In this document: in pieces, positions 1 through 64,000 of the stretch
Position numbering within the stretch: the stretch's first letter is position 1
Layout of the letters: every line of letters begins with the position of its first letter
DNA from: an uncultured Phycisphaerales bacterium
GTDB taxonomy: Bacteria > Planctomycetota > Phycisphaerae > Tepidisphaerales > Tepidisphaeraceae
Length of the DNA: 64,000 nt
Direction of reading: 5' to 3'
Assembly (NCBI GenBank): GCA_963758525.1
Contig: CAVWVQ010000003.1
Coordinates: 192,001 to 256,000, forward strand
Notes under the pieces: model-generated
Database searches by the model: none
The model's input: the letters and a program-made list of their open reading frames with translations, nothing else
What the model was told of the DNA's origin: nothing
Position numbers and translations under genes: made by a program

Positions 1-810
1 CATCGCCGCACAGACACCTACAGGACGCAGGATCCTGAGAATCTGACTCGCGGTATATGTTCTGCAGGCGAGGGCCAGCAAAGCTCCAATCGCCAGTTCA
101 TCGGTTCTGCACGGCGTGAGCAAGCTCGCGGTGTCATGGTGGCTGTGCGGAAGCAACAGATAACGGCTCGTCAGGGCAGTGAGAACCAGCACAAGGGAGA
201 TACCGACCAAGCCTCTTTTGGATGAAAGATAGATAACGAGCGGCCAGAGGAGGTAAAAGTGTTCCTCCACTGCCAATGACCAGAAGTGCGTGACCATGAA
301 CGGATAGGGATTTAGAAAACCCCACCCGAACCGGTACACGGCGAGATTGGTTCCGTAGAGCCACAACCACGCCTGGTGCGGCCGGGCCGCTGCAAGCCCC
401 GCGCGAGCGACCGGCGTGAATGGGAGCACGAGGAATACAACCGAAAGCACGCCATAGTAGATGGGACAGATGCGGAGGGTGCGCCGGACGTAGAAATTTC
501 GGAAAAAGTGCGGGGATCCCTTTGAATCGAGAAGGATACCGGTGATGAGGAAGCCTGAGAGCACGAAGAACAGATCGACTCCCATCCAGCCATTGCCCGT
601 GAGTTTGATGTAGATGCGGCCCACTGACGTGAGGGGAAGCGCACTGAGATACCAGTAGCTGAAGTGCATCGTCATGACCGCCAGGACCGCGATCCCCCGA
701 AGCCCGTCCAATGCGGGCATATAGCGGCCAAATGCCGGAGGGTCATCCTGCGGCGGAATTCGAGATCGAGCCCCGGTGATTGGGGAGACTGCAGATGGAA
801 TTCCAACCAT
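1..810 (-). CDS. Acyltransferase-3 (OafA-like) membrane acyltransferase, runs off the left edge of the window
   Basis: Not in the ORF track because no stop lies in the window. Hand translation from ATG at 810 is open to position 1: YMPALDGLRGIAVLAV..GWMGVDLFFVLSGFLITGIL..FRNFYVRRTLRI..THFWSLAVEEHFYLLWP, all classic Acyl_transf_3 motifs. Confidence 0.92.
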   Translation of the reverse strand, partial: MVGIPSAVSPITGARSRIPPQDDPPAFGRYMPALDGLRGIAVLAVMTMHFSYWYLSALPLTSVGRIYIKLTGNGWMGVDLFFVLSGFLITGILLDSKGSPHFFRNFYVRRTLRICPIYYGVLSVVFLVLPFTPVARAGLAAARPHQAWLWLYGTNLAVYRFGWGFLNPYPFMVTHFWSLAVEEHFYLLWPLVIYLSSKRGLVGISLVLVLTALTSRYLLLPHSHHDTASLLTPCRTDELAIGALLALACRTYTASQILRILRPVGVCAAM

Positions 811-816
811 AGACAA

Positions 817-1991
817 TTACTCCCAACGCCCGGCCGCCCGATTGCTGTTCTTTCGCGCAGGAGTATCGGCCGCCGCGGAGCTGGCGATTGAAGCGCGATT
901 TCGGCCGATCCATAATTGGCGAAACGGATAGATCCACTGCCGCAGGTTTGTTGCCAGCACTCCGCGAACCGAATGAGCCGATTCCGCTGGAAACGTCTCG
1001 TCATCGATTCCGGTTGCCGGATAGACGTCATACTCCCTGCACTGGGTGCCAAACAGACAGTCCCAGACGGTCAGAATCGCGCCATAGTTTTGGTCGAAAT
1101 GCTCCGGGTGCAGGGAGTGGTGAATGCGGTGTGACTGCGGCGTAACAACAAAGTAACAGAGCGGTCCGAAATTGCTCCTGATGTTTGCATGGCAAAGCCG
1201 GTTGTGCCAGGTCAGGATCAATATCCACCAGATGACCGCGGGCTCCTGGAGATTGAGCATCAGCATGGGAAGCACGAGCACGGTGTAGCGGAGGAATTGC
1301 TCCACAATGTGATTTCGGTAAGACGAAAACTGATTCAATTCTCGCTGCGCGTGATGGACGGCATGAAACGGCCAGAGAAAGGAGAGGCGATGGTGAAACC
1401 AGTGCTGCAACCACCGCGCAAAATCCATCGCCACGGCGCCGATCACCAGCCGCAGCGCCACGGGAAGCGAATGAGCCGTCCGCAGAGTGAGAAAGGCCAG
1501 ATGCCGGGAGTAGAAGTTGTAGAGCATCGCGCCGTACCACATGGCGATCACCAGCCAGACCGCGGCTTCGATCACCACCCACAGCGCATCGTGAACCAGG
1601 CCGGTGCTCAGCGTCCGTTGAGAAGGAATTGCAGGAAAGCGGCGTTCCAGCATGAAGATGCCAAGCATGCCGAAGGGGTAGAGCACCATCGATAGCAGTG
1701 ACCAGCCGGAGATCGCTTTCTTGAGGTGCGGCAGCAGGCCGTGCAGAAGCCACCTTGCGCATCGGCGCTGACAAAAGCGAATGGGTAGAGAAGCCTTATG
1801 ATCAGGCAGGCGATCGCCAGCAAGAGGAAGCAGCCTGCGAAAACGATGCGAACGCGTGATTCGGTTGCGGATTCGGAATCCGGATTTGCGCGGACGTAGC
1901 TCGGCCGCCGGGAGCGGGGAAATTGGCGAGACAGAGATGTCGGGCGATTATCCGTCTCCGCGAGCATGCTCACCGGCCTGTCAGCATGCAC
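817..1991 (-). CDS. Sterol desaturase/fatty acid hydroxylase family protein; N-terminus probably frameshifted near 1700-1760
   Basis: ORF 817..1689 has His boxes QHWFHH, FHAVHH, HANI, HRIHH and NYG..LTVWD.LFGT. Upstream ORF 1608..1991 supplies a hydrophobic N-terminus in another frame. Confidence 0.85.
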
Positions 1992-2274
1992 TTGGCACGC
2001 GAAGCTAATTCACAGAACGCTGCCCGCATCCCGAGGCATGCCAAGCGACACCGTCATCGATCATTCGTATCGTCCAGCATCGATCCTATGTTGAGCATGA
2101 ATGAGCGGGGACCACCGGTATTATGGGGAGCTAATTCGCCGGTGCTGGTCCAACCTTACGGCTTTTCCGCGGGATAGGGTCTTTTTCTTAATAATCTGTA
2201 CATGGTGCAGTGTTTTGCCGATTGAATCGATGTAACCCGTACGCTCTTTCGGCCACGTTTTGTGCAGGAAATGA

Positions 2275-2721
2275 ATGATGAACGACACGACCAGCCGATT
2301 CAGGATTAACGAAAAGCTCGTGACCTCGAAGATGATCGACGGGGAGGCGATTATCATCAACCTGGCCAATGGGATGTACTACAGCCTGGACAAAACCGGC
2401 GGCGTGGTATGGGTGCTGATTGGCGCGGGTCAGAGCCTGGGCGAAATCGCGAACGTGGTGTCTTCACGCTTTTCCGCACCACCGGAGCAGGTTCGCGAGG
2501 ATCTGGCCCTGCTGGTGAACGATCTGGTGAAGCAAAATCTGGTGCTGCCCGCCGAGGGCGACGCGCCGATCGTGCAGGTCAAGCTCGATCCGCCCACGGG
2601 CGATGCTTACGTGCAACCCGTGCTCAATAGTTACGACGACATGGGGGATGTGCTCGCGCTGGATCCGCCGCTGCCGCAGGTGGAAATCGAAAACGAATCC
2701 TGGGAGACCAGCGTCAAATGA
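2275..2721 (+). CDS. PqqD-family/RiPP recognition element (RRE) protein with a C-terminal YxxPxL-containing extension
   Basis: IDGEAIIINLANGMYYSLDKTGGVVW..GQSLGEIA..F..PEQVREDLALLVNDLVKQNLV is a PqqD/RRE pattern. Tail: DAYVQPVLNSYDDMGDVLALDPPLPQ... Confidence 0.88.
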   Translation: MMNDTTSRFRINEKLVTSKMIDGEAIIINLANGMYYSLDKTGGVVWVLIGAGQSLGEIANVVSSRFSAPPEQVREDLALLVNDLVKQNLVLPAEGDAPIVQVKLDPPTGDAYVQPVLNSYDDMGDVLALDPPLPQVEIENESWETSVK

Positions 2722-2736
2722 GGGGCGCGAGCAGAC

Positions 2737-4496
2737 ATGGAGCAAGCCGATCCGCTCATTTCGTGTCTGTGCGTCACGCGTGCGCGCGTGGCCTTGCTCC
2801 GTCGCGCCGTTCAATGTTTTTTTGAGCAAACCCATCGCCATCGCGAGCTGCTGATTCTCTTCGATTCCGATGATGCCGCCACGCGCCAGTACGTTGGCTC
2901 GCTCGACGACGATCGCATCCGCGGCATCGAGGTGCCGGACTCTCCGCGACAATCGCTGGGATCGCTGCGAAATCTTGCCGTCGGCGAGGCGCGCGGGCAA
3001 TACGTCTGCCAGTGGGACGACGACGACTGGTATCACCCTGATCGACTGACGGTGCAATTATCGGCGTTGCGCGGCAGCGGCCGCTGTGCATGCGTCCTTT
3101 CCCGCTGGACCTGCGTCGACACTGAGGCGCATCGCGCCTACATCTCCCCCCACCGCGCCTGGGAGGGAAGCATTCTGGCCGAGCGCGATCGAATGGCGGC
3201 CTACCCGGATCTGGCCCGCGGCGAGGACACGGTGGCAATCGAGACGCTGTCCCGTCAGCAACAACTGCACATGCTCGACCGGCCGGAACTTTACGTTTAC
3301 ACATTCCACGGCCGCAACACCTGGGATCGCAGCCATTGGGCTTATCTGCTTGGAAAATCGACGGTCGTTCCGTGGGATGAGTCGCAGGACATCCTGCGCC
3401 GCACGGGCTCCGATGCGATGGGTCCCAACGCGCTTCCGATGCGGGAGCACCTTGCACCCACGCGTTATTGGTTCGACCAGGCTTGCGAGCGCGGCCGCGA
3501 GCCGGCGCTGACCACATACTTCCGCTTCGCTGACGCGCCGGTCCGGATGCGTGTCGCGGGTAACGCGCTCAATGCTCACCTGAAGCGGAGCTACGAGCAG
3601 TTGCTGGCAGACGATGTCGACCCCGACGGCCCTTTCGCTTTGACGATAGACGCGTGGGACCGGGCCACGACCGGCTTGGGATGTCCCGGCGTCCCGATGC
3701 CGCCGGACCAGACGCAACTCCTCGATGAAGGATTGCTCAACTCATACGACGACGGACGCATCATCCGCTACGAACGAGGGCATTACGTCAACGCAATCGA
3801 CCGGATGGCGCCAAGATTTTCACCTGGCGGGCCGACGGAAACGATCAGGCGCTCTATGAACGGGCCAAGCCATTCCCCAACATGCTGGAGATCTGGTATC
3901 GCGATCAGGGCGTCCAGCAGTTGCATGCGGGCCTGGTGGCGCGCGACGGCAAGGGGGTGCTTTTTATCGGACAGAGCGGATCGGGAAAATCGACCTGCAC
4001 GCTCGCTTGCGCGCTGGACGGCTTCGACTACCTTGGCGACGACCACAACGGGCTGCAGATGACTCAGGACGGGCGTTGCATCGGACACAGCTACTACAAC
4101 GCCGCGCGAATCGGGCCCGGGCACCTGCGGCATTTCCCGGAACTGCGTCCGCACGAAGTGCCTCCGCACAACCAGTACGATCAGAAATCGCTGGTCTGGA
4201 TGACGCAGGTGACCGGCCGCGTCGCAAAAAAGTGCGACATCGTCGCGGTCGTCATGCCGCGGATCGTCGTCGGAGGCACGACGCGATTTCGCCGGGCATC
4301 CAAGGTGCAGACGCTGATTGCGCTCGCTCCCAGCACGCTTAAAGTGCCGATGGGCGCGGGGCTGGGCGGCTTCATGAACCTCACCGACTTCATCCCGAAG
4401 ATCCCCTGCTTTCTGCTCGAATGCGGCCCCGACGTGCGTCAGATTCCCGATTGCGTGCGGCGGATGATTGATGCGGCCGCGGGGAGCGGAGGGTAA
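2737..4496 (+). CDS. GT2 glycosyltransferase fused to an HPr-kinase-like P-loop kinase (frameshift near 3810)
   Basis: N-terminus LISCLCVT..SLGSLRNLAV..QWDDDDWYHPDRL (GT2). Open in frame into a linker/kinase N-domain. Shifting frame at ~3810 gives KIFTWRADG..YERAKPF..LHAGLVARDGKGVLFIGQSGSGKST..YLGDD (ORF 3882..4496). Confidence 0.8.
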
Positions 4497-5629
4497 TGCG
4501 CATCCTCTATTGGACAGAGTCATTCTGGCCGAGGATCGGCGGAAGTGAAGTGGCGGCGGCGGCGCTGATCGGCGAAATGCGGTGCCGGGGCCATCAATTC
4601 GAGGTGGTGACACGGCAGTGGTCGCCGGATCAACCGGCAACCGATCGATGGAACGGTATTGCCGTGCATCGCGTGCCATTCGATGACGGCACGTTTGACC
4701 GGCTCAACCTGGAAGAGATCCTCCCGCTGCGTCAGCGCGTGGCTGCGATCAAGCGACGATTCAAACCTGATCTGGTTCACGTCGGCCTCACAGGACCGAG
4801 CCTGTTCCTGCATAATTTCACCGCGGGGCAGTTTCCCGCGCCCACGCTCATCACCCTGCATGTCGTGCCTGTGGAAACCGAATACGGCCGGAACAAGCCG
4901 GTACGCGAGGCGCTTCGCGCCGCAGCCTGGCTGGCGCCGGTTTCAAACGCCGTGGCAGCGCGGATACAGCATCGGTTACCGGCCCTGGCGGAACGCTGCT
5001 CGGTGATCCATAACGGATTGCCCGAGCCGACGGCGGCGCTCCTGCCCGTCCCCTTTTCACCGCCAAGACTGCTCTGTGTTGGTCGCGTCACCGAACAGAA
5101 GGGCTTCGACACCGCCGTCGCGGCGATGCCTTTCGTACGCGAGATGTTTCCAGACGCGGAGTTGTTGATTGCAGGGGATGGCGATGCGACTGAATCGCTC
5201 CGGGAATTAGCGTGCACGTTGAATGTCTCCGATTGCGTGAAACAACTGGGGTGGACGCCGTCAGACCAGGTGCCGGGGCTGATCGACGCAGCGACGCTGG
5301 TGTTGATGCCTTCGCGATGGGAGCCGTTCGGATTGGTGGCGCTGCAGGCAGGTCAGCGAGGCCGCGCGTGCGTGGCGGCGGATGTCGATGGTTTGCCCGA
5401 GATCGTGCAGCACGAACGGACGGGGCTGCTGCTTCCCCCGGATCAACCGCGACAATGGGCCGACGCCATCTGCTTACTGCTCACCGACCGGCAACGCATC
5501 ATGATGATGGGCCGCGAGGCGCGGCGGTTTGTTTCGCGGCAATTCAGCCTTGCGAAGCACGTGGACGCGTACGAATCGCTCTATCAGCGCCTGGCCGCCC
5601 GCGCCTGCAGGGAAGAGGCGATGGCATGA
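4496..5629 (+). CDS. Glycosyltransferase family 4 (GT-B)
   Basis: MRILYWTESFWPRIGGSE; VGRVTEQKG; PSRWEPFGLVALQA; DGLPEIVQHERTGLL. The start overlaps the upstream stop (TAATG). Confidence 0.93.
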   Translation: MRILYWTESFWPRIGGSEVAAAALIGEMRCRGHQFEVVTRQWSPDQPATDRWNGIAVHRVPFDDGTFDRLNLEEILPLRQRVAAIKRRFKPDLVHVGLTGPSLFLHNFTAGQFPAPTLITLHVVPVETEYGRNKPVREALRAAAWLAPVSNAVAARIQHRLPALAERCSVIHNGLPEPTAALLPVPFSPPRLLCVGRVTEQKGFDTAVAAMPFVREMFPDAELLIAGDGDATESLRELACTLNVSDCVKQLGWTPSDQVPGLIDAATLVLMPSRWEPFGLVALQAGQRGRACVAADVDGLPEIVQHERTGLLLPPDQPRQWADAICLLLTDRQRIMMMGREARRFVSRQFSLAKHVDAYESLYQRLAARACREEAMA

Positions 5630-6336
5630 GCAGGCCAACCGTCAGTTGCATTCTCGCCGTTTACAACGGCCGCCAATACTTGGCCGAGGCGCTGGACTCG
5701 ATCCGGCGTCAGTCGCGGCCGGTGGATGAGATCATTGTCGTGGACGACGGATCGACCGATGACACGGTCGAGATCGCCGAGAGATTCGGTGCGCCTCTCC
5801 GCTGCATCCGCCAGCAGAACGCCGGCCAGTCCGCGGCCCGCAATCATGGTGTCCGCGTCTCGCGCGGCGACATGCTGTCATTTCTCGACTGCGACGACCT
5901 CATTCATCCCAAAAAGATCGAGCGCCAACTGCGGCGCTTTGATGAGGCTCCGCAACTGGCGCTGATCGACGCCTACGCGCAGAACTTCTGGAGCCCAGAA
6001 GTTCCCCAGGAGCAGCGGCAATTGACCGGCTGGCAAGCCATGACCCATTCCGACCAACCGTGGCCGGAGTTCATCGCAACCTGGCTCTTCCGGCGCGAAG
6101 CATGGCAGTGCGCGGGACAGTTCGACGAGAACCGCCGATTTGCCGAGGACAGCGACTGGCATGACCGCGTGCGCTTCAGCGGCATGCCGATGGAGACGAT
6201 GCGGGCGGTGCTCGCCCGGCGCCGGCTGCATCAGACGAATCTCACTCGCAGCAACTACGTCGACCACATCGACGGCCTGCAACGTTTTTACAAGGAGAAA
6301 ATCGACCGCCTGCGCGCTCAGGAACGCGCCGGTTGA
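5626..6336 (+). CDS. Glycosyltransferase family 2 (paralog 1)
   Basis: Start MSRPTVSCILAVYNG at an ATGA overlap with the GT4 stop; VVDDGSTD, ARN, FLDCDD, FWSPE, RRRLHQTN. Confidence 0.92.
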   Translation: MSRPTVSCILAVYNGRQYLAEALDSIRRQSRPVDEIIVVDDGSTDDTVEIAERFGAPLRCIRQQNAGQSAARNHGVRVSRGDMLSFLDCDDLIHPKKIERQLRRFDEAPQLALIDAYAQNFWSPEVPQEQRQLTGWQAMTHSDQPWPEFIATWLFRREAWQCAGQFDENRRFAEDSDWHDRVRFSGMPMETMRAVLARRRLHQTNLTRSNYVDHIDGLQRFYKEKIDRLRAQERAG

Positions 6337-6344
6337 TTTACGTC

Positions 6345-7034
6345 ATGACGTCACCCGGCATCAGCTTGATCATCCCGGCATACAACGCGAGCCGCTATCT
6401 GCGCGAAGCGATCGACTCCGCGCTGAGCCAGACGATCAAGCCGAGGCAGTTGATCGTTGTGGACGACGGGTCGACCGACGACACGCTGCAGATCGCCCGA
6501 AGTTACGGCGATATCCTCACGGCCATCACACAGCCCAATGGCGAAGGCTCGGCAGCGCGCAATCGCGGCCTGACGGAAGCGGACCAGCCATTGATCGCGT
6601 TCCTGGACGCGGATGATCGATATGCACCCAATAAACTCGAGCGGCAACTGCAGTCCCTCTCTGACCACCCGGGCGCGATGCTCTGCATCTGCCGAGCCTG
6701 CGACTTCTGGTCGCCAGACCTTCCCGCTGCCGTTCGCAAGGCCTCAAACTTCGAGCCGCAGTTCAGGCCGGGCCAGCCGGGCACCTGGCTGGCGCGACGA
6801 GAAGTCTTCGAGTGCGCCGGGAGGTTCAACACCTCGCCAGCATTTAATTTCAGCGAAGGATCGGAGCTGTATTCACGCATCGAGAACGCCAGACTCGCAG
6901 TGGTGCGAATTGACGATGTGCTGGTCGAACGACGGCTGCATTCCTCGAACAAGACCGCGAATTCCAAAGCGCATCTTGATGGAATCATGTCGTTGATGAA
7001 GCGGCGGCTGGAATTGCGGAGGGGATCGGCATGA
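6345..7034 (+). CDS. Glycosyltransferase family 2 (paralog 2)
   Basis: MTSPGISLIIPAYNA..VVDDGSTD..ARNRG..FLDADD..FWSPD..RRLHSSN. The start could be 6333. Confidence 0.92.
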   Translation: MTSPGISLIIPAYNASRYLREAIDSALSQTIKPRQLIVVDDGSTDDTLQIARSYGDILTAITQPNGEGSAARNRGLTEADQPLIAFLDADDRYAPNKLERQLQSLSDHPGAMLCICRACDFWSPDLPAAVRKASNFEPQFRPGQPGTWLARREVFECAGRFNTSPAFNFSEGSELYSRIENARLAVVRIDDVLVERRLHSSNKTANSKAHLDGIMSLMKRRLELRRGSA

Positions 7035-7186
7035 GCCAGTACGAAGTGCGGGATCCAGCGGCTCACGGTGGCGAACGGCCAATCTTGCTCCCTCCCGCGG
7101 AGAGGGGACCGGAGGGAAATCGCCCGCCGGTAAATTGTGCCCCTGGGACAGCGAATGAACTACCTGCGCGGAGTAGGCGGGTTTGC

Positions 7187-7879
7187 ATGATGACCACACC
7201 AGGCATCAGCCTGATTATCCCCGTTTTCAATGCGAGTCTTTATCTGCGCGAAGCCATCGACTCGGTGTTGAGCCAGACCCGCAAGGCGCAACAGATCATC
7301 GTCGTGGACGACGGATCGACCGACGACAGCCGCGAGATTGCCCTGGGGTACGGCAGCGCGATCACGCTCATCTCGCAGGCGAACGGCGGCACTGCCGCGG
7401 CGCGCAATCGCGGCCTGGAAGAGGCAAACCAGCCGTTGATCGGGTTCCTCGACAACGACGACCGATTCACGCCCCAAAAGCTCGAGCGACAACTGCACGC
7501 GCTTCTGGAAAATGACGGCGCGATGCTATGCGTCTGCCGGGTGCGTGCCTTCTGGTCGCCCGAGGTGCCCGGGAGCGCCCGAAGAGCCGTTGATCTAACC
7601 CCGCAATTTCGTCCGGGGCAGCCCGGCGCGTGGCTGGCGCGGCGCGAACTGTTCGAGCGCGTTGGCGGCTTCAGCGATGAGCCGCAGTGTTATTACATCG
7701 AAGGCTCGGAATTGTTCGTGCGTATCGAGCACGCGGGATGCGCGGTGGCGCGAATCGATGACGCGCTGCTCGAGAGACGGCTCAGCCTGTCGAACAAAAC
7801 AGCCAACTCCAAAGCGCACCTCGACGGGATTATGACCCTTATGCAGCGGCGGCTGCATTTACGGCGGTGTTCCACATGA
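7187..7879 (+). CDS. Glycosyltransferase family 2 (paralog 3, tandem duplicate of paralog 2)
   Basis: MMTTPGISLIIPVFNA..VVDDGSTD..FLDNDD..FWSPE..NKTANSKAHLDGIM. The ORF is open from 7031, but homology to paralog 2 starts at ~7187. Confidence 0.9.
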   Translation: MMTTPGISLIIPVFNASLYLREAIDSVLSQTRKAQQIIVVDDGSTDDSREIALGYGSAITLISQANGGTAAARNRGLEEANQPLIGFLDNDDRFTPQKLERQLHALLENDGAMLCVCRVRAFWSPEVPGSARRAVDLTPQFRPGQPGAWLARRELFERVGGFSDEPQCYYIEGSELFVRIEHAGCAVARIDDALLERRLSLSNKTANSKAHLDGIMTLMQRRLHLRRCST

Positions 7880-8592
7880 GCCAGTACGATCTCCCACTCG
7901 TGAGTTGCATCATCGCCGTGTACAACGGCCAAGCGTATTTGCGCGAAGCGATCGAATCACTGCTCGCCCAGGAATATCCGCTGTTGGAGATCGTGGTGGT
8001 CGATGACGGCTCGACCGACGGCACGGCCGGCGTAATCAGCGCGTATCGCGGTCGCGTCCACGCGATCAGCCAGACCAATTGCGGCGTATCCGTCGCCCGC
8101 AATCGCGGGGTGGAGATGTCATCGGGCCGACTGCTTTGCTTTTTGGACGCCGACGATCTGCTGGATCCGCGGAAGATTGCGGCGCAGGTGGCCGCGTTCG
8201 GCACCGATGAACGCCTCGATTTTTGCGACTGCCATACTTCGTACTTCTGGAGTCCGGAGATTTCGGCCGAGGCGCTCGAGCGGGATCCTCGCCATGCCCA
8301 GCCATTCTGGCACACGCCCCTGCCGCGTCACATCAGCACCTGGTTGTTTCGTTGCGAGCTATGGGATCGCGTCGGCACGTTTGCTGCCAGACTCCGCTAC
8401 GCCGAGGACGTGGACTGGTTCAGCCGGGCTCGCGATCTTCCCATGCGCAGCCTGACACTCCCCGATGTGCTGACACATCGGCGACTCCATACGGGCAACG
8501 TGACCGCGCAATGCCGCGACCGGCAGGTCGACGACCTCGCGAGCACACTCCGGGCGCACATGGTCCGCGCGCGAACAAGGAACGCGGGCTGA
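7876..8592 (+). CDS. Glycosyltransferase family 2 (paralog 4)
   Basis: MSQYDLPLVSCIIAVYNG..VVDDGSTD..FLDADD..FWSPE..HRRLHTGN; ATGA overlap with the previous stop. Confidence 0.92.
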   Translation: MSQYDLPLVSCIIAVYNGQAYLREAIESLLAQEYPLLEIVVVDDGSTDGTAGVISAYRGRVHAISQTNCGVSVARNRGVEMSSGRLLCFLDADDLLDPRKIAAQVAAFGTDERLDFCDCHTSYFWSPEISAEALERDPRHAQPFWHTPLPRHISTWLFRCELWDRVGTFAARLRYAEDVDWFSRARDLPMRSLTLPDVLTHRRLHTGNVTAQCRDRQVDDLASTLRAHMVRARTRNAG

Positions 8593-10104
8593 TGCAACAC
8601 CAGTTGCCCATCTCCGCCTGCGATCCGCCGCTGGCCGATACCCTTCGGCTGATGATGCCATGCGCAACCACCACGCTGCTGCTGCAAGCGGCACTGCTTC
8701 AAAGCGGCGCGGCCGGCGAAGCGTGGTTGAAATGGAGGCAAACCATCGCAGATCCCAAGGCATTTCTCGCATCCGATCGCGTCGGCATCAAACGTCACTT
8801 GCCTTTGTTGTACCGCAACCTGACCGCGCACCAGGTGGACGTCGGCCGCGACCTTGAACCGTACTTCCGCGCGGCCCGCGCTCGTGAGGAGCTTCGCAGC
8901 GCGCGGTATCGCCGATTCCTCGGCGAAGCACTCGGCGCGCTGCAACGCAGCGGCGTTGAGTTTGTCGTGGGCAAGGGCGTGACCGTCGGCGAAACGATCC
9001 ACGCAGATCCGGTTGTGCGGCACAGCCACGACATCGATCTGCTGGTGCGACCTGGGGACCTGGCCACCGCGGCCGAGGCGTTGCAGAAAGCGCGATTCCC
9101 CTCGTCTGCGACACACAGCCCGCGCGGCGAGCCGCGATTCGTCCACGAATCGGGCTTGCCCGTGGAACTGCACCATCGGTTGTACCGCACGCCCTTCTAT
9201 GACGGCGACCTGACGGGCGTCTGGGACCGGGCACGCGCCGGCGAAGCCCTCGGCATGCCAGTGCGGCTGATCAGCGACGTCGACCTGCTCGTGCAAGCGC
9301 CGGTGCATGCGTCGGTCGTGCCGCAACGCTGCGGACTCAGTTGGATTGTCGATGTCGCAAGTCTTCTGCAACGACGCGATGCCGAAGGAACAGCGATTGA
9401 CTGGGCGTCGGTCATCTGGATCGCGGGCGAAGCGGGCGCGACGCTGCCGCTGTACGTGACGTATCATTATCTTGCGACCACATTCAAGGCCCCGATTCCC
9501 CGGCAGGTCATCGAAGAACTGGGCCGCTCGGCGCAGGGCAGGACCGCTGCAGCATCTGGCGGCCTTGGACGGCCTGCGCTGCGAAGCCCGATATCGGCGG
9601 ATCAAAGTGCTGCTCGACGCCAGCGGATGGCGCTCGCGCGCGGCGATCGCCAGAGCGATGCTGCTGCCGCCGCCGGCATATCTCAGGGCAACGCATCCGG
9701 GGATACGCCGGTTACCGCTGGCGCGAATTTATATCACACGACCGCTGCAGTTTGCCGGCAGGCAATTCAACCGATTCAAGTTCCGATTGCGGCAACGATG
9801 GCTGGGTCTGACGCAAACGCCGTTGGCACCTGTTGCGATAGCAGCAGCCGTCGCGTGCAACCGCGAATCATGGAAGCAGCTTCTTGCCTCCTCCCCTGGT
9901 ACTCCGGGGGAGGATCGAGGTGGGGGCCCTGTAAGTGCAACCGTGCCGCTATTACGCCCGGCCCCCACCCCAACCCTCCCCCGGAGTACCAGGGGAGGGG
10001 GCAAGAGCGCGTCAACTCAGGAGACCGGTGACATTCGAGCCGGTTCTGCGCGTAGTCCGGCGGCTTCGGCTCCACCCTCAATTGCACGGGAGTCCCTCGT
10101 ATGA
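8592..10104 (+). CDS. Nucleotidyltransferase (NTP_transf_5-like); frameshift near 9530, true 3' end uncertain
   Basis: Start at a TGATG overlap; VVGKG..DPVVRHSHDIDLLV, VELHHRL, WIVDVA. Continues in ORF 9472..10104 (LQHLAALDGLR..LLPPPAYL), whose tail runs through a REP element. Confidence 0.8.
9882..10006. repeat. REP-like palindromic element, family A (CCCTCyCCyGGTACTCCGGGrGAGG inverted pair)
   Basis: ctcccctggtactccgggggagg ... cctcccccggagtaccaggggag. Related copies at 22647-22768, 34827-34875, 36465-36506 and 46271-46305, and a half copy at ~7084-7117. Confidence 0.8.
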
Positions 10105-12103
10105 TCGGACGCATTCGCTCCAGCCGCGCCCGCTACCGCGAGTACTGCCGCCAAATGCGGCAGACGCGATACGACCCGGCGGCGCGGCGAATACTGCCGA
10201 AGGACGTTGCCGCGCACGATGCGCAGACCGGCCAAAGTCGTCACCGGCGAAGCACGCGCGAATTGATCGGCGCCTTCTGGCGTCAACTGCGCGCGCATCG
10301 CCTCGTGCTGTGGAATGTCCTTCTTACCTCGGGCATCGCGACCCTGGTGGGTTTGCTGCCGCCTTATGGGATGAAGGTCATCTTCGACAATGTCTTCACG
10401 GGCAAGCCACTGCCGAAGGCGATCGCATCATTGCGCTGGATGCCCTCCACGCCGTCGGGACTGCTCTGGACCGTGGTGATGGCGATGTTCGCGCTGTCGG
10501 TCCTCTCGGTGGTGACCAGGACGATCAGCAATTCCATCGCCTATCGGCTGCAACAGCACCTGATTCTGCGGGCGCAGCGGCGCCTCCTGCATCACACGCT
10601 GCGAATGCCGTTGCATCGGCTGCGTCAGATCACGTCCGGCGGTATGTCTTTCATCGTGCGTCACGATGCCAATGCGGTGGGCGATCTGGTGGTCTTCCTC
10701 GTGTACGAACCGTGGAAAGCGATCATTCAATTGCTGGGCTGCTTCGCGGTCCTCGCCTGGGTGGACTGGCGGCTGCTTGCCGGGTCGCTGGCGCTGCTGC
10801 CGCTCCTGTACATGGCACAGCGGACGCGCGTCGGGCGGATTCGCGACATGGCGGAGGATGCGTTGTCCCACGACCAGCAGCTTGACGGTCAAACCGCCGA
10901 ACTCTTCGGCGGCATCCGCGTCATCCGCGGCTTCGGCCGTGAATCCACCGTCGCGGCGCGGATGCTCCGCCGGCACCACTTCGTCTCGCGCCTGCAGTTG
11001 CTGTCCTGGTGGCTGTTCCGGAGCGTGGATGTCGGCTGGATGATTCTGATTCCGCTGGCGTCGGCCGTCCTCCTGGCGGTGGGCGGAGCACGCGTGCTTC
11101 ACGATGCGGCGGAAGTCGCCGCCGGGCGCCGGCGCCGGCGCATGCCTTTTCCGTCGGCAGCCTGGTCATGTTCATGGCGTATCTGGCATGGCTGCTCAAT
11201 CCGCTGGCGGCGCTGGCGCGCACCAGCACACACCTGCAGAACGCCCTGGCGGGTATGAACCGTGCATTAGACGTGTTGGAAGAGCCCGTCGAGGCCGCGA
11301 CGCAAGGCGCGATTTGCAATCTGCGGCCGTCGGGGGATGGAGCCGTCTCGCTGAGCGATGTGTGGTTCACCTATCCCGGCAGCGACGAACCCGTGCTGCG
11401 CGGCATCGATCTCGACGTGCCCGCCGGCCAGACTGTTGCGCTGGTCGGCCCCAGCGGCGCCGGAAAGTCCACGCTCACCAATCTCATCGCTCGCTTCTAC
11501 GACCCCGACCAGGGAACCGTCCGACTGGACGGCGCCGATGTGCGTCTGATCGACGTGAGGTTCTGCCGCAAAATGATGGCGCTCGTCGATCAGGACATCT
11601 TCCTCTTCGACGGCACGATCGGCGAGAATATCGCGTGCGGCAACCGCCGCGCGTCGGCCCGCGAGATCGTCGAGGCGGCCAAGGGCGCTCACGCCCACGA
11701 GTTCATCACGGAATTGCCCGAGGGTTACAACACTTCCGTGGGCGAGCGCGGCCTGCGCTTCTCCGGCGGACAACGCCAGCGCATCGCGATCGCGCGAGCA
11801 ATGCTCGCCGATCCAAAGATTCTCATTCTCGACGAGGCCACCAGCCATCTCGATCCGGAAAACGAGCGTCTCATCCAACAATCCCTTGCGTCGCTCATGG
11901 CCGGCCGCACATGCTTCGTCATCGCCCATCGTCTCAGCACGATCCGTCACGCCGACCAGATCGTGGTCCTCGAGGAGGGCCGAATCACCGAGCGCGGCCG
12001 GCACGAAGAATTGATGCTCAGCAGCAGCCGATACCGGCGGATGATTCAGCTGCAACTGGGCGTCGAGGAGTCGGCGTCGCAGCCGGAAGAAGCCGTGGTT
12101 TAG
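10101..12103 (+). CDS. ABC exporter, TMD+NBD (MsbA-like), frameshift near 11130; no C39 peptidase domain
   Basis: TMD in ORF 10101..11258; NBD in ORF 11009..12103 with GPSGAGKST, FSGGQRQRIAIARA, ILILDEATS, VIAHRLST. Confidence 0.9.
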
Positions 12104-12138
12104 AATCACGCATCAAGTTTGCGGATCAGATTCGAACC

Positions 12139-12534
12139 TCAACGCGAGACCTCAGGGTCCTCCGCCAATCCCTGCTCAACTAACATCCTCTTGAATTCCT
12201 TCGGCGTGCGAATGGAATCCATCGCACCCTTCCGAATTCGTTCGAGCAGATCGCCTGATACAGGTTCAAACATTTTCCGCAAACCCGCTTTCACCATCGC
12301 ATCGAGTTCGGCGTTCGACGCCTTCGCATTGCCACGGGAATAGGTGATACACGTGCGATTCGTAACCGTCGAGTGGGCTCCCGGCAGAAGCACGCAGGTG
12401 TGGTCCTCGCGTGCGTCCCAACTTGTCATGCCCACGAAAAGCACCTTATCGGGGTGCTGGTCTGGGTTGGAGATGATCACTTTCGCGTGTCGGTCCGCGG
12501 CTTTGACAAGCCGGAACACATCCCCTTGTTTCAC
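12139..12534 (-). CDS. Hypothetical protein, putative toxin partner of the Panacea antitoxin (weak PemK/MazF-like look)
   Basis: The start overlaps the Panacea gene's stop; 131 aa, N-terminal MKQGDVF..HAKVIISNP..VLFVGMTS. Confidence 0.55.
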   Translation of the reverse strand: MKQGDVFRLVKAADRHAKVIISNPDQHPDKVLFVGMTSWDAREDHTCVLLPGAHSTVTNRTCITYSRGNAKASNAELDAMVKAGLRKMFEPVSGDLLERIRKGAMDSIRTPKEFKRMLVEQGLAEDPEVSR

Positions 12535-13097
12535 GCGTCCCTCACGGCGCCCAGAGCATCTTCAAAAGCCGCCTCCGCCTGCTCGTCGGCAATAAGACGT
12601 TCTTCGTAATCCGTCATTCCGAGAGCCTCCAGCACATCATGGAGTGGTATGTCCTTCTTGCTTCCCTCCGGTGGCTGATTCTTGCTCCATTCGGGGAACT
12701 TGTGAGTCTCGTCGGCAATATCGTAATCGGTCATGCCCCGTCGCATTGCACTCACGGCTCGCAATTTCCTGATCTCGTACTCGGAGAGGGTGTCATCACC
12801 CGGTTGGCCGACCAACATATGACTGCGTTCGCCATCCTGAGCGATGTATTTGTCCCAGATGGCATTTCCGGGCTGCGATTCACGTCTGATCAGTTTATAG
12901 GTTTTTGACAAAACGGGGCCGTGATCCATCGCTACGACATCATCGCCGGTGATCGGCTGAAGAGTTTCCGCAATGCTCTCGCGATCAGCGATGTAGAGCA
13001 GCTTCAGCAACCGCAATCTGGTCATTTTCCCACCCTCCTGTTGCAAGAGGGTGGATGCCGCCTGTACGGCCTTGAGCGTGTTGAATGAAATGACCAT
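12531..13097 (-). CDS. Panacea-domain (DUF4065/SocA-like) antitoxin
   Basis: KAVQAASTLL..MTRLRLLKLLYIADRES..PITGD..AMDHGPVLS..ETHKFPEW. ORF open to 13154; likely ATG at 13097. Confidence 0.85.
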   Translation of the reverse strand: MVISFNTLKAVQAASTLLQQEGGKMTRLRLLKLLYIADRESIAETLQPITGDDVVAMDHGPVLSKTYKLIRRESQPGNAIWDKYIAQDGERSHMLVGQPGDDTLSEYEIRKLRAVSAMRRGMTDYDIADETHKFPEWSKNQPPEGSKKDIPLHDVLEALGMTDYEERLIADEQAEAAFEDALGAVRDA

Positions 13098-13378
13098 CGC
13101 CGAACCACCTGCTGCGTTATGCGTTAATTCGATATTGTATGTCGTGCGTCCCATTCGACAAACTCGGCGGCTTGGCCGAGCAGGGCTTCTGCGACATAGA
13201 CATTCATATCGAAGAATATCTTCATCGATCGCGAGGCCTTGCTACCGTCTGATCAATGCTTCGTGGTGGATTCCCGCATGGCGCGCGATCTCCCAAGCCG
13301 GACTCGATCTCCGTGATGATGTTGCCAACCGTCGCCTGGCTCATAGGTTACAAATGATAGACAAGACTTCGGCGAATC

Positions 13379-14182
13379 CTATAACAATTCGCTCTGCCGA
13401 TGCGCTGCCATCGACCTCAATTCACGCTCGGCCTGCAACCAGTCTCGCAACTCGGTTCCGTGGGGCCTGCCGTTCGTTTCCCAGAGATGATAGGCGGCTT
13501 GGGCAATTGACTTGTGCGTGATCTCCAACACGTTTGCTGCAGGTTCCGCCGCAGCCTGCGGAATTGCGGGCGGGTCGATCTCGGAAGCGACATCATCGAC
13601 GACTGCCGGGGAGTTTTGCGACTTGAGTTGTGTCAGTGCTTCGGCCGCGGCGGCGCGGACGACGGGGTGGAAAAAGCCGTCCGCGTCGTCCAGCACGGCA
13701 GTCAGCGGCTCGACGGCGCGCGCGTCGCCAAGGGCGGCCACGGCGCAGATGGCCTCGGCGCTGACTTCGGCCATCGGGTCGTTGATCGCACGAACCAGCG
13801 TCGGCGTGGCCGAGCGGTCTCCCAACTGACCGAGACTGACGCAAGCGGCAGCGCGAACCATGGCGTGGAAGTAGCCGCTGATATTCTCGACTGCTTCGAT
13901 CAGCGCAGAGACGGCCGAGCGATCGCCAAGTCGGCCCAGTTCGGCGGCCGCTGCGCACGCCGTGTCGGCTGACGAAGATTGCAGAGCCGCTATCAATTCC
14001 GCGGCGGGCGACACTGTGACTTGAGCCGCTACCCAGCGGCCCGTGCCGACGGGAGCAGGAGCGACCGGACTTTCATTCGGCTGCGCGGGCAGGTCAACGA
14101 ACACCGGAATTCCAGCCCTCTCACGTTCCGGGGACGCGACGACCGGCTGATTCGGCGCCGTGGTTTGTGGATCGCGTGACAT
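13379..14182 (-). CDS. HEAT-repeat (PBS-lyase-like) protein with C-terminal DUF2934 domain
   Basis: AAELGRLGDRSAV, VRAAACVSLGQLGD, AVAALGDARAVEPL; C-terminal IAQAAYHLWETNGRPHG..DWLQAEREL. Confidence 0.8.
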   Translation of the reverse strand: MSRDPQTTAPNQPVVASPERERAGIPVFVDLPAQPNESPVAPAPVGTGRWVAAQVTVSPAAELIAALQSSSADTACAAAAELGRLGDRSAVSALIEAVENISGYFHAMVRAAACVSLGQLGDRSATPTLVRAINDPMAEVSAEAICAVAALGDARAVEPLTAVLDDADGFFHPVVRAAAAEALTQLKSQNSPAVVDDVASEIDPPAIPQAAAEPAANVLEITHKSIAQAAYHLWETNGRPHGTELRDWLQAERELRSMAAHRQSELL

Positions 14183-14298
14183 CGAATTTCCTCCGTGTGA
14201 TATGCGGGCGGAACAGCCGGTTCAAAACAAAGGAACCTGCTGATGAGCCGCCGGCAGAGTTTCGAGCGCAGAAAGAATACCCGAGGGCTGCGCCGAAG

Positions 14299-14880
14299 CT
14301 ATCTCAGGCGGTCTTCTGAAGTGATATGGGCACGTCTGGCTTGGCGCATCCAGGTGAAGTGATGGAAGAAAAGCAGCGCGGCCCCGAGAGCGCCACCGCG
14401 GGCAAAATTGCTGCGGGAGGATATTGCGATCCACATCATGGCGAGCATTACCAGCACGATGTGATAGAGGGCAATCGTCAGAACGCGTTGCTGGGACATC
14501 GCGTCCTTCGCGGAACGATCGCCGGCATGCTGCGAGAGATACCAGAACGCCAGGAGGTTCGTGAGGTGATTCGCCACGAGAATGCCGAACATCACCAGGA
14601 GTGTCCCCAGCAGAAGCTGTTTGAACCCTTCCGGCAGACGGGCGGCTTCGACCAGCCATGTGAGAGCTAAACTCCATCCCAGCACCCATATTGCATATTG
14701 CGCGTCGAACCACTTCTTCTGGTCAATCGCGTTCTGCAAACGAGGATTGAGCGGGTACTGCCCCACCCTGAAATGCTGCGCGTATCGCTTCTCCTTGCCG
14801 ATCGTCCCAAGGAGGCTCAGGAAGTAGTCGGCGAACATCAGCAGCGGCAACAGGAGAACTTCAGGATGCTTCACGTTCAC
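14299..14880 (-). CDS. Hypothetical membrane protein
   Basis: 193-aa ORF with about 5 hydrophobic segments and a GGAGG-like RBS upstream. Confidence 0.6.
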   Translation of the reverse strand: MNVKHPEVLLLPLLMFADYFLSLLGTIGKEKRYAQHFRVGQYPLNPRLQNAIDQKKWFDAQYAIWVLGWSLALTWLVEAARLPEGFKQLLLGTLLVMFGILVANHLTNLLAFWYLSQHAGDRSAKDAMSQQRVLTIALYHIVLVMLAMMWIAISSRSNFARGGALGAALLFFHHFTWMRQARRAHITSEDRLR

Positions 14881-15366
14881 GCCTCCGAAACCCGCTTCAT
14901 CCTCCGATGGAACATCGAAGCAATCTTTACAGCCAGGCGCCTTTCCCGCAGCCCTGCGTGGATCATCTCACGGACTCGTTCGCTCGACGCTTAACGATTC
15001 ATTATTCCCTGCGTTGAGTCCAGCTTGCGACCATAAAGTCGTCAGCTTCCGTTTTTCCTTACCGAGTACACCGCCGGGCTTGGAGATTTGACGAATCAGG
15101 AAATGTTTAACTGATCGCGAGTGGCGCAGCTGAGATGTGCATCACCGCCGGCAGCGAAACCCCCTCTGTCTCAACGCTTTGCGCCGGAGATTGATTCGTG
15201 GAGATGGGCCTGATGCTCGCCGACCGGCGTTCCGCGACCCCGGCTACAGCGCGCACCCACAGCGGTCGAGATGCATCGCCTCTGAGAATGGAACCTGTAA
15301 CAGCGAAGGTGAAACGAATAGGGCCTTGCGCTGGCCGCGGCGGTCGAAGCCGCCCGGCTTCGCCGG

Positions 15367-15441
15367 CTATTTCTTGCCGGCTTTCTTATCCTGCTTGGGC
15401 TTCTTCACTTCCTTCTTTCGAACTTTGTTGCCCTTGCCCAT
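15367..15441 (-). CDS. Small Lys-rich protein, 24 aa (MGKGNKVRKKEVKKPKQDKKAGKK)
   Basis: Below the ORF-track cutoff. AAAGGAG lies shortly upstream of the ATG; TAG stop followed by a GC hairpin. Confidence 0.7.
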   Translation of the reverse strand: MGKGNKVRKKEVKKPKQDKKAGKK

Positions 15442-15773
15442 GATCTGACTCCTTTGATGGGTGTTTGCCGTCGTTGAAGGCTCGAGCGAGCCCGCACTTT
15501 GCTAACTGTTCATATTCTCATCCGTGTTGCAAATGGATATTCGGGAATTCCGACGCCGCCGACCGTCGCGCCTGCGCGGAGCGTGCTATGCTTGTCGAGT
15601 TATTCCTGAACGTCCAAGCGTTTTTGGAAGAGAATAATAATGTCCGCCGAAGCTACGCTCGGCTTTTCACCGCGAGAATCATCTTGAGTGCTGCTCTTCA
15701 TTGAACGCAAACTATCCGGCACTAATCTGCCGCGACGCGTAATCAAATCGTTCCCACTCTTCCGCGAGGCACG

Positions 15774-18316
15774 ATGAATCATCCGGCTCTCACTCCTGAT
15801 GGCGTCAAAACCCCCACTGCCCTGCTCCCCCTTCTCGGCAATGATGCCGCGGCTTTGCGGCTCGGGATGCTCTACCACCTTGAATTCACGCTGGCGGAAT
15901 TGCCGGGACATGTGGACAGCGTGTGGGAGCCGTACGTCAGCCTGGCGCTTTCCATGCGCGATCGGCTGCTGGAGCGATGGATCCGGACGCAGGAGGCGTA
16001 CTACGCGGCCGACGCGAAGCGCGTCTACTACATGTCGCTGGAGTTTCTGATGGGACGGACGCTGGGGAACGCGATGATCAATCTCGGTTTGCTCGAGCAG
16101 TGCGGCGCAGCCGCGCGCGATCTCGGCTATGAGCTGGAGGAACTTCGCGACGCTGAGTGGGACGCAGGCCTGGGCAACGGCGGGCTCGGGCGGCTGGCGG
16201 CGTGCTTCATGGATTCGCTGGCAACGCTGCAGATTCCCGCCTACGGATACGGGATCCGCTACGACTACGGAATCTTCCATCAGCGGATCGTCAACGGCGC
16301 GCAGGTCGAGGTGCCGGACGCGTGGCTTCGCTACGGCAACCCTTGGGAAGTTGCGCGGCCGCTCGATCGCATGCGCGTTCACTACCACGGTCGGGTAAAT
16401 CAGTTCGTCGACGACAAGGGCCGCTTCATCTCTCAATGGGTCGACACCGAAGACGTCTTTGCTGTCCCGTACGACACGCCGATTCCCGGATATCTCAATG
16501 GCACCGTCAATACCGTGCGGCTGTGGAGCGCCCGGGCGACCGACGAATTTGACTTTCGTCATTTCGACTCCGGAGACTACATCGGCGCGGTGCATGCGAA
16601 GGATTTGTCGGAGAACATTTCCAAAGTCCTCTACCCCAACGACAACGCCTTTGAAGGAAAAGAGCTTCGGCTCAAGCAGGAGTATTTTTTTGTCGCCGCC
16701 ACGCTGGCGGACGTTATCCGGCGATACAAGAAGCGGTATCGAATGTTCGACCAGAGCAAGGGGCTCAGAACATTTGACCGCTTTGCCGAGAAGACCGCCA
16801 TTCAGCTCAATGACACGCATCCGGCGCTGGCGATTCCCGAGCTGATGCGGATCCTGGTCGATCTCGAAGGGCTCGATTGGGAGGAGGCATGGGACATCAC
16901 CACGCGCACGTTCGGCTACACCAACCACACCGTCTTGCCCGAGGCGTTGGAGCGATGGCCCGTCGGTTTGTTTGGCTCGGTGCTGCCGCGACATCTGCAA
17001 ATCATCTACGAAATCAACGCCCGCTTTCTCGCCGGCGTCCGCGAGAAGCTTGGGCCGGACGACGATCGCGACCGGCGAATGTCGATCATCGAAGAAGGCG
17101 GAGAGAGGCGCGTCCGCATGGCGACGCTCGCGATCGTTGGCAGCCACAGCGTCAACGGAGTCGCGGCGCTGCACAGCGAGATTCTCAAGAATGAACTCTT
17201 TCGCGATTTCTCGCAGTTCTGGCCGGCCAAGTTCAATAACAAGACCAACGGCGTCACGCAGCGCCGCTGGCTGCTGAAGTGCAACCCCCCTCTCTCCAAG
17301 TTGATCACCGATGCCATCGGCGACGGGTGGATTACGGATTTGTTTCAACTGAAGAAGCTCGCCCCTCTTGCCGATGACGCGTCATTTCAGGGAAAGTGGA
17401 AAGAGTGCAAGCTCGCTAGCAAGAAGCGCCTGGCGGACCTCATCGAGCAGCAGTTCAAGAAGCGTGGCACGCCTGTACGCATCGATCCCAATTCCATTTT
17501 CGACTGTCAGGTGAAACGCCTGCACGAGTACAAACGGCAATTGCTGAATCTGCTGAACGTCATCACCCTCTACCACCGGATTCGCGGCGGAGACCAGGCG
17601 ATCGTGCCGCGCACGGTCATCTTTGGCGGAAAATCCGCGCCCGGCTACTTCATGGCCAAGCTGATCATCCGCCTGATCAATGCCGTGGGCGAAACCGTCA
17701 ACAACGACCCAGCCGTCCAGGACCGGCTCAAGGTGGCGTTTCTTGCCGACTACCGCGTCTCACTGGCGGAGCGCATCTTCCCCGCGGCCGATCTTTCCGA
17801 GCAGATTTCCACCGCCGGCACCGAAGCTTCCGGCACCAGCAACATGAAGCTCTCTCTCAACGGCGCGCTCACCATCGGCACGATGGACGGCGCCAATATC
17901 GAGATCCGCGAAGAAGTCGGCGCGGACAATTTCTTCATCTTCGGCATGAATGCCGCCGAGGTATCGGCGCTGAAATCTCATTACAACCCGTGGGATTTCT
18001 ACAACAGCAACGCCGAGTTGCGCCGCGCATTGGACGCGATCCGCGACGGCCAGTTCAGCCCCGCCGATCGCGGGCTGTTCGCCCCCATTTTTGACTCGCT
18101 GCTGGCCGGCGGCGACCGCTACATGGTGCTGGCGGACTACGCCTCATACATCGAATGTCAGCAGCAAGTCGGCCAGGCTTATGCCGACCCGGCGCGCTGG
18201 CGCGCATGTCCATCCTGAATGTCGCAGGAATGGGGAAGTTTTCCAGCGATCGGTCTATACAGCAATATTGTGATGAGATCTGGGATGCGAAACCGGTAAA
18301 GCCGGCGGTGGGATAG
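15774..18316 (+). CDS. glgP: Glycogen/starch phosphorylase (frameshift near 18200)
   Basis: [24 protein letters not shown] motif EASGTSNMK. The C-terminus [23 protein letters not shown] continues in another frame to TAG at 18316. Confidence 0.95.
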
Positions 18317-18324
18317 TGGCAGAA

Positions 18325-18460
18325 GCCCGAATGCGAAACCACAATCCCGAATCAAATAATCAAATCAGAATAACGAATGACTGAATTGGCAAGTTTCGCC
18401 ATTCGGTCATTCGTCATTCGGTCTTGATTCTGGTTTCTGGTTTCGTCATTCGGATTTTGC
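18325..18460. repeat. Intergenic inverted-repeat element built of GAATGAC-type units (family B)
   Basis: cgaatg/aatcaaat/gaatgac units facing gtcattcg/ttgattct/ttcgtcattcgg; related copies at 42883-43070 and 43600-43812. Confidence 0.7.
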
Positions 18461-18462
18461 CA

Positions 18463-19395
18463 TCAGTACACCTCCGGCACCATCATCTCCTTCGGCACCG
18501 GATGACGCGTGTACTCCGCATGATGCTCCCGCGGCGGCAGTGTGATCTCCGGGTGCTCCACCGGCTCATATTTCACCTGGCTGAGCAGATGGTGGATGCA
18601 ATTGAGCCGGGCCTTTTTCTTGTCGACGGCGTGAACCACCCACCACGGCGCCTCGGGAATGTGCGTGCGGTGCAGCATCACTTCCTTGGCCTTGGTGTAG
18701 TCTTCCCAGCGCCGCCGTGACTCCAGGTCCATCGGGCTGAGCTTCCACTGCTTCAGCGGATCGTGAGTCCGGCAGAGGAAGCGAAATTCCTGCTCGTCAT
18801 CGGTGATCGAGAACCAGTATTTGATCAACTGGATGCCGGAGCGAACCAGCATCTTTTCAAATTCCGGCACGGAGCGGAAGAACTCCTCGTATTGCTCGTC
18901 GTTGCAGAATCCCATCACCCGCTCGACGCCCGCGCGGTTGTACCAACTGCGGTCGAAGAGAACCATCTCGCCAGCTCCCGGGAGATGCGCGACGTAGCGC
19001 TGAAAATACCACTGGGTTTTTTCGCGGTCGCTGGGCGCGGGCAGGGCCGCCACGCGGCAGACCCGCGGATTCAGCCGTTGCGTGATCCGCTTGATGACGC
19101 CTCCCTTGCCGGCCGCGTCGCGCCCTTCAAAGAGGACGACGATTTTGTGCTGGGAGTGCTGCAGCCAATCCTGCAGCTTCACCAGCTCACGCTGCAGCCG
19201 GAAGATTTCGCTGAAATAAAACTTCCGCGCCAGGCGGGCCGCCGTCTTCTCGGCGTCGGTCGCCTTCATTTTTTCGTCGTGCGACTCCTCGGCGTCTTCA
19301 AGTTCCAGCTCGAGCTCTTCGTCAAAGTTGTCTACCACGTCACGATGAATTCGGCCGAATAATTCGCGCTCACTGGTGGAATGGTCTTGGGTCAT
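18463..19395 (-). CDS. ppk2: Polyphosphate kinase 2
   Basis: FEGRDAAGKGG, WYFQRY, FDRSWYNRAGVERVMGF, WKLSPMD. Confidence 0.95.
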   Translation of the reverse strand: MTQDHSTSERELFGRIHRDVVDNFDEELELELEDAEESHDEKMKATDAEKTAARLARKFYFSEIFRLQRELVKLQDWLQHSQHKIVVLFEGRDAAGKGGVIKRITQRLNPRVCRVAALPAPSDREKTQWYFQRYVAHLPGAGEMVLFDRSWYNRAGVERVMGFCNDEQYEEFFRSVPEFEKMLVRSGIQLIKYWFSITDDEQEFRFLCRTHDPLKQWKLSPMDLESRRRWEDYTKAKEVMLHRTHIPEAPWWVVHAVDKKKARLNCIHHLLSQVKYEPVEHPEITLPPREHHAEYTRHPVPKEMMVPEVY

Positions 19396-19548
19396 TTTGA
19401 TATTGCTCGGTCTGGAGAATGAGAAAGCCGCGTCGCCGCGAACCGTCACCAGGATCGAGATGTTGCCCGGCGAATATTAAGAACGATTGAAGACGTGGAG
19501 CATATATCCGGAGTGGGTGTGGCGCTCGAAAGTGGCGATCGGCTCCGA

Positions 19549-19616
19549 GTAGGGCGGGATTCATCCCGCCGATTTGTTGGCCGGCTGAGAAAACGGCGGG
19601 ATGAATCCCGCCCTAC
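19549..19616. repeat. GTAG-headed REP doublet (REPIN)
   Basis: Perfect 22-bp inverted repeat gtagggcgggattcatcccgcc (19549-19570) / ggcgggatgaatcccgccctac (19595-19616); each arm is itself a hairpin. Confidence 0.85.
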
Positions 19617-19761
19617 GATCGCAAAATCTGCCATCGCCACAAATAAAAGTTACACCCTCCGGACTTTGTTTCTGGGCCCGTTTACCGCATACGCAGCCAC
19701 AACCTTCAATAACGCCGCGGCCACCACCGCGGCGCGCGTCAGGCCATGCCGGCGAGCATAT

Positions 19762-22583
19762 TCATGGTGCCCTCCCCAAAAGCTTCACCGGCCCCGCCAA
19801 TCCCGACGGAAACACCGGCCAATTGCTGGCGTCCAACGGGTGATAGTCCGGGCTGACGATGTTAATGTCGCCGAAGACCTTCCACTCGACGTGCCGGCGA
19901 TCCAAATCGCGAATCCGATTGGCGGACAGATTCGTCACTTCCACTTCCAGCATGTTCCCGCCGGCTTGCAGCGCGCCGGCGGGCAGCAAAAGCCGGTACG
20001 GGGGCATGATCGCTGCTCCGATGGCTTTCCCGTTGAGCCGCACCCGCGCGCTCTGATACACGTCGCCCAGATCAAGCATGAGATCATCGCGCCGGGCCGG
20101 CGCGTCGAATGTCGTTCGATAGACTGCCGTCCCAGCGAAACGCTCGGCATCGGGTTCAGGGGCGCTCGTCCACGGCGCCAGCGTCTCCTGGCGATAGCCC
20201 TTGGGTAGCACGGGTCCGCCTTCAGTGAATTGAACTTCCCAGGGACCTTTCAGCTCGGCGACAGTTTCCGCAGGCTTTGCAAACTCGTAGCTTGCCGCGA
20301 CGCTCAAGTCCGCTTCAACAGTTCGCAGAATGATCGAATCGCCCGGGTCCAGATACAGATATACCTCCGCGTTGCCGGAAACTGTTCGCTGATTCACACG
20401 ACCGACTTGCCCTGTCATTGGATTCATCGCGACTACGCCGGCGGCAGGCCGCGCCAGCGCGAACCATCCATCCACAGCTTTCGCTGAGCTATTGACGATA
20501 AAGTAGTGCCGGCTCGTCCCCTGCCGACGGCGGATCATCGTGACTCCAGCCTGATCTACGATCGGCTCGCGCGCGACCTGCGCCGCGGCCAGAGCAGCCT
20601 CCAAATCTCCGACTAGCACGCGCCCCTTGCCGATCCGCGCTTCACGCAATCCGTTGTTCGTCGGGGAGGAGAACTGTATCGCTGCCTCCGCGGCTTTCAT
20701 CGCTTCGCGCCGCTCTTGCGCTTCCGCGAATCCTGGCACATCCTGCGGCAGGTCGCTTTCGAAGATCACCGTCGCCCCGCCCTCCGCGAGTTTGAGCAAC
20801 TGCCGTAGGGTTTCGACGGGCATGTGCACAACGGGAGGCGCGACCACCACACGATACTCGGCCCCGGGCGTCTTTAGTTTGCCGTCAACGCAGTTCGTCG
20901 AGGCAAGCTCGCGATCAGACACGTAATCGAATCCGAAACCACGCTCCCAGAGATGCGCCGCGGTCTTCCCGATCGGTTGTTGAGCGAGCCATGCCGGCGG
21001 CGCGCCGACTTCCAGGCGCTCCCCGATCACGTCACTCGAATGCCATAAATCGTGAATCGGCCAATAGAGCAAAACGTCATTGTCCGGCTCACCCAACTGC
21101 AGGACCGACTGACAGCGGGCGACGTAGGCATTGAGGATCGACACATCGTGCCAGATGGAGTTGCGCGGATTCATTTCCGTCGAGGCATAGAAACACCAGC
21201 CCGGCCAGGCGACGTCGTCGGGGGAATAGCAGCAGCCGTGATAGAAAATGTGATTGACGCCGCTGACGAAGAACTGATCGTCGAGCTCTTTCATCGCGCC
21301 CAGCGTCCCCTGGAAATGTTGCGCCAGCCACGTGCCGGTTTCGGAAGAGGTTCGCCGGCGGCCCATGACGTGCGCCGCCGACGAGGCAAATTTGCTGGAC
21401 AGCGGCGAGCCTTTTCCGAAGGCTTCTGTCTCGGGCATGTCCGCGATGCCGTAGAAGTCCAGCAGATTCGCCGCGCGCCGTGCGCCTGATTGCGCGTGAG
21501 AATGCCGTGCTGATGACACCAGGCGACCCATCGCGGGAACACGGCATCGACGATCAGATCGGAGACGGTTTCATGGTAATCCGTGCGTATTCTGCGAACC
21601 GTCTCGTCAGGCCCGATCCCCGCCAGCGCCGCGAAATGCTCCTGTAATTTGTAGCCTCGCAATTTTTCAAACTGCTCCAGCAAGTCCGGCGACCATTCGC
21701 CCCAATCCTGCGTCACGCCGGTGTTGTACTCGTACGAATCGTGAAACATGGCCCGCGGCATCACCGCATCGGGAGCAGCGAACGCTTCATTGAACGGCGC
21801 GAGAAACTTCTGCATCGCCGCCGGAAAGATCGGATTCAGCATCGGGCCGGCGCCACCCGGCGCGGACCGCTTGACGGCCGGGCCCTTTCGCCCGATCACA
21901 ATCACAAGCTTCCATCCGCCGCCCGGCGGCTTCCATCGCACGTTCCACTTCGCATCCACTCTGGCGTTGTCGATTTGGGTTTCGCCGCCGGCGGGATCGA
22001 CGGCGATGACATTCAGCACGTCTCCCTTGGGAAAGCCATGCTTTGGCGCCGGGATTGTCCAAGTCTCCGCGGCACTCGCGGGGATGTCGGCCGTGACAAG
22101 TGTGACGAAATACGCGGCCTCGCGCCTGGAGATTTGCGGGCCGCCGAAACACCAGCCGGTGCCGGTCGTCATATCGATTCCCATATCCAGCTTGCCGGCC
22201 TCGTGGACGGCGAAGGAGAGCATCTGCATCCACCGGCCGGTGAAATACGGAATCGACCGCGCGTCCGCTCCCTTCATTCCGTAGATTGGAGTGATGCTCA
22301 CCCCGCCGAGGCCGCCGTCATGGTATCGCTGCAATTCCCGGGCGAGATTCCCCTCGTCCACCGCGGACCCGGGCCACCAATTGAACGCCCACGGCTTGCA
22401 ATCACGCGTGATCGCCGGCCAGGCGAGCGGATCGCCGGCGCTTTGATCGTCGGCGCGAACGGAGCAACAGATTGAAAGAAGAAACAACAGGACCAACAAG
22501 GCGCTGGGAAGCGCTCGCAAAGCCCAAGTTAGCCGCGACGCGCAGCGGAGCGCGTATTGACTTACCCCGCTAAAACGGCGCAT
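19762..22583 (-). CDS. Secreted glycoside hydrolase, GH106 alpha-L-rhamnosidase-like (frameshift near 21475)
   Basis: KPWAFNWWPGSAVD, GGVSITPIYG, DMTTGTGWCFGGP, FHDSYE, RNQAHG | ANLLDFYG..DMPETEAFG, KFASSAAH, SSETGTWL, GVNHIFYHG, PSGLAGPV; signal-peptide-like N-terminus. Start uncertain. Confidence 0.85.
22528..22558. repeat. REP-like 31-mer (family C), with an inverted copy at 39523-39553
   Basis: gttagccgcgacgcgcagcggagcgcgtatt versus aatacgcgctccgctacgcgtcgcggctaac (reverse complement, 1 mismatch). Confidence 0.7.
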
Positions 22584-22646
22584 TGCGCCGTTGCACCCGC
22601 TCCGCGACACGTCGCTGCTGAGACCTTGCGTCAGAACTTCGCGCGA

Positions 22647-22768
22647 CTTGCCCCCTCTCCCGGTACTCCGGGAGAGGGCGGGGGTGAGGGTGATTCCGAA
22701 CGTCGGACGCCGCCGGTCCTCAAAATCACCCTCACCCCAACCCTCTCCCGGGGTACCGGGAGAGGGAG
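22647..22768. repeat. REP-like palindromic element, family A
   Basis: ccctctcccggtactccgggagagggcgggggtgagggtgatt ... aatcaccctcaccccaaccctctcccggggtaccgggagaggg. Confidence 0.8.
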
Positions 22769-22972
22769 TAATGAGACGCGATCTTACTTGGACGCAAGAT
22801 GGTATTTGTGACCTGAAGCAACCGACGCGCAATCGCTGACAACTTCCGCACCGTTGAAGAATCATCGCACGCCTCTCGCTGCAAATCACAAAAGCTGCAT
22901 CCCCTGTTTCGCCGCGCTCCGCGGCCGGCACATTCAGTTGCGGCGCCCTCCGCTTCCAACGATCATACTCCC

Positions 22973-24220
22973 ATGCGGAACGGCTGGATTGCGCTGGGGA
23001 TGATCTTACTCTCCGCCTCGGCGCACGGCGAAGGCTCCGATTGGCCGCAGTTTCTCGGCCCCGAGCGCAACGGCGAATATCACGGCAACGATCTTGCGGA
23101 TACCTGGCCCCGCGGAGGTCCCGCCGTGCTGTGGCATCGCGACATCGGAAAGGGCTGGGCCGCGCCGGTGGAACGAGACGGGAAACTGCTCGTCTTCCAT
23201 CGCGTCGGCGATACCGAGAAACTCGAATGTCTCGATCCGCTCACCGGAAGACAGATCTGGGTCGCGGATTCCCCGACGGCATACCAGGATGATTTTGGCT
23301 TCGACGACGGCCCGCGCGGCACGCCGAGCATCTCGGGCAATCGCGTTTACACGTACGATCCGGAAGGTTTTCTGCGGTGCCGGGACTTTGCTGCCGGCAA
23401 AGAGATCTGGGCAGTCGATACGAAGTCGCGATTCAATCAGGATAAGGGTTTCTTCGGCATGGCATGTTCGCCATTGGTCGAGGGAGATGCGGTTGTCGTG
23501 AACATCGGGGCAACAGGCGCGGGGGTCGTGGCGTTCGACCGCGCAACCGGCAAAACGCTCTGGAAAGCGACCGACGACGAAGCCGGCTATGCTTCGCCCG
23601 TCGCCGCGACCATCGGCGGCAAGCGATACGTTCTTGCCTTCACCCGAGCCGGCCTCAATGCCTTGGATCCGGCAACGGGGAAAACGTATTTTCAGTATCC
23701 GTTTCGCTCCACCATGAACGCATCGGTCAATGCGGCAACGCCGCTGGTGATCGATGACACGATCTTCCTTTCCGCCAGCTACGAAACCGGCGCGACGCTG
23801 CTGCGGTTTCACGAGAACGGCCCTGAGAAAATCTGGGCCGACGACGGCGTCCTTTCCAACCATTACTCAACCAGCGTGGCTCACGACGGCTATCTCTACG
23901 GTTTCGACGGCCGCCAGGAACAGGGACAGCATCTGCGATGCATTGAGCTCAAGAGCGGGAAGGTGCAATGGAGCCGAGACGATTTCGGCGCGGGAACGCT
24001 GATTGTTGCGGACGGGCTGCCGACGCCGGAGCTGATTGTTCTGACGGAAAAGGGAGAGCTGGTGGCGGCAGTCGCGTCGCCGGATGGATACAAGGAGCTT
24101 GGGCGCAAGCAACTCGTTGGCTTTGAAACGCGGGCGAACGCGGCGCTGGCGAACGGGCTCTACTTCGCGCGGGGCAAGAAGGAGTTGGTCTGCGTGGATT
24201 TGAGGAAGCCGCAGAAGTGA
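22973..24220 (+). CDS. PQQ-binding-like beta-propeller protein (BamB-like, secreted)
   Basis: Signal peptide; DWPQFLGPERNG, GPRGTPSI, FFGMACSPLV, GYASPV, repeated DxxTGKxxW. Confidence 0.88.
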   Translation: MRNGWIALGMILLSASAHGEGSDWPQFLGPERNGEYHGNDLADTWPRGGPAVLWHRDIGKGWAAPVERDGKLLVFHRVGDTEKLECLDPLTGRQIWVADSPTAYQDDFGFDDGPRGTPSISGNRVYTYDPEGFLRCRDFAAGKEIWAVDTKSRFNQDKGFFGMACSPLVEGDAVVVNIGATGAGVVAFDRATGKTLWKATDDEAGYASPVAATIGGKRYVLAFTRAGLNALDPATGKTYFQYPFRSTMNASVNAATPLVIDDTIFLSASYETGATLLRFHENGPEKIWADDGVLSNHYSTSVAHDGYLYGFDGRQEQGQHLRCIELKSGKVQWSRDDFGAGTLIVADGLPTPELIVLTEKGELVAAVASPDGYKELGRKQLVGFETRANAALANGLYFARGKKELVCVDLRKPQK

Positions 24221-24307
24221 AACGCCCGCCTGCGTCCAACTGAAGGTGTTGAAGAAACGGGAAGAAACGGGAATCACAGCCGGGGCAGCCGTGCCACAAG
24301 GGTCGCC

Positions 24308-24848
24308 ATGTCGAATCTGATCGTTCGTCTGCTGTTGTCAATTTTGATGATTCCGCTTGCGATTATCCTGTACGTCGTCGTCGTGGTGAGCACGGATCGA
24401 CATTTCGGAAGTGGAAGCGCAATCGTGGCTGCCAGCGCGACCTGGATCTTCATCGCTATCTACTGGATCAGCCTGTGGCGCGAAGCGGTGCAATGGGATT
24501 CGTGGCGGACGAGCGCAACGCTGGTGGCGGCGGTTCTCTCAGCGTTGACCGCACTCATCGCCGGCGTTGTCCTGAACAATGTGGAGCGTGACCTTGGCAC
24601 TGTTATCGGAAGCCTGACGGCGCCGCTGCTGTGGCTGGTGAGCACACTGCTCATCTGGCGCGAAACGTCGACAGAGCGGGTCGAGCGCCTGCGCTGCCGG
24701 CTCGAAGGTGCTGGTATGCCCGGCATGCGGGTACAACCTTACCGGATTGCGGGAAGTGCGCTGTCCGGAATGCGGGATGCAGATGACTCTTGATGAATTG
24801 ATCGCGGCGCAACCGAGGGTGACTGGCGCGGAACTTGAAGACCCATGA
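24308..24848 (+). CDS. Membrane protein with C-terminal zinc ribbon (frameshift near 24700)
   Basis: Four TM segments in ORF 24308..24793. The shifted frame gives VLVCPACGYNLTGLREVRCPECG..EDP* (TGA 24846-24848). Confidence 0.75.
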
Positions 24849-24929
24849 GAGGAGAGGGGGAAACCGCGAGCAAGCTCGGCGACTACACAGGACAACTCGA
24901 CGGTGGAATAACTGCATTACAACGGCAGC

Positions 24930-25381
24930 CGTAGGGTCCGCTCGGCGGCGAAAGGTGGATGTGCTTGCAAAACGCTGCTCGTCGCGCGTGCGGACCAACT
25001 CGGGGGTTAAACGGCCGCTGCCGGTGCTACTCACGGGGCTTGGATGCGCGACGAATAACGATATGCGGCGCTGGTCTTCTACGCCTCGGAGGAATGGTCC
25101 GCACGGCGGCATGGCGTCCTTCGACTAGCCCAAGTGTTCGTTGCCGCCGAGCGGACCCTACGCGGCTAAAGGATGGGTATCCTTGCAAATGGCCCTCGCC
25201 GCCGTGCGGACCAATCCTCGGGGGTTAGTCGGCCGTGCGAGCGCATCTCGGGGTGGACGGCGCGACGAATAACGATATGCGGCGCTGGTACTCGACGATC
25301 GCGGAGGAATGGTCCGCGCGGCGGCATGCCGTCGTTCGGCTATAGTTCAACTGTCGTCGCCGCCGAGCGGACCCAGCGCCG
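24930..25381. repeat. Tandem pair of ~200-bp structured elements with GTAG-REP-like outer arms
   Basis: Outer arm cgtagggtccgctcggcggc pairs with gccgccgagcggaccctacg. Each unit has an inner stem cgtgcggacca..tggtccgcrcg around a conserved core cgcgacgaataacgatatgcggcgctggt. Confidence 0.7.
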
Positions 25382-25593
25382 AACCGTGATGGATTACATG
25401 AAATGACAAGACGGAATGCGAAATGGCTGGCGGTGTGGATCATAAGCGTGCTCGTCGCACACGCTATTCTTGTGGTGAGGCAGACGATATGCACCTACAG
25501 GAGGAAGCCTGCGGGCCAAAGATAAAAGCGTCTTGGTACTTGCAGCCTTCCTGGCATGGCGAAAAGTTTCCGACATCTTGCCACTTGTGATAG

Positions 25594-26871
25594 TTACCTT
25601 GGTCTGCGGTGCTGCAAGCGCCTCGATGGTGGCAGTACTATTCTTCGTTCTGCCGAGCGTGATCTTCGCTCCAGAGGCACCCTGAAACACATGGCCGCTG
25701 GTCCTAGAAGGGCAGTTTTAGTGCGAGGGAAATAGTTCTCGTAGTTGCCGCGGATTTCCGTCATCGAATCGCCGCCGAACTTTTCCAAAAATGCTCGGGC
25801 GATCTCGAAGGCAATCACGTTTTCCATCACCACCGACGCGGCGCTGATCGCGGAGATGTCCGATCGCTCCCAACCGGCTTCGGAGGGGGCTTTGGTGTTG
25901 AGATCGACGCTCTTGAGCGGTTTCCCGAGCGTGCTGATCGGCTTCATCGCGCCGCGGACCACAACGGGTTTCCCGTTGGTCATCCCGCCCTCGAGGCCGC
26001 CGGCGTTGTTGCTGCCGCGGGTGAAGCCGAGGGATGCGGTTTGCTTCGCAACGGGATCGAAGGCAATTTCGTCGTGCACTTTGGAGCCGGGGAGGCGCAC
26101 CGCTTCGAAACCAAGACCGATCTCCACGCCCTTAAACGCCTGGATGCCGACGACCGCGGCGGCGATGCGCGAATCGAGCCGGCCGTCCCACGTCATGCAG
26201 GACCCCAGGCCGATCGGGCAGCCGAAGACATGAGCTTCGACGATCCCGCCGGCGGTGTCCTTGGCCAGTTTCTGATCGTTGATGAAATCCCGCATCGCCT
26301 GCCCGGCGGTTTCGTCGGGGCAGTAAACATCCGATGCGTCGCGCTTGGCGAGCAATTCGCGCCAGTTGGATTCTGTGACAACGGTCGGGGCCAGCGCCAA
26401 GCCAACGGCGCGGACAAAGCCAAACACTTCGATGCCAAACTCGCGCAGCAGACAACGGGCCACGGCCCCCGCCGCCACGCGCACCGCGGTTTCGCGGGCG
26501 CTCGCGCGCTCCAGCGTTTCCCGGCAGTCTGTCGTGAGCCACTTGACGGACCCGGCCAGGTCCGCGTGACCGGGGCGCGGGCGGTGCAGCGCCGGAGTGG
26601 CGGACGGGTCGTCGAGCCGGGAATCTTTGTTGGGGATGAGCAGCGCGATCGGCGAGCCGATCGAATGCCCCAACCGAACGCCGGTGAGCAACTCGGCGTG
26701 GTCAGTCTCGATCTTTTGACGCCCGCCCCGGCCATAACCCCCCTGCCGACGGCGCAATTCGCCATCGACAAACGCCTGATCCAACGGAACGCCCGCGGGC
26801 ATTCCTTCGATGAGCGCGATCAGCGCTTTGCCGTGCGATTCACCGGCGGTGCGATAAGTCAGGTAGCCCAT
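25594..26871 (-). CDS. aroC: Chorismate synthase (the 3' end may really stop near 25705)
   Basis: TAGESHG, RRQGGYGRGGR, RPGHADL, ERASARETA, NNAGGLEGGMTNG, MKPISTL. Confidence 0.96.
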   Translation of the reverse strand: MGYLTYRTAGESHGKALIALIEGMPAGVPLDQAFVDGELRRRQGGYGRGGRQKIETDHAELLTGVRLGHSIGSPIALLIPNKDSRLDDPSATPALHRPRPGHADLAGSVKWLTTDCRETLERASARETAVRVAAGAVARCLLREFGIEVFGFVRAVGLALAPTVVTESNWRELLAKRDASDVYCPDETAGQAMRDFINDQKLAKDTAGGIVEAHVFGCPIGLGSCMTWDGRLDSRIAAAVVGIQAFKGVEIGLGFEAVRLPGSKVHDEIAFDPVAKQTASLGFTRGSNNAGGLEGGMTNGKPVVVRGAMKPISTLGKPLKSVDLNTKAPSEAGWERSDISAISAASVVMENVIAFEIARAFLEKFGGDSMTEIRGNYENYFPRTKTALLGPAAMCFRVPLERRSRSAERRIVLPPSRRLQHRRPR

Positions 26872-26969
26872 TCGTCACATCGTAACTGAAAAGCGGCCGG
26901 GATTCAGGGGAGCAGTGTTCAGACCGCACCCGATCCTGACAGCGCCAAATCCGCTACTGATGTTCAGGC

Positions 26970-27346
26970 TCAATATGCTTGTAGAGCTCGAAGCCTGGGG
27001 AATATCGCGAAGTGCTTCAAATTCTGAGTGACAACGACTGAGCAGCGGTCGCCGCGATCTGGCAATCCGGCCAGTTCACACCGTTCGACAGATGATACCG
27101 CCGGTAGAGATTAAGGGCTTGCAGCCCGTCGGATTCGTCGGGACATATGATTTGCATTGAGCCAAGAAACGAATCAATTATCCTTTGCTCACGCTTATCG
27201 CGCGCCCCGGCGAGGAGTTCGGCCGCCACCATAACGTGCGTCGCAAGCGACCCCTTTGTAGACTCAGAAACCAAGAATGCTGTTGCCTTCGTGTGACCTC
27301 GCAGCCAGTCAATGAGGATGGAGCTGTCGAGCAATCCGCTGCTCAT
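26970..27346 (-). CDS. VapC-like PIN-domain toxin (frameshift near 27040)
   Basis: LLDSSILIDWLRG, ELLAGARDK, DCQIAATA; the shifted frame gives VVTQNLKHF..AY*. Confidence 0.85.
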
Positions 27347-27577
27347 CTACTCGTCCACCCGGCTCATCAATTTTCTGCGCAGCACTCTGGAGGCCTCCAC
27401 AGCATCATCCGGAAGATCGGTCCGATCTTTCCATATTCCTGCGGCAGGATGATCGGCCATGCTACTGCCGCCAGCAACGGATGACTCGACTGGCGTCACC
27501 AACACAATCGTTCCTTCTTCGGGCTTGATGCCATCAAGAACAACCACCCCATTGCTGACGATTCCACGGTAAGTCAT
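27347..27577 (-). CDS. Putative antitoxin (AF2212/DUF104-like N-terminus)
   Basis: MTYRGIVSNGVVVL..EGTIVLVTP..GIWKDRTD; abuts the PIN gene. Confidence 0.7.
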   Translation of the reverse strand: MTYRGIVSNGVVVLDGIKPEEGTIVLVTPVESSVAGGSSMADHPAAGIWKDRTDLPDDAVEASRVLRRKLMSRVDE

Positions 27578-27610
27578 GAAATACCACCACAACACTGACA
27601 CAACAGATCT

Positions 27611-27629
27611 ATTATAACGGTGTACCGTT
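27611..27629 (-). promoter_or_regulatory. TATAAT -10 box overlapped by the palindrome AACGGT-N2-ACCGTT (putative TA operator)
   Basis: The minus strand reads aacggtacaccgttataat about 35 bp upstream of the antitoxin ATG. Confidence 0.5.
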
Positions 27630-27690
27630 GTCGGTCCAACCGCGATTCAGGAGTGTGTCTTGCATCGCCACGCTGTGTTCCAGCGAAACT

Positions 27691-28237
27691 TTAAAACTGC
27701 TGCGTCGGGTCCGGCACCACCACGACTTTTTCCAGCAGCACGTAATTGCGGCCGCGGTACTCTGTCACCATTCCCGTGACGCGAAAGCGCAGATCGCGGT
27801 TGGCGCTGGTGACGGCGTTTTCCATGGCCATCAGCTTGAGATTCGGAAGAATCAGAACCGGCGGGTCTTTCATCGTCTTGCCGTCAGAATCAAACGTGAA
27901 TTCCGCTTGCGAGCCGTCGCTGGTGCGGTTCAGCCGGCCCACGCGATCGACCAGATACGACCCTTCGCGCAGCACGTTGAGGGTGGGAGCGCCGGGCGCT
28001 GACGGCGCCAGAGCCGCTGCGCGTGTCGACCGCGGGCCCGTCGGGCGTGGGTTGCAGCGGGCGCGCCGCCGAGGGACTGGGCCGGAGCATCCGGCTCAGC
28101 ATCTGCTCGGCCGTGAGCGAGCGAACCGCCGGCGCGGTGGTAGCCTGCGTTGCCGGCGCCGTGGAGGCAGGCCCGTCGTCACCGGCGGCATATGCACACA
28201 CACAACAAAGTGACGCGAAAATGACGGCGGTTTTCAT
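27691..28237 (-). CDS. Conserved-looking secreted hypothetical protein (frameshift near 28000)
   Basis: Signal peptide MKTAVIFASLCCVCAYA plus Pro/Ala/Thr linker (ORF 27890..28294), joined to ORF 27691..27975 (LLREG..DRVGRL..LPNLKLMAME..VTGMVTEYRGRNY). Confidence 0.7.
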
Positions 28238-28324
28238 GAGGTCGCTCCAGCAAATGTCAGCCGGGTCTTCATCGGCATCGCAACGCCGCTGCACGCATTC
28301 CCAGGCCGCGGGTCCAATAAAAAA

Positions 28325-29209
28325 TCACTCGTGCTCATTGTACCGCGGACCGGCAGCCCAATTGAGCTTTTCCGCAAGACTTCGCCATTCCCGCGCATCG
28401 GGATCCTCAACCAGCAGAGCGTCGTACTTCCCCCGGCGAACCACGACGATGTCCCCCTTGCACAATTTCGCCATCGCCTGCCCATCGCAGAAAAGCGTCG
28501 TTCCTTCGTTCACCCGCGACGCGATGATGCGCACCGTCGTCTTGGATGAAACAACGACCGGCCGAAACGAAAGGCTGTGCGGGCAGATGGGCGTGATGCA
28601 GAACGCCTCCACATCGGCGTTAATGATCGGTCCGCCCGCCGACACGTTGTAGGCGGTCGATCCGCTGGAGGTGGAGACAATCACCCCGTCCCCGAAATAG
28701 CGGACGCCTCCCTCGCTGTCGGCGGAAATCTCCAGCTCAACCATATGAAACGGCGGGCCGGCCGTGATCACCGCGTCGTTCAGAGCCGTGGCGCTGAAGC
28801 TGGCACACCTGCAGGAAGCCTCGTGTTGATGCCGGTCATAATGCGAGCCGGGCGGAAGCACGGTGGCTTCAAGCATCTGCCGGCGCCGGACCGGCAACCC
28901 CTCGCGAAGATACCGCTCGAGGTACGAGCGGAAATTATCCGGCGTGAAGCTCGATAGAAATCCGAGCCGCCCGAAGTTGACGCCCATCAACGGAACCGGC
29001 TTGCCCGCCAATCGACGGGCGACGGAAAGCAGGGTCCCATCCCCTCCGAGAATCAGAATCAGATCGGCCGGGACCGCTGCGAGATCGAGCAGCCCGTCTT
29101 CCTCAACGCCGACCAGTTGGGCAACTTCCTTGAGGCGCGGAAGGAGTGCCTCCAGCGCAGGGCGCACCCGGGGCTTGTCCACATTGGCAACGACAAAGAC
29201 GCGTTTCAT
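28325..29209 (-). CDS. nadK: NAD(+) kinase
   Basis: LGGDGTLL, GVNFGRLGFL, ALNDAV, GDGVIVSTSSGSTAYNVSAGGP, PICPHSL. Confidence 0.95.
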   Translation of the reverse strand: MKRVFVVANVDKPRVRPALEALLPRLKEVAQLVGVEEDGLLDLAAVPADLILILGGDGTLLSVARRLAGKPVPLMGVNFGRLGFLSSFTPDNFRSYLERYLREGLPVRRRQMLEATVLPPGSHYDRHQHEASCRCASFSATALNDAVITAGPPFHMVELEISADSEGGVRYFGDGVIVSTSSGSTAYNVSAGGPIINADVEAFCITPICPHSLSFRPVVVSSKTTVRIIASRVNEGTTLFCDGQAMAKLCKGDIVVVRRGKYDALLVEDPDAREWRSLAEKLNWAAGPRYNEHE

Positions 29210-29336
29210 TCCGGGCGGATTCTAAAATAAGCCGGAAGAAAGGGATATAGCCACGTCGGGAAGCGACGCAGGTTGCTGGTGACTGGTGACTGGAACGTGA
29301 GCTCCTTCTGCTTCGATCGAGGCAGCAATTGCAAAT

Positions 29337-29803
29337 TTGGGCGCGCTGGGCCAAAGCATCCAGTCTCAGGGCTCCCCGCCAACGGACGCACAGCTCGATC
29401 AGATCATCGCCGACGTGCAGAAGGCCTATCAGGCATACGATACTTATGCTGCGCAACAGGCGGCCACGCTCCACGCGGCGGGGGAATACATGCGTTCGGT
29501 GTATTTTACGACGGACGCCAAGGTTGAGGTGCTCAACGCGATCAATGCACTGCCGGTCCACCCATTCGGACTCCTTGGAAACAATGTGGAATACCTGACC
29601 CTGAACACGGCCCTCAACGATTTCGCGAATGGGGCCAGCGTGTTGGTTGGTCAGGCGAACAAGGTAGTCCGCGGCGCCGAAATCGCGCACACGACCGCCG
29701 AGGTTGCACTGTTCGCGGGCGGCGTCGCCTCGCTCGGCGCAACAACACTGGCCGCATACGCCGCCGACGGCGCGAACGTTGCGGCAGGAAAGCTGATTTC
29801 GGC
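29337..29803 (+). pseudogene. Fragment of a larger protein (Gly/Ala-rich hydrophobic stretch, toxin-like), cut by a RAYT-element 3' piece
   Basis: Coding-like frame with no convincing start; ends abruptly where the 29804-30088 repeat begins. Confidence 0.45.
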
Positions 29804-30088
29804 GGTCGAGCCTGGGCTGCCAGAAAGAGCTGGCGAGACAACTGCTCGACGATTGGCCGATCGACCGCCCGCGGAACTGGACGGCGCTGGTGAACGAGCC
29901 GATGGATCCGGCCGCCGTGAAACGGGTGGCATTTAGCTTCGAGCGTGGCCGGCCGTTGGGAAGCGATCCCTGGACCCTGAAAATGGCGGGCCGGATGGGG
30001 CTGCAGTACACTCTGAATCCGAGAGGCAGGCCGAAGATGCCGGAAAAAGGCAAATAAAAACGGTGGATGTCACCTTAACAGCTTCCCT
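29804..30088 (+). mobile_element. 3' fragment of the RAYT-like element (near-identical to 31423-31708), including the right end
   Basis: Direct comparison shows ~285 bp with a few differences; encodes LLDDWPIDRPRNW..NPRGRPK and carries tggatgtcaccttaacagc at 30064-30082. Confidence 0.9.
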
Positions 30089-30178
30089 TGCCCAGACACA
30101 AGAACCAAGTTGGACTTGGTACTGGGAAGCAGCATCATTTCAGAAGGTTACTAATTTCTGAATTCTGATGGCCCAGTT

Positions 30179-30874
30179 ATGATGAACCTGTTCACGTTGC
30201 GCATCCACCGAAGATTTGTCATTATGGCTTTGATCCACTGCGCACCCTTAGTGGGAATACTTAGCATTGGCGAAAAAAGCGACTTTTGTGTAATGAGGAT
30301 GCATTTTCGAGCCCTTGGCTTCTATGGTATAGAATGCGCCCACAAAGAAGTGCTAGTGTGTCGGGGTAGTAACGTGCCAATGAGTGTGGACGCGCCAGAG
30401 GCCGCCGGCTATGCAGAGATCCCATATGCGACGGGTCCTTCAAACTTCGATTGTATGGTAGCGCGGCACTTTTATAATCCATGGGAGTTGGAATATTCGG
30501 GACCAGAGATGGAGGGGCGGCGTTATCCGGTTCTCGCGACTTCGGTCAGCAGACAGAAGTTGCTCGCCACTATTACGCAGGCACAACGCCGCGAAATAAT
30601 TACTCAGTGCTGGCACGGCTTTGGGTTGCAACGCACCACGGACGGCACCGAGTCATGGTTGTGCGTTGTGACGCCGCTCTGGCCAATCACTACGTTGGCA
30701 GCGGTCGTGTCTGCCGGCGGGTGGGTGCCGCTCATCGCGCGCTATTCTTTACGCCGCCGGCGCGTCCGAGCGGGGCTTTGCCCTAGGTGTGGGTACGACC
30801 TTCGTGCAACACCATTTTGCTGTCCGGAGTGCGGGAAGCTGGGTGCCACTGCAGAGCCGAAACTGTTAACGTGA
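30179..30874 (+). CDS. Membrane-anchored hypothetical protein with C-terminal zinc ribbon
   Basis: N- and C-terminal TM segments, then RRRRVRAGLCPRCGYDLRATPFCCPECG; lower GC than the flanks. Confidence 0.8.
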   Translation: MMNLFTLRIHRRFVIMALIHCAPLVGILSIGEKSDFCVMRMHFRALGFYGIECAHKEVLVCRGSNVPMSVDAPEAAGYAEIPYATGPSNFDCMVARHFYNPWELEYSGPEMEGRRYPVLATSVSRQKLLATITQAQRREIITQCWHGFGLQRTTDGTESWLCVVTPLWPITTLAAVVSAGGWVPLIARYSLRRRRVRAGLCPRCGYDLRATPFCCPECGKLGATAEPKLLT

Positions 30875-30945
30875 CAATGCTCGAAGCCGGCACGACGTAT
30901 TACTATCAGGTCGAGGCGACCAACGATGCCGGGAACTTGGAGAAG

Positions 30946-31702
30946 GCTGTTAAGGTGACATCCATCTTTGTTGACGCTGTCCTCGACCGGTATATCATGC
31001 AACTATGCCCCGCACGTCCCGCGCAGCTGTCGGCGGTCTTGTCTACCACGTTCTCAATCGCGGCAACGGCCGGCTGGAGATCTTCCGCAAGCCGGGAGAC
31101 TTCCTGGCGTTTTGCGATCTGATGGTCGACGCCAAGGAACGGGCCGAGGTCGAAGTGTTCGGCTTCTGCCTGATGTCCAACCACTGGCACATGGTGGTGC
31201 GGCCGCGTCGGGATCAGGATCTGGCGAGGTACTTCTCCTGGCTGACCAATACGCACGTGAAGCGGTACCGTGCTCATTATCGTCGGACCAGCGGCCATCT
31301 CTATCAGGGTCGCTACAAGAGCTTCGTTGTCCAGGAAGATGGGCATTTGCTGACACTGCTGCGTTATGTGGAAGCCAATCCATTGCGGGCGAAGATGGTG
31401 GAGCGGGCGCAGGACTGGCACTGGTCGAGCCTGGGCTGCCAGAAAGAGCTGGCGAGAACAACTGCTCGACGATTGGCCGATCGACCGCCCGCGGAACTGG
31501 ACGGCGCTGGTGAACGAGCCGATGGATCCGGCCGCCGTGAAACGGGTGGCACTCAGCTTCGAGCGTGGCCGGCCGTTGGGAAGCGATCCCTGGACCCTGA
31601 AAATGGCCGGCCGGATGGGGCTGCAGTACACTCTGAATCCGAGAGGCAGGCCGAAGATGCCGGGAAAAGGCAAATAAAAACGGTGGATGTCACCTTAACA
31701 GC
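30946..31702 (+). mobile_element. RAYT-like (IS200/Y1 HUH) element bounded by 19-bp inverted repeats
   Basis: Left gctgttaaggtgacatcca (30946-30964), right tggatgtcaccttaacagc (31684-31702), flanking the transposase gene. Confidence 0.8.
31005..31677 (+). CDS. REP-associated tyrosine transposase-like protein (one extra base near 31458)
   Basis: MPRTSR..GLVYHVLNRGN, CLMSNHWH (HUH), LYQGRYKS, RYVEANP, WHWSS; C-terminal RGRPK in ORF 31366..31677. Confidence 0.9.
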
Positions 31703-31933
31703 TTCCCTGATGTCTATAAAGACTACATCCAACTCGCTGATCTGATCGAAAAGAACAAGCCGTTGGAGCCCATGGCGCTCTCAACTTCAGACACGCTATC
31801 AAAAGAGATACACTTTTTCTGGGATAGTCAATCCGGCGGAATTCCGATCAACAAACAGATTGGGTTGAAAGTTACGATCGATAAGCACCAGTACGACGCC
31901 ACCACCAGCTTCGGGGTAGCTTGGGGAACCACT

Positions 31934-32521
31934 ATGCGAAAATGCAGATCTGTGCGGGTAGCTTTCATCGCGTTATCGGTGGCGCTCACTGCTTGCCTCG
32001 GCGCAATTTGGGTACACAGTAGGCTGGCGGATATCTTCACCGCATTTCCACTGCGTGACGGGGGAGAATGGGGAATCGAGTATACGAAAGGAGATATTCT
32101 GTTTGGTTGCAATCCGGGGCCGCATCATGGCGGCGAACCAGGGTGGGCGCAGGCTCTCGACCAATTCACCACGCACGCTTATCACTACGCCAAATTTCAG
32201 CCTCCACAAGATCTGCATTATAAGTACCTATCAAATCCATGGGGCGGGGCCCGGCTGTTGTCTCGAAAACCTGCGCCCAAACGGTCGCACTGGGAGATGG
32301 CCGGTTTCGTTCTCGAACGCGGTATGACAACGCTGGTGCTAGTTCCAATCTGGTGGCTGGTTGCAATTAGCAGCGTCCCCGGAATCGCCTTGTGTCTGCC
32401 GGAATTCCGCGCACATTTGCGAAGTCGCGGCGGCCGCTGCGAAGTCTGCGGATATGACCTGCGAGCCAGTCCCGGACGCTGCCCGGAGTGTGGGAATGAA
32501 TCGCGGCCTCTCATCAATTAA
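31934..32521 (+). CDS. Membrane-anchored hypothetical protein with C-terminal zinc ribbon (paralog family of 30179..30874)
   Basis: TM..LVPIWWLV..CEVCGYDLRASPGRCPECG. ORF open from 31763; likely ATG at 31934. Confidence 0.8.
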   Translation: MRKCRSVRVAFIALSVALTACLGAIWVHSRLADIFTAFPLRDGGEWGIEYTKGDILFGCNPGPHHGGEPGWAQALDQFTTHAYHYAKFQPPQDLHYKYLSNPWGGARLLSRKPAPKRSHWEMAGFVLERGMTTLVLVPIWWLVAISSVPGIALCLPEFRAHLRSRGGRCEVCGYDLRASPGRCPECGNESRPLIN

Positions 32522-32564
32522 TGGGTGATGGGTGGAAATTGAAACGGGGACGCAGCTAGTTATT

Positions 32565-32593
32565 TTGACACGGGGTGCTCCGGAATTTACCTT
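32565..32593 (+). promoter_or_regulatory. Sigma70-like promoter TTGACA-17-TACCTT directly before a RAYT ATG (leaderless)
   Basis: ttgaca 32565-32570, tacctt 32588-32593, ATG at 32601, no RBS. Confidence 0.55.
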
Positions 32594-32600
32594 TCTCAGC

Positions 32601-32713
32601 ATGCCTCGCCCTCCTCGCGTCGCTCCCGGCGGTCTGGTCTACCATGTGCTCAATCGCGCGGTGGGACGGATGGTGATGTTCCGCCGGGACAGCGACTTTG
32701 CCGCCTTCGAGCG
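32601..32713 (+). pseudogene. 5' fragment of a second RAYT-like transposase
   Basis: MPRPPRVAPGGLVYHVLNRAVGR..FRRDSDFAAFER, then interrupted by repeats. Confidence 0.85.
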
Positions 32714-32714
32714 G

Positions 32715-32927
32715 AAAATGCGAAGGGGGTCAGGCCAGCTTCTGGAAAATGCGAAGGGGGTCAAAATGCGAAGGGGGTCAGGCCAGCTTCTGGGTGAGGA
32801 AAGGGGTCATCAGCCTTTCCTGACGATTGAGCTGATGGTATGCTGGTGAAATGGCCCGTAAACCCCGAAAAAGGCAAATAAAAACGGTGGATGTCACCTT
32901 AACAGCTTCCTCACCTTAACAGCTTCC
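32715..32927. repeat. Cluster of element-end repeats
   Basis: aaaatgcgaagggggtca three times (two extended by ggccagcttctgg) at 32715-32793; third copy of the RAYT right end at 32869-32910; tandem tcaccttaacagcttcc at 32894-32910 and 32911-32927. Confidence 0.8.
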
Positions 32928-33261
32928 TAAAAGTAGGCGCACAACCTGCGAATAGCCATTTTTGACTGGTGCCAGCGCTCATGCTGACGCAAGACTGGCG
33001 GCTGTTTACTGCGGACTGCAGCAGTGAAGCCGGGCGCGAATTGTTCTGCCCCTTTTTTCTGTTCGCACCTGCACGTTTCTAAGTCATCCGCGGCGGGATC
33101 CCACCTACGTCCTGCACCGCAAGACGGATTTCGCTCAAGCGATGTGCACAATCCACTTCGGCTCGTGGCTTGCTCCTCTTTGAAATAGGTGGGGGCTCGT
33201 CATTTTTTAGGTTGAAAGGACACTGGTATGGCAAAAAAGCAAAGAAAGTCGCCGGGACTTA

Positions 33262-34182
33262 GGCTCTGTCTGACGGATCGAGAACCCTCAGGTATTTCAG
33301 CATGATAGCGAGTTTGGCGAAGCTCAAGAAGTTAAGAGCCAGCTTCTCATAGCGTGTTCCCAGCCGACGACATTCCTTGAGCCATCCGATAGCACACTCG
33401 ATGCGGCTTCGTTTGCGGTAGCTGCTTTTATCGAATCGCTCGCCCTTTGGTCGTGGCTGATTGGATTTGCGCGGGATGACGGCTTCGATCCCGCAATCGG
33501 CCAGGAACTGGCGAACGGTTTCGTAGCTGTACCCTTTGTCGCCCGCGATCTTCCCCGGCCAGCCGATGTGCAGGGGCGCTGCACCGCGTGCATCACCTTG
33601 TGGAGCTGCGTGGATTCGTGCGTTTGCCCCGCGGTAACGGTGACGGCGAGCACAAGGCCCTTTCCGTCAGTAACCACGTGGAACTTTGATCCCCATCCGC
33701 CGCGCGAGCGGCCCAGCGCGTGGTCGGCCGGTTCGAAGTCGAGGCCGCGCCCCCTTTTGCGCGCCCGGCGGCAGCGCGAGAAGCACGCACATTGGAGCCG
33801 TCGACGAGCCAGAGATCCCAATCGATCTTGCCCTCCTTGTTGAGTCGAATCCGCAGTGCTTTGAGGATGCGATCGAAGAAGCCTTCGCGCCGCCAGCGGT
33901 TGAAGCGATCATAGACGCTCTTCCATTTCCCGTAGCGTTCGGGCATGTCTCGCCATGGAGCTCCGGAGCGAAGAATCCAGAGCATCCCATTGAGCGTGAT
34001 GCGGTGGTCGTTCCATCGTCCGCCACGTTTTTGTACGGGGAAAAGTGCCTTGATCAGGTTCCAGTGATCATCCGTGAGTTCGTAGCGCGCCATCTGTCCT
34101 CCATGTGGAGAACATCATGACGATCATAGAAGAACGCGCAATACCTAACGAGCGCCGAACATTCGATCCGTCAGACAGAGCC
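33262..34182 (-). mobile_element. IS5-family (IS427-like) insertion sequence, 921 bp
   Basis: Perfect 20-bp TIR ggctctgtctgacggatcga / tcgatccgtcagacagagcc with TA on both sides. Transposase from ATG 34093: RYELTD..LRSGAPWRDMPERYG.W; LGRSRGG; GDKGY; RYEK. The stop TAA is formed at the target. AAAAGGGGG lies near the first frame change. Confidence 0.95.
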
Positions 34183-34297
34183 TAGTAAGCAAACAGCTCC
34201 AGCGGAATCTGCGGGCGCCGGCAAGCATGCCGGCTCTTCAGTTGAGGACGCTCGAGCAATCGGCGGTAAGGGCGACTTTGGCGTAAAGGAAGACAAT

Positions 34298-34747
34298 GTG
34301 ACAGGTCGAACCTATACCTCTCTGAATACCAAGCGTTCCGATCCAGGCGGAGCGCCGGCCCGTTCGGGTTCAGATGATTCGCGTACAAGTGGCGTGGGCG
34401 GGAACGAATCGGGCGATGGATCTTCCAGCGGCGGCGACCTCGACACCGACATCATTGGAGTTGGCACTGGTAGCGGAGTTGCCGCCAGTGGCAAGATTCA
34501 TGAGCCGCCGGGTCCGGATGATGCCACTGGCGCCAGCCGCGACTTTGCCTCGGGTCCTCCAGCCAAGGGACAAAACCAGGCGGCGGTACGTCAAACGGTT
34601 CACGGATCAACAGTGCAGCCGGCCGGGAATGAGGCGGCCGCTCCACAAGGTGCGGATGCGGTGGCCAACACTGACGTCGGTGACGACGCCGCTGCCGGCG
34701 AGATCAGCAGCGACGAAGCCAGCGGCCGAAATGATGCTGGGGGATGA
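34298..34747 (+). CDS. Low-complexity Gly/Ser/Asp-rich ORF, possibly the remnant of a large secreted protein
   Basis: 149-aa ORF beside the IS; no recognisable motif. Confidence 0.3.
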   Translation: MTGRTYTSLNTKRSDPGGAPARSGSDDSRTSGVGGNESGDGSSSGGDLDTDIIGVGTGSGVAASGKIHEPPGPDDATGASRDFASGPPAKGQNQAAVRQTVHGSTVQPAGNEAAAPQGADAVANTDVGDDAAAGEISSDEASGRNDAGG

Positions 34748-35026
34748 ACCAGAACCGAGCATGGCCGATCGCCTGAGTTGTCACTCAATAGTCTGCAGCG
34801 CAGTCGCTCTCGACATGGCAGCGCTCGCCCCCTCTTCCGGTATGGGAGAGGGGTTAAGGTGAGGGTGATTTCGAATGGCAACTCGCTCGGGTTTTTCAAA
34901 CGTCCCTCCCTAGACAGCTCCGCCATTGGCCTCTCAAGGACCTGGCCCGGGACTTTCGCCACCAACGTTTTTCCCCTTCCTCGCGTCTTACTATTACCTG
35001 TAGAAGTGCCGTATAAGGAGCGGACC

Positions 35027-35626
35027 ATGGCTCGCCTGAGTTACCTGATCGGAACGACACTTTTGTCATGTGCCCTTTGCGGCTGCTCGCCGTATCTGGG
35101 CGACTATCAATATGTTCCCCACCCTGCACTGGCCGAAGTTCCCCCCTCGCCACCCGACAAAGCCTCGCCGCTATCGGTGTTCGCCTCTGTGATTGGCGTC
35201 TATGCCGGAGATGCCAGACAGGGTATTCCCCAGTCGGTGGAGGTGCGATTTCGGATGGAGAACAACGGGCCGCATTCTGTGTCGTTTGATCCGGCGTCTT
35301 TGCGATTGGACACGGGCGATTTGCAGAGCTTTCAGCCGCCGATCGTTCGTCCCCCGACACCGGTCACCCTGGCGCCCCAGCAGACGATGATTCTCGATGC
35401 GTTTTTTCCCTTCCCTCCGGGCCATTCGTACGACAACACGGACCTGCGCGGGCTTCAGCTTCTCTGGGAGGAACAGATCGATGGCCGGCCCGTGCGGCAG
35501 GCGGTCTCTTTCCGAAGGACTTATCCCTACCGTTATTACTATTCCGCCGATCCCTATTGGGGATATCCCTGGTTCTTCGGCGGCGGCGTTGTTGTCGTCG
35601 GCGGCGGCGGGCATCACTGGCGGTGA
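35027..35626 (+). CDS. Putative lipoprotein
   Basis: AAGGAG RBS; MARLSYLIGTTLLSCALCGC lipobox; Tyr/Gly-rich C-terminal tail. Confidence 0.75.
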   Translation: MARLSYLIGTTLLSCALCGCSPYLGDYQYVPHPALAEVPPSPPDKASPLSVFASVIGVYAGDARQGIPQSVEVRFRMENNGPHSVSFDPASLRLDTGDLQSFQPPIVRPPTPVTLAPQQTMILDAFFPFPPGHSYDNTDLRGLQLLWEEQIDGRPVRQAVSFRRTYPYRYYYSADPYWGYPWFFGGGVVVVGGGGHHWR

Positions 35627-36091
35627 CACGCGGTGGAAGGCAGCGGGCGCTTTCACCTATTGCTGCTGCGTGACTTCACGGAGTACCCGCTACTGAACCG
35701 CGATCTCCTCAATTGGTAATTCGCGGGGGCGGCTGGCGAGCGACGAGTTTGGCCCCAAAGAGTGCATGTTCGCACGTTCACCCACGCTCTTCAGCCTGAC
35801 TTTCGCACGTGCGAAAGTCAGGTTAGCGCTCGCGTCCCACGTAGAACGCCAGTAATGATTCAACGACAAGAAGGCATAGGAGTGTCAGCGCCAACGTGCG
35901 CCACATTTCCCGACCGGGGCCGGCCGAGGCCAATGCGCCAGGCGAATATGTCACTAGCGTCGGCTTGAGATTGCCGAGCAAACAGCTTCCGCGGCGTACT
36001 CGGCGGCGGAGACGACGTTGATGCCGGAAACTTCTAACGGGACAGGTCCAATTCTTTTGACACCACCTCGCCGATAGCTTCTGCTTCTTTC

Positions 36092-36445
36092 ATCCCTAGG
36101 CAAGCTCGTAAAGCACCCGGAGGGCTGATCTGCCACGTTTTGAACCGGGCGGCGGGAAAGGAGACCTCTTCCGCCACGAGAAGGACTTTGCAGCGTTCAT
36201 CCGGACGTTGGCCGAGATGTTGGAACGAAACCCGATCCGGCTCTGCGCGTTCTGCGTCATGAGCAACCATCGGCATCTGGTGCTGTGGCCGGAAAATGAC
36301 AGCGATCTTGCCCGGTTCATGCAACGGCTCACCATCACACATGTCCGGCGATGGGTGAAACATCCCATCGGGTGGGATGTGGATCAGTCTATCAGGGCCG
36401 CGACAAGTCTTCCCTGTCCAGGACGATGCGCACTCACCTGCCGAA
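36092..36445 (+). pseudogene. Degraded RAYT-like transposase
   Basis: (ATC)PRQARKAPGGLICHVLNRA.., FCVMSNHRHLVLWP..DLARFMQRLT.THV, YQGRDKS; start codon lost, several frameshifts; TTGACA at 36057. Confidence 0.8.
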
Positions 36446-36857
36446 ATATTACATCCTCCGTTCCGCCCCCCCACCTCGATCCTCCCCCCGAGTACGAGGG
36501 GAGGAGTAGGAGGATGAATTCCAGCACCGAATCAGCGGGGACACATAATCTGTCTATTGTCGTAACGCAAGTAATTTTTTGTTATTTACGCACCGCTCGA
36601 ATACGTAAAATTCTGTAAAGTGGTGTAAAGCGAACCGCCGATTCCGAGCGGCAAACAAGGGTTGACCGCCCGGCGGTGACTCGCGTTGGCCCGGATTGTA
36701 AAGCGGCTGTTTTCCCCCCAGCAGCCCGTCGTTAAAGTCGCGCGGCCATTGCTTGGGTCCTCAGGCCGGGCTCATGCTCACCGACAGCTCTTGCGTTATC
36801 ATACATGCAGCATTTTGTCCGCCTCCGTTCTGTCGCAGGATTCGGCAGTGGGTTGAC

Positions 36858-37619
36858 ATGGCAGATCCTCATCGGCAACGGCTCTTTGCAGCGGTTGTGA
36901 TTGTCATCCTCAGCCTCTTGGTCGGGGAAACGTCAGCCGGACCTCCCTTCGTGACTGACGATCCGGACACCACCGATTACAAGCACTGGGAGATTGACGC
37001 CTTCAGCATCTACAGCCATACCGCAGGCGCTGACTTCGCCCAACTGCCCGCCCTCGAAATCGATTACGGCCTGGTTCCCGATGTGCAACTGCACGCCATC
37101 CTTCCGCTCACCTACGATCGGGCGCCCGGCGGCGGCTCACATTACGGCTGCGGGGACATGGAGTTGGGCGTCAAGTATCGGTTCTTTCACGAGACCGGCA
37201 TTCTTCCCGAAATTGGCACATTCCCCCTGGTCGAAGTTCCGACCGGCGATTCGGGGCGCGGCCTGGGCAACGGGCAAACTCAGATCTTCGCGCCCCTCTG
37301 GTTCCAAAAGAGCTTCGGCCAAAAGAAGGATTGGACGACCTTCGGCGGCGGCGGCTTCTGGTACAACCCCGGCGAAGACCACCGCAACTTCTACCGCTTT
37401 GGGTGGGAACTCCAGCACGACTTGAACGAAACTCTCACGCTGGGCTGCGAAATCTACCACGAGACCGAATTCTTCGGCGGCAGCCATGGCCACACCGCGT
37501 TCAATCTTGGCGGCTATCTGAACTTCGACGAGCACCATCACGCGCTCTTCTCGGCCGGCCGTGATATCGATGGGCCCAATCGCTTTTCGTGTTATCTGGC
37601 TTATCAACTGCTGTTCTGA
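36858..37619 (+). CDS. Putative outer-membrane beta-barrel ('transporter', MetA-pathway-like)
   Basis: Signal peptide, AGPPFVTDDP, GDMELGVKYRF, PTGDSGRGLGNG, C-terminal aromatic YLAYQLLF. Confidence 0.7.
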   Translation: MADPHRQRLFAAVVIVILSLLVGETSAGPPFVTDDPDTTDYKHWEIDAFSIYSHTAGADFAQLPALEIDYGLVPDVQLHAILPLTYDRAPGGGSHYGCGDMELGVKYRFFHETGILPEIGTFPLVEVPTGDSGRGLGNGQTQIFAPLWFQKSFGQKKDWTTFGGGGFWYNPGEDHRNFYRFGWELQHDLNETLTLGCEIYHETEFFGGSHGHTAFNLGGYLNFDEHHHALFSAGRDIDGPNRFSCYLAYQLLF

Positions 37620-37623
37620 CGGG

Positions 37624-38040
37624 AACCGCAGATGAACCCAGCGCTGCCTCGCTTCGCTCGGCCGCAACCAAAACGAAGAGCCGCGAAGACGCGAAGACGC
37701 GAAGAGAGACGCGAAGGTAAGAAAATCAAAAATGCGGGATCGAAGCCCAAGGAATTGTGCCTTTGGGTTTCAGGTGCAATTGAATTGTCTTCCTTCGCGT
37801 TTGTCTTCGCGGCTTCGCGTCTTCGCGTCTTCGCGGCTCTTGATCTTTTGGCTGATCGCCTGCCCGGGAAAATTTGCGCAGCGCGCGAAGATCTCAATGG
37901 GTTGTGACACAAATGAACGCAGATTGAATGAAATCACTGAGAAGATCATGGACGTTGCACGCATCGTACGAAGTCTCTTTTCAATCGTTCATCGGCGTTT
38001 ATCAGCGGTTCAATCTCTTTCCCTGCGTTCATCCGCGGTC
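37624..38040. repeat. Nested intergenic inverted-repeat elements (GCGAAGAC units; CGCAGATGAAC ends)
   Basis: cgcgaagacgcgaagacgcgaag (37682-) versus cttcgcgtcttcgcgtcttcgcg (~37813-37835); aaccgcagatgaac (37624) versus gttcatccgcggt (~38027-38039). Confidence 0.7.
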
Positions 38041-38196
38041 AGCGGCATTCAGGGCATGGCGGGCGGAGGAGCCGGAGTCTTTGAAGCAGTGCCGGGAGGT
38101 GGAAGACTTTCCCGATTGGCGAGGATACAGTTTCTTCGCGATCAAACTCCCCGTGCCGGCGGACGACGCTTCAAGCAGCTTCGGAGGCTTCAAAAC

Positions 38197-39510
38197 ATGT
38201 TCAGACAGATCCTGACCGTTCTGGGTGCGTGCACGGTTCTGCTGGCTGGCTCGCGCCTGGTCGCGGAACCGCCGCCGGTGAAGACCAAGTGGCTTTTGAG
38301 TTTCGATCAGGCGCTGCTGAACGCGAAGAAAACCGGTCGGCCGATCATGGCGTATTTTTCGGGGAGCGATTGGGATCCGTGGACGCAGAAGCTGGACAAG
38401 GACGTGCTCGAGACGGAGATGTTCCGCCATTGGGCGGATGAGAACGTCGTCCTGGTGCGGGTCGATTTCACGAAGGTGAAGAAGCAGAGCAGCTTCATCC
38501 GGTCGCAGAATGAGAAGCTGCGCGTCAAGTACAACATTTCCAAGAGTCCTTCGTTTTCGTTCATCGACCCCAGCGGCCTGCCTTTTGCGCGGGCGGGATA
38601 CGACGACCTTCGGCTGCTCGATGACGAGCGGACCGGCGATCCCCGCAATGCGATCAAGTTTCTCGATCACGTCATCACCACGCGGCCGCCGGATGAAACA
38701 ATCATCACGCAAAAAGATCTGCCCGAGGGGATGGAATACGCGAAGAAGCATTTCATTTCGCTGCTCATTCTCATCAGCCAGGGAAATGCAACCGGGCCGA
38801 TGAAGGTGAAGGCGGATCTGCTGGCGAATCAGCAGTTTGTGCGGTTCGTCAATCGAACGATGGCGTTTGTGAATCTGACCTGGCCCGCGGATTCGGATAC
38901 GTCGCAGTCGGCCAACGAGCTGCGCGCGGTGCTGGCCAAAAATAACGTCACGCCGGCGCCGCTGCAGTTGCTGGTGTGGGATATGCAGTCGGAAAAGATC
39001 AAGGGGCGCATCGCGGCGATCTTTCCGGATAAGGTCGAGCCGCTGATCGCCCAGATTCAAAACCAGCTTCCCCGGCTGGACGTTCCCAGCGGCTGGATTT
39101 CAGACCTGCGGTTGGCGCAGGCGGTGGCCGCTCAGCAAAACCGCTGCATTCTGGTGAACTTCACCAGCATGGATTCGAGCGACTGGTGTCAGAAGATGCA
39201 GTCGGAGATTTTCGACACCGATGAGTTCACCAAGTATGCGCGGAAAAACCTGGTGCTGCTGCGGATCGACTTCCCGACGGCCACGACTCAGCCGGAAACA
39301 CTCAAGGCCCAGAATCAAACGCTGGCGGAGATGTATAATGTTCGCGGTTATCCGACGGTGATCGTGCTCAACCCGCTGGGTCAGAAGATTACCGACGCCA
39401 AGTACGAAAAGGGAGGTCCCGGCCCGTTGCTGGCGCAGATGGACGATGTGATCAAGAAGGACGCCGAAAGGCGTGCGATGCTGGCGAACCAGGACACGAC
39501 CGCCCAATAA
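38197..39510 (+). CDS. Secreted multi-domain thioredoxin-like protein lacking an intact CxxC
   Basis: Signal peptide; domain 1 FSGSDWDPWT..VRVDF; domain 3 FTSMDSSDWC..LRIDFP..YNVRGYPT. Confidence 0.8.
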   Translation: MFRQILTVLGACTVLLAGSRLVAEPPPVKTKWLLSFDQALLNAKKTGRPIMAYFSGSDWDPWTQKLDKDVLETEMFRHWADENVVLVRVDFTKVKKQSSFIRSQNEKLRVKYNISKSPSFSFIDPSGLPFARAGYDDLRLLDDERTGDPRNAIKFLDHVITTRPPDETIITQKDLPEGMEYAKKHFISLLILISQGNATGPMKVKADLLANQQFVRFVNRTMAFVNLTWPADSDTSQSANELRAVLAKNNVTPAPLQLLVWDMQSEKIKGRIAAIFPDKVEPLIAQIQNQLPRLDVPSGWISDLRLAQAVAAQQNRCILVNFTSMDSSDWCQKMQSEIFDTDEFTKYARKNLVLLRIDFPTATTQPETLKAQNQTLAEMYNVRGYPTVIVLNPLGQKITDAKYEKGGPGPLLAQMDDVIKKDAERRAMLANQDTTAQ

Positions 39511-39847
39511 CGCAGGGGAGCAAATACGCGCTCCGCTACGCGTCGCGGCTAACCGCAGGATGAAACTCGCTTTAGACTTCGCAGGGCTCTTTGCGGGGAA
39601 TTTCCCCCGACTTCCCCCGCAGTCGCGGCCCGCGCTCATTTTCTTCGATTTCGCAAGCAATTATTTGCTCGCTCGCGTGTACTAGTTACAGCAGAGGGTA
39701 CGCGCCAGCGAAGGAGCCGCGGAAAAAATTTGTTGAAATTTATAAGCCGGACGCGACAATCAGGTAATTATCTAAGGTAGCGGTCGGGGGTATCTGCACA
39801 GATCCTGTTTCGTGCGCGGCGGAACGCGACGTGACGAGGGAGCGGTT

Positions 39848-41434
39848 ATGACATATCGGCTTCGGATTGCATCGGTTCTATGTTTGCTGTTCGCTACGGC
39901 CCTGTCGATTCCGATCGCGGCTTGGGCTGTAGATTCCGATGCCGACGCTCCTGCACTGGGGCATAAGAAACTCAGTCCGGAAGAAGCCCTTCGGATTCGC
40001 ATCCTGGAATCGCAGGCGGGGCTGCGCACGGGCATCGCGAAAGCGCCGCATTCGCAAACCATCGTGGGGCCGAATCTCGAGGATCGGGAGAAGGTGCAGC
40101 AGGCGCTCAACCGCATGAGCTATGGTCCGCGTCCCGGCGAAGTGGACGCGATCATCAACAACGGCGGATGGGAAGCATGGGCCAAGCAACAGCTCAATCC
40201 CGACTCCATCGACGATTCGGCGGTGGATAAGGCAGTCGCCTCGCGCTACCCGTGGACCAAGATGAGCATCAACCAGATCCACGACAACTATTACGAGGAA
40301 AAGGACAATCGCGGGGCGCTCTACAAAGGTCTGCCTGATTCGGTTTTGTATCGGGCCACGTTCAGCAAGCGCGAGTTCAAGGAGATGGTGGTCGATTTCT
40401 GGCGGAACCACTTCGCGATCGATCAGCCGCATGATGGCGATAAGACCCGATCGTGGACGGCGCCCGACTATGAAGAGAATGTGATTCGCAAGTTCGCGTT
40501 CGGCAAATTCAAGCAGATGCTTTTTGCCTCGGCGACCCACCCGGCGATGCTGGAATATCTCGACCAGCAATTGAGCAAGGCCGGGGAATGGAACGAAAAC
40601 TACGCCCGCGAAGTGATGGAACTGCATACGCTGGGCGCGGACCACGGATACACGGATCGGGACGTGCAGGAACTGTCCAAAGTCCTGACGGGGTGGCGCT
40701 ACGACAGCAACTACCATTTTGCGTTTGATGCTTCCTGGCAGCAGCCGGGCAATAAGTACTGGCTGGGGATGGTGATTCCGGCGGGTTATAAGGGCGGAGA
40801 GAAGGCTCTCTACACGCTGGCCACGCATCCGAACACGGCTCAGTTCATCTCCCTCAAGCTCTGCCGGTACTTCGTCAACGACAATCCCCCAGAAGCTCTG
40901 GTCAAGCGGGTGGCGAGCGTGTTTCAGGACAGCGAGGGCGACCTGCCCAAAGTGTATGCCGCGATCATCTTCAGTCCCGAGTTCATGAGCCGTGAGAATT
41001 ATCGCGCCAAGTTCAAGACGCCAATGCAGTTTGCCGTCAGTGCTTTAAGGGCAACCGACGCGCAGGTGGAAGATTTCAGCAGCACGGCAGGCACGGTGAC
41101 GGGAATGGGCGAGGCCATCTATGAATGCGCCGACCCGACCGGCTATCGTGATGTGGCCGAGAGCTGGATGGACGCCGGCGTGCTGACCAAGCGATGGGAC
41201 TACGCCTGGGCGCTGATGCGCGGGAGCGTTGGCGGCGCGTCGGTGCCGCAGTCGTTCCTCGACCGTTACAAGGGCATGAAGCCCGAGGATCTGGAAGCGA
41301 AGCTGATCACGAACATGATCGGCGGCGAGGTTGGGGATCGCGAAATCAAGTCGCTGCAGAGCGCCGCGACGGACAATGACGTGCCGCGAATGGTCAGCAT
41401 CATTCTCGGGTCTCCCTCGTTTCAACAACGATAA
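39848..41434 (+). CDS. DUF1800 family protein
   Basis: LNRMSYGPRPG, DFWRNHF, HPAMLEYLD, NENYAREVMELHTLG, SPSFQQR. Confidence 0.92.
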   Translation: MTYRLRIASVLCLLFATALSIPIAAWAVDSDADAPALGHKKLSPEEALRIRILESQAGLRTGIAKAPHSQTIVGPNLEDREKVQQALNRMSYGPRPGEVDAIINNGGWEAWAKQQLNPDSIDDSAVDKAVASRYPWTKMSINQIHDNYYEEKDNRGALYKGLPDSVLYRATFSKREFKEMVVDFWRNHFAIDQPHDGDKTRSWTAPDYEENVIRKFAFGKFKQMLFASATHPAMLEYLDQQLSKAGEWNENYAREVMELHTLGADHGYTDRDVQELSKVLTGWRYDSNYHFAFDASWQQPGNKYWLGMVIPAGYKGGEKALYTLATHPNTAQFISLKLCRYFVNDNPPEALVKRVASVFQDSEGDLPKVYAAIIFSPEFMSRENYRAKFKTPMQFAVSALRATDAQVEDFSSTAGTVTGMGEAIYECADPTGYRDVAESWMDAGVLTKRWDYAWALMRGSVGGASVPQSFLDRYKGMKPEDLEAKLITNMIGGEVGDREIKSLQSAATDNDVPRMVSIILGSPSFQQR

Positions 41435-41481
41435 CCTTTTCATCAAGCAAGTTTGATTTTCCCGCTATCACAGGAGCCGTT

Positions 41482-42861
41482 ATGAGTCAGTCGCGAAGAG
41501 ATTTCCTCAAGGCGTCGGGTCTGGTAATCATGGCCGGCGCGGCCGGATATCTGGGCACCGACGAATTCGTCCGCGGGCAGTTCGCCAACTACGGCGCTTC
41601 CCATCCGGGCGCCACCGCCGGCTCGCGCCAGCGGCCGACCCTCGTGACCATCTTCCTTCGCGGCGGAGCGGACGCGCTCAACGCGTTCGTCCCGTACGGC
41701 GATCCGCTGTACTACAAGCATCGCTCCCGCATCGCTCTCTATCCCTCCGCCGCCAAAAAGGGGCGCGAGGCCGGCGTCATTCCGGTTCGCAATTCCCCCT
41801 ACTGGGGAATGAACTCCAGCATGGCGCCGCTCACCCCGCTCATCGAGCAGGGCGTGCTCATGCCGTTCATGAACGTCGGGTCGATCGACGGCACCCGCTC
41901 GCACTTTAGCGCGCAGGACAACATGGAACGCGCGGTCATGAGCCACAGCGGCATCAACAGCGGGTGGCTCAATCGCTACCTCGAAGCCACCAAAAAGCCC
42001 TACGATGCGCCGCTCCGCGGACTGACCGCTCAGAACCTCGTTCCCCGCGCGCTCCGCGGCAACTACCCGGTTCTGGCCGGCAACAACCGCAGCGAGCAGA
42101 TGGATCTCTTCGAAGACCTTTATTCCAACAAGAATCTGGTCAACATGACCGCCCGCGACGGCGCCGGCGAAGAGCGCGGCTCCCGCCTCGACGACACCGA
42201 CTACAAGCCCGAGGAACACGCCCTCACCAGCGACATGGAGCGCGACATCATCGCCGCCTCCGGCGCCAATTCCGTTGAGCGCATCAAGGCGCTGGAAAAG
42301 GCAGAGCAAACGCAGACCGACGCGGAGTATCCCGGCGGCGGCCTGTCCAGTCAGCTTCGTACGATTGCCAAAGTCATCAAGGCGGACGTCGGGCTCGAAG
42401 TGGCCCAGGCTGATTTCGGCGGATGGGACACCCACAGCGGCCAGGGAGGCGTCGGCGGGCGTCACGCGAGGATGCTGGGCGAACTCAGCGCCGCGCTGGT
42501 GGCGTTTAATAAGGATCTTGGATCGCACATGGACCGCACGCTCGTGCTGGTCATGTCCGAGTTCGGCCGAACCGTTGACGACAACGGCGCGGAAGGCACC
42601 GACCACGGCCGCGCCGGCTTCATGATCGCCATGGGCAACATGGTGCAGGCCAAGGAACCCGTCTCCGGCGTCTGGAAGGGATTGCAGGACCTCGACGGTG
42701 GTCGCTTCCTTCCCGTGCACACCGACTTCCGCAGCGTCTACGCCGAGTCGCTGACCCGTCTCTTCCACGTGGACCCATTCAAGACGGGAATCCTGCCCGG
42801 TTACAAGGCCACCGCCGCGGACTTCCCCAACTTCATGAAGCAACTGCCGGAGCAAGCGTAA
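41482..42861 (+). CDS. DUF1501 family protein (Tat signal)
   Basis: SRRDFLK; FLRGGADALN, RSHF, GGWDTH, SEFGRT, GTDHG, DFRSVY. Confidence 0.92.
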   Translation: MSQSRRDFLKASGLVIMAGAAGYLGTDEFVRGQFANYGASHPGATAGSRQRPTLVTIFLRGGADALNAFVPYGDPLYYKHRSRIALYPSAAKKGREAGVIPVRNSPYWGMNSSMAPLTPLIEQGVLMPFMNVGSIDGTRSHFSAQDNMERAVMSHSGINSGWLNRYLEATKKPYDAPLRGLTAQNLVPRALRGNYPVLAGNNRSEQMDLFEDLYSNKNLVNMTARDGAGEERGSRLDDTDYKPEEHALTSDMERDIIAASGANSVERIKALEKAEQTQTDAEYPGGGLSSQLRTIAKVIKADVGLEVAQADFGGWDTHSGQGGVGGRHARMLGELSAALVAFNKDLGSHMDRTLVLVMSEFGRTVDDNGAEGTDHGRAGFMIAMGNMVQAKEPVSGVWKGLQDLDGGRFLPVHTDFRSVYAESLTRLFHVDPFKTGILPGYKATAADFPNFMKQLPEQA

Positions 42862-42882
42862 GCCGGGGGCTTCGCCCCCGAA

Positions 42883-43070
42883 ACCCGAATGACGAAACCA
42901 GAATTCCGAATCAAATCCGAATGACGAATGACGAATGACGAAACGCGATCCTTTCAGGCAAGCAGCGATGGGACAGACAATCGGCGGTGAACTCCCGACT
43001 CCCTGTTTCGGGCTTTGGACATTCGTCATTCGGGTTTGATTCTGATTTCGGGTTTCGTCATTCGGGTTTT
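42883..43070. repeat. Family B GAATGAC inverted-repeat element
   Basis: cccgaatgacgaaaccagaattccgaatcaaatccgaatgacgaatgacgaatgacgaa ... ttcgtcattcgggtttgattctgatttcgggtttcgtcattcggg. Confidence 0.8.
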
Positions 43071-43093
43071 CCCCTCAACCCCTGAACCCTGTA

Positions 43094-43636
43094 ATGCGTC
43101 TCCCCCTCCTTCCCGAATCCGTCGCCCAGGAATCGTGGTACGCCGACGGCCTGCAATTCACCTGCTCCCAATGCGGCAACTGCTGCACGGGCGGTCCCGG
43201 TTACGTCTGGATCAGCGACGAAGAAATCCGCCGGCTCGCGACACATCTCCAACTGTCGGAGAAGCAGGTGCGCGAACGATTCTGTCGCAAGATTGAAGGC
43301 CGGATCTCGTTGAAGGAGACGCGCACCCCCGAGGGAATGTACGACTGCATCTTTCTCAAGGAAGACGTTCAGCGCGGCAGGAAAACCTGCTCGATCTACC
43401 CGGTTCGTCCGCTCCAATGCAGGACGTGGCCCTTCTGGCCGGAGAATCTTCTCGATCGCGCCCGCTGGGACCGCGCCGCGAAACGCTGCCATGGGATGAA
43501 CCACGGCCGCACCTTCAGCCTGCCGCAACTGCAGTCGATTCGCGATGCCAAAGACTGGCCGGACAATCCGCCGACGTCAGCCGCGCAGGCGAAAGTCCGG
43601 GTGACGAAACCCGAAACCAGAATCAAGTCAGAATGA
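43094..43636 (+). CDS. YkgJ-family CxxCxxCC cysteine-cluster protein
   Basis: FTCSQCGNCC, CIFL, CSIYPVRPLQCRTWPFW. Confidence 0.9.
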   Translation: MRLPLLPESVAQESWYADGLQFTCSQCGNCCTGGPGYVWISDEEIRRLATHLQLSEKQVRERFCRKIEGRISLKETRTPEGMYDCIFLKEDVQRGRKTCSIYPVRPLQCRTWPFWPENLLDRARWDRAAKRCHGMNHGRTFSLPQLQSIRDAKDWPDNPPTSAAQAKVRVTKPETRIKSE

Positions 43637-43830
43637 CTGGATGTGGAAACTGCGGATGCGTGTCGTCGTTTCAAGGTGATCAAAACCGCGCGTTGCATAT
43701 AGCTTCAACTCACCGAGTGCGCGAACAGGATCGCTTGCTGCGTTTCATTCAGTCATTCGTCATTCTGGTTTGATTCTTTGATTGGGGATTCTGGTTTCGG
43801 AATTCGGATTTTTCGGTGAACCGGAACTAT

Positions 43831-44286
43831 CTACTTCCCCTCAGCCGGCCGGATCATGATGAACTTCCCGTGATCGTATTTTGACGAATAAGTGCAATTG
43901 AAATCCGTATTCGTCGCGGTCCCGTCGTATTTGTAAACGCCGCCGGCAAGCGATCCGAGATCCTGTGCTCCCGAAAGGTGGACCGAGTTTTCCTGGGGCG
44001 TTCCTTGCAGTTCGGCGACGTACGCAAACGTAAAGATCTTCCAATATGTCGCGACAAAGTGGGCGCAGTAGCGGTCATCGCCGGTCTTTGTCATTACGCA
44101 TCTCAGACTCCCGGTGTGATCGTCCTTGTCGCTTCTCCAATGGCCCTGCCATTTTCCTTCGATATCGCCCGGACTGGTGGCCGCCGGCGCCTCCTTCCAC
44201 TCACGGTTGAAGCTGGAGCACCCGGCGAGAAATGCCAGGCTGGACAGGATGACCCATCGATTGCATCTGCCTGTTGCGGTTGACAT
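43831..44286 (-). CDS. Putative lipoprotein
   Basis: LAFLAGC lipobox; GKWQGHW..HTGSLRC..YCAHF.A.YWK. Confidence 0.75.
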   Translation of the reverse strand: MSTATGRCNRWVILSSLAFLAGCSSFNREWKEAPAATSPGDIEGKWQGHWRSDKDDHTGSLRCVMTKTGDDRYCAHFVATYWKIFTFAYVAELQGTPQENSVHLSGAQDLGSLAGGVYKYDGTATNTDFNCTYSSKYDHGKFIMIRPAEGK

Positions 44287-44297
44287 GGTTTCTGATT

Positions 44298-44912
44298 TTA
44301 CGCCGGGTCCTTCAAGACAGCAGCGTCATTCTTTCCCTGACGCAGCGCCGTCACGTTTTCGAGGATGGCCGTGAGCCGCGCGATAATCGCCTCGTGCCGT
44401 TCGGTCTCCGGCGTCGGTGTCTTCTGCACGAATGAAATGGTGCCGGTCGGCTCCAGCATGCAGCGATCGACGTCATGCAGCGACGCAATCCCCTGCTTAT
44501 GTGCGGCGGCGACGAGCTCCTCCCTGGAGATCAGCTCGCGCTGCAGATGATCCTTGTGGATTTTCCCGCCGCTCATCAGCACGTCCGCCTTTCCTTCGAT
44601 CAGCCGGCCCAGCTTCCGGTTGCTGTAGATGATTCGCACGACGACGTAGTTGATGGCCAGAAGTGTTGCCGCGCCGAGGATGCCCCCGGTGATGCTGTTG
44701 TCGTTGCCGATGATGGCATTTTGCACCGTGTTCGAAAGAGTCATCAGGACGACGAAATCGAACGGATTGATCTGCGCCAGCTCGCGTTTTCCCGCCAGCC
44801 GCAGGCCGATGATGAGAAACACGTAGACCACGATCGGCCGTACTATTTTTTCCAGATAGGTGACGGCGGTTGAATCGAGAACAAACATGTTATGCAGTGC
44901 GGTGTCGAGCAT
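44298..44912 (-). CDS. DUF421/YetF-family membrane protein
   Basis: LRLAGKRELAQINPFDFV..SNTVQNAI..LEPTGTIS. Confidence 0.9.
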   Translation of the reverse strand: MLDTALHNMFVLDSTAVTYLEKIVRPIVVYVFLIIGLRLAGKRELAQINPFDFVVLMTLSNTVQNAIIGNDNSITGGILGAATLLAINYVVVRIIYSNRKLGRLIEGKADVLMSGGKIHKDHLQRELISREELVAAAHKQGIASLHDVDRCMLEPTGTISFVQKTPTPETERHEAIIARLTAILENVTALRQGKNDAAVLKDPA

Positions 44913-45023
44913 GGGAACCTCCGAAAGCGGCGCATTGTAAGCGCAGCCCGGGGGTTCTCGAACTCATGCGAACTCATGCGAAAGCATTGGAAAGCCCGCT
45001 CCGTTCGTGTACAACCGATCTCT

Positions 45024-45147
45024 CGCGCCGCGGTAGCGGCCGGGACCGATGCAAAGGTCGGCTGTGAACCGGGTCAGGTCCGAAAGGAAGCAGCCCTAAG
45101 CAGATCCGGTTTTGTGCCCTCGTGTTCCCGGTCGCTTCCGCGGCGCG
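45024..45147 (+). ncRNA. ffs: Signal recognition particle RNA (4.5S)
   Basis: Domain IV motif tcaggtccgaaaggaagcagc inside a long stem (cgcgccgcggtagcggccggga / tcccggtcgcttccgcggcgcg). Ends approximate. Confidence 0.9.
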
Positions 45148-45202
45148 GTCGTCCGGTTCCACTCCGTTTCTTCCGGCCGAAGTGGTGCGCACGCGGGAGC
45201 GG

Positions 45203-46258
45203 CTAGCGCAGCTCTGCTCCGGTCCGAATGTCGGCGCGCTCGGGCTTGGGCTCGCGGGTCATCAGGTAACTGAGGGCGTGCAGCACATCGAGGCTCTCGA
45301 AGAGAATTCGATAGACGGCTTCGGTGATCGGCATTTCGACGTTGTATTGCCGGGCGAGCGTGAAGAGGGCCTTGGTGGTGGGGACCCCCTCGGCGACGCT
45401 GTCCATCGAAGCAAGAATCTGTGAAAGCTGCATTCCCTTCCCGATGCGCTCGCCGACGGTGCGGTTGCGGCCTTCGGGGCTGACGCAGGTGGTGATCAGG
45501 TCGCCGAGGCCGGCGAGGCCCTGGAAGGTTTCGGGGCGGGCGCCCATGGCGGTGCCCAAGCGGCTGATTTCGACCAGGCCGCGAGTGACCAGGGCGGCCT
45601 TGGCGTTGTTGCCGGCGGAGAGGCCGTCGAGAATTCCGGCGGCGATGGCGATCACGTTTTTGGTCGCGCCGGCGAGTTCGACGCCGATCACGTCGGTGTT
45701 GGTGTAAACGCGAAACCACTGCGTGGAAAAGGCGGCCTGGACGCGTTCGCCAAGCGCCGGGTCGTCCGACGCAACGACCGCAGTTGCGGGAAGGTAGCGG
45801 GCGAGCTCGGCGGCAATGTTCGGACCGGAGAGGGCGGCCAGGCGCGTGCCCCCTTGCTGAATGATCCCGAAGCCGGCGTCCTTGAGCACGTTTGAGATGA
45901 TTTGCGTGGGACACAGGAGCGTCGAGGTTTCGATTCCCTTTGCCACCGAAACTACCGGAATACCTTTGGGAAGGTGCGGTGCGAGCCGGGTCCAGACGCC
46001 GCGCATGTATTGCGTTGGGACGGCGGACAGCACCATGGTTGCGCCGTTGAAGCAGCTTGCGTCATTGGCGGTCAGCGCGACTCCGGTTGGAATCCGCACG
46101 CCGGGCAAAAGCCGCTCCTGCTCGCGGTTTTGAATCAGCCTTTCGATCGATTCCTCGAAGGCGCCCCAGATGGTGACGTGATGGCCGTTCTGGCTGAGGA
46201 GGATCGAGCAGACGGTGGCCATCGCGCCGTCGCCGAGGATCGTGATGTGCTCGGGCAT
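45203..46258 (-). CDS. gpsA: NAD(P)H-dependent glycerol-3-phosphate dehydrogenase
   Basis: ILGDGAMAT, VAKGIE, LSGPNIA, GVELAGATKNVIAIAAG, GLGDLITTC, RNRTVG. Confidence 0.95.
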   Translation of the reverse strand: MPEHITILGDGAMATVCSILLSQNGHHVTIWGAFEESIERLIQNREQERLLPGVRIPTGVALTANDASCFNGATMVLSAVPTQYMRGVWTRLAPHLPKGIPVVSVAKGIETSTLLCPTQIISNVLKDAGFGIIQQGGTRLAALSGPNIAAELARYLPATAVVASDDPALGERVQAAFSTQWFRVYTNTDVIGVELAGATKNVIAIAAGILDGLSAGNNAKAALVTRGLVEISRLGTAMGARPETFQGLAGLGDLITTCVSPEGRNRTVGERIGKGMQLSQILASMDSVAEGVPTTKALFTLARQYNVEMPITEAVYRILFESLDVLHALSYLMTREPKPERADIRTGAELR

Positions 46259-46534
46259 GGGGGGGATTGTACCCCTCTGCCGGAGTACCGGGAGAGGGGT
46301 GCAAGGAATTTCACGGGGGAGCCGCTTCGCGAACAATTTGATCAATTTGGGAACTGTGCCGCAAGCATGCTGGGGGCCCGCCTTGGTCCTCCGCCGGAGC
46401 ATCGGTGAAGGGAATAGAAGGGCCGTCGAAATTGTCACGCCCTTCTGCGTGGTGATGGGATCGCAGCCGGGACGGCTGTGCTACGGGGATGGCGCTTCTG
46501 AATGGCTTGGAAATTTAGGCCTTTTCGTGCGGGC

Positions 46535-48979
46535 TTACACGTGACCGTTGGCGCCGTTCGATCCGTTGGTCCCACTGGCGCCGTTGGTGCCTTGCGAGGC
46601 TTTGGCACCGTTGGAACCATTGGTGCCGTGTGCGCCGTTGGTGGCGTGGTGTCCGTTGGTTCCGTTGGTTCCGTTGGTTCCGTTGGTTCCGTTGCCATTG
46701 GAACCGTTGGTTCCGCGATGGCCGTTGGTCCCATTGGCGTGGCCGTTGCCGTTTTGATAGGCGTAGTAGGTCTTGATCAGCGGGCCGTAGTATCCGCCGC
46801 CCTGCACGCGGACGGCGTTGAGAATGACGCCCAGATGCTCGGCCTTGAGCTGTCGGAGCTGATCGCGGAGGCGCTGGAGGATGCCTCGGCTGTCGCCCAT
46901 GGCGCGGACGACGGTGACGACGCCATCGACGCGCGGGGCCAGACCGACGGTTTCGGAGACGATCAGCAGCGGGCCGCTGTCGAAAATGACATGATCGTAT
47001 TCTTCCAATGCCCGCTCGATGAAGTCGATGAGCAACTGGCTCTCGAGAAGCTCAGTGGAATTGGCGGGCTTGTTGCCAAGCACGAGCACCGAGAGGTTTG
47101 GAACGCCGGTCTCGCGGACGGCGTGAGCGAACTGCTCGCCGCTGGTGAGCACGTCTCCGAAGCCCAGATGATTGTCGAGATTGAAGATCTGATGGAGCTG
47201 AGGCCTGCGGAAGTTGGCGTCGACGAGAAGAATGCGGCGGCCGTTGAGAGCGAGTCCGGCGGCGAGATTGCAGGCGACGGTGGTCTTGCCGTCTCCGGGG
47301 CTGCAGCCGGTGACGAGGATGCTGCGGGTGGTATCCAGCGACGCTGCGTGCTGCAGCCGCGTGCGCACCTGGCGGAATTGCTCGGCGATCATGGAATGGG
47401 GAGCTTCCATGATCAGCAGCGGCAACCGCGCTCCGACCGCCTGCGGATCGTCATCCTGATGCGGGATCATCCCGAGCAGGTTCAACTGCCCGACCCGCGC
47501 GATATCGCGTGGCGAACGAACGCTGGTGTTGGTCACTTCGCGAAGGAATGCAATTCCCAATCCCAGCGCCAGGCTCAGCCCGATCGCCATGGTCATGGTG
47601 TTGACCAGCTTGGGAAAAGTGGGAACCTCAGGCAGCTCGGGATGCGTGTACCAACTGACATTGGCGTAGCCGCCGTTGTTCCAGTTGCGCACGTTGTCCT
47701 GCGTGTCCTTCAATTTAGCGAGCTTATCCAGCGAAGCGCGCTCTTCGGTCTTGAGACGCAGGTATTCGTTCTGCTGGGCCGCCAGATCCGCCATTTTCGA
47801 CTGCACCGCGTCGACCTGGGCGCCGATCGCGGCCACGCGCGCCTGGCCGTCCACCAGAGCATCGGTCAGCTCGTTCTGCAGCCGCTGCACGTAGTCTTTG
47901 CGAAGCTGCTCGTGCTGCGCGTCCACGTCCTTTTGCAGCATGTCGATCATCTTCCCCAGATCCTTCACCTGCGGATTCGACGACCCCAGGCTCTGCTGGA
48001 GACGGACCATCTCCATCTTCTCCGCATCCAGGCGCGCCTGTGATTCGGAGAACTTTCCGTTCAGACGAATCGCATCTTCAACCGACGGAGTGGTATTGGT
48101 CGTGCGCAGGTCCTTTTGAAATTTATCGTACCGCTCCCGCAAATCATCCAGCATCGAGTTGAGGCGCAACTTCTCGGCCGTCAATGTCTCGAACAGTGTT
48201 TCGCGGTAGCCGCGACCCTCCAGCGGCTGGCCCTCGTCGCTCAACTGCTTGGTCAGCTTCGCGAGGCGGCTCTGTGTTTCGCTGAGGTCGCCCTCATACT
48301 GGAGCTGCATGCGTGCCAGCATGCGGGACTGATCGGCATCCCGGACCTGGCTGGCTTCGCGCTGGTCGGCAATGTGCTGTGTAACCACCGCTTCGACGAT
48401 GGCGCGCGTATCGGCCGGCACTTCGCTGGAAAACGAGATAGCCATCAGGCGTGACGCGGGGACGCCCGAGACTTCCAGATTCTCGAGCAAGCTTTGCTTG
48501 GCCGCCTCGACGTCGACAGTCGGCCGGCCGTTGACCGAATGGACGAACTGCTGAAACCATCGGGTTTCACGAATGGCGGTGCTGCCATCCAGCACGCGAA
48601 CGATCAGGTCGCCGTGCTGGATCTTCGCCGCCTGCTCATGGGTCTCGAGGTCGACATTAACCGCGCCCTGCGAGGAATACATGTCGCCCATGTGGGGGAA
48701 ATCTTCGGCGGTCATGATGCGGACCATGCCGGTGGAGGTGAACCGCGGGTGGTTGAGGGCAAGCCAGGTGTTGATGCCGTATCCGATCGCTCCGCCGACG
48801 ATCAGGAGCAATCCGATCAGCCAGGCGTTGGCACGGAGCACGCGGAGGATGTCATTGCCGCTCATCGTGGCGGCGGCGGGCTGCTGATGTGCGATGACCG
48901 GGACGGCGCCGGGAATCGCCAGCGCCGTCATTCCCGGCCGCGGGGCTCGCATCGGAGTGGTCTGTGGCAACGTTGTCAT
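46535..48979 (-). CDS. Polysaccharide co-polymerase/BY-kinase (Wzc-like) with an Asn-Gly repeat tail
   Basis: Two TM segments around a coiled coil; PGDGKTT, LLVDANFRRP, VIFDSGP; Tyr cluster GYYG..TYYAY. Confidence 0.92.
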   Translation of the reverse strand: MTTLPQTTPMRAPRPGMTALAIPGAVPVIAHQQPAAATMSGNDILRVLRANAWLIGLLLIVGGAIGYGINTWLALNHPRFTSTGMVRIMTAEDFPHMGDMYSSQGAVNVDLETHEQAAKIQHGDLIVRVLDGSTAIRETRWFQQFVHSVNGRPTVDVEAAKQSLLENLEVSGVPASRLMAISFSSEVPADTRAIVEAVVTQHIADQREASQVRDADQSRMLARMQLQYEGDLSETQSRLAKLTKQLSDEGQPLEGRGYRETLFETLTAEKLRLNSMLDDLRERYDKFQKDLRTTNTTPSVEDAIRLNGKFSESQARLDAEKMEMVRLQQSLGSSNPQVKDLGKMIDMLQKDVDAQHEQLRKDYVQRLQNELTDALVDGQARVAAIGAQVDAVQSKMADLAAQQNEYLRLKTEERASLDKLAKLKDTQDNVRNWNNGGYANVSWYTHPELPEVPTFPKLVNTMTMAIGLSLALGLGIAFLREVTNTSVRSPRDIARVGQLNLLGMIPHQDDDPQAVGARLPLLIMEAPHSMIAEQFRQVRTRLQHAASLDTTRSILVTGCSPGDGKTTVACNLAAGLALNGRRILLVDANFRRPQLHQIFNLDNHLGFGDVLTSGEQFAHAVRETGVPNLSVLVLGNKPANSTELLESQLLIDFIERALEEYDHVIFDSGPLLIVSETVGLAPRVDGVVTVVRAMGDSRGILQRLRDQLRQLKAEHLGVILNAVRVQGGGYYGPLIKTYYAYQNGNGHANGTNGHRGTNGSNGNGTNGTNGTNGTNGHHATNGAHGTNGSNGAKASQGTNGASGTNGSNGANGHV

Positions 48980-49004
48980 GAACTGTCATTTCCCAGCAGG
49001 CATT

Positions 49005-52000
49005 TTACCTGCCATCCGCAGCCGCTTTCCCGTCGAGCATTTGCCGCGCCCTGGCGAGGGACTGGGCGATCGCGGATTTCAGCTCCGCGCTTACAGATGC
49101 ATGCTGCTCCTGGGCCTGCTGCACCTGGGTCTGCGCAATCTCCAATTGCTTGACGGCGTCAGCCGGCATGGAGCTTCGGAGATACGCCTCACCCAGATGA
49201 TAGCGTGCAAATGTGAAATCCTGATGCTCTTCCACAAGTTTTTGCAGTATATCCAATCCGCTCGCCGCTCCTGGGCCACCGCACAGGGTGAGAACCCAAC
49301 CCTGGGTATCGCTGACGCTGGGCATCAATTGCCCCGAGCGCCGGCTGAGGTCATAAGCCTGTTGACTGTAAGTCAGGGCCTGCTGAGGGTTACTGAGATC
49401 ATCGGCAAGTACGTTGGCGATGTTATTCAGCACTTGGGCATCATTTGGCGCGATCGTCAACGCTTCTAGGTACGCATCCCTCGCGTTCTGCGGCTGTTTC
49501 AGCATTGTATAGGACTGTGCCAGGATCGACAGCGCATGAACTCGCTGAACCGCGGAAATGGCGTTATTTTGGCGAAGCGGCGCAGCTTGGGCTACCACGG
49601 CGGCGAAATCGCCCTTTGCCAGATTGAGATCCGCTGCGATCAGACGCCAGTTTGGATCAGCATCGCGCGGCTGCACGCGCTGCAGCGCTTCATCGATCCC
49701 GACGTTTGCCGAGATGACCTTTATCACTCTTGCCGAGGCTTCAAAGTCTGGAGCCGCCGCCAATGCAGCATCCAGGTCTTTCAGGCCGGACGTTTTATCG
49801 CTCTGCCCTTCGCCGCGCCACGCGCCATGTACATCCACCAGGGCCTGATGCCGCGCGCTTCGAGTTCGTCGCCGGTCTGAATGATCGCCGGATAGCGTCC
49901 GGCGCTCATGAGGATTGATAGTTTTTCGGAAAACAACGAGGTGTTCTGCGGCGCGGCGGCGATTGCCTGCTCGACTTTCTGGATGGCGTCGTCGAACTGC
50001 TTGCGATCGGCGAGGCCGTAGGCGTCCTTTATCAGCCACGTAGTATCGGTGCTCAGTTGAGGATCGTTCTCGGCTTCGTGAACGACTCGGTCATACTCCG
50101 ACCAGAGCGGAGGCGTTGCCGACGCGTAGGCGGCCAGAAGGCGGATGCGCGCGCTGCGGCTTTGCGGCATGGCTTTCAGCCCGTCTTCCAGGGTCCGCAG
50201 CGCATCATCAGGTTGCCCGCGGCGGTTGTAGATGTCGGCCAGGAGCTCGTAGGCCTTGGGGCTGGCGCGGTTTTGCACTTTGAGCTGGCTGCCGTCGCGC
50301 AGAGCCAGATCGAGATCACCATCGGGAAGCTGCGATTCGACAAACGCCTGGTGATACAGCGCATCGTTGTCCGTCGGGCCGGCGGCGATAGCGTCTTTGG
50401 CGGCCTGTCGGGCATCGACCAGATGCCCCGCCGCAAGCTCCGCAGTCACGAGGAGATTCAGGAGCGGCAGTGATCGCGGCGCGGAGCGCAGCGCGTCTTT
50501 GATGCCCTGTTCGGCCTCGTCGTTGCGGCCGGCGGCACTGAGCGTTTGCAGACGCTGGAAGCTGACGCGCGGGTCAGCGCCGTTGCGTGCCTGCAGCAAT
50601 GACAGAGCTTGGTCGAAACGCGTGGCCTGCACCAAGGCGGCGGCGAGCTTCAACTCCATTTCCACCGAATGCCCTGACTTCTCGAAAGCGTCGCTCAGCG
50701 CCTTGATCCGGGCGTCGGTCTTCCCTGCCTGCTGGTAGAAATCCGCAAGCAGCAACGACGGCTCGGGCCTGGATGCCAGCGCGGGAGCGGAGGCCAGATC
50801 CAGCAGAAGTTTTTCGGCGCCCGGCGCATCGCCGCGAAACTGCGTGATCTGCGCAAGAAGCCCGACAAGCGTAATGTCCTGGGGCCAACGCGCCACCGCA
50901 TTCTTCAGCGTGTCTGCGGCCAGGTCGAGGTTCTGCCGCGAGCTGTCAGGGTTGCTTGTCTGCAGGCGTTCCCCGACGCGCAGCGCCGCTTGGGCGAGGG
51001 CTCTGTAGTTGGCCGGATCATCCGGCGAGGCGTCGAGCTCGCGCTTGCGTTCGGCAACGGCGACCTCCGGATGTTCGGAGTAAGCCAGGTCATATTCGAT
51101 TGCCGCTTCCCGAAAAGCCGCGCTGTGCGGATGGAGCCTTTGCGCGGTCATGATGGTTTCCGCCGCGCGATCGGGCTGATGGAGGTGGAGGTATGCCTCG
51201 ATCAGGCCCTGCAGCGCGCCGACGTTGTCATGCTGGCGGTCCAGCGCATTGTTGAACTCCACGACTGCCTTATCCGGGCTGCCATCCGCAGCGAGCGCGG
51301 TTCCCAGCAATGCGTAGCTCTCGGCAAACTCCGGCCTGCGTGTGACCAGATCGCGGGCGATCTGCAGTGCCGCGGGATGGTCTCCCCTGGCGAGCGCGAG
51401 GCGAACGCGATAGACCAGTCCGTCCGCACCGTCGGCCTGCATCGCCGCGAGCCGGGCGGCTTCCTGCTCCGCCAGATCGTAGCGCTCGCGCGCGATATCC
51501 AACTGAAAAAAGAGCCCGTGCACTTGCGCTATCCGGCCGGAGCCGGTCAGCGGCGGCGAGATGAGCCGCGGCGGCGTCATAATTGTTGTGATTCAGTTCT
51601 TTCTCGTATTCCAACAATTCGCGAGTGAAGTCGTCTGTCGCGGCCAGAAGCTGCGGATCCAGCGCAGCAACCTGATTGCCCGAGGGAGAATCCAGTTGCT
51701 GGCGAAGAATCAGCAGCGAGATATTTTTCGGATTCTTTCGCAAGCCCTGCTCGACGACGGCCCTGGCTTGATCCCGCTGTCCGTTGGCGATATCGGCCTG
51801 GACGAGCGCGTCGGCGATCGTCAGATCGTCCGGCGACTGCTTGTAGAGCGGCTCCAGGAGGCGACTGGCGTCGGCGGGGTTGGCCACGAGCAGCGCGTAT
51901 TTCGCCTTGGCCAACTGCTGGGCGGAATCGGCTTCGGGAAGAGTGGCGTACGCCGCGCGGGCCGCGTCGGTCTGCCGCTGCTCCAGCAATTGCCGAATGC

Positions 52001-53576
52001 GAAGTTGGATGATCGTCGCCGAATCCGGATCGAGCTTCGCGGCCGAGTCGATGTACTTCTGGGCTTTCTCGGGACTGTTCTCGTTGAGGTATTGATCTGC
52101 CAGGGCGAGTTGCGGGGGCACAAAGCCCGGGTCTGCTTCCACCACGCGGGCGAAGAGCTTCTCGGCTTCCCCGGATTGGCCTTCCTTCAGATCCAGCAGC
52201 CCGGCGCGATACATCAGATCGATGTCGGGAGCATCCGCATGCTCCATCACGCCCAGGGCCAGGCGATAGGTCGCCATGGCGCCGATGTCGTCCCCTTTCA
52301 ACTGCTGGATTTCCGCCTTGAGATGGAGCAGCGGATCTGAATCGTGCTGCCCAACCAGATCGGCGAGCGCCTGATAATTAGCTTCGATCTTCGACAGCAA
52401 CTGCTTTTCCGCGGCCGGGTCGGTCAGTGCGGCATAGGCATCGATCTGCAGCCGCGCCAATTCGTAGAGTCGCTGCTGCTGCTGGCCATGCGTTCGCAGC
52501 GCGGGAGCGCCGACTTCGCCATCGCCGTTCATCGGCGTCGAGAGCACGGCTATCGCTTCGTCGCGTTTTCCGCGAATCCGGCCGAGGAATCCGCCCAACT
52601 GCAGTTGGGCGAACGGATTCTTGGGCTGGAGGGCAAACAGATCGCGAAGAATTGCCTCGGCGTCATCGAGCCTGTGGTGCGCGACGGCCGCCAGCGCCGC
52701 GGCAATCTGGATATCCGCGTATCGCGCGTCCGACGGATTGGCCAGGGATTTTGCGCGGGCGATCGTCGCGTCGGCTTTCGCCTGATACGCGGCTGCCGCC
52801 GCCGGATCGAAGCGCGGCAGCGCCGCATAGAGAGTGGACGCGCGCCAGTTCATTGCCGCCTCATCGCCCTTGAGGTCAAGCGCCTCGTCGAACATCGCCG
52901 CAGCCTCCCGCGCGAGGCGGGCCGCCGCGTCGGGGTTCTGGTTCTTGATCGCCAGGGATGCGAGCCGAAGCTTTCCGCGGGCATAATAGAAGGGCAGATT
53001 GGAGTCGGACGTGCCCTGGCGGATGATTTTCGCAAGTGCGTCAAAATCATCGGCAAGCAGATCACCGGCCGGGGCCGACTCTCGCTCGCTCAACAGAATC
53101 GCCGCGACATGCTGGTACGCCACCGCACGCTGGTCGGATGGATCGAGTTGTGCCACCTTTTGTGCGTTGTCGCGCAATTTCTCGAAGACAGCAGCGCCCG
53201 GCTCCACCTCGGTCATCTGTATGCTCATCTCCAACAGGTCACGAGCCGCCGACGCGTTGCTCGGATCGACCACCAGGGCATTCTGGTAGGCAGCTTCGGC
53301 CTGTTTGAGGCAGTCGGGATCGGCACCGACGCAATGCTCGAGCGCCACCCCGTCGCGAATGTACAGATCGGGATCGGCGCGCCCGAGGCTGATGGCGCGG
53401 TTATAGTTGGCGGCGGCCAATGGCCAGTTCCCGCTGTGCGCGGCGGCGTCGCCCGCGGCGACGAAGTTTTTGGGATTGCGATGCAGCAGGAATTTCGCCG
53501 CGAGCCCCAGCGCGACGAACGCCGCCACGACAATCGTCAGGATGATCAGAAATCGGGTATTGACGCGCTGCGGCAT
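49005..53576 (-). CDS. Large TPR-repeat protein (~1500 aa) split by frameshifts near 51530 and 49800
   Basis: Overlapping TPR-rich ORFs 51270..53576, 49781..51580 and 49005..50039; N-terminal TM; C-terminal LNNIA..DTQGWV..YHLGEAY. Confidence 0.85.
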
Positions 53577-53584
53577 CGCAATCC

Positions 53585-54529
53585 TCAGTTATCGCTTCCA
53601 AGGGCTGCGGAGCCCTGCTGGTGCACTTTCTTCCAATCGGGCAGCCGCTTCTCCAGCTCGGGCAAACCGGCATTCAGAAAATCCACCATCGCGGCGACGT
53701 TGCGTTCGCGCTGCTGGCCGCGCTGGCCTGGCGGAGAAGTCGTCATCAATTCCACTTTTGCATAATAACCGTACCGCTCGGTCAGGCTTGCCAGCCGATT
53801 TCGGACCGCCAGGGAATCGGCCTCGTACGCTCCGTCCACATGAAACAGGTACGCCACGTCACGCGCAACCCGCCCGCGCGTGGTTTGATCCTCGAAGTGA
53901 ATCAGCCGATATGGCACGGTGCGCCGGGTGCCGTCGGAATAACTGCCACAATCCGCGGCGCGCGTTTCATACTGCGAGACGTCAAATCCATCGGCGACAT
54001 AGCAGCGTTCGGGGACATGCGCAACGGTGTCGGCAAGGCCCGTGTAGTACGTGATCGCGACCCGCAAGACCGACTCGGGGCTCTGTGCCTCGAGCCGGGC
54101 CAGGGCCGCATCGCGGTCGGGTTGGGACATCTGGCGGAATGACGCGAGCTGAGCCTGGGCCCAGCGGCGGGTGTCGACGTAATCGCGAAACAGGTATTGA
54201 TCGGTCGCGAGCACCTGGCGGATCTCCGGATCGACTGCCTCGTCGGTGGAAACCGCGAGCCACGGGCCGAGTTGCGCGGGCATTCCCTCCTGCGGATCGG
54301 TCAACGATCGCACTGCCAGCGGAAGCGCATGTTTCTTGAAATGGAGCTTGAGAAAGCTGACGGTGGCGTTGAGCCCCAGCGCCGATACACAGAGCACCAC
54401 GACCGCCGCGACAAATGCGCCGCGCGAAAGGCTGTGCAGCAACGCACGCCGCAGGGAGGGAACGCACCAGAGTGCCCCCGCCAGGATGAGCAGGGCAAGG
54501 ATCGTGAGAATGATCGGGAGCACGTTCAC
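53585..54529 (-). CDS. Exosortase-associated EpsI-like protein
   Basis: Overlaps the exosortase stop; PAQLGPW, YLFRDY, YYTG..HVPERCY..G. Confidence 0.75.
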   Translation of the reverse strand: MNVLPIILTILALLILAGALWCVPSLRRALLHSLSRGAFVAAVVVLCVSALGLNATVSFLKLHFKKHALPLAVRSLTDPQEGMPAQLGPWLAVSTDEAVDPEIRQVLATDQYLFRDYVDTRRWAQAQLASFRQMSQPDRDAALARLEAQSPESVLRVAITYYTGLADTVAHVPERCYVADGFDVSQYETRAADCGSYSDGTRRTVPYRLIHFEDQTTRGRVARDVAYLFHVDGAYEADSLAVRNRLASLTERYGYYAKVELMTTSPPGQRGQQRERNVAAMVDFLNAGLPELEKRLPDWKKVHQQGSAALGSDN

Positions 54530-55620
54530 GAGCGCGCTTCCGTGGTAAGCGAGGTTGTTCCGGCGGGAGAAGCCAGTCGCGGACGGGGAGGCAGGAGCGC
54601 CGGCGACGGCGGCCTTGCCGCGACCGGCGATGGGGCGCTACCGGGCACGCGCCGCAGCAATTTCTCGCGGAGCGCGTTTTTGTCGTCGACCGCCTCGACG
54701 AAGAGGTTGTCGAGCACGTAGGCGACCAGCAAAATCAAGAACAGCGCCGGGATCAGCATGACCATGCCGGCGAAGCTGTGCGCAAAACCTTCCGACCAGC
54801 CGGTGCTGACGTAATGATCCAGCAGCCCCTGCCCCGCGACGCGCATGACATTGCAGAATATTGCGATGGGAACGGCCCAGGCGACGATCACCAGCTTCTG
54901 CCACAGCGGCCGCGCGCTCAAAAAGGCAACTGCTGCCGCGACCGACACGAAAGTCATGAGCGAGCGCATCCCGGCGCACGCTTCGGCGACGTTGAGCTCG
55001 CGCATTCCCTGGCCGTGCTCCATCCGGATCTTCGTCCCCAACCTCATCGCCTCGACGCCGGTGAATCGCAGAACATGCACTGCCACGCCGGCGGCAAGCG
55101 CCTGCAGCGGCTCGGCGACGCGGCTGTACATCAGCTCGGGCCAGGGCAAGGCGCAGATGAGAAAAACAATCGGAAACCAGGCCGTCCGCATGATCTCCCA
55201 TCCGCACAGCAGCAGCACCACTCCGAACAGGCAGACCACCATCCCCAGGTCCTTGGCAAGGTCGTTCTGTCCCGGCCAGATGCCATACGCGAAGAAGACG
55301 ATTCCCGCGAGGCAGATGGGAAGCCCCCACCAGGCGGTTCGCACCGGCGTGGCGCGCAGCGACTGACGATGGAGGTACAAATAGTAAATTCCGATGATCG
55401 GAACGCAGATCGCATGACCCCAGTTGGGCTCGCCGTAGAAGGGATTGGTTTTGTCCCACAGGCGGCGCAGGTTGGGCCAGAAAAGCAGCGCCATCAGCGC
55501 GGCGATGATTGCCGCCTGCACCCATGCGGCGCGCGCAATGTCGGCAACGTCGCCGTGACGCGAGACACCGTCCGAATCTCCGGCATGATTGGATGTGGAA
55601 TCGATGGTCAGCGACCTCAC
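54526..55620 (-). CDS. Exosortase (EpsH family)
   Basis: WGH..VP, VAEACAGMRSL (catalytic Cys), IFCNVMRV (Arg), GFAHSFAG (His); multiple TM segments. Confidence 0.92.
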   Translation of the reverse strand: MRSLTIDSTSNHAGDSDGVSRHGDVADIARAAWVQAAIIAALMALLFWPNLRRLWDKTNPFYGEPNWGHAICVPIIGIYYLYLHRQSLRATPVRTAWWGLPICLAGIVFFAYGIWPGQNDLAKDLGMVVCLFGVVLLLCGWEIMRTAWFPIVFLICALPWPELMYSRVAEPLQALAAGVAVHVLRFTGVEAMRLGTKIRMEHGQGMRELNVAEACAGMRSLMTFVSVAAAVAFLSARPLWQKLVIVAWAVPIAIFCNVMRVAGQGLLDHYVSTGWSEGFAHSFAGMVMLIPALFLILLVAYVLDNLFVEAVDDKNALREKLLRRVPGSAPSPVAARPPSPALLPPRPRLASPAGTTSLTTEARS

Positions 55621-55991
55621 GATTTGATCTCCGACGCCAAGGCGCAGTCCGCCACCGCAGAATTCTCACGACCTCAAGTCAATAGCACCACGGCGAGTCT
55701 AAGTTGTTCACGCTCGGATTTTTCCGGGGGCTCGATCCGAGCCTTCGGTGTACCTCAGACTCGGTGTGGCATCCTGAAAACAGGCGCAACGGCCGACCCC
55801 AAAATTACGTCCTCCAATGAATGCAAGTTCAAAGATTCAGCGTCGTTACCCGCATATCGACCGGCTGTTACCCATTGTGAAGCGGCAAGCCCAGCTTGCT
55901 TCCATCTTAACTGCAAGAAGCCGATAAAAAATGAAGATTTGATGAACGATCGGTGCGAGGCGAATTTTTTGCCCCAGAGCGAGCGGTAACG

Positions 55992-56024
55992 AAAAGGGCG
56001 GCGGAATTGGATTCCGCCGCCCTT
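55992..56024 (-). terminator. Intrinsic terminator after the wza-like gene
   Basis: Minus strand aagggcggcggaatccaattccgccgccctttt: GC stem followed by a short T run. Confidence 0.65.
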
Positions 56025-56046
56025 GGTGATTTTCTGAAAGCACTGC

Positions 56047-57628
56047 TTAGAGCCCGTTGTTGCCGGGGCTGAAGTTGCGGTCGTAGAGGAATCCGAAGCC
56101 ATAGGTGATTCGGAACGCTCCGCGGGCCGCGGCGATGAATGATGCCAGCGCGTTGGTGCCGACCATGACCTGATCATACGGCTTGAGGTAAACGTCGGGC
56201 TGATTGCCGGCAAAGATCTGCGAGAGATCGATGCGGACGAAGATTTCGTGATCGGGCTTGATGCGACGAATGATGTCGGTGCGCTGCGGAATCGCGACGG
56301 CGTCGAGCATGCCTGCGGAAACAACCGCTTCCTTCAGCGTGATCTTGCGACCCGTCAGCGTAAACGCGCCGGGGCGTTGGACGTGTCCGCCCATGTAATA
56401 CTCGCCGGCCTCGGGCACGGGGACGATGATCAGATCCTTGGCTCGCAGGGGAATGTTGTAGCGAAGATCGCCTCTCCGCAGCGCGTCAAGCGGGATACGG
56501 ATGGTTCGTGTCGCATCCTCCGCAACCGGCTCATTAAACTCAAATCCCTGCGTGGTCGGGGCGGTTGCCGTTGCGTCCGCTGGCGGCGGGACAGCGACCG
56601 GGCCGGTCGCCGGGGCGGTGGCATCGGCGGGAGGCGGGACTGTTGCTGGGCCAGTCGCGGGAGGCGCTGGCATCGGCCGGCGGGGGCGGGACTGCTACCG
56701 GACCCGCCGCCGGGGCGGTCGGGTCGGTGGTGGGCGCATCTGCCAGCAGACGCAACACGCGCTGCGGCGAAGAGGCGTCGGCGACGGCCGTGCCGGAGAC
56801 GTTGGGGCCCTCAGTCTTTGGAGGAGCCAGCTCTTCGGGGGCAGCGGGGAGACTCGCAGGCGGAGGCGTTGCCCCCGGCGCTGGGGCTGCGCCGCCCTGA
56901 TCTTTCGGCGGCTCGTTTTGACGAACGATATAAAGATAGTCGATGCCGGTGACGCTTACATCGTGGGCCATCACCAATGCGTTGAGCACGCGGAATTCCG
57001 AGTCGACGATCTGATACTCGCCGGGGGCGCCGACAGCGCCCATGATGCTGAACGTGCGCCCGCGAGGCTCAACGTCTGTGACGGAAACCTGGGCGTTCTG
57101 GATGAGGTTCGCGTTGCGGTATGCCTCGACGATCGCCTGCTCCAACTCGATTTCGGTCATCCCGGCGGCATGAAGCGAGTTGATGTACGGAAGGCTGATG
57201 TTACCGCTGTCACTGACGCGGGTGACCTTGGTGGTTTCGCCGGCGCCGGGTCCGCCCAGATCGGAGATTCCGATCTGCAGCAAGTCGTTTTTGCTGACGG
57301 TGTAATCGCCCTTGGTGAGGCGCTGGTCGGAGGGGATGGGGTCCGTTGCAGACGAGAAATCCTCGGTTCCGTCTTCGACGGCGGGATCAACCGAATGCAG
57401 GATTGGCATCGCCAGCGGCTCGTTCTGGTAGCGACCCATTTCGCTGGGATCGAAGAAGCCTCTGGTATCGCATCCCCCCACTGCTGAAAGAACCGCCAGG
57501 CTCACGCCTGACGCGACAGTGACACGACACAGCGACGCAAAGCTGATCACACGCGAAGGACGCAAGAGACGCTCCTTTCCAAGAAAACCACTCACGTGCG
57601 GCCGGCCCGCGCAGCACGTGTAACCCAA
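56047..57628 (-). CDS. Polysaccharide export protein (Wza/SLBB), frameshift near 56670; start uncertain
   Basis: Lipobox-like VGGC; RVSDSGNISLPYI..AAGMT; GAVGAPG; GGHVQRPG; Pro/Ala/Thr-rich internal repeats. Confidence 0.85.
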
Positions 57629-57936
57629 ATCGACAACCTCGTCTTGACATCTAATCTATAGAGCCAAGCCGCGATATTGCAACAATACCCACCTTTCCCG
57701 AACGGTCCAAGGCAACAACGCCAATATTTTGCTCCGGGGTCGGGAAGGCCCGCAAGAGCATCCGTTAGCACTACTTCGACCGATAACGCCCCCCTATCTT
57801 CGCAAAATCCATCCAGATTGCCAAAAAATTACCGAAATCCCCGAACCGCTTCCGGATCATTCCACTTTGCGTGCAAAGCGATATACTGCGGGTTTTGAGC
57901 GACACGGCCAACACGGACGTCGCTGAGTTGCACATT

Positions 57937-59253
57937 GTGACGGCGCGGCAGAAAACAGTAGCACGAGAGGTTTCGCTGACGGGCGCCGGACTTTTCTCCG
58001 GGGAACCGTCCACGCTGACTATTGCGCCCGCCGAACACGATGAGGGAATTACCTTTGTCCGCGAAGCGGATGGCAAAATCGCTGTTATTCCGGCATTGGT
58101 GCGGAACGTCCTCAACCGTCCGCGACGAACGTGCCTTCGTAATGGCACGCTTTTCGTGGAAACCGTCGAGCATTGCATGGCTGCATTGGCGGGCATGCAC
58201 ATCGATAATGCGGTTGTCAAGATTTCCGGCGGGTCCGTTGGAGAGGTGCCCGGAGGGGATGGGAGCAGCCTGTCATTTGTCGACATGATCCGCTCGGCAG
58301 GCATCCGGGAGCAGGACGCTGATGTCATCCCTCTGATCATTCGCAAGCCAATCCAGGTTTCATTTGAGGGTGCGACGCTCGCCGCCCTTCCGGGACCCGC
58401 CGATCAGCTTGAGGTCATCTACGATTTTGAGGGGCCTGCGCCCATCGGCCGCCAAACGATCAGCTTCCGCCTCGGGGATGACGATTTTGCGACGATGATC
58501 GCCCCGGCTCGCACGTTTGTGTTCGAGGAAGAAGCCCAGGAGCTTCGGGCGCACGGCCTCGGCAAGCACTTGTCGCCCAAGGAACTGCTGGTCATTTCCA
58601 AGACCGGCCCCATTGAGAACACCTTCCGCTTTGCCGACGAGTGCGTGCGCCATAAAGTGCTCGATCTGATCGGCGATCTGTTTCTGGTGGGACGCCCGCT
58701 GAGAGGGCGGATTGTAGCGTACAAGAGCGGCCACCAGCTCAATCATCTTCTGGCTCGCCGTCTCGTCGAGCAGGAGGAGGGCCATGCCCGCCAGAACCTG
58801 GTGCATCGTGACGCGGCGATGGACATTCGCCGCATCCAGCGCATTCTGCCGCACCGGTATCCGATGCTGATGGTCGATCGGGTGCTGGAGATCATCGGAG
58901 ATCAGAAAGCCACCGGGATCAAGAACGTCACGTTTAACGACGTTTTCTTTCAGGGCCACTATCCCGGAACCCCGATCATGCCGGGGGTTTTGATCGTGGA
59001 AGCCATGGCACAGCTCGGCGGGTTGTTGCTGAGCCAGAAGCTGGAGCACACTGGAAAACTTGCAGTGCTGCTCAGCATGGATAAGGTCAAGATGCGCCAC
59101 CCCGTTGTCCCTGGGGATCAACTGCTGCTGGAGGCGGTTGCGGTGAGGGTCAAAAGCCGCACGGGGCATGTGCGGTGCAAAGCTTTTGTGGAAGATAAGA
59201 TGGCCTGCGAGGCCGACATCAAGTTCATGCTTGTTGACGCCGAGCGCGCATGA
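57937..59253 (+). CDS. lpxC: Bifunctional LpxC-FabZ
   Basis: TVEHCMAAL, APARTF, RHKVLDLIGDL, SGH; then LPHRYP..VDR, FQGHYP..PIMPGVLIVEAMAQ. ORF open from 57871. Confidence 0.93.
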   Translation: MTARQKTVAREVSLTGAGLFSGEPSTLTIAPAEHDEGITFVREADGKIAVIPALVRNVLNRPRRTCLRNGTLFVETVEHCMAALAGMHIDNAVVKISGGSVGEVPGGDGSSLSFVDMIRSAGIREQDADVIPLIIRKPIQVSFEGATLAALPGPADQLEVIYDFEGPAPIGRQTISFRLGDDDFATMIAPARTFVFEEEAQELRAHGLGKHLSPKELLVISKTGPIENTFRFADECVRHKVLDLIGDLFLVGRPLRGRIVAYKSGHQLNHLLARRLVEQEEGHARQNLVHRDAAMDIRRIQRILPHRYPMLMVDRVLEIIGDQKATGIKNVTFNDVFFQGHYPGTPIMPGVLIVEAMAQLGGLLLSQKLEHTGKLAVLLSMDKVKMRHPVVPGDQLLLEAVAVRVKSRTGHVRCKAFVEDKMACEADIKFMLVDAERA

Positions 59254-59374
59254 TGATTCATTAATATTGTGCGTTGCCTGAGACACAATGAAAAATGACC
59301 CCAACAAGGCGAAGGATGTGAAGCGGCCGCCCTGGTTCTCTTCGTTATTCGCCTTCAAATTCTTTTCCGAGTCG

Positions 59375-60307
59375 ATGCCGAAGATTTCGCCGCATGCGGT
59401 GATCGACCCGGACGCAAATATCGCCGACGACGTCGAGATCGGGCCCTTCTGCGTCATCGGGCCGGAAGTGACGATCGCCAGCGGGTGCCGGCTGCTCAAC
59501 AGCGTGACTGTTTTGGGGCACACCACGATCGGGAAAGACAACGTCTTCTTCCCCAACGCGGTGATCGGAGCTGCGCCGCAGGACAAGAAATTCAAAGGCT
59601 CGTCGACCCGTCTGGAAATTGGGACAGGGAACGTCTTTCGCGAAGCTGCCACGCTGCACACCGGCACCGAAAAAGGGGGCGGCGTCACGCGGGTCGGCGA
59701 CAATGGGCTCTATATGGTCAATGTCCACGTCGGGCACGACTCCCAGGTGGGGGACGACGTGGTGATCTCCAACAACGTGATGATCTCCGGGCACGTCGTC
59801 ATTGAGGACTATGTTTCGATGATGGGCGGAGCAGGCGTTCATCATTTCACGACGATCGGGAAACACGCGTACGTCGGCGCCTACTCGCGCATTCATCACG
59901 ACGTTCCACCGTTTTGCAAGGTGGACCAGGCCGATCAGGTACGCGGCGTCAATGCCACCGGGCTGCGTCGTGCCGGCTTGTGCGAAGAGGACATCGAAGC
60001 CATCGACGAAGCCTGTCGGTCATTGTTTTCCCGCCGCAAGCAGCCGTTCGCCCTGACCATCGCCGAATATCAAAACACCGAGGATCTCAACCCGTACGTC
60101 AAGACCCTGGTGGAATTTCTGGTCCGTCGCGACTCGGGCAAGAATGGCCGTTATCTCGAAGGCCTGCGCGACAGAGACAGGGAACCGCGCAACTATCGAG
60201 CAAACGAATCCACCAATGGGGAGTCCGCGGCATCCGCACCGGTTCGCGACGCCGGAGCGGTTAATGCCCCGGCTGTCGCGCGTGAGGCGAACGAGGTGAC
60301 GAGCTAA
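59375..60307 (+). CDS. lpxA: UDP-N-acetylglucosamine O-acyltransferase
   Basis: Hexapeptide repeats, PQDKKF, HVGHD, GVN..GLRR; follows lpxC-fabZ. Confidence 0.92.
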   Translation: MPKISPHAVIDPDANIADDVEIGPFCVIGPEVTIASGCRLLNSVTVLGHTTIGKDNVFFPNAVIGAAPQDKKFKGSSTRLEIGTGNVFREAATLHTGTEKGGGVTRVGDNGLYMVNVHVGHDSQVGDDVVISNNVMISGHVVIEDYVSMMGGAGVHHFTTIGKHAYVGAYSRIHHDVPPFCKVDQADQVRGVNATGLRRAGLCEEDIEAIDEACRSLFSRRKQPFALTIAEYQNTEDLNPYVKTLVEFLVRRDSGKNGRYLEGLRDRDREPRNYRANESTNGESAASAPVRDAGAVNAPAVAREANEVTS

Positions 60308-61167
60308 TCATCCGCCGGCTGAGTGGCGGCTTGGGTGGTGGGAGCCGTGGCCGACGCGGAGGAGCTCGCATCGATCCAGCAAGGGGCCAGGGCGTAGCCA
60401 CCGATGGCGCCGCCGGCGCGGCAGGACCAGCCGGGGGAGAGGAAGATTTGTGCCCGTCGTTGGCTTGCGGTGGAATGGGGCAGCAGGCGTTCCCAGGCGG
60501 AAAGACCGTCGAACCAACCCGAGCGGAGCTGAACGGGGTCGTTGTCGGCAAAGCCGATGGGGAATTCCCCGGCGCACACGATCGGCGGCGAGCCGCGCTT
60601 TTGCCAATCGTCGAGAAACTGCCCGGACGCGGACGGCCCGGCGGCAGGCGACGCGGTGACGGAGCCGATCAAAAAGCGCTTCGCCGCCACTTGTGTGGAG
60701 GCCCACATGCCGATGCCGGCGGCGGGGGCTGGAGCCGTCAGCGGGTACTTCGAGAGGATGCAGTTTCCAAAACCGGATCCTTTTAAATTGTCCGCCGGCC
60801 CGGCCGTCGCGACGAACGCCGATTGCATGTGCAGAGCGCCAGCCAGCGCCTGCGCATCGGGCGCTTCGATGTTCTGCAGGATGAGATAATCGGCGTCGAG
60901 ACGCCTCATCTCGGCCAGCACGGGTTCGTTCTGCAAGTGATGGCGGCGCACGTCGCAGGTGATGAATCGCAGCTTCTGGTCGGGAACGGCGGGTGCGGCC
61001 TCCTGCGGAAGCACGCTGGTATCCGGGCGCGGCAGACGGCGCATCGTCACCAGCAGCAGCGCGGCACACGCGATCATCAACGCGCACGTAATGAGCGTGC
61101 GGGAGGGAGCGTGGCTGTTCTGGTCGCGCGATGGCGTTGTTTCGGATCCTCCGGAGTCCGCCTGCAT
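60304..61167 (-). CDS. Membrane-anchored endonuclease/exonuclease/phosphatase-like protein (degenerate)
   Basis: TM, then LRFITCDV..ADYLILQ..GFGNCILSKYP..PIVCAGEF. Confidence 0.6.
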   Translation of the reverse strand: MQADSGGSETTPSRDQNSHAPSRTLITCALMIACAALLLVTMRRLPRPDTSVLPQEAAPAVPDQKLRFITCDVRRHHLQNEPVLAEMRRLDADYLILQNIEAPDAQALAGALHMQSAFVATAGPADNLKGSGFGNCILSKYPLTAPAPAAGIGMWASTQVAAKRFLIGSVTASPAAGPSASGQFLDDWQKRGSPPIVCAGEFPIGFADNDPVQLRSGWFDGLSAWERLLPHSTASQRRAQIFLSPGWSCRAGGAIGGYALAPCWIDASSSASATAPTTQAATQPADD

Positions 61168-61296
61168 CGACGAGGATCGTAGCACGGAAAGGCGAAGAGG
61201 CGAAAGCGGCCGGTCATCGACAGCACTTGCAGAACCGGCCACGCCCGCAAGAATGGCCTCGAACGGCGGCTGAACCCAAGCCACGCATCGAATCCC

Positions 61297-61917
61297 ATGG
61301 TCTCCTTCCAAAAACATCTCCGCAACACGTTCCTGGCGGGAATTTTCTCGGCGGTGCCGCTGGCCGTTACGGTCTTCATCATCTGGTGGGTCGAGTATCG
61401 CACCCGCCCCATCGCTCAGTTTCTGTTTCATCGCGACCTGCCGTTCGTCGGCGTCGCGATCGCGCTGGGCGTGATCTATGCGGCCGGACTGCTGACTTCT
61501 TCGTTCCTGGGCAAATGGATTCTCCACATCATCGACGCGCTGCTGCTGCGGCTGCCGATCATCAAGCAGATCTATCTTGGATGGAAACAAATCGCGCTCA
61601 CGCCGGGCGGGACCGAGGGCGTCTTCTCGAAAGTGGCATTGATTCCCAACGAGAGCGGCCGCACCCTGCTGCTGGGATTCACCAGCGCCCGGCCGGTTGA
61701 GGGACATCCGGATATTCTGTGCGTCTTCATTCCGTCGTGCCCCAACCCGGTGATGGGCCGGCTGTATCTCGTGCGGCGCGAGCTGTGTCAACTGGTGAAT
61801 CTCAGCACCGAGGAAGCGTTCAAGATCATCCTCTCGACGGGGAATTACGTGCCGTCGGCGCTGGGGGATGCTGCCGTGGAACTATTGAGGCAAGACGTGG
61901 AGTTGCCGCGGCTGTAA
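61297..61917 (+). CDS. DUF502 family membrane protein
   Basis: FLAG..VPLAVT, RLPIIKQIY, VFIPSCPNP.MG, EEAFKIILSTG. Confidence 0.88.
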   Translation: MVSFQKHLRNTFLAGIFSAVPLAVTVFIIWWVEYRTRPIAQFLFHRDLPFVGVAIALGVIYAAGLLTSSFLGKWILHIIDALLLRLPIIKQIYLGWKQIALTPGGTEGVFSKVALIPNESGRTLLLGFTSARPVEGHPDILCVFIPSCPNPVMGRLYLVRRELCQLVNLSTEEAFKIILSTGNYVPSALGDAAVELLRQDVELPRL

Positions 61918-61971
61918 AGGGTCCAGGGGGTCGAAGTTGTTCTTCGGCGCCGCCCATGGAACAATGATTGC

Positions 61972-62387
61972 ATGGGATTGATCAGGGCACGCATTTCACT
62001 CGCCAATCCAAAAGATCCGGGATTGTCCCCTTTCGAAACTGACGCACTGGTTGACACAGGTGCCCTGCATTTGTGCATTCCCCAGCACATTGCCGTCCAA
62101 CTGCAATTGCAGGAGATTTACAAGCGCGAGGTAACCACCGCCGACGGGCGACGAACTCTCTGCCCGTACGTCGGGCCCGTGCAGGTGACCTTCGCCAATC
62201 GAGGCTGTTTCACCGGCGCACTCGTTCTGGGCGATGAAGTTCTGCTGGGGGCCGTCCCGATGGAGGACATGGACCTGGTCATTTCACCAGCGCGGCGGCG
62301 CTTGAAGTCAATCCCGATAGTCCAAACATCCCCAGTTCGCTGGCCAAAGGCATGCATCCGCGCGTCCGCGTCGCACAGCGAAGGTGA
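61972..62387 (+). CDS. Clan AA aspartic protease (AF_0612-like), frameshift near 62295
   Basis: ALVDTGA, TADG, VLLGAVPMEDMDLV; the shifted frame gives LEVNPDSPNIPSSLAK. Confidence 0.85.
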
Positions 62388-62444
62388 CACAGCGCGCGTT
62401 GGCGACGGGGTTCAGCGCTGGCTCGGGCTTCCCAGCCGCCCCTC

Positions 62445-62810
62445 TCACGACATCGCTTTGACCAACAATTCAGCCGTGGCAAGATTCAGCGCCAGAGGCA
62501 CGTTATGCAGTCCGCAGATCCGCAGGATGGGGCCGATGTCCGGCTCATGGGCGCCGGGCGCTGGGGGTCAAAGAGGAGAATGACGCCGGCAATCTCGCCG
62601 TCGGCGACGCGCGCGGCGATTTGCAAATCGCCTCCGCTGCGGCCGGGGAGAACGCATTCAACGGGAAGGCCGGTCGCCTGGGCAATCCGGTCGCCGGTCA
62701 TTCCTGTCGCGATCAGGCTCAGACGCGAAAGCTTCGGCTGCCATCGCGCAAAAATCGATCATCTCCTTCTTTTTCTGATCGTGGGCGATGAGTGCCAGGA
62801 CCTTTTGCAT
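62445..62810 (-). CDS. mgsA: Methylglyoxal synthase (at least two frameshifts)
   Basis: LALIAHDQKK | LIATGMTG..GGDLQI..FDP | HEPD..LLRIC..HNVPLALNLATA. Confidence 0.88.
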
Positions 62811-62812
62811 GC

Positions 62813-63952
62813 TCAGCCTTTCGGCACGTCCTGGAAACACCCGGCGGCCGCTGATTTCAGCACGGCGTCGCAGACGGCGGTCGTCTCCAATGCTTCGCGG
62901 AAGGTCGGGCCGGCGGGTTTGCCGGTGCCGAGGCCGGCGAGGAAATCGGCAACTTGATGCACGAACGTATGCTCGTAACCGAGCTGCAGGCCGGGGACCC
63001 ACCAGTTCTTGATGTAGGGATGCTCGCCCTCGCTGACGTGAATCGAGCGCCAGCCGCGCAGGGCGCTTTCGTCCTTGTAATCGAACCATTGCAGGCGATG
63101 CAGATCGTGCAGATCCCAGAAGATCGAGGCGTTCTCGCCGTTGATCTCGAAGGTGTAAAGGGCCTTGTGGCCGCGGGCGTAGCGGGTGGATTCGAAGGTG
63201 GCCATCGAACCGTTTTCGAAACGGGCGAGGAACGCGCAGGCGTCGTCGATGCCGACTTTCTCCACCTTGCCGGTGAGATTGTGTTTGCGTTCCTTGACGA
63301 AGGTTTCGGTCATTCCGACAACCGATTCGATGCTCCCGTTGAGCCACAGGGCGGTGTCAATGCAGTGGGCGAGCAGGTCGCCGGTGACTCCGCTTCCCGC
63401 CGCGCCGGCGTCGAGCCGCCAAAGGGCGGCGCCGCCCTGCGGCAGATCTTTGTTGATCGTCCAATCCTGCAAAAACTTGGCGCGATAGTGGAAGATGCGA
63501 CCGAGCCGCCCCTCGTCGATCAGTTGCTTGGCAAAAGAGACCGCCGGGGCGCGGCGATAGTTGTACCAGACCATGTTCGGCACGCCCGCGGCCTCGACAG
63601 CCGCCACCATTTCGCGCCCTTCCTCCACGTTCATCGAGAGCGGCTTCTCGCAGAGCACCATCTTCCCCGCCTTTGCGGCGGCAATGGAGATTTCCTTGTG
63701 GAGATTGTTGGGAGTGCAGACGTCGACGGCATCGATGTCTTTGCGGGCGATGAGCTTCCGCCAGTCGGTCTCGATCGACTCATACCCCCACCTGGCGGCG
63801 AACTCGTTGGCCTTGGCCGAGTCGCGGCCGCTGACGGCTTTGAGAATCGGACGATAAGGCAAATCGAAAAAGTCGTTCACGCGCTTGTAAGCGTTCGAGT
63901 GCGCCCGGCCCATGAAGCCATAACCAATCAATCCGATATTCAGGTTCTTCAT
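62813..63952 (-). CDS. Gfo/Idh/MocA family oxidoreductase
   Basis: [41 protein letters not shown]. Confidence 0.93.
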
Positions 63953-64000
63953 TCGATTGCTCCTCCGTAAATGATCCCAATCGCGAAGCGCCACGAACGG

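Follow-up and report, generated by a model that had tools for sequence, protein, structure and literature searches.

RREs are taught as adaptors that serve separate precursor peptides. The window analysed here (the whole stretch of 64,000 nucleotides from an uncultured Phycisphaerales bacterium) holds an RRE protein, P0001, with a leader-like motif in its own chain, encoded by the first gene of an operon (Table 1). An earlier note, made from the letters alone, had proposed that RRE and precursor are fused in this protein and that it is a self-docked substrate or carrier, or an autoinhibited RRE. Is the tail a genuine leader, does it dock in cis, and what could it serve?

Table 1 Features of the RRE-tail gene and of the cassette downstream of it (window coordinates, residues numbered in P0001)
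Feature	Coordinates	Strand	Basis or remark
RRE-tail gene P0001, 148 aa	2275..2721	+	ORF translation; stop at 2719-2721
Lasso-type RRE domain, residues about 8-92	2296..2550	+	PF05402, AF2 model, Foldseek
Variable linker, residues 93-111, mostly 21-24 aa across homologs	2551..2607	+	
Docking half of tail, Tyr112-Tyr120, YxxPxLxx[YF], predicted strand 118-120	2608..2634	+	Tyr112 codon begins at base 2608
Invariant distal half of tail, Asp122-Pro134, DMxDxLALDPPxP	2638..2676	+	
Asp130 codon (Tyr+18)	2662-2664	+	
Variable, low-confidence C-terminal end, holding the Ser/Thr residues of P0001	2677..2718	+	
GT2 fused to HprK-like kinase	2737..4496	+	Split by one frameshift near 3807-3819
GT4 glycosyltransferase	4496..5629	+	
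Four short GT2 glycosyltransferases	5626..8592	+	
PF14907 (NTP_transf_5) nucleotidyltransferase	8592..10031	+	R-x-x-x-D-x-D motif
MsbA-like ABC exporter	10101..12103	+	Two overlapping frames

The gene encodes a lasso-type RRE that carries a leader-like tail. Residues 24–90 match PF05402 at 47.3 bits (cut-off 23.4), and the AlphaFold2 (AF2) model has the three-strand, three-helix RRE fold, for which Foldseek returned TbiB1 and TfuB1 as top structural matches (TbiB1, E 2e-5, target TM-score 0.89). Among solved structures, its closest relatives are TbiB1, PbaB1, LppB and TfuB1, which are RREs of lasso and LPP systems. P0001 scores below the cut-offs of the lasso B1 NCBIfam families (NF033536, 44.1 versus 80; NF033530, 33.4 versus 70) and of the named PqqD families, and it has no match to TIGR04353 (HPr-rel-A system RRE), the cut-off of which is passed only by the triple-RRE fusion P0188 (38.3 versus 35). 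In lasso numbering (Tyr = −17), the consensus Gly at −8 and Thr at −2 are replaced by Asp121 and Leu127, just as first described; position −8 is variable in homologs, with Gly in 2%. A contig from another sample spans 2629–2856 with 3 letters different, and both differences listed lie outside the tail. A promoter and terminator scan gave no signal above chance. Elsewhere in the source genome, a 573-aa frame contains another PqqD-like match, below threshold (G000:C3:3096785-3096979, minus strand; locus L080).

To measure conservation, 347 proteins were pooled, 320 distinct sequences of 110–210 aa kept, and 222 homologs retained at <70% identity. The consensus tail is YxxPxLxx[YF]xDMxDxLALDPPxP, with ten key positions conserved at 92–98%, values that are inflated because most homologs were gathered with tail-containing profiles. 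In the docking half, the residues are kept at 95% (Y112), 98% (P115), 92% (L117) and 81% (Y120, with Phe in 14%); further on they are kept at 96% (D122), 94% (M123), 71% (D125, Glu 18%), 85% (L127, Phe 10%), 97% (A128), 93% (L129) and 98% for each of D130, P131, P132 and P134. The YxxPxL motif in cis, intact at Tyr112, is thus near-invariant across the 222 homologs, and the homolog alignment that the earlier note had called for bears out the longer YxxPxLxxYxDMxDxLxLDP tail. The linker (93–111) and the end after residue 135 vary; of the Pro-rich linker described at the outset, a mildly Pro-rich and variable one is left.

A tail-only profile scored the P0001 tail at 50.3 bits (E 1.7e-12). The match is not due to chance, since the next-best site in the same genome scored just 10.8 bits. 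An RRE-only search (residues 5–93), which reached relatives at 51% identity or more only, yielded 49 matches among 50 candidates; the tail was present in 45 of the 49, and the remaining 4 end inside the RRE helices. Searched by itself against PDB sequences, the tail (34 aa) gave no match at E up to 10. The 78 loci cover 14 named phyla (72 loci with rank), and the cassette is patchy, as a full-length match was found in 3 of the 61 genomes around the source genome. Two GT4–RRE fusions and one C5-epimerase–RRE fusion are possible read-through artefacts and were left out of the evidence, and no conclusion draws on locus L084, which comes from an unpublished genome. In a sister subfamily the tail ends in DP[IV]H[DE]V..GWP, and YxxPxL..D[ML]xDL..DP is common to both. 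A cultured host of this DPIH..GWP subfamily is Crinalium epipsammum PCC 9333, the plasmid pCRI9333.04 of which (L091:5896-15357) holds genes for an RRE-tail protein, two nucleotidyltransferases, an HPr kinase, an FkbM methyltransferase and two GT-A enzymes; the tail there has Phe in place of Tyr, and the RRE is apparently without an Asp76 equivalent.

We next consider docking of the tail in its own RRE. In the AF2 model, built from a 58-row alignment, pLDDT is 97 over residues 111–120, and DSSP assigns a strand at 118–120; a lone three-residue strand requires a partner, and we therefore take it to be paired with the RRE. Contacts between tail and cleft were inferred from DSSP, pLDDT and co-variation. 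Over 121–130, which includes a short helix, pLDDT falls to 64, and further on it is <55, so the distal half of the tail is predicted to be free of the RRE. In solved complexes, the corresponding leader segment pairs with the edge strand of the RRE (PMC13381572). LppB holds its leader with N33, D70, F74, M78 and L83, and D70 hydrogen-bonds the leader Tyr (PMC13381572). Going by the alignment and by the spacing of the helices, the pocket residues Leu38, Asp39, Asp76, Leu80, Leu84 and Leu89 of P0001 correspond to L32, N33, D70, F74, M78 and L83 of LppB. The pockets for Tyr, Pro and Leu are retained across the 222 homologs, with Asp76 in 93% and Leu80, Leu84 and Leu89 conserved.

Asp76 also co-varies with the tail Tyr: it occurs in 205 of the 213 homologs with a Tyr tail, versus 2 of the 8 with Phe or Trp. 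On a FastTree of 234 proteins, computed with the columns for Asp76 and tail position 112 left out, six independent lineages (19 proteins) have a non-Tyr tail: Asp76 is gone in four, partly gone in one (the Trp-tail lineage, lost in 5 of 13 proteins and kept in 8) and kept in one (Phe). Against co-variation, Asp76 was also lost in 8 Tyr-keeping lineages (10 proteins). The co-variation rests on this tree count; the Fisher p of 2e-7, for which 205/6 and not 205/8 was used, ignores kinship. In two-domain tandem proteins the docking half follows each RRE, with DMxDxLxLDP present once per chain, and a tandem-protein model has an extra strand at both RREs; in triple-RRE proteins the additional tail copies are more degenerate. 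One complete distal motif each was also observed in tandem two- and three-RRE proteins and RRE3–kinase fusions (P0188, P0257, P0266, P0150, P0125, P0128, P0120-P0123, P0129, P0165 and P0252).

We conclude that YxxPxLxxY very probably docks in cis, as an extra strand predicted to lie against β3/α3. The AlphaFold check for strand addition proposed at the outset came out in favour, with a confident extra strand at 118–120; the intact pockets and the co-variation of Asp76 with the tail Tyr are two further lines of support. A two-chain domain swap may be an alternative to docking in cis. If the fused leader merely stabilised the fold, as a purely structural relic, a docking half beside each RRE of the tandem proteins would fit; this reading is nevertheless highly unlikely, as the model leaves the distal half unpacked from the RRE, yet that half is 93–98% invariant at seven positions and is kept once per chain.

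The origin of the tail is suggested by a locus of the usual unfused kind from a genome of the same family (L087, 1459–3261). It encodes a tail-less RRE of 104 aa together with a B2 protease and two precursors that are free. The free leaders YKTPKLATHGDVAKLT and YVTPQLTTHGSVAQLT align position by position with the tail YVQPVLNSYDDMGDVL. By this alignment the tail contains a complete 16-residue leader, of which Asp122 and Met123 are part, and a core would begin near ALDPP. The simplest origin, and therefore the likely one, is that an RRE gene fused with a precursor gene next to it; the residue-for-residue match to the L087 leaders gives substance to the proposed RRE–precursor fusion. Both genes would have come from an LPP/Bsf-like cluster, and the protease would then have been lost. 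L087 also includes what may be the beginning of an HprK-like kinase gene.

The absence of a leader protease, with which the earlier note had found the altered leader positions to fit, is supported: B2 is missing from the source genome (90.9% complete) and from 77 of the 78 loci. In the one locus with B2, L037, it belongs to another RRE, which is tail-less and is accompanied by a kinase and two free precursors of its own, and B2 likewise adjoins tail-less RREs in L086, L087 and L088. This unfused L037 cluster (5713–8286; FxxPxL precursors, kinase, tail-less RRE, B2 and PF14907) lies directly behind the cassette of the tailed RRE, and its available part holds no cyclase. Among the 237 representative ORFs scanned (of 278 unassigned), there was no match to the S24/S26 (SpI-like) peptidase families and no macrolactam cyclase, the single Asn-synthase match bearing a glutamine amidotransferase domain. 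Leu at −2 alone does not prove that the leader stays uncut, but the I(−2)L variant of BsfA is barely cut (PMC10368454).

We also searched for precursors that might act in trans. A small-ORF scan of 80 loci, which included Phe leaders and recovered the L037 precursors as a positive control, gave 40 pattern matches, of which only those two were convincing; no free precursor recurs in the loci, and the tail profile found no free copy of the tail in the source genome. These results bear on the autoinhibited RRE of the earlier note. Under such a reading the cleft would stay occupied by the tail until a precursor from a separate gene took its place. The intact cleft residues could indeed take a leader in trans. 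In its simple form, however, autoinhibition is very improbable, because no free precursor was found other than the L037 pair, which serves a separate tail-less RRE with B2, and because the most invariant residues lie beyond the binding cleft, where blocking leaves their invariance unexplained.

As to the cassette, across all 78 loci we found a kinase in 65, PF14907 in 65, GT2 in 71, GT4 in 53 and the ABC exporter in 27; for the 40 loci flanked by 7 kb or more on each side, the counts are 37, 38, 40, 30 and 16. A kinase or GT2–kinase fusion directly follows 42 of 81 RRE genes. The kinase retains its His, P-loop and DD motifs; intact kinases score 26–47 bits against the kinase cut-off of 200 for the HPr-rel-A system (TIGR04352/TIGR04353). 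In P0188, P0257 and P0266 the kinase is fused to three RREs (natural RRE3–kinase fusions). Most cassettes have two PF14907 paralogs in two clades, both with DxD; the window has one copy. The GT2–kinase fusion is intact (582 aa) in L002 and L023, at 50–57% identity, and the ABC exporter is intact in the same-genus relative L092, the window frames breaking at about 11009–11258. The window frameshifts in both genes may be assembly errors or recent decay. Pfam scans of the 237 ORFs in and beside the cassettes returned neighbour families for glycan tailoring and polysaccharide export, such as ABC2_membrane, Polysacc_synt, sulfotransferases and GT10.

Several other arrangements were seen. L017 (2721–11194) has three RRE-tail copies in one operon, two of them followed by GT2 and GT4 and one by a radical SAM gene, with a decayed fourth tail near 7750–7830 and two kinases 17–27 kb downstream of the last copy; an apparent free-standing tail in this locus is interrupted by a stop at the Tyr position and seems to be a duplicate in decay. 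Upstream in the window, 1–1689 (minus strand) holds divergent fatty-acid-hydroxylase-like and acyltransferase-3 genes, of which the acyltransferase occurs in 2 of 78 loci and the hydroxylase in none. On the same strand, 12139–13154 carries a gene pair that we take to resemble a Panacea/DUF4065-type antitoxin and its partner, and a frame ending below 46807 has a C-terminal low-complexity NGTNG/NGSNG repeat tail.

Which residue could these enzymes act on? The Ser, Thr, Tyr and Asp residues of the tail had all been named as acceptors. The first three fall away, none being conserved: Ser or Thr occurs at Tyr+17 to Tyr+20 in none of 221 homologs, from Tyr+15 onward Ser is missing in 98 of 222 and both Ser and Thr are missing in 40 of 222, and Tyr120 is Phe in 14%. 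Asp122 and Asp130 are left as the invariant candidates, with Asp at Tyr+18 in 218 of 221 homologs. It is accordingly quite improbable that the protein is an ordinary fused precursor in which Ser/Thr of the variable C-terminal end would receive phosphate and sugar, the product for export being the whole protein or the tail. The 40 homologs without Ser/Thr include that of L002, which ends in ALDPPLPQVALD and whose GT2–kinase architecture equals that of the window; only 20 of 222 end in Ser, with no conserved position, and no conserved protease would release the product. Such a precursor would be in keeping with the Ser or Thr found after position 128 in 182 of 222 homologs and with the C-terminal Ser modified by paeninodin-type kinases (PMC6993621, PMC10368454).

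Characterised kinases of this kind phosphorylate Ser (PMC13381572). In LPP, Ser3 of LppA, which the LPP kinase phosphorylates, lies at Tyr+18, and LppK accepts neither Thr nor Tyr (PMC13381572). From this shared Tyr+18 offset, Asp130 would occupy the phospho-Ser3 position of LPP precursors, give or take one residue: a β-bulge in LppA (PMC13381572) loosens the register, and Ser3 of BsfA is at Tyr+19 (PMC10368454), where the RRE-tail family has Pro. A complex prediction for the kinase and RRE-tail protein of L026 scored 0.52 versus 0.15 for the best of 3 controls and located no interface; runs shared 79% or more of their contacts, and partner pLDDT was 80 or higher. Of 157 solved complexes only 18 attained the mark at a score of 0.60 or below, as did the only 2 of 215 mismatches that passed. 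This prediction hints weakly that the RRE-tail protein contacts the HprK-like kinase. We know of no precedent for an HprK-like kinase acting on Asp.

Our tentative preference, held at somewhat under even chances, is that the protein is an uncut, reusable carrier that presents Asp130 to the HprK-like kinase and the sugar enzymes. The leader half would dock in the RRE's own cleft and the distal motif would enter the kinase, which would phosphorylate Asp130; PF14907 enzymes and the GT2s and GT4 would then extend a phosphate-linked sugar chain on phospho-Asp130, a step for which PsmN-dependent hexosylation on phospho-Ser in pseudomycoidin is the model (PMC6993621). The labile acyl-phosphate link would permit release of the glycan without a protease, and the product would be exported. 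A carrier of this kind would account for the invariance, for the one motif per chain and its internal place when fused to a kinase, for the lack of a protease and for glycan-tailoring genes that vary. Against it, a kinase within 10 kb is lacking in 3 of the 40 well-flanked loci, only 16 of the 40 have the ABC exporter, and the kinase gene of the window is frameshifted as assembled. One of five checked genomes with kinase-less loci has no full-length family kinase anywhere (genome completeness unstated).

The same distal motif could act without covalent modification. A permanently docked leader would keep the RRE folded and 'loaded', and the distal motif would bind and activate the kinase or the nucleotidyltransferases or, in a variant, gate the enzymes as a pseudo-substrate, while their real substrate would be another molecule, for instance a sugar or glycan, or else a protein that has no leader. 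We regard such an activator or scaffold as possible, if on the doubtful side. No conserved Ser acceptor exists, the three RRE3–kinase fusions carry the full motif internally, LppB is insoluble without leader (PMC13381572), BsfK requires its RRE and leader (PMC10368454), and the neighbours include glycan-tailoring and polysaccharide export families, all as a scaffold would have it; the cassette, however, has no other conserved candidate substrate gene, and in LPP and Bsf the residue at the corresponding register is a substrate (PMC13381572, PMC10368454). Returning to the carrier, the complete course of events, in which a RiPP precursor was domesticated for glycan synthesis, with phosphate placed on Asp, a phospho-glycan built there, release without proteolysis and the carrier reused, is unlikely as a whole.

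Other systems share traits with this arrangement. Borosins are enzyme–precursor fusions in which the substrate is attached to its own machinery, and pearlin/LysW-type peptides are reusable carriers that work through a carboxylate; in both the enzymes are unrelated and there is no RRE with a leader in cis. In the lasso B1–leader complexes (TbiB1 5V1V/5V1U, TfuB1 6JX3, LppB 9X8Z and PbaB1 9X90), fold and pockets are the same, and binding is by strand addition, as is also predicted for the RRE-tail protein; the leader there is a separate product, whereas here one chain holds both RRE and leader, joined by a linker of about 22 residues.

The LPP system of Bacillota (LppA/B/K/S/D/N; PMC13381572) resembles the RRE-tail system in its lasso-type RRE with a Tyr-binding Asp, YxxP leader, HprK-like kinase, NTP transferase, MsbA-like exporter and glycosyltransferase-rich loci without a macrolactam cyclase. 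Unlike LPP, the RRE-tail family has leader and core fused at the RRE C terminus, no SpI-like peptidase, an invariant Asp instead of Ser at the phospho-acceptor position, an invariant rather than variable core, usually two NTase paralogs, and hosts in 14 other phyla. The Bsf lasso cluster of Bradymonas (PMC10368454) has an RRE-assisted kinase acting near core position 3, and in pseudomycoidin/paeninodin clusters the Psm kinase and NTP transferase give a hexose on phosphate (PMC6993621); in contrast to Bsf and Psm, the RRE-tail family is without B2, cyclase, separate precursor, Thr/Ile at −2 and conserved Ser. The RRE-tail system works like LPP/Bsf tailoring machinery, yet it falls outside both lasso and LPP clusters, since it has no protease, cyclase, free precursor or Ser3.

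Genome mining drops clusters without a detected precursor gene, and the RRE-tail family shows where a missing precursor went, in a cassette found across at least 14 phyla. Literature searches over main texts, few of them from subscription journals, returned no paper in which an RRE carries its leader in cis, and main-text passages of PMC13381572, PMC12710340, PMC6993621, PMC10368454, PMC7470986 and PMC10036551 mention none; supplements of PMC12710340, PMC7470986 and PMC13381572 could list the family. As 21% of PF05402 proteins are oversize and unannotated (PMC12710340), the family may explain part of them. For PF14907 nucleotidyltransferases, the chemistry of which is still unsettled even in pseudomycoidin and LPP, the RRE-tail protein offers a defined candidate substrate in a single chain, and the cultured host of the sister subfamily, with its Crinalium plasmid, makes the question directly testable. 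If Asp130 is the acceptor, the family would represent new kinase chemistry and a new type of carrier.
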